4,968 nucleotides of DNA, taken from a virus (lineage: Duplodnaviria > Heunggongvirae > Uroviricota > Caudoviricetes). A program made the position numbers and the translations under genes. Shown one piece after another: positions 1 to 4,968 of the stretch. Every line of letters begins with the position of its first letter. Positions within the stretch are counted from its first letter, which is position 1. The stretch lies in the IMG/VR virus record IMGVR_UViG_2711768067_000002, positions 1-4,968 of that record. One strand, given 5' to 3'. The notes below the pieces were generated by a model. It saw only the letters and a program-made list of their open reading frames with translations, had not been told where the DNA came from and did no database searches.

Positions 1-98
1 CCACGGGAATATCTGCGGCAGTGGGCCAGTGATGGGGTAAGTGATAACAGGTGTCTGGAAATATAGGGGCAAATCCAGTATTTTTTGATGTTTGACAT
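1..98 (-). CDS. Possible 5' end of a leftward ORF running off the window edge (start codon at 98..96)
   Basis: Minus-strand ATG at 98..96 preceded by GAGGA about 9 nt upstream; open to the window edge (MSNIKKYWICPYISRHLLSLTPSLAHCRRYSR...). A second frame from the ATG at 106..104 is also open, so the frame is uncertain. Too short and truncated to name. Confidence 0.3.
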   Translation of the reverse strand, partial: MSNIKKYWICPYISRHLLSLTPSLAHCRRYSR

Positions 99-116
99 CT
101 ATTCATATCCTCACAG

Positions 117-144
117 ATAAAAAATCGCCCTCACATTGGAGGGC
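117..144 (-). terminator. Candidate intrinsic terminator downstream of ral
   Basis: Minus strand reads GCCCTC-CAATGT-GAGGGC (6 bp GC-rich stem, 6 nt loop; plus 127..144) followed by GATTTTTTAT (plus 117..126). Lies downstream of the ral stop on the pL transcript. Confidence 0.45.
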
Positions 145-280
145 AAAGAAGATTTCCAATAATCAGAACAAGTCAGCTCCTGTTTAGTTACGAGCGACAT
201 TGCTCCGTGTATTCACTCGTTGGAATGAATACACAGTGCAGTGTTTATTCTGTTATTTATGCCAAAAATAAAGGCCACTA

Positions 281-481
281 TCAGGCAGCTTTGTTGTTCT
301 GTTTACCAAGTTCTCTGGCAATCATTGCCGTCGTTCGTATTGCCCATTTATCGACATATTTCCCATCTTCCATTACAGGAAACATTTCTTCAGGCTTAAC
401 CATGCATTTCGATTGCAGCTTGCATCCATTGCATCGCTTGAATTGTCCACACCATTGATTTTTATCAATAGTCGTAGTCAT
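281..481 (-). CDS. ral: Restriction alleviation protein Ral (66 aa)
   Basis: 66 aa ORF MTTTIDKNQWCGQFKRCNGCKL... matches the lambda Ral sequence as I recall it, with the same length and the same position left of N on the pL strand. AGGA lies about 13 nt upstream of the ATG. Confidence 0.85.
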   Translation of the reverse strand: MTTTIDKNQWCGQFKRCNGCKLQSKCMVKPEEMFPVMEDGKYVDKWAIRTTAMIARELGKQNNKAA

Positions 482-551
482 ACGGATAGTCCTGGTATTG
501 TTCCATCACATCCTGAGGATGCTCTTCGAACTCTTCAAATTCTTCTTCCAT
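465..551 (-). CDS. Small acidic ORF (28 aa), orf28-like, overlapping the ral start by 17 nt
   Basis: Translation of the minus strand from ATG at 551..549 gives MEEEFEEFEEHPQDVMEQYQDYPYDYDY then TGA (plus 465..467). Length and the 17 nt overlap with ral match the lambda orf28 arrangement as recalled. Not in the ORF track because it is below the length cutoff. Confidence 0.5.
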   Translation of the reverse strand: MEEEFEEFEEHPQDVMEQYQDYPYDYDY

Positions 552-603
552 ATATCACCTTAAATAGTGGATTGCGGTAGTAAAGATTGTGCCTGTCTTT
601 TAA

Positions 604-1501
<898 letters not shown>

Positions 1502-1597
1502 CTGGATTCTCCTGTCAGTTAGCTTTGAGTAACGCGCCGTGATGCTTATCCCCACGGTTGCTGTCTTGCAGCTGCATTTCGCGCTACTCAAAGCTTT

Positions 1598-1642
1598 CTG
1601 CTTTGAATGCTGCCCTTCTTCAGGGCTAAATTTTTAAGAGCC
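1598..1642 (-). promoter_or_regulatory. nutL: nutL site (boxA-like plus boxB hairpin)
   Basis: Minus strand reads GGCTCTTAA-AAATTTA-GCCCTGAAGAAGGGC-AGCATTCAAAGCAG; boxB GCCCTGAAGAAGGGC is plus 1612..1626. The boxA-like element begins with G rather than the canonical C of CGCTCTTA. Confidence 0.75.
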
Positions 1643-1682
1643 TCACCTTCAATGGTGGTTAGTGCGTCCTGCTGACGGGCTA

Positions 1683-1745
1683 AGTATCACCGCTAGTGGT
1701 ATTTGTGTCAACACCGCTAGAGATATTTTATCACCGCAAATGGTT
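1683..1745 (-). promoter_or_regulatory. pL promoter with operators oL1, oL2, oL3
   Basis: Three 17 bp repressor-type sites: tatcaccgctagtggta (1685..1701), caacaccgctagagata (1709..1725), tatcaccgcaaatggtt (1729..1745). On the minus strand, -35 TTGACA (plus 1706..1711), a 17 nt spacer, and -10 GATACT (plus 1683..1688). Confidence 0.85.
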
Positions 1746-1900
1746 ATCTGTATGTTTTTTATATGGATTTATTTTTTCGAGTGAGTGTATTGCCTCGGCG
1801 ATGTAAGGAGAGATCAGAATTGCGTTGTTTAGTGAGTTGTATCTATTTATTTTCCAATAAATACAATTGGTTATGTGTTTTTAGGTGGGGCGATCGTGAG

Positions 1901-1928
1901 GCAAAGAAAAACCGGCGCTGAGGCCGGG
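1901..1928 (-). terminator. Intrinsic terminator ending the cI-cassette transcript (tImm-like)
   Basis: Minus strand CCGGCCTCAGCGCCGG hairpin (plus 1912..1927) followed by TTTTTCTTTGCC (plus 1901..1910), immediately after the stop of the 206 aa ORF (1929..1931). Confidence 0.6.
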
Positions 1929-2549
1929 TTAATGCTGGGGAGTGATTTTTTTGTTGTCTGTTGGCTGGGTATTTTGTGGCGGCGCTTGCAAAGTGGAAGG
2001 CTGTTGCAAAGGTGCGTGGTCTGACTTTAAAGCTGATACCAGCCCGGGAATCGCAACTATTACAGCGATAATGACACTAAAAATGGCTAATCGTATAGAA
2101 ATACCCGACTGAACACCACTAATTGCGGTATTAACCCCTGTTATTTGTCCTTGAATTCCTTCGAATCTCCCATTAATTGCTTTTAAATCGCCAGCAGCGC
2201 TATCCATTTTTCCATCGATCTTGGACGATAGAGAGCTTATGGCCGCATTAAGTGATGCAAATTGGACATTAACGCTTTCACGAGATAGAGCCATGTCAGC
2301 CCTAATGGAAGAAGCAATAGACTCCATCTCTGCTTTATTAGCAGCTAAGCGAGCATCAAGTTCCTCTCTGCTGATCGTTCCCACTTCTTCCTCCGTTTGT
2401 GGCGGTTTTATGTAATTATTTTGCACCTTGGTGGGAGAATTATCAAATTCAGCCTCAAAATCGGAACCGCCAACAACCTTCAACCTCCGGCTTTCAGATA
2501 TGTTGGTGTCTTGCTTTCCATGATTATTTAAATTGCTGTCGTCACTCAT
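1929..2549 (-). CDS. Hypothetical 206 aa protein with a polar N-terminus, a predicted helical/coiled region, one C-terminal transmembrane helix and a Pro/Gln-rich tail; distal gene of the cassette in the rexB slot
   Basis: ATG at 2549..2547 overlaps the upstream ORF's TGA in an ATGA arrangement (translational coupling). Hydrophobic stretch RLAIFSVIIAVIVAIPGLVSAL near the C-terminus; small-residue-rich repeats (INGRFEGIQGQITGVNTAISGVQSGIS) precede it. No resemblance to RexB (144 aa, multi-pass) as recalled. Confidence 0.75.
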   Translation of the reverse strand: MSDDSNLNNHGKQDTNISESRRLKVVGGSDFEAEFDNSPTKVQNNYIKPPQTEEEVGTISREELDARLAANKAEMESIASSIRADMALSRESVNVQFASLNAAISSLSSKIDGKMDSAAGDLKAINGRFEGIQGQITGVNTAISGVQSGISIRLAIFSVIIAVIVAIPGLVSALKSDHAPLQQPSTLQAPPQNTQPTDNKKITPQH

Positions 2550-2980
2550 AATAGCTCTACGGTGAAAAATGATTCATTTTTATGAAGTTCATTTTTAGGG
2601 TCTTCATTATCTTGCAATCTCCCTATAACACTATACAGCCCTTTAGCTGGGACCCTAATTTCTTTCAATGTTACTATTACCTGTCCGCCAACCCCTGTTT
2701 CAAAATGGCTATCTTTCGTATCGATGAAAAGTGAAACTGATTCCGAAGAGCCGTCAGGGAATTGAATTTCCTCACCTTTTTTTATAATTAGGTGCGCGGG
2801 GATTACCATAATACCCAAATTATATCTTGAATTTGGTTTCAACCCGATCATACCAACCCTGAAATCAATTGATAGCCGCGCAGGAAATTCATTGCATGTA
2901 AAATTAAGCGTCGGTTGGTTGGGTTCTTCGCTGCTATCAAATGGGGTTATAAAAGATATTCTTTCTAAATTAAGTGCCAT
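2546..2980 (-). CDS. Hypothetical ~144 aa soluble protein; proximal gene of the cassette in the rexA slot
   Basis: Preferred start is ATG at 2980..2978 with AGGAG 5 nt upstream (minus strand AGGAGAATTTATG), giving MALNLERISFITPFDSS.... The ORF-track start (GTG 3034 / ATG 3031 overlapping the cI stop) lacks a convincing SD but is not excluded. No transmembrane segment, no recognisable catalytic motif, no resemblance to RexA (279 aa) as recalled. Confidence 0.7.
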   Translation of the reverse strand: MALNLERISFITPFDSSEEPNQPTLNFTCNEFPARLSIDFRVGMIGLKPNSRYNLGIMVIPAHLIIKKGEEIQFPDGSSESVSLFIDTKDSHFETGVGGQVIVTLKEIRVPAKGLYSVIGRLQDNEDPKNELHKNESFFTVELL

Positions 2981-3030
2981 AAATTCTCCTGCATCGCTGT
3001 ATGCTCTACGAGCATCTCGGCGACTTATCA

Positions 3031-3747
<717 letters not shown>

Positions 3748-3748
3748 T

Positions 3749-3820
3749 TAAATCTATCACCGCAAGGGATAAATATCTAACACCGTGCGTGTTGACTGTT
3801 TTACCTCTAGCGGTGATAAT
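3749..3820. promoter_or_regulatory. Right operator/promoter switch: oR3, oR2, oR1 with divergent pRM and pR
   Basis: oR3 tatcaccgcaagggata (3755..3771), oR2 taacaccgtgcgtgttg (3778..3794), oR1 tacctctagcggtgata (3802..3818). pR -35 TTGACT (3792..3797), 17 nt spacer, -10 GATAAT (3815..3820). pRM on the minus strand: -10 GATTTA (plus 3749..3754), -35 TAGATA (plus 3774..3779). Confidence 0.9.
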
Positions 3821-3835
3821 AATTGCATGTACTAA

Positions 3836-4045
<210 letters not shown>

Positions 4046-4052
4046 ATAACAC

Positions 4053-4084
4053 CGCTCTTACACATCACAGCCCTGAAAAAGGGC
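4053..4084 (+). promoter_or_regulatory. nutR: nutR site (boxA CGCTCTTAC plus boxB hairpin)
   Basis: cgctcttac at 4053..4061 and gccctgaaaaagggc at 4070..4084, immediately downstream of cro. Confidence 0.8.
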
Positions 4085-4160
4085 ATCAAATTAAACCACA
4101 CCTATGGTGTATGCATTTATTTGCATACATTCAATCAATTGTTATCTAAGGAAATACTTA
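4085..4160 (+). terminator. Probable Rho-dependent tR1 region between nutR and cII
   Basis: Assigned by position from established lambda organisation only. A Rho-dependent terminator has no obligatory hairpin, so the sequence cannot confirm it; a short inverted repeat gtatgc...gcatac is present. Confidence 0.35.
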
Positions 4161-4186
4161 CATATGGTTCGTGCAAACAAACGCAA
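4140..4186 (-). promoter_or_regulatory. pRE-like promoter with CII-binding TTGC-N6-TTGC direct repeat
   Basis: Minus strand TTGCGTTTGTTTGC (plus 4173..4186) overlaps the cII 5' codons, as in lambda pRE; a -10-like TAAGTA lies upstream of it on the plus axis. Confidence 0.6.
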
Positions 4187-4457
4187 CGAGGCTCTACGAA
4201 TCGAGAGTGCGTTGCTTAACAAAATCGCAATGCTTGGAACTGAGAAGACAGCGGAAGCTGTGGGAGTTGATAAGTCGCAGATCAGCAGGTGGAAGAGGGA
4301 TTGGATTCCAAAGTTCTCAATGCTGCTTGCTGTTCTTGAATGGGGTGTCGTTGACGACGACATGGCTCGATTGGCACGACAAGTTGCTTCGATTCTCACC
4401 AATAAAAAACGCCCGGCGGCAACCGAGCGTTCTGAACAAATCCAGATGGAATTCTGA
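4164..4457 (+). CDS. cII: Transcriptional activator CII (97 aa)
   Basis: MVRANKRNEALRIESALLNKIAMLGTEKTAEAVGVDKSQISRWKRDWIPKFSMLLAVLEWGVVDDDMARLARQVASILTNKKRPAATERSEQIQMEF, near-identical to lambda CII. The ORF-track entry starts further upstream; the real start is the ATG at 4164. Confidence 0.95.
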   Translation: MVRANKRNEALRIESALLNKIAMLGTEKTAEAVGVDKSQISRWKRDWIPKFSMLLAVLEWGVVDDDMARLARQVASILTNKKRPAATERSEQIQMEF

Positions 4458-4489
4458 GGTCATTACTGGATCAATCCACAGGAGTAATT

Positions 4490-4968
4490 ATGACAAATAC
4501 AGCAAAAATACTCAACTTCGGCAGAGGTAACTTTGCCGAACAGGAGCGTAATGTGGCAGATCTCGATGATGGTTACGCCAGACTATCAAATATGCTGCTT
4601 GAGGCTTATTCAGGCGCAGATCTGACCAAGCGACAGTTTAAAGTGCTGCTTGCCATTCTGCGTAAAACCTATGGGTGGAATAAACCAATGGACAGAATCA
4701 CCGATTCTCAACTTAGCGAGATTACAAAGTTACCTGTCAAACGGTGCAATGAAGCCAAGTTAGAACTCGTCAGAATGAATATTATCAAGCAGCAAGGCGG
4801 CATGTTTGGACCAAATAAAAACATCTCAGAATGGTGTATCCCTCAAAACGAGGGAAAATCCCCTAAAACGAGGGATAAAACATCCCTCAAATTGGGGGAT
4901 TGCTATCCCTCAAAACAGGGGGACACAAAAGACACTATTACAAAAGAAAAAAGAAAAGATTATTCGTC
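4490..4968 (+). CDS. O: Replication initiator O, N-terminal part (truncated by window end)
   Basis: ATG at 4490 with GGAG upstream; translation MTNTAKILNFGRGNFAEQERNVADLDDGYARLSNMLLEAYSGADLTKRQFKVLLAILRKTYGWNKPMDRITDSQLSEITKLPVKRCNEAKLELVRMNIIKQQGGMFGPNKNISEWCIPQNEGKSPKTRDK... matches lambda O; open to the window edge. Confidence 0.9.
   Translation, partial: MTNTAKILNFGRGNFAEQERNVADLDDGYARLSNMLLEAYSGADLTKRQFKVLLAILRKTYGWNKPMDRITDSQLSEITKLPVKRCNEAKLELVRMNIIKQQGGMFGPNKNISEWCIPQNEGKSPKTRDKTSLKLGDCYPSKQGDTKDTITKEKRKDYS
4838..4923. repeat. ori iterons: four ~18-19 bp O-protein binding repeats inside the O reading frame
   Basis: Four tandem copies of ATCCCTCAAAACGAGGGA-type repeats with internal dyad symmetry (approx. 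4838..4856, 4859..4876, 4882..4899, 4905..4923), followed by an A/T-rich stretch (4925 onward) cut by the window end. Confidence 0.85.

Follow-up and report, generated by a model that had tools for sequence, protein, structure and literature searches.

Phage lambda (J02459) and phage mEp332 (EF120456) carry the immunity regions closest to the one analysed here. The operator set with three CTAG tetranucleotides discussed below is already known: it has been in GenBank since 2007, in the mEp332 record EF120456, where the same variants are labelled as Cro/CI operators. The source paper of these records is Degnan et al. 2007 (Mol Microbiol 64:232). A passage of PMC8585504 credits Degnan et al. 2007 with the description of the cI-N interval as a hotspot of mosaic diversity, and a methods paper states that mEp332 has the immunity group of lambda (PMC3442831). 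A published consensus of the lambda operators is TAtCACCGCcaGTGaTA (PMC10742460). Sedhom and Solomon (2023) assayed operators of other phages, not the variants considered here.

The immunity region of the window and its relatives

The window, i.e. the whole stretch of 4,968 bp under study, is a lambda-type immunity region of an E. coli prophage (Table 1). Its genes and sites (N, oL, cI, oR, cro, cII and O) are 97-99% identical to those of lambda and mEp332. At least 80% of the window is present in 25 complete E. coli genomes, including about 13 whose resident prophages match it nearly at full length (99.2-99.7% identity over 98% of the window). The window is a mosaic: N-oL and cI-cII are closest to mEp332 (98.5% and 99.2% identity respectively) and the cassette between oL and cI to HK542 and HK244 (96.9%).

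Table 1. Genes, operators and promoters of the window, with the bases that depart from lambda.
Feature	Position	Strand	Remarks
ral	281-481	-	
ORF in sieB position	691-1185	+	164 aa; phrog_1244 match (function unknown)
N	about 1178-1500	-	
oL1, oL2, oL3 and PL	1683-1745		
PL	1683-1711	-	-35 TTGACA 1711-1706, 17-nt spacer, -10 GATACT 1688-1683; hexamers as in lambda
oL1	1685-1701	+	TATCACCGCTAGTGGTA; T1694 = position 10 (8'), C in lambda; CTAG 1693-1696; overlaps PL -10 and spacer
oL2	1709-1725	+	CAACACCGCTAGAGATA; T1718 = position 10, C in lambda; CTAG 1717-1720
oL3	1729-1745	+	TATCACCGCAAATGGTT; A1739 = position 11, G in lambda
Two-gene cassette, between oL and cI, where lambda has rexA/rexB	1929-3034	-	phrog_5820 and phrog_5893 matches
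cI	3031-3744	-	237 aa
oR3, oR2, oR1, PRM and PR	3755-3820		
oR3	3755-3771	+	same as lambda
oR2	3778-3794	+	same as lambda
PR	3792-3820	+	-35 TTGACT, 17-nt spacer, -10 GATAAT; hexamers as in lambda
oR1	3802-3818	+	TACCTCTAGCGGTGATA; A3809, G in lambda; CTAG 3807-3810
cro	3845-4045	+	66 aa
cII	4164-4457		
O	after cII, at window end		start only

The position between oL and cI, that of rexAB in lambda, is a hotspot for exclusion or defence genes. In the window it is occupied by two overlapping genes, whose products have 206 aa and 144-162 aa, the range reflecting the choice of the start codon; neither PADLOC nor Pfam, at its curated cutoff, returned a match for them. Searches of Pfam and PADLOC with the 164-aa product of the ORF in the sieB position likewise returned no match. 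The C-terminal part of this product contains two CxxC motifs (CAQC and CHRC), a pair that suggests a putative zinc ribbon.

Compared with lambda, the window has the same gene order, six 17-bp operators at the same spacing, unaltered hexamers in PL and PR, and the same Cro (66/66 residues), oR2 and oR3. It differs by CTAG in oL1, oL2 and oR1, where lambda has CCAG with a C at position 10, by the base at position 11 of oL3, by residue 2 of CI, which is Thr in lambda, and by its cassette, which replaces rexA and rexB. A near-identical CI, an identical Cro and six operators in the lambda arrangement, overlapping PL and PR/PRM, place the window by sequence in the lambda immunity group. Its CI shares 230 of 237 residues with lambda CI, the seven changes being T2A, K70N, G124S, R128K, D138G, S156Y and A173T (numbering with Ser as residue 1). 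In the N-terminal domain only T2A, in the arm, and K70N are found, so that the stretch from residue 3 to residue 69, with the recognition helix in it, is that of lambda.

The resemblance with mEp332 goes further: all three CTAGs, the G>A of oL3, the changes flanking PR and PL, CI and Cro are the same in both. In contrast, the oL-cI cassette of mEp332 consists of one 345-aa gene, whereas that of the window is of the two-gene HK542/HK244 type, and the gene in the sieB position, sieB itself in mEp332, is another one in the window. Other phages share the variant operators only in part. HK542 and HK244, which have the cassette of the window, and CL707 carry the CTAG of oR1, ev099 that of oL1, and the CI of all four has Ala2; but the three CTAGs together are found in none of these phages, and their oL2 and oL3 are of the lambda type.

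One could imagine that the operator and CI changes together make the prophage fully or partly heteroimmune to lambda, and the original prediction implied both this and a novelty of the operators. Three operators are indeed altered in parallel, and one of the seven CI substitutions lies in the DNA-binding arm. On the other hand, Cro is that of lambda, residues 3-69 of CI are conserved, and so are oR2 and oR3; moreover, wild prophages combine the T alleles with lambda-type alleles in all possible ways. Phage mEp332, whose oL, oR, CI and Cro are those of the window, is reported in the immunity group of lambda. These data largely refute a change of specificity, which we consider extremely improbable, and neither the novelty nor the heteroimmunity finds support. 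By analogy, i.e. on the strength of the published statement for mEp332, the immunity of the window would be lambda-like.

Changed bases in the operators and promoters

The frames of the operators were set by the annotation of lambda J02459 and of records of wild lambda-immunity phages, mEp332 included. Neither the oL string (64 bp) nor the oR string (72 bp) needs a gap in its alignment to lambda; they contain 5 and 4 substitutions respectively. Read against J02459, the letters of the window bear out much of the original prediction: oL1 and oL2 do have T for C, in the sequences that it quoted; lambda does read CCGCCAG, as was stated there, the alignment giving a C at both places; oL3 has A for G at position 11 (base 1739); the same change recurs in oR1 (G>A at 3809, + strand); and a CTAG is created in each of these three operators. 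The base 3809 is position 8 of oR1 on the + strand but position 10 (8') when the operator is read consensus half first, G>A then being C>T. The prediction erred, however, in locating the change at the central base pair. The centre of the 17-bp operator is position 9 (C1693, C1717 and G3810), which is the same as in lambda, while position 10, or 8', is the base pair of the non-consensus half-site that lies next to it.

The three operators changed at this position are those that have CACCGCCAG in common in lambda. When the nine differences between the window and lambda are placed randomly in the 136 bp of oL and oR, at least three fall at one operator-relative position with P = 0.06, so that the parallel change in the window alone is only suggestive, and the case for its non-randomness rests on the population data presented below.

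The tetranucleotide CTAG itself is scarce in the window: four copies are present versus about 13 expected from dinucleotide-preserving shuffles, and three of the four belong to operators. The fourth, at 3059-3062, is within the 3' end of cI. The depletion of CTAG in the window together with its frequency in the operators could indicate selection, not mere tolerance.

Trivial origins of the change were considered. A sequencing error is ruled out: the same oL and oR strings are found in two independent sequences of mEp332 (EF120456 of 2007, an immunity-region record, and PV340541 of 2025, a complete genome) and in the prophage on the chromosome of E. coli fS25a, and short queries of the window type match 26 (31-bp oL query) and 39 (37-bp PR/oR1 query) complete E. 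coli genomes. A hotspot of Dcm deamination is ruled out as well, the sites being CCAGT or CCAGA and not CCWGG. Nor does the change make or destroy an obvious restriction site, GCTAGT and GCTAGA not being 6-bp palindromes. In the other direction, one might speculate on a bias of very-short-patch repair, turning CTAG into CCAG.

As oL1 and oR1 overlap the promoters, the change could also act on transcription. T1694 and A3809 each occupy -18 of a promoter, within the spacer of PL and that of PR respectively, and T1718 of oL2 is about 7 bp upstream of the -35 hexamer of PL (about -42). Furthermore, the first spacer base differs from lambda in both promoters (in PR, base 3798 is G instead of A), and in PR the bases 3821-3822, directly after the -10 in the discriminator region, are AA instead of GG. 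An adjustment of early promoter strength through the spacers and the upstream part of PL might be proposed on these grounds. Nevertheless, both promoters keep the hexamers of lambda at a distance of 17 nt, and the change in oL2 lies outside the core promoter. Besides, Lagator et al. (2017) analysed G>T at residue 32 of OR1, which is another substitution but affects the same base pair as the change of the window: the unrepressed activity of PR remained at 0.85-0.96 of the wild type (PMC5481185 supplements). It thus seems very unlikely that these changes are explained by promoter strength.

The PR changes at 3798 and 3821-3822 could alter the open-complex properties of this promoter; all three vary among wild loci (19, 37 and 44 of 147). 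Separately, three or four IMG/VR loci have AC>GT in the -35 of PR (TTGACT>TTGGTT, positions 41-42 of the oR string). As TTGGTT is expected to cripple PR, these loci may be decaying prophages.

Operator alleles in wild prophages

To count the alleles, 5,426 complete E. coli genomes were searched with short queries built so that any known variant breaks every 28-base seed and only exact haplotypes match. For PR/oR1, the CTAG was found with the lambda-type spacer in 177 genomes and with the window-type spacer in 39, making 216 genomes versus 174 for the CCAG of lambda, a set which includes the laboratory strain J53. For oL1-oL2, the haplotype T-G-C was found in 263 genomes, the lambda haplotype C-A-C in 214 and the window haplotype T-G-T in 26; the CTAG of oL1 is therefore present in at least 289 genomes versus 214 for the lambda allele. 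The T of oL2, counted solely through the 26 genomes with T-G-T, is less common. CTAG is thus the commoner allele at oR1 and oL1 in the wild, so that the lambda reference represents one allele among several.

Another sample was drawn from the viral contigs of IMG/VR; as it was anchored on the 5' end of cro, it is unbiased by the operator sequence. It comprises 147 loci, and the oL frequencies refer to 112. The CTAG of oR1 is carried by 101 of the 147, and the T of oL1, the T of oL2 and the A of oL3 by 35, 27 and 12 of the 112 respectively. The alleles of oL1 and oL2, only 24 bp apart, are found in all four combinations (C-C 65, T-C 20, T-T 15, C-T 12), which points either to recurrent mutation or to very short tracts of recombination or conversion. 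One locus, L016, illustrates this ambiguity: from -40 to +261 around oL1 it is lambda-like save the T, but its left flank is non-lambda, and a crossover inside oL1 therefore fits as well as a recurrent mutation. When oR1 is added, all eight combinations of the C/T sites are found. The T-T-A combination of the window occurs in 13 of 112 loci, and the haplotype with three CTAGs is a well-populated minority.

In these IMG/VR loci the natural variation of the operators is almost wholly confined to the central positions 8-12. Polymorphic sites amount to 13 of 30 at these positions versus 7 of 72 outside (Fisher P = 2e-4), and sites varying in at least three loci to 10 versus 1 (P = 1e-5), P values that are rough because the loci are related prophages and not independent draws. 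Position 10 is polymorphic in five of the six operators. This clustering agrees with the six operators of lambda itself, which show no consensus at positions 10-11. The original prediction thus keeps its merit in one respect: the change does belong to the middle stretch of the operator, where constraint is weakest, though not to the central pair itself.

The presence of all eight combinations, including the four of oL1-oL2, might also speak for a selection of the T alleles, which would set (for example lower) the affinity of CI at its three strongest operators, maybe in co-adaptation with Ala2 of the CI arm; the avoidance of CTAG elsewhere points in the same direction. The arm residue gives some substance to this idea. 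The window has Ala as residue 2 of CI (cI codon 3, 3736-3738), like 70 of the 85 wild loci whose cI is full-length. In a first sample of IMG/VR loci, Ala2 accompanies the oR1 CTAG in 58 loci out of 58; Thr2, which is the state of lambda and a minority one, is seen only alongside the oR1 CCAG. Moreover, the oL haplotype TGTTA accompanies the mEp332-type CI and oR over at least four different oL-oR distances, corresponding to different inserted cassettes.

Each of these associations can, however, be explained otherwise. Codon 3 of cI and the changed base of oR1 are separated by about 70 bp, a distance at which linkage explains the association, and only three of the four gametes of oR1 C/T and CI residue 2 are present, i.e. 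a simple nested genealogy. As for oL, cassette swaps by double crossover at the conserved borders of the cassette would also keep oL and cI together. Apart from this, one lambda-immunity clade has a CI with about 10 substitutions in the C-terminal domain (T154A, A173P, E175D, R196K, Y210F, M212I, S218N, S220N and V221I) and I54V; its operators are of the lambda type, save the central C/T sites.

Repressor contacts and the effect of the change

Indirect readout of non-contacted central operator bases is said to have been described by Koudelka et al. in 1987 for the repressors of 434 and P22. The present case may resemble it: a base change close to the operator centre, outside the helix-turn-helix contacts, might modify the affinity through DNA shape, and CTAG brings a flexible TpA step into the operators of the window. 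Two differences should nevertheless be kept in mind: the change falls beside the central pair and not on it, and lambda CI possesses an arm that contacts central guanines. The original prediction held that the repressor does not contact this base directly, which is the picture of 434 and P22 and not that of lambda, where, at least on the consensus half, guanines close to the centre of the operator are contacted by Lys3 and Lys4 of the N-terminal arm (PMC5222340). These contacts speak in favour of the adaptive tuning raised above; against it, the crystal structure 1LMB does not resolve the arm on the non-consensus half, which is the half that holds the change (PMC2194778).

The effect to be expected at 8' may be approached from two sides. 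The non-consensus half-sites of OR1 and OR3 differ at no more than three positions, and 8' is among them. According to Hochschild, Douhan and Ptashne (1986), positions 5 and 8 together with the N-terminal arm reportedly underlie the preference of the repressor for OR1 over OR3, and the effect at 8' may for this reason not be negligible. On the other hand, the substitution G>T at the same base pair of oR1 (residue 32 of Lagator et al. 2017) raised the CI-repressed expression by 1.4-1.8-fold, a mild effect on repression, while C>A at the symmetric position of the consensus half (position 34) mostly raised it by 4-7-fold (PMC5481185 supplements). These values, although obtained with another base than that of the window, lead us to infer a small effect of the change on binding.

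Nor do the alleles resemble the operator-constitutive or virulence mutations of the lambda vir type, which weaken repressor binding to the point of escape from repression or unstable lysogeny. Hundreds of complete E. coli genomes harbour them in resident prophages, CTAG being the majority allele at oR1 and oL1, and the change affects 8' and not the strongly conserved outer positions.

Altogether, we consider that the T alleles represent a tolerated polymorphism which tunes the affinity of CI at most, with an immunity specificity like that of lambda (probability of about 0.8, the size of the effect being deduced from the comparisons above). The window would be a module of the lambda immunity group with the mEp332-type allele, and its three CTAGs reflect a natural C/T polymorphism at position 10 (8'). 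Judging from the sequences, the operators should still be bound by their own CI, in spite of its seven substitutions, and by a Cro identical to that of lambda, and the arrangement of three sites per side, overlapping PL and PR/PRM, is kept. The replacement of G.C by A.T at 8' would concern the part of the non-consensus half that is the least likely to cost much binding energy: at this base the helix-turn-helix presumably makes no base contacts, leaving the flexible N-terminal arm as the sole part of CI that could reach it. The substitution would be tolerated because the base belongs to the least constrained central stretch and is reachable by this arm only. At most, the affinity of CI for oL1, oL2 and oR1 would be slightly tuned, the specificity of immunity being unaltered.

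The stronger proposal, that the alleles were selected for tuning, appears unlikely to us. In its most complete form it would hold that the 8' C/T sites are recurrently mutated or exchanged and selected as a knob of CI occupancy, possibly matched to Ala2 or Thr2; laboratory lambda, with CCAG at the three sites and Thr2, would then be an atypical extreme of tight binding, and CTAG would be kept in the operators despite its general loss in E. coli DNA. This scenario is doubtful. If adaptive tuning were nevertheless true, wild lambda-type switches would have another set-point of induction than laboratory lambda.

As a discovery, the triple-CTAG set carries little weight, since the exact operators have been annotated for so long in a phage assigned to the immunity group of lambda. 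It is rather a caution for the use of lambda as the reference: in wild lambda-immunity prophages, oR1 and oL1 carry the CCAG of the textbooks less often than CTAG. And if the alleles tune the occupancy of the repressor, they would provide a natural series for learning how a well-understood switch is adjusted in the wild.

Follow-up and report, generated by a model that had tools for sequence, protein, structure and literature searches.

The rexAB genes of lambda, which lie between the cI stop codon and the tImm terminator, are the prototype of abortive infection encoded by a prophage; how they act is still debated. Here we ask what occupies this slot in a 4,968-nucleotide stretch of tailed-phage DNA (IMG/VR record IMGVR_UViG_2711768067_000002, positions 1 to 4,968; hereafter the window), and what the occupants might do for the prophage or its host. 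The slot's occupant is rexAB in lambda and bstA in the Salmonella prophage BTP1, two abortive-infection systems, and the slot is described as a hotspot for accessory genes (PMC8585504, PMC7067206); published work has also shown mosaic cargo to concentrate in the cI-N interval (Degnan et al. 2007, as cited in PMC8585504 and PMC7067206). A natural lambda-immunity allele that carries an unrelated soluble and membrane pair in place of rexAB provides an isogenic system to ask what the slot is selected for.

The interval between cI and tImm

BLASTN aligned window positions 1589-1931 with lambda 35496-35827 at 88% identity, and the match stops on the rexB stop codon. On the other side, positions 3030-4968 match lambda 37226-39164 at 97.5%, beginning at the cI stop codon. 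As both breakpoints fall on stop codons, 1932-3029 represents a clean stop-to-stop substitution of rexB-rexA, which agrees with the sequence-only reading that other genes fill the rexA-rexB interval, coordinates included. Both flanks have stayed lambda-like: cI, oR and pRM border the substitution on one side, tImm and pL on the other. The features of the substitution and its surroundings are as follows.

1902..1927, minus strand: tImm-type intrinsic terminator, stem CCGGC/GCCGG plus TTTTTCTTTG; common with lambda from the stop codon on, and named Timm in the HK542 annotation
1932..3029, unstranded: substituted segment of 1098 bp between the BLASTN breakpoints, replacing lambda 35828-37225 (rexB, rexA and leader)
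3031..3744, minus strand: cI repressor gene of lambda immunity type, 237 aa, Pfam HTH_3 and Peptidase_S24; lambda identity 97.5% from 3030 onward
3751..3820, unstranded: operators oR1-oR3 with divergent pRM (minus) and pR (plus), from alignment to lambda; annotation transferred from EF120458, offset +479

The cI gene, labelled LexA family protein in RefSeq, is presumed to be the first gene of the pRM transcript. The oR/pRM region differs from lambda by 5 mismatches over 111 aligned bases, with oR3 and oR2 identical and a single mismatch in oR1; the pR promoter is located at 3792-3820. Downstream of cI, the substituted segment carries a leader and two genes, here called A and B.

2981..3030, minus strand: leader of 50 nt from the cI stop to the gene A start, with an AGGAG ribosome-binding site; not homologous to lambda
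2546..2980, minus strand: gene A, soluble all-beta protein of 144 aa; PHROG 5893 (unknown function); RefSeq WP_001207141.1, hypothetical
1929..2549, minus strand: gene B, tail-anchored coiled-coil membrane protein (predicted) of 206 aa; PHROG 5820 (unknown function); RefSeq WP_024233432.1, hypothetical
2373..2549, minus strand: B residues 1-59, variable N-terminal region with motif LKVVGGSDF, co-varying with the partner gene
2133..2369, minus strand: B residues 61-139, long coiled-coil helix with a glycine-rich GxxxG stretch at its end, from AlphaFold2 and alignment
2025..2093, minus strand: B residues 153-175, single transmembrane helix (Kyte-Doolittle 19-residue maximum 2.7; AlphaFold2 helix 150-174)
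1932-2024, minus strand: Pro/Gln-rich tail of B, about 31 residues, C-terminal to the transmembrane helix

Neither protein is RexA-like or RexB-like, as had been claimed from the sequence, and the profile searches proposed as a check, as well as BLASTP, found no significant homology. RexA homology of A or B was rejected, the best BLASTP match having an E value of 0.06 over 16 residues of alignment to lambda RexA. RexB homology was rejected as well, with no BLASTP match at E ≤ 100 and a single hydrophobic segment in B. None of the RexA and RexB models in Pfam and PADLOC was matched by either protein. Similar to rexA-rexB, the pair occupies the slot from the cI stop to tImm, with presumed co-transcription from pRM and with the soluble gene preceding the membrane gene. 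However, RexA has 279 aa, compared with 144 aa for the all-beta protein A; the 144 aa of RexB equal those of A by coincidence of length only. RexB is a multi-pass membrane protein, whereas B has one transmembrane helix following a 150-residue, presumably cytoplasmic coiled coil. RexA is reported to bind DNA (PMC11077077); no DNA-binding motif was found in A or B by Pfam searches.

The cassette is already present in phages HK542 and HK244 (GenBank, 2007), at the same position, with 98.3% DNA identity and annotated as hypothetical. The A and B genes are named HK542c105/HK542c104 (HK542_035) and HK244 04/05 in these records, which give no function. To call the module novel, as the sequence-only reading did, was thus an overstatement as far as observation goes.

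Gene products and presumed expression

The longest minus-strand ORF for gene A spans 2546-3034 and would encode 162 aa from a GTG codon overlapping the cI stop. This form was rejected for the 144-aa ATG form on account of the Shine-Dalgarno sequence, the starts of homologues and the RefSeq annotation, and the ATG at 2980 is almost certainly the start used. The product is a soluble protein of the size previously estimated (about 144 aa), with no hydrophobic segment and a maximal 19-residue Kyte-Doolittle score of 1.0. AlphaFold2 yielded an all-beta model of low confidence. Profile searches matched He_PIG/Big_9/PKD repeat proteins and, short of significance in the PDB, a pilin T-antigen at E=0.009; 4 of the 22 A-family members matched DUF6941 below threshold (best E=0.002). 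Protein A is probably an Ig-like beta-sandwich, a designation kept tentative given the pLDDT of only 48.8.

The predicted fold of B consists of little more than a long helix and the transmembrane helix. AlphaFold2 placed the long helix at residues 61-139, with pLDDT values of 76-90 over residues 61-110, and the alignment revealed the conserved pattern SREELxAxLxxNKAE...GIQGQITGINTAISGIQSGIS in the coiled coil. The description of B as a 206-aa protein with a single C-terminal transmembrane helix holds for the length and for the number of helices; the helix is near the C-terminus rather than at its end, since a tail of about 31-34 residues follows. B appears to be a tail-anchored inner-membrane protein, and the lack of a signal peptide suggests that its N-terminal region and coiled coil reside in the cytoplasm; the Pro/Gln tail would then be periplasmic.

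On the minus strand, the stop of A and the start of B share the ATGA at bases 2546-2549, the overlap already pointed out from the sequence. Gene A has a strong Shine-Dalgarno sequence, AGGAG, 5 nt upstream of the ATG at 2980, and gene B has none of its own. A scan of the minus strand from 1600 to 3900 found no terminator-like site between cI and A; the sole such site, CCGGCCTCAGCGCCGG plus TTTTTCTTTG at 1927-1912, lies directly 3' of the B stop, so that the earlier statement of no terminator after cI and an intrinsic one at the end was correct. Neither a promoter-like nor a terminator-like site was found in the leader (2981-3030). The leader moves together with the cassette, reading ...RRDARRAYSDAGEF in the extended ORF, and is conserved behind other repressors. 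No internal promoter comparable to lambda pLit is evident in the cassette: a single promoter-like site inside B (2446-2418) was rejected as being within chance (3 found against 4.5 expected).

We infer that cI, A and B are expressed from one pRM transcript in lysogens. This co-transcription is well grounded because pRM and oR are nearly identical to those of lambda, no terminator precedes tImm, and B, lacking a Shine-Dalgarno sequence, is coupled to A through the ATGA. The pair lies between cI and tImm as RexAB does, and the conserved lambda signals support the previously suggested transcription with the repressor.

Partner exchange and linkage to prophage repressors

Compared with homologues of 60-80% protein identity, A and B show non-synonymous differences of 0.11-0.43 and far higher synonymous differences of 0.70-0.87, indicating that both are real genes and that the pair is under purifying selection. 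Of 5426 complete E. coli genomes, 49 (about 1%) carry the cassette, which is common in E. coli isolates from poultry and humans. At least 1000 contigs encode the exact A protein, and 774 the exact B protein. In other prophages with the same lambda-type flanks, the place of the cassette is taken by rexAB, by an NYN-domain protein or by one hypothetical gene. Profile search of genome contigs with the B alignment yielded one locus. IS1 insertions cut B short ahead of the transmembrane helix in several genomes, leaving A intact, and a 128-aa truncated B occurs on 53 contigs. These truncations may be counted as a signal of cost, in favour of the exclusion function proposed below.

The module is also found in prophages of Klebsiella, Enterobacter, Citrobacter, Yersinia, Pectobacterium, Pantoea and Photorhabdus. 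HTH+S24 or Rac-type CI repressors immediately precede the A-B pair, in the same orientation, in contigs of Citrobacter, Phytobacter, Yersinia, Pectobacterium, Enterobacter and Pantoea and in IMG/VR contigs; in E. coli, copies of the cassette that are 99% identical stand behind at least five different repressors. The soluble-plus-membrane pairing noticed in the sequence-only reading is thus conserved in dozens of divergent loci behind prophage repressors. The Photorhabdus copies are an exception, being outside the repressor operon and adjoining tail-like and T6SS genes.

Among 53 B loci, the upstream partners form five clusters, at least four of them unrelated by hhalign; the 96-97-aa and 92-aa types may be related (hhalign probability 69%), the only such case among the partner families. 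The N-terminal clusters of B nest within the partner clusters with an adjusted Rand index of 0.95-0.99, and the C-terminal module forms one cluster. Of 22 non-redundant distant A-family loci, 20 have a following ORF that either overlaps A or begins no more than 1 nt from the A stop; its product is a coiled-coil protein carrying a C-terminal transmembrane helix. Three things are new here. One is that the B family combines a constant coiled-coil and transmembrane module with an N-terminus that varies in step with the upstream partner, of which there are at least four unrelated kinds. Another is that A-family proteins almost always precede a predicted tail-anchored coiled-coil protein. The third is the location of these pairs directly behind many different prophage repressors. 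The co-variation together with the gene coupling suggests that A binds B, and the variable N-terminal 50-60 residues of B may be the docking site. One effector module combined with at least four unrelated partners and a co-varying N-terminus would predict a docking peptide that accepts swappable sensors.

We therefore consider the interval best explained as a mobile two-gene 'moron' in the repressor operon of lambdoid prophages, and we are confident that it constitutes a real, repressor-linked module of a partner and a membrane protein that is expressed in lysogens.

Possible functions of the pair

Neither A nor B scored above threshold against any family in Pfam or NCBIfam, and for the alternative partners and the distant relatives the Pfam, NCBIfam and PADLOC searches returned nothing beyond sub-threshold matches or coiled-coil noise. 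The defence models of PADLOC-DB v2.0.0 matched neither A, B nor the alternative partners, with coiled-coil noise only in B relatives. None of the superinfection-exclusion PHROGs (SieA/SieB/Imm/Cor type) was matched, the best PHROGs being 5893 and 5820. Sequence-profile searches of the PDB gave nothing significant, and the DefensePredictor supplements do not list A or B. The searchable literature contained no mention of the A and B accessions, their PHROGs or DUF6941, and no phenotype data on the cassette were found there.

Some other prophage systems resemble the pair in organization. BstA of BTP1 is encoded directly behind the repressor, whose promoter it presumably shares, and prophages of various Gram-negative bacteria have BstA behind their repressors too (PMC8585504). 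It is similar to A-B in this position and in the presumed use of the repressor promoter; however, BstA is a single protein localising to phage DNA replication sites, with its own anti-BstA DNA element, no membrane component and no homology to A-B. Mycobacteriophages provide two-gene prophage modules of one kind, gp30/gp31 of Sbash and gp30/gp31 of Butters. The Butters pair comprises a cytoplasmic and a membrane protein expressed by the prophage from near the immunity region, and is reported to defend against heterotypic phages (PMC7542560). Both it and A-B are two-gene systems of a cytoplasmic and a membrane protein, whereas the Butters hosts are unrelated, as are the proteins judging from the family searches, and the membrane partner is multi-pass.

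For B itself, the glycine-zipper and transmembrane segment aligns weakly with the membrane-inserting head of the pore-forming toxin SmhB at E=0.018, in a 58-residue local alignment covering the hydrophobic segment only, and with MakE at E=0.035 (13.1 bits against a cut-off of 360). Weak matches to PHROG 937 'hemolysin' (5e-5) and PHROG 689 'holin' (3e-4) were obtained for the short tail-anchored proteins paired with distant A homologues. This B does not match XhlA (PF10779), for which a Photorhabdus relative scored 17.9 bits against a cut-off of 34.7. ClyA-family tripartite toxins (SmhB, MakE) and XhlA-type hemolysin/holin-like proteins resemble B in having a small-residue-rich helical segment followed by a hydrophobic helix. 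However, B is far smaller than the ClyA-family toxins and lacks the rest of their fold, with all matches below curated thresholds, and XhlA and holins act in lysis cassettes whereas A-B is in a repressor operon. As the aligned segments are hydrophobic and glycine-rich, these similarities may reflect composition only.

Based on the locus and its relatives, we propose that A and B may function in phage exclusion, with a probability of about 0.5, and that a Rex-like exclusion is the most likely mechanism. The partner protein, docked on the variable N-terminal region of B, would keep B inactive or sense the infecting phage, and the constant coiled-coil, glycine-zipper and transmembrane module would be the effector. 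Upon infection, B would oligomerise and perturb the inner membrane by depolarisation or leak, resulting in an aborted infection. The main alternative within defence is that DNA entry would be blocked at the membrane. If the module defends, a small, domain-free system is escaping current defence finders; if it does not, repressor operons are still shown to carry conserved membrane-targeted cargo.

Instead of excluding phages, the pair could act in the prophage's own cycle, tuning induction, the timing of lysis or the choice between lysis and lysogeny, for instance as a membrane-tethered factor that sequesters or releases a regulator. Its obligate linkage to repressor genes of many immunity types would fit such a role, as would the absence of defence homology in PADLOC, and genes in this slot do have switch functions: RexA is reported to bias the lambda switch (bioRxiv 10.1101/2021.04.19.439022), and Hex, which protects the repressor of phage 434, is reported to influence the cleavage of that repressor (PMC3564112). 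Yet co-evolution with a particular repressor or operator set would be expected of a switch regulator, and the identical cassette stands behind at least five unrelated repressors; the cassette is optional among prophages with the same lambda-type flanks, and neither protein has a DNA-binding motif. We regard this role as unlikely. A toxin-antitoxin-like addiction or stabilisation module, with A as antitoxin and B as membrane toxin selected for prophage retention, overlaps with phage exclusion itself, as many prophage toxin-antitoxin modules act in abortive infection. The small soluble protein first, the putative effector second and the 4-nt overlap are arranged as in such modules, the swapped partners on a constant effector recall antitoxin swapping, and the IS1 truncations remove the B transmembrane helix and spare A. 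However, a DNA-binding domain for autoregulation is missing and the cassette apparently has no promoter of its own. Addiction seems an improbable account.

The tail-anchored coiled-coil architecture of B also brings to mind ElaB and YqjD, and the pair might alter the envelope of the lysogen in ways unrelated to phage, in stress tolerance, ribosome or membrane homeostasis or host interaction. The frequency of the cassette in poultry and human E. coli isolates would suit this explanation, and nowhere has a function been assigned to the cassette. But searches revealed no relationship to DUF883/ElaB or to other Pfam families, and rapid swapping of partners and N-termini is typical of conflict systems, not of housekeeping. 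An envelope role of this kind seems very doubtful.

Phage exclusion thus being our preferred reading, a broader proposal can be put forward tentatively. The pairs may represent a hitherto unrecognised modular class of prophage immunity in Enterobacterales, in which a constant tail-anchored membrane effector with coiled coil and glycine zipper is combined with interchangeable small sensors and the pair is hard-wired to the repressor promoter, making an analogue of RexAB from different parts. The sensor types in such a class would be Ig-like, zinc-ribbon-like (a 120-aa partner) and at least two others, each docking on the matching N-terminal peptide of the effector.

Replacement of rexAB in a lambda-type immunity region

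The window is the immunity region of a lambdoid prophage of lambda immunity, with the following features.

281-481, ral
682-1185, plus strand, gene in the lambda sieB slot
ends at 1178, minus strand, N
1929-2549, minus strand, gene B (206 aa, WP_024233432.1)
2546-2980, minus strand, gene A
3031-3744, minus strand, cI (HTH_3 and Peptidase_S24)
3845-4045, cro
4164-4457, cII
from 4490, start of O

BLASTN against lambda matched window 1178-1527 to lambda 35037-35386 (N), 1589-1931 to lambda 35496-35827 (nutL, oL/pL and tImm; 88% identity), a block whose end coincides with the rexB stop codon, and 3030-4968 to lambda 37226-39164 (97.5% identity), a block that opens at the cI stop codon and covers cI, oR, cro, cII and O. 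Based on these block boundaries, window 1932-3029 (1098 bp) stands in place of lambda 35828-37225, comprising rexB, rexA and the cI-rexA spacer, from stop codon to stop codon, in agreement with the interval proposed by the sequence-only reading. The divergence from lambda is uneven, being larger in the oL/pL-to-tImm segment than in the segment from cI to O. In the oR/pRM region, 5 of 111 positions differ from lambda; oR3 and oR2 are identical, and oR1 carries one change, a G to A substitution.

The lambda sieB slot, directly left of N and on the opposite strand, likewise holds an unrelated gene, whose 3' end overlaps the end of N and in which lambda homology begins only at 1178. Its 167-aa product (RefSeq WP_001278766.1, there 164 aa and hypothetical; PHROG 1244, annotated as unknown function) carries a hydrophobic N-terminal region rich in Gly and Ala, a coiled coil and, C-terminally, a zinc-ribbon-like CxxC...CxxC motif, and gave only a weak match in PADLOC (PDC-M53B, E=0.012).

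The cassette of A and B was also found, 98.3% identical, in phages HK542 and HK244, and the immunity-region records EF120458 and EF120457 list its two products as hypothetical, encoded between cI and 'Timm'. The latter two records reportedly stem from work on wild phages of lambda immunity (Degnan et al. 2007). Of 5426 complete E. coli genomes, 49 carry the cassette; the exact A protein is on at least 1000 contigs and the exact B protein on 774. Other prophages with the same lambda-type flanks have rexAB in the slot, or a NYN-domain protein, or a single hypothetical gene. Between the same cI and tImm flanks, ev099, 2B8 (matches H5-H8), mEp332 (H9, H10) and E. coli matches H54-H58 hold a NYN-domain protein, a 'T2SS GspM containing' protein or a single hypothetical gene; some E. 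coli records annotate a second hypothetical gene alongside the NYN-domain one. Two later papers that cite Degnan et al. 2007 (PMC8585504, PMC7067206) describe the cI-N interval as a hotspot where mosaic accessory genes, rexAB and bstA among them, are found. Our literature search found no paper naming the A or B proteins. Given the HK542/HK244 records, the citing papers and the alternative cargo, it is already known that something else can fill the rex slot, with no function reported for A or B. The sequence-only reading therefore overrated the novelty of the observation; it had read the sequence correctly and reasoned sensibly.

Genes A and B and their products

The insert contains two minus-strand ORFs as revealed by ORF listing. 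The upstream frame is open from a GTG at 3034, across the cI stop codon, which would yield 162 aa. This form was set aside, since the Shine-Dalgarno sequence, the homologue starts and RefSeq all favour the ATG at 2980: it has AGGAG 5 nt upstream, is the start in all homologues and agrees with WP_001207141.1. The start in use is thus almost certainly ATG 2980, giving a protein of 144 aa. The start ATG of B and the stop TGA of A share bases as ATGA, and no Shine-Dalgarno sequence of its own was found upstream of the B start, which suggests that B is translationally coupled to A. The tImm hairpin (1927-1912) with its T-run is the only minus-strand terminator-like site in 1600-3900, and is the same as in lambda from the stop codon onward. 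Hence the earlier description of two same-strand ORFs joined by ATGA, with no terminator between cI and A and an intrinsic one at the end, stands; its A start needed fixing, and the TM helix of B lies near, yet not at, the C-terminus. Measured against homologues, A and B show non-synonymous differences of 0.11-0.43 and synonymous ones of 0.70-0.87 (saturated), and both genes are under purifying selection.

Comparison with the lambda proteins revealed no similarity of A or B to RexA or RexB, as had been anticipated. Neither protein matched a family above threshold in Pfam and NCBIfam or a PADLOC-DB v2 defence model, and PHROG assignment placed A in 5893 and B in 5820, both annotated as unknown function. 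Hydropathy analysis found no hydrophobic segment in A, and its model is all-beta with seven strands at low confidence (pLDDT 48.8). The A-family profile weakly matched Ig-repeat giants with He_PIG, Big_9 and PKD domains, and matched a pilin T-antigen at E=0.009; from these several weak results, A may tentatively be assigned as an Ig-like beta-sandwich. B has a single hydrophobic segment, residues 153-175, and beyond it a tail of about 31 residues rich in Pro and Gln. Its model comprises a disordered N-terminus, a long helix 61-139 (pLDDT 76-90 over residues 61-110), a short break and a TM helix 150-174, with the long helix closing with glycine-rich GIQGQITGVNTAISGVQSGIS directly before the membrane segment.

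Partner exchange and repressor linkage

Across 53 loci, the C-terminal module of B forms one similarity cluster, in the order SREELxAxLxxNKAE, coiled coil, GIQSGISTRLAIFGVIIAVVVA and usually a QPIIIQVP tail. Clusters of the first 50-115 residues nest almost perfectly in those of the gene directly upstream, termed the partner; the adjusted Rand index against upstream-gene clusters is 0.95-0.99 for the N-terminus and 0.0 for the C-terminal module. The partners fall into five clusters (the 143-aa A type, a 120-aa CxxC...CxxC type, two types of about 97-101 aa and a 92-aa type), at least four of them mutually unrelated by profile comparison, and the junction with B is a 4-nt overlap in most loci. 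Distant homologues of A (23-40% identical) were compared at 22 non-redundant loci. At 20 of these, the following ORF either overlaps A or begins at most 1 nt from its stop, and its product combines a coiled coil with a C-terminal TM helix; the exceptions are one frameshifted copy and one contig end. This A-family neighbour is often short (104-120 aa), with a GGGG linker. The modularity of B, the partner swapping and the A-family neighbours therefore define the conserved unit as a small soluble protein paired with a coiled-coil membrane protein that is tail-anchored, both halves of which, judged from these comparisons, have been exchanged over evolutionary time.

QPIIIQVP, just after the TM helix and presumably periplasmic, is conserved in most B homologues (alignment A2, columns ~280-292); the window's E. 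coli allele reads QPSTLQAPP there, and the alleles of loci L034-L036 have a 6-residue deletion in the tail (200 aa). In the near-identical loci L048, L049 and L050/L051, which have the 120-aa zinc-ribbon-type partner, frameshift differences at the partner's 3' end give 112, 135 or 120 aa, and the junction with B, elsewhere usually an overlap of 4 nt, becomes +18 or -50 nt.

In genomes of Citrobacter, Phytobacter, Enterobacter, Yersinia, Pectobacterium and Pantoea, and in IMG/VR viral contigs, A/B homologues come immediately after a prophage repressor gene and share its strand. These repressors are of many kinds, namely the lambda cI type, several other HTH+S24 types and Rac-type CI with YdaS/YdaT opposite, and at least five different ones precede the 99%-identical E. 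coli cassette, its 50-nt leader included. One E. coli group has an extra DUF3024 gene between repressor and cassette. In locus L025 (2658-2999; also L020-L023, L026, L027 and L032), this second cargo gene of the same operon encodes a 113-aa protein (Pfam E=3e-30) after a 234-aa repressor. Photorhabdus copies adjoin tail-like and T6SS genes instead; the linkage is therefore a strong tendency, not a rule. In Photorhabdus L099, L103 and L104 (IMG/VR contigs), the neighbours are tail-fibre-like and T6SS (IcmF) genes. The Photorhabdus tail-anchored partner ranges from 110 to 221 aa by expansion of the 11-residue repeat NKIQSVESSLS in its coiled coil, and the L101 copy is frameshifted to 71 aa.

Candidate function and mechanism

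We propose that cI, A and B would be co-transcribed from pRM in lysogens, as the lambda signals are conserved and the leader holds no promoter or terminator. B would be a tail-anchored protein whose N-terminus and coiled coil face the cytoplasm, since it lacks a signal peptide and A is itself cytoplasmic; charge bias on the two sides of its TM helix is weak. The co-variation of the partner with the N-terminal region of B suggests that the two bind, and the constant B module may act as effector with the partner as regulator or sensor. The same logic is found in Rex, toxin-antitoxin-like abortive systems and many sensor-effector defences. The cassette resembles RexAB in position and layout, but lies outside that family, as homology tests for RexA and RexB both fail; it resembles BstA in repressor linkage only, and its likeness to the gp30/gp31 pairs of mycobacteriophages Butters and Sbash is purely conceptual. 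The cassette would be repressor-operon exclusion-type cargo built from uncharacterised parts, whose interest lies in its family-level architecture and ease of testing.

Phage exclusion is the function we favour for the cassette, at a probability of about 0.5. That the cassette instead serves the switch or induction of its own prophage is unlikely, as it is optional and portable between unrelated repressors. Somewhat less probable still is a toxin-antitoxin-like stabilisation module, which overlaps with an abortive reading, and a non-phage envelope or stress function appears the least probable.

As for how phage exclusion might operate, the short tail-anchored relatives have almost no periplasmic tail, so the working parts would be cytoplasmic and membrane-embedded, and we prefer an abortive or membrane-perturbing mechanism to one that blocks DNA injection in the periplasm. 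The glycine zipper and TM segment of B aligned over 58 residues with the head of SmhB, the part of this pore-forming toxin that inserts into membranes (E=0.018), B gave a sub-threshold match to MakE, and the short tail-anchored relatives weakly matched PHROGs annotated 'hemolysin' and 'holin'; these may be weak leads towards membrane damage. IS1 insertions in several genomes deprive B of its TM helix with A intact, and a 128-aa truncated B (protein cluster P0014) occurs on 53 contigs, consistent with full-length B being costly. In E. coli EM18-18-42 (locus L065, NZ_CP063473.1, 1868-2977), IS1 in B leaves a 127-aa ORF lacking the TM helix, beside an unbroken gene A, and matches H45 and H46 are alike.

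Follow-up and report, generated by a model that had tools for sequence, protein, structure and literature searches.

What has taken the place of rexA and rexB in this lambda-type immunity region, and what might it do for a lysogen? The window, meaning the whole stretch of 4,968 bp analysed here, is a lambda-immunity region with 97-98% identity to lambda over ral, N, cI, cro, cII and the start of O. The Ral, N, CI, Cro and CII open reading frames are all recognisable in it, and no Rfam family was matched anywhere in the window. When the window is compared with lambda by blastn, positions 3030-4968 match at 97.5% and positions 1589-1931 at 88%. Two stretches have no lambda counterpart: positions 676-1177, which stand in place of sieB, and positions 1932-3029, which stand in place of rexA, rexB and the cI-rexA spacer. 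At the second of these, lambda homology picks up exactly at the cI stop (3030) and again from 1931 downward, where the stop codon and terminator are common to rexB and to ORF206, the gene at the centre of this report. Judged from this alignment, the rexA-rexB segment is cleanly exchanged for two genes, ORF162 and ORF206, between the cI stop and a retained tIMM. The features that define the exchange are these:

1912..1927, minus strand: tIMM-like intrinsic terminator, CCGGCCTCAGCGCCGG followed by a T-run (terminator scan, fold, and the Timm annotation in EF120458)

1929..2549, minus strand: ORF206, a predicted tail-anchored coiled-coil inner-membrane protein of 206 aa (sequence, PHROG 5820)

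1932..3029, no strand assigned: the swapped segment (blastn of the window against lambda)

2546..2980, minus strand: the partner gene, 144 aa, listed as ORF162 from a GTG at 3034, with its probable true start at the ATG at 2980 (sequence)

3031..3744, minus strand: the lambda cI repressor gene, with S24 peptidase and HTH domains, which opens the operon and has pRM/OR just upstream (lambda similarity, domains)

The two genes that replace rexAB are tightly joined. The stop codon of ORF162 overlaps the start codon of ORF206 in an ATGA at 2546-2549, so that ORF206 does not stand alone but is the second gene of a two-gene cassette, translationally coupled through this ATGA to the upstream partner. 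In nine other loci the gap between the partner and the ORF206 homologue runs from -23 to +22 nt. In lambda, cI, rexA and rexB form one transcription unit that runs from pRM/pRE to tIMM; as the cassette occupies the same slot, its genes would be co-transcribed with cI from pRM and made in lysogens together with CI. In lambdoid prophages, few positions are expressed more strongly in a lysogen than the cI-to-tIMM slot, which houses RexAB, the founding abortive-infection system. The terminator starts one base past the ORF206 stop (TAA, 1929-1931), folds at -10 kcal/mol (z -2.2), is nearly identical to the hairpin behind lambda rexB, and is annotated Timm in the GenBank record of phage HK542 (EF120458). 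As for the partner itself, no TM or signal peptide was found in ORF162, its AlphaFold2 model is all-beta and jelly-roll-like at low confidence, and its profile returns only noise from the PDB (estrogen receptor, E>0.19).

ORF206 is a genuine gene and not a chance ORF, since it has homologues at 35-70% identity, with conserved synteny, in at least ten enterobacterial genera. The first-pass annotation had drawn its product as a polar and disordered N-terminus, a helical region with small-residue repeats, exactly one hydrophobic helix and a Pro/Gln-rich tail, all in a tail-anchored topology. The reading frame, its quoted sequence and this layout were all borne out. The protein can be divided into a variable, disordered head (residues 1-58), a [ST][RK]EE[LI] motif (60-64), a helical stalk (61-152), a TM (153/154-174) and a P/Q-rich tail of 32 aa (175-206). 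AlphaFold2, run with a 19-sequence alignment, gives no regular structure for residues 1-35 (pLDDT <50), one long helix at 61-139, another helix at 150-174 and disorder over 175-206. The model as a whole is of low confidence (pLDDT 57.6), which is to be expected when an oligomeric coiled coil is modelled as a monomer. A 19-residue Kyte-Doolittle scan has one peak only, of 2.71, at residues 154-174/156-174, and no other 19-residue window exceeds 1.6.

The stalk and the tail each carry a family signature. The small-residue repeats of the first-pass annotation are at residues 104-152, which form seven Gly-containing heptads (ISSLSSK, IDGKMDS, AAGDLKA, INGRFEG, IQGQITG, VNTAISG and VQSGISI) that run without a break into the TM helix, with hydrophobic residues, mostly Ile or Val, at positions 1 and 5 and a recurrent Gly at position 3 or 7. 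Homologues vary by 7-residue insertions in this stretch, which indicates a coiled coil of variable length. Ile or Val at both core positions favours trimers (the GCN4-pII rule), so the a/d positions may form a parallel, probably trimeric, cytoplasmic coiled-coil stalk. A single TM near the C-terminus and the lack of a signal peptide are sequence features of the C-tail-anchored class, and orientation is a prediction. No signal-like N-terminus was found in ORF206 and some 150 polar residues precede its only TM, from which N-in/C-out insertion, with the C-terminal tail anchored in the inner membrane, would follow; the charges flanking the TM are nearly balanced, and the positive-inside rule is of little help. 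Across the family, P+Q content is 36% after the TM versus 7% in the N-terminal part. Most homologues have the motif 'QPIIIQVP' after the TM, which in the window allele is degenerate (QQPSTLQAPPQ).

How widely is such a pair found, and in what company? A word-indexed search returned 27 clusters, all from Enterobacterales, and an exhaustive profile search of 1.84 billion representatives yielded 270 at E<=1e-3, 100 of them also passing E<=1e-10. Representatives outside the range of 150-270 aa are rare, and of the 140 distant relatives checked about 110 show a lone hydrophobic segment at ~73% of their length with a tail of ~30 aa behind it. About 20 loci were read in their genomic context; without exception, the ORF directly upstream on the same strand is small (95-172 aa) and soluble. 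Homologues in the cI-adjacent slot of other prophages, which the first-pass annotation had proposed looking for, do exist: the pair stands directly behind a prophage repressor in about 11 genera or immunity types. In E. coli it follows repressors that are 100%, 98%, 62% and 23% identical to lambda CI, with the cassette itself identical. Cedecea, Yersinia, Pectobacterium, Salmonella, Enterobacter, K. oxytoca, Arsenophonus, Providencia and Rahnella have homologous pairs too, each after an unrelated repressor, the Providencia pair being in a prophage within an IncC plasmid. In Pantoea, in Xenorhabdus, at one Yersinia locus and in two relatives that are more distant, the pair instead has tail genes around it or at its side. 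In all, at least 11 enterobacterial genera harbour the two genes as a pair, most often right behind the repressor. Judging from these contexts, the pair is a self-contained moron cassette that favours the repressor operon strongly but not always.

Variants of the E. coli locus can be seen as well. In some prophages an extra DUF3024-domain gene lies between the repressor and ORF162/ORF206 (L003, L004 4623-4964), indicating that the repressor-proximal slot can stack cargo. ORF206 is disrupted, with the partner intact, by an IS1 inserted before the TM in two genomes (H38, H39), leaving a 127-aa product that lacks the TM (L024 1789-2898, E. coli EM18-18-42), and by a deletion in one genome, leaving an allele of 104 aa (L025 1501-1815, E. 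coli 2013C-3492). These disruptions are compatible with either a cost to the host or dispensability, and are too sparse to interpret.

Within the family, conserved and variable parts are sharply divided. Conservation extends over the core, which begins at the [ST][RK]EE[LI] motif and takes in the rest of the protein (normalised alignment scores of 0.39-0.98); hypervariability marks both the head (residues 1-58) and the partner. Partners fall into at least two families, plus singletons. A long type of ~141-172 aa occurs in E. coli, Cedecea, K. oxytoca, Rahnella, Xenorhabdus and one distant relative, and a short type of ~95-100 aa in Yersinia, Pantoea, probably Arsenophonus, Providencia and another relative. 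Comparison of the long (~144 aa) and short (~97 aa) types with hhalign gave no profile-profile relation (probability 0.1%), and the two are therefore treated as unrelated. Among the singletons are an Enterobacter zinc-ribbon protein and a Salmonella protein of 149 aa. The Enterobacter core is the closest to that of E. coli (0.67-0.69), yet its head and partner are unrelated, which points to a recombination joint near residue 58. The head motif hKVVGGxD...(F/Y)(D/E)N(D/S)P goes with a long-type partner in E. coli, Cedecea and Rahnella. In a Mantel test of head against partner, rho is 0.32 and 68 of 5,000 permutations reach the observed value (n=11, related sequences), versus 593 of 5,000 for partner against core. 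Head and partner appear to swap together, and their co-variation, statistically weak, is suggestive of a head that docks the partner.

The cassette has been on record for some time. It is 99.4% identical in nucleotide sequence to a segment at the same position in phages HK542 and HK244. Left of N, the window has an arrangement of ral and a 167-aa ORF and differs from HK542. The immunity-region ORFs of these phages were reportedly covered by Degnan et al. 2007, Mol Microbiol 64:232. Their immunity regions were deposited in 2007 as EF120458 (HK542) and EF120457 (HK244), where both cassette genes, HK542c104/c105 in HK542, are labelled 'hypothetical protein'. The first-pass annotation had missed both this 2007 sequencing and the upstream partner. 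The cassette is found in 51 of 5,426 complete E. coli genomes, at one copy per genome; 774 contigs carry the exact ORF206 sequence, in every case without a name for it. No annotated relative of ORF206 was found among 5.8 billion proteins, and the searchable literature yielded nothing on the function of the cassette, its accessions or its PHROG. In a passage of Owen et al. that cites Degnan et al. 2007, the cI-N interval is described as a hotspot of mosaic diversity, which carries rexAB in lambda and bstA in other prophages (PMC8585504). The cassette is thus already in GenBank; what is new here is a delineated, modular two-gene family and a weak link to DUF1640-type proteins.

Family databases give that link, and little else. 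ORF206 matches PHROG 5820 (E 2.7e-76), and PHROG 5893 was also matched; both are of unknown function. Pfam and NCBIfam had nothing significant for ORF206, for the partner or for the 167-aa neighbour, and PADLOC-DB v2 had no family for ORF206 or ORF162 at E<=1. In Pfam, ORF206 has sub-threshold coiled-coil matches only. These include Baculo_PEP_C, where the cutoff is 38 and ORF206 reaches 20.8 bits, and CCDC90-like (PF07798), at 12.4 bits and E 0.14 against a gathering threshold of 33.5, so that by gathering score ORF206 fails membership of PF07798. Among 72 relatives, 23 match Baculo_PEP_C, all through coiled coil and all sub-threshold, and 17 match CCDC90-like/DUF1640 at E<1e-3, the best at E 7.5e-8 and all below the Pfam gathering score. 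The Providencia homologue matches CCDC90-like across stalk and TM at 20.6 bits (E 4e-4). Against the PDB, the family profile matches a short tail-fibre coiled coil, 9cuy, over 67 columns (E 7.8e-4). It also matches 6H9L (E 0.013), with iSReEldAkL aligned to the repeated ATKEDIEAL. 6H9L is a prokaryotic member of the DUF1640/CCDC90-like family, to which MCUR1 and CCDC90B also belong; the prokaryotic DUF1640 proteins are not known to have a function. A tail-fibre, scaffold or other virion identity for ORF206 was considered and rejected: the tail-fibre, scaffold and baculovirus PEP matches are sub-threshold coiled-coil artefacts, and the protein has a TM anchor and lies in an immunity operon. Clear homology to a virion protein, which the first-pass annotation had said would count against a membrane effector, is thus not what these matches represent.

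The layout of ORF206 can also be compared with that of DUF1640/CCDC90-like proteins, which likewise have a head, a short polar motif, a coiled-coil stalk and a C-terminal TM, with their bulk on the cytoplasmic or matrix side; the Gly-containing heptads and P/Q tail are features of ORF206 that are not described for DUF1640. In DUF1640-type members the C-terminal stalk opens with a beta-layer motif, [aliphatic]-A-T-K-[polar]-[DE] (PMC4786415). At the equivalent place, 63 of 90 family members have [ST][RK]EE[LI], which in ORF206 reads SREEL and is similar to the beta-layer motif without being canonical; only 3 of 90 have the canonical ATK form. From such similarities, ORF206 may work like DUF1640-type tail-anchored coiled coils and may be their distant kin. 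A related arrangement can be seen in X. taiwanensis (L031 3501-4255), where the gene for a distant long-type partner overlaps by 4 nt the next one, whose 104-aa product is a tail-anchored coiled-coil protein and contains a literal ATKEDI, the DUF1640 beta-layer signature. The best Pfam match of this 104-aa protein is XhlA, sub-threshold at E 0.005, and the pair sits beside a RelE/HTH pair and antirepressor genes.

Set beside RexA/RexB, the cassette is alike in position and plan and unlike in its parts. Both occupy the slot after cI that ends at tIMM, both are expected to be expressed in lysogens, and both are two-gene units in which a soluble protein is followed by an inner-membrane protein. 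There is no sequence similarity, however, and PADLOC gives no RexAB match. RexB is about 144 aa long with four TM; in ORF206 a long coiled coil precedes the only TM, which is C-terminal, so the distinction from four-helix RexB drawn in the first-pass annotation holds. RexA is 279 aa long versus 144 aa for the partner. Also unlike lambda, a promoter scan detected no pLit-like internal promoter upstream of ORF206, with 3 matches in total versus 4.5 expected by chance. Mycobacteriophage Butters offers an analogy in gp30/gp31, a repressor-proximal, lysogen-expressed pair of a cytoplasmic and a membrane protein, of which gp31 is polytopic; the sequences are unrelated to ORF162/ORF206, and the likeness is one of analogy only.

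With these comparisons in hand, a role can be proposed. We consider it probable that ORF206 is the membrane subunit of a mobile two-gene moron cassette in the rexAB slot, as far as structure and operon are concerned; that the cassette also serves to exclude other phages makes the whole statement tentative, and we put it a little short of an even chance. The exclusion role of ORF162/ORF206 is a plausible candidate to which their position points, at a documented hotspot that houses rexAB in lambda and bstA elsewhere, through a precise swap in which pRM/cI and tIMM are kept, and to which the fast turnover of head and partner may be added. In this proposal the variable head would dock the variable partner, with the partner as the specificity or sensor subunit. 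A phage cue at the partner or head would alter assembly of the stalk and TM, and the altered assembly would compromise the membrane or block a membrane-associated step of infection. The module would in this way protect the lysogen with proteins that are unrelated to RexA and RexB but analogous to them in function, RexA being the cytoplasmic sensor and RexB the membrane component. The outcome could be either killing by membrane damage (Abi, as with RexB) or a block of a membrane step of infection (Sie). A membrane-perturbing abortive-infection effector, as the first-pass annotation had suggested, is possible, with no PADLOC match and nothing in the literature searched. Hotspot position is circumstantial, as lysogen-expressed morons also encode non-defence traits; ORF206 has no annotated relative, the pair is not always linked to a repressor (the tail-gene sites), and AlphaFold2 confidence is low for both proteins. 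A broader version of the proposal would see the ORF206 family and its interchangeable partners as a widespread and unrecognised modular anti-phage system of enterobacterial prophages. Here a constant, trimeric, tail-anchored 'executioner' (stalk, TM and P/Q tail) would be armed by swappable head-plus-partner sensor cartridges, making the system an independent, non-homologous solution to the sensor-plus-membrane-effector design of RexA/RexB. We think this larger picture unlikely.

Other roles must be weighed against phage exclusion through a sensed change in the stalk and TM. One of them differs from it in mechanism only and is a sub-case of defence: superinfection exclusion at the inner membrane, in which DNA translocation by an incoming phage would be blocked and the cell would survive, possibly through the conserved periplasmic P/Q tail. 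HK97 gp15, P22 SieA and T4 Imm block translocation of incoming phage DNA. The lysogen-operon position is consistent with such a protein, as are the alternative sites beside tail and tail-fibre genes, where Sie genes are typically carried as morons, and the short conserved motif predicted to be extracytoplasmic after the TM in many homologues. The sieB slot is exchanged in the same phage, so its exclusion repertoire is being shuffled. However, some 150 of the 206 residues of ORF206 and the whole of the partner are predicted to be cytoplasmic, leaving the 32-aa tail alone to face the phage, and it is in the window allele that the tail motif is degenerate. To our knowledge, the need for a soluble cytoplasmic partner is also atypical of Sie proteins, and we regard this mechanism as distinctly unlikely. 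A non-defence role in lysogenic conversion or housekeeping is a stronger contender, if still somewhat unlikely. ORF206 would then be a tail-anchored scaffold of the DUF1640/CCDC90-like or ElaB/YqjD-like kind that tethers the partner, and perhaps host factors, to the inner membrane and modulates host physiology, stress tolerance or prophage induction. The sole sequence similarities of ORF206 are to scaffold-type tail-anchored coiled coils, its [ST][RK]EE[LI], where the stalk begins, is reminiscent of the DUF1640 beta-layer motif, and in X. taiwanensis a distant long-type partner is paired with the ATKEDI-bearing protein. That a few genomes have ORF206 disrupted by IS1 or a deletion and yet keep the prophage can also be read this way. 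Yet all of these matches fall below the Pfam gathering score, ORF206 itself at E 0.14, and coiled coils give compositional matches; rapid turnover of head and partner and residence in a hotspot look more like an arms-race module.

A part in lysis, as a holin, antiholin, XhlA-like holin accessory or i-spanin, was also considered, and the holin-like and spanin-like possibilities of the first-pass annotation did not survive. A single TM with a coiled coil is superficially like XhlA or an i-spanin, and the distant X. taiwanensis protein has its sub-threshold XhlA match. For ORF206, no holin or spanin family was found in Pfam, PHROGs or NCBIfam, and none of ORF206 and its 72 relatives has a holin, spanin or XhlA (PF10779) match in Pfam. 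The gene lies in a repressor operon transcribed in lysogens and outside the late lysis cassette; a holin made constitutively from pRM would be expected to kill the cell. An Rz-like i-spanin identity was rejected on layout: i-spanins have the opposite one, an N-terminal TM and a periplasmic coiled coil, whereas the TM of ORF206 is C-terminal, and no lipoprotein partner accompanies it in the immunity operon. HK542, which carries the cassette, is moreover listed in a spanin census with separate, ordinary i-/o-spanins of the embedded type (PMC6139136). A lysis function is therefore very improbable, and of the earlier interpretation it is the membrane protein in the rex slot that stood.

What would follow from phage exclusion by the cassette? 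A rexAB-replacing cassette with a conserved membrane module and a swappable head and partner is a well-defined candidate for an exclusion system, and one that is easy to test, since phage HK542 can be obtained. For bacterial tail-anchored coiled coils of the DUF1640 type, it would also be a first point of entry to their function. If the cassette proves not to be defensive, the hotspot will have been shown to carry non-defence cargo. Its interest is moderate at this stage: it is a concrete defence candidate in a famous locus, with nothing yet to surprise specialists, who regard the slot as a hotspot.

Further exchanges can be seen in the same slot and nearby. Other lambda-immunity phages have rexAB between cI and tIMM, or an NYN-domain protein (ev099), or a 345-aa protein (mEp332). 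The ev099 gene (L020 1682-2539) is an uncharacterised candidate in the rexAB position, and so is the mEp332 gene (L019 2037-3074), whose product is annotated as membrane-associated ('T2SS GspM containing'). In the window, the pL/nutL/tIMM segment at 1589-1931 has only 88% identity to lambda versus ~97% elsewhere, and positions 1528-1588, around and upstream of the 5' end of N, are unaligned to lambda. This suggests that the recombination that brought in the cassette reached into the pL-proximal region, or that this region diverged later. The sieB slot is a second exclusion-gene slot exchanged in the same phage as the rexAB slot. At 676-1185, the place of sieB is taken by a plus-strand ORF (682-1185) of 167 aa (164 aa and hypothetical in RefSeq) that is convergent with N and overlaps its end by 8 nt. 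Its product belongs to PHROG 1244, of unknown function, and has a coiled-coil middle, a C-terminal CxxC...CxxC zinc ribbon and a weak PADLOC match to PDC-M53B (E 0.012).
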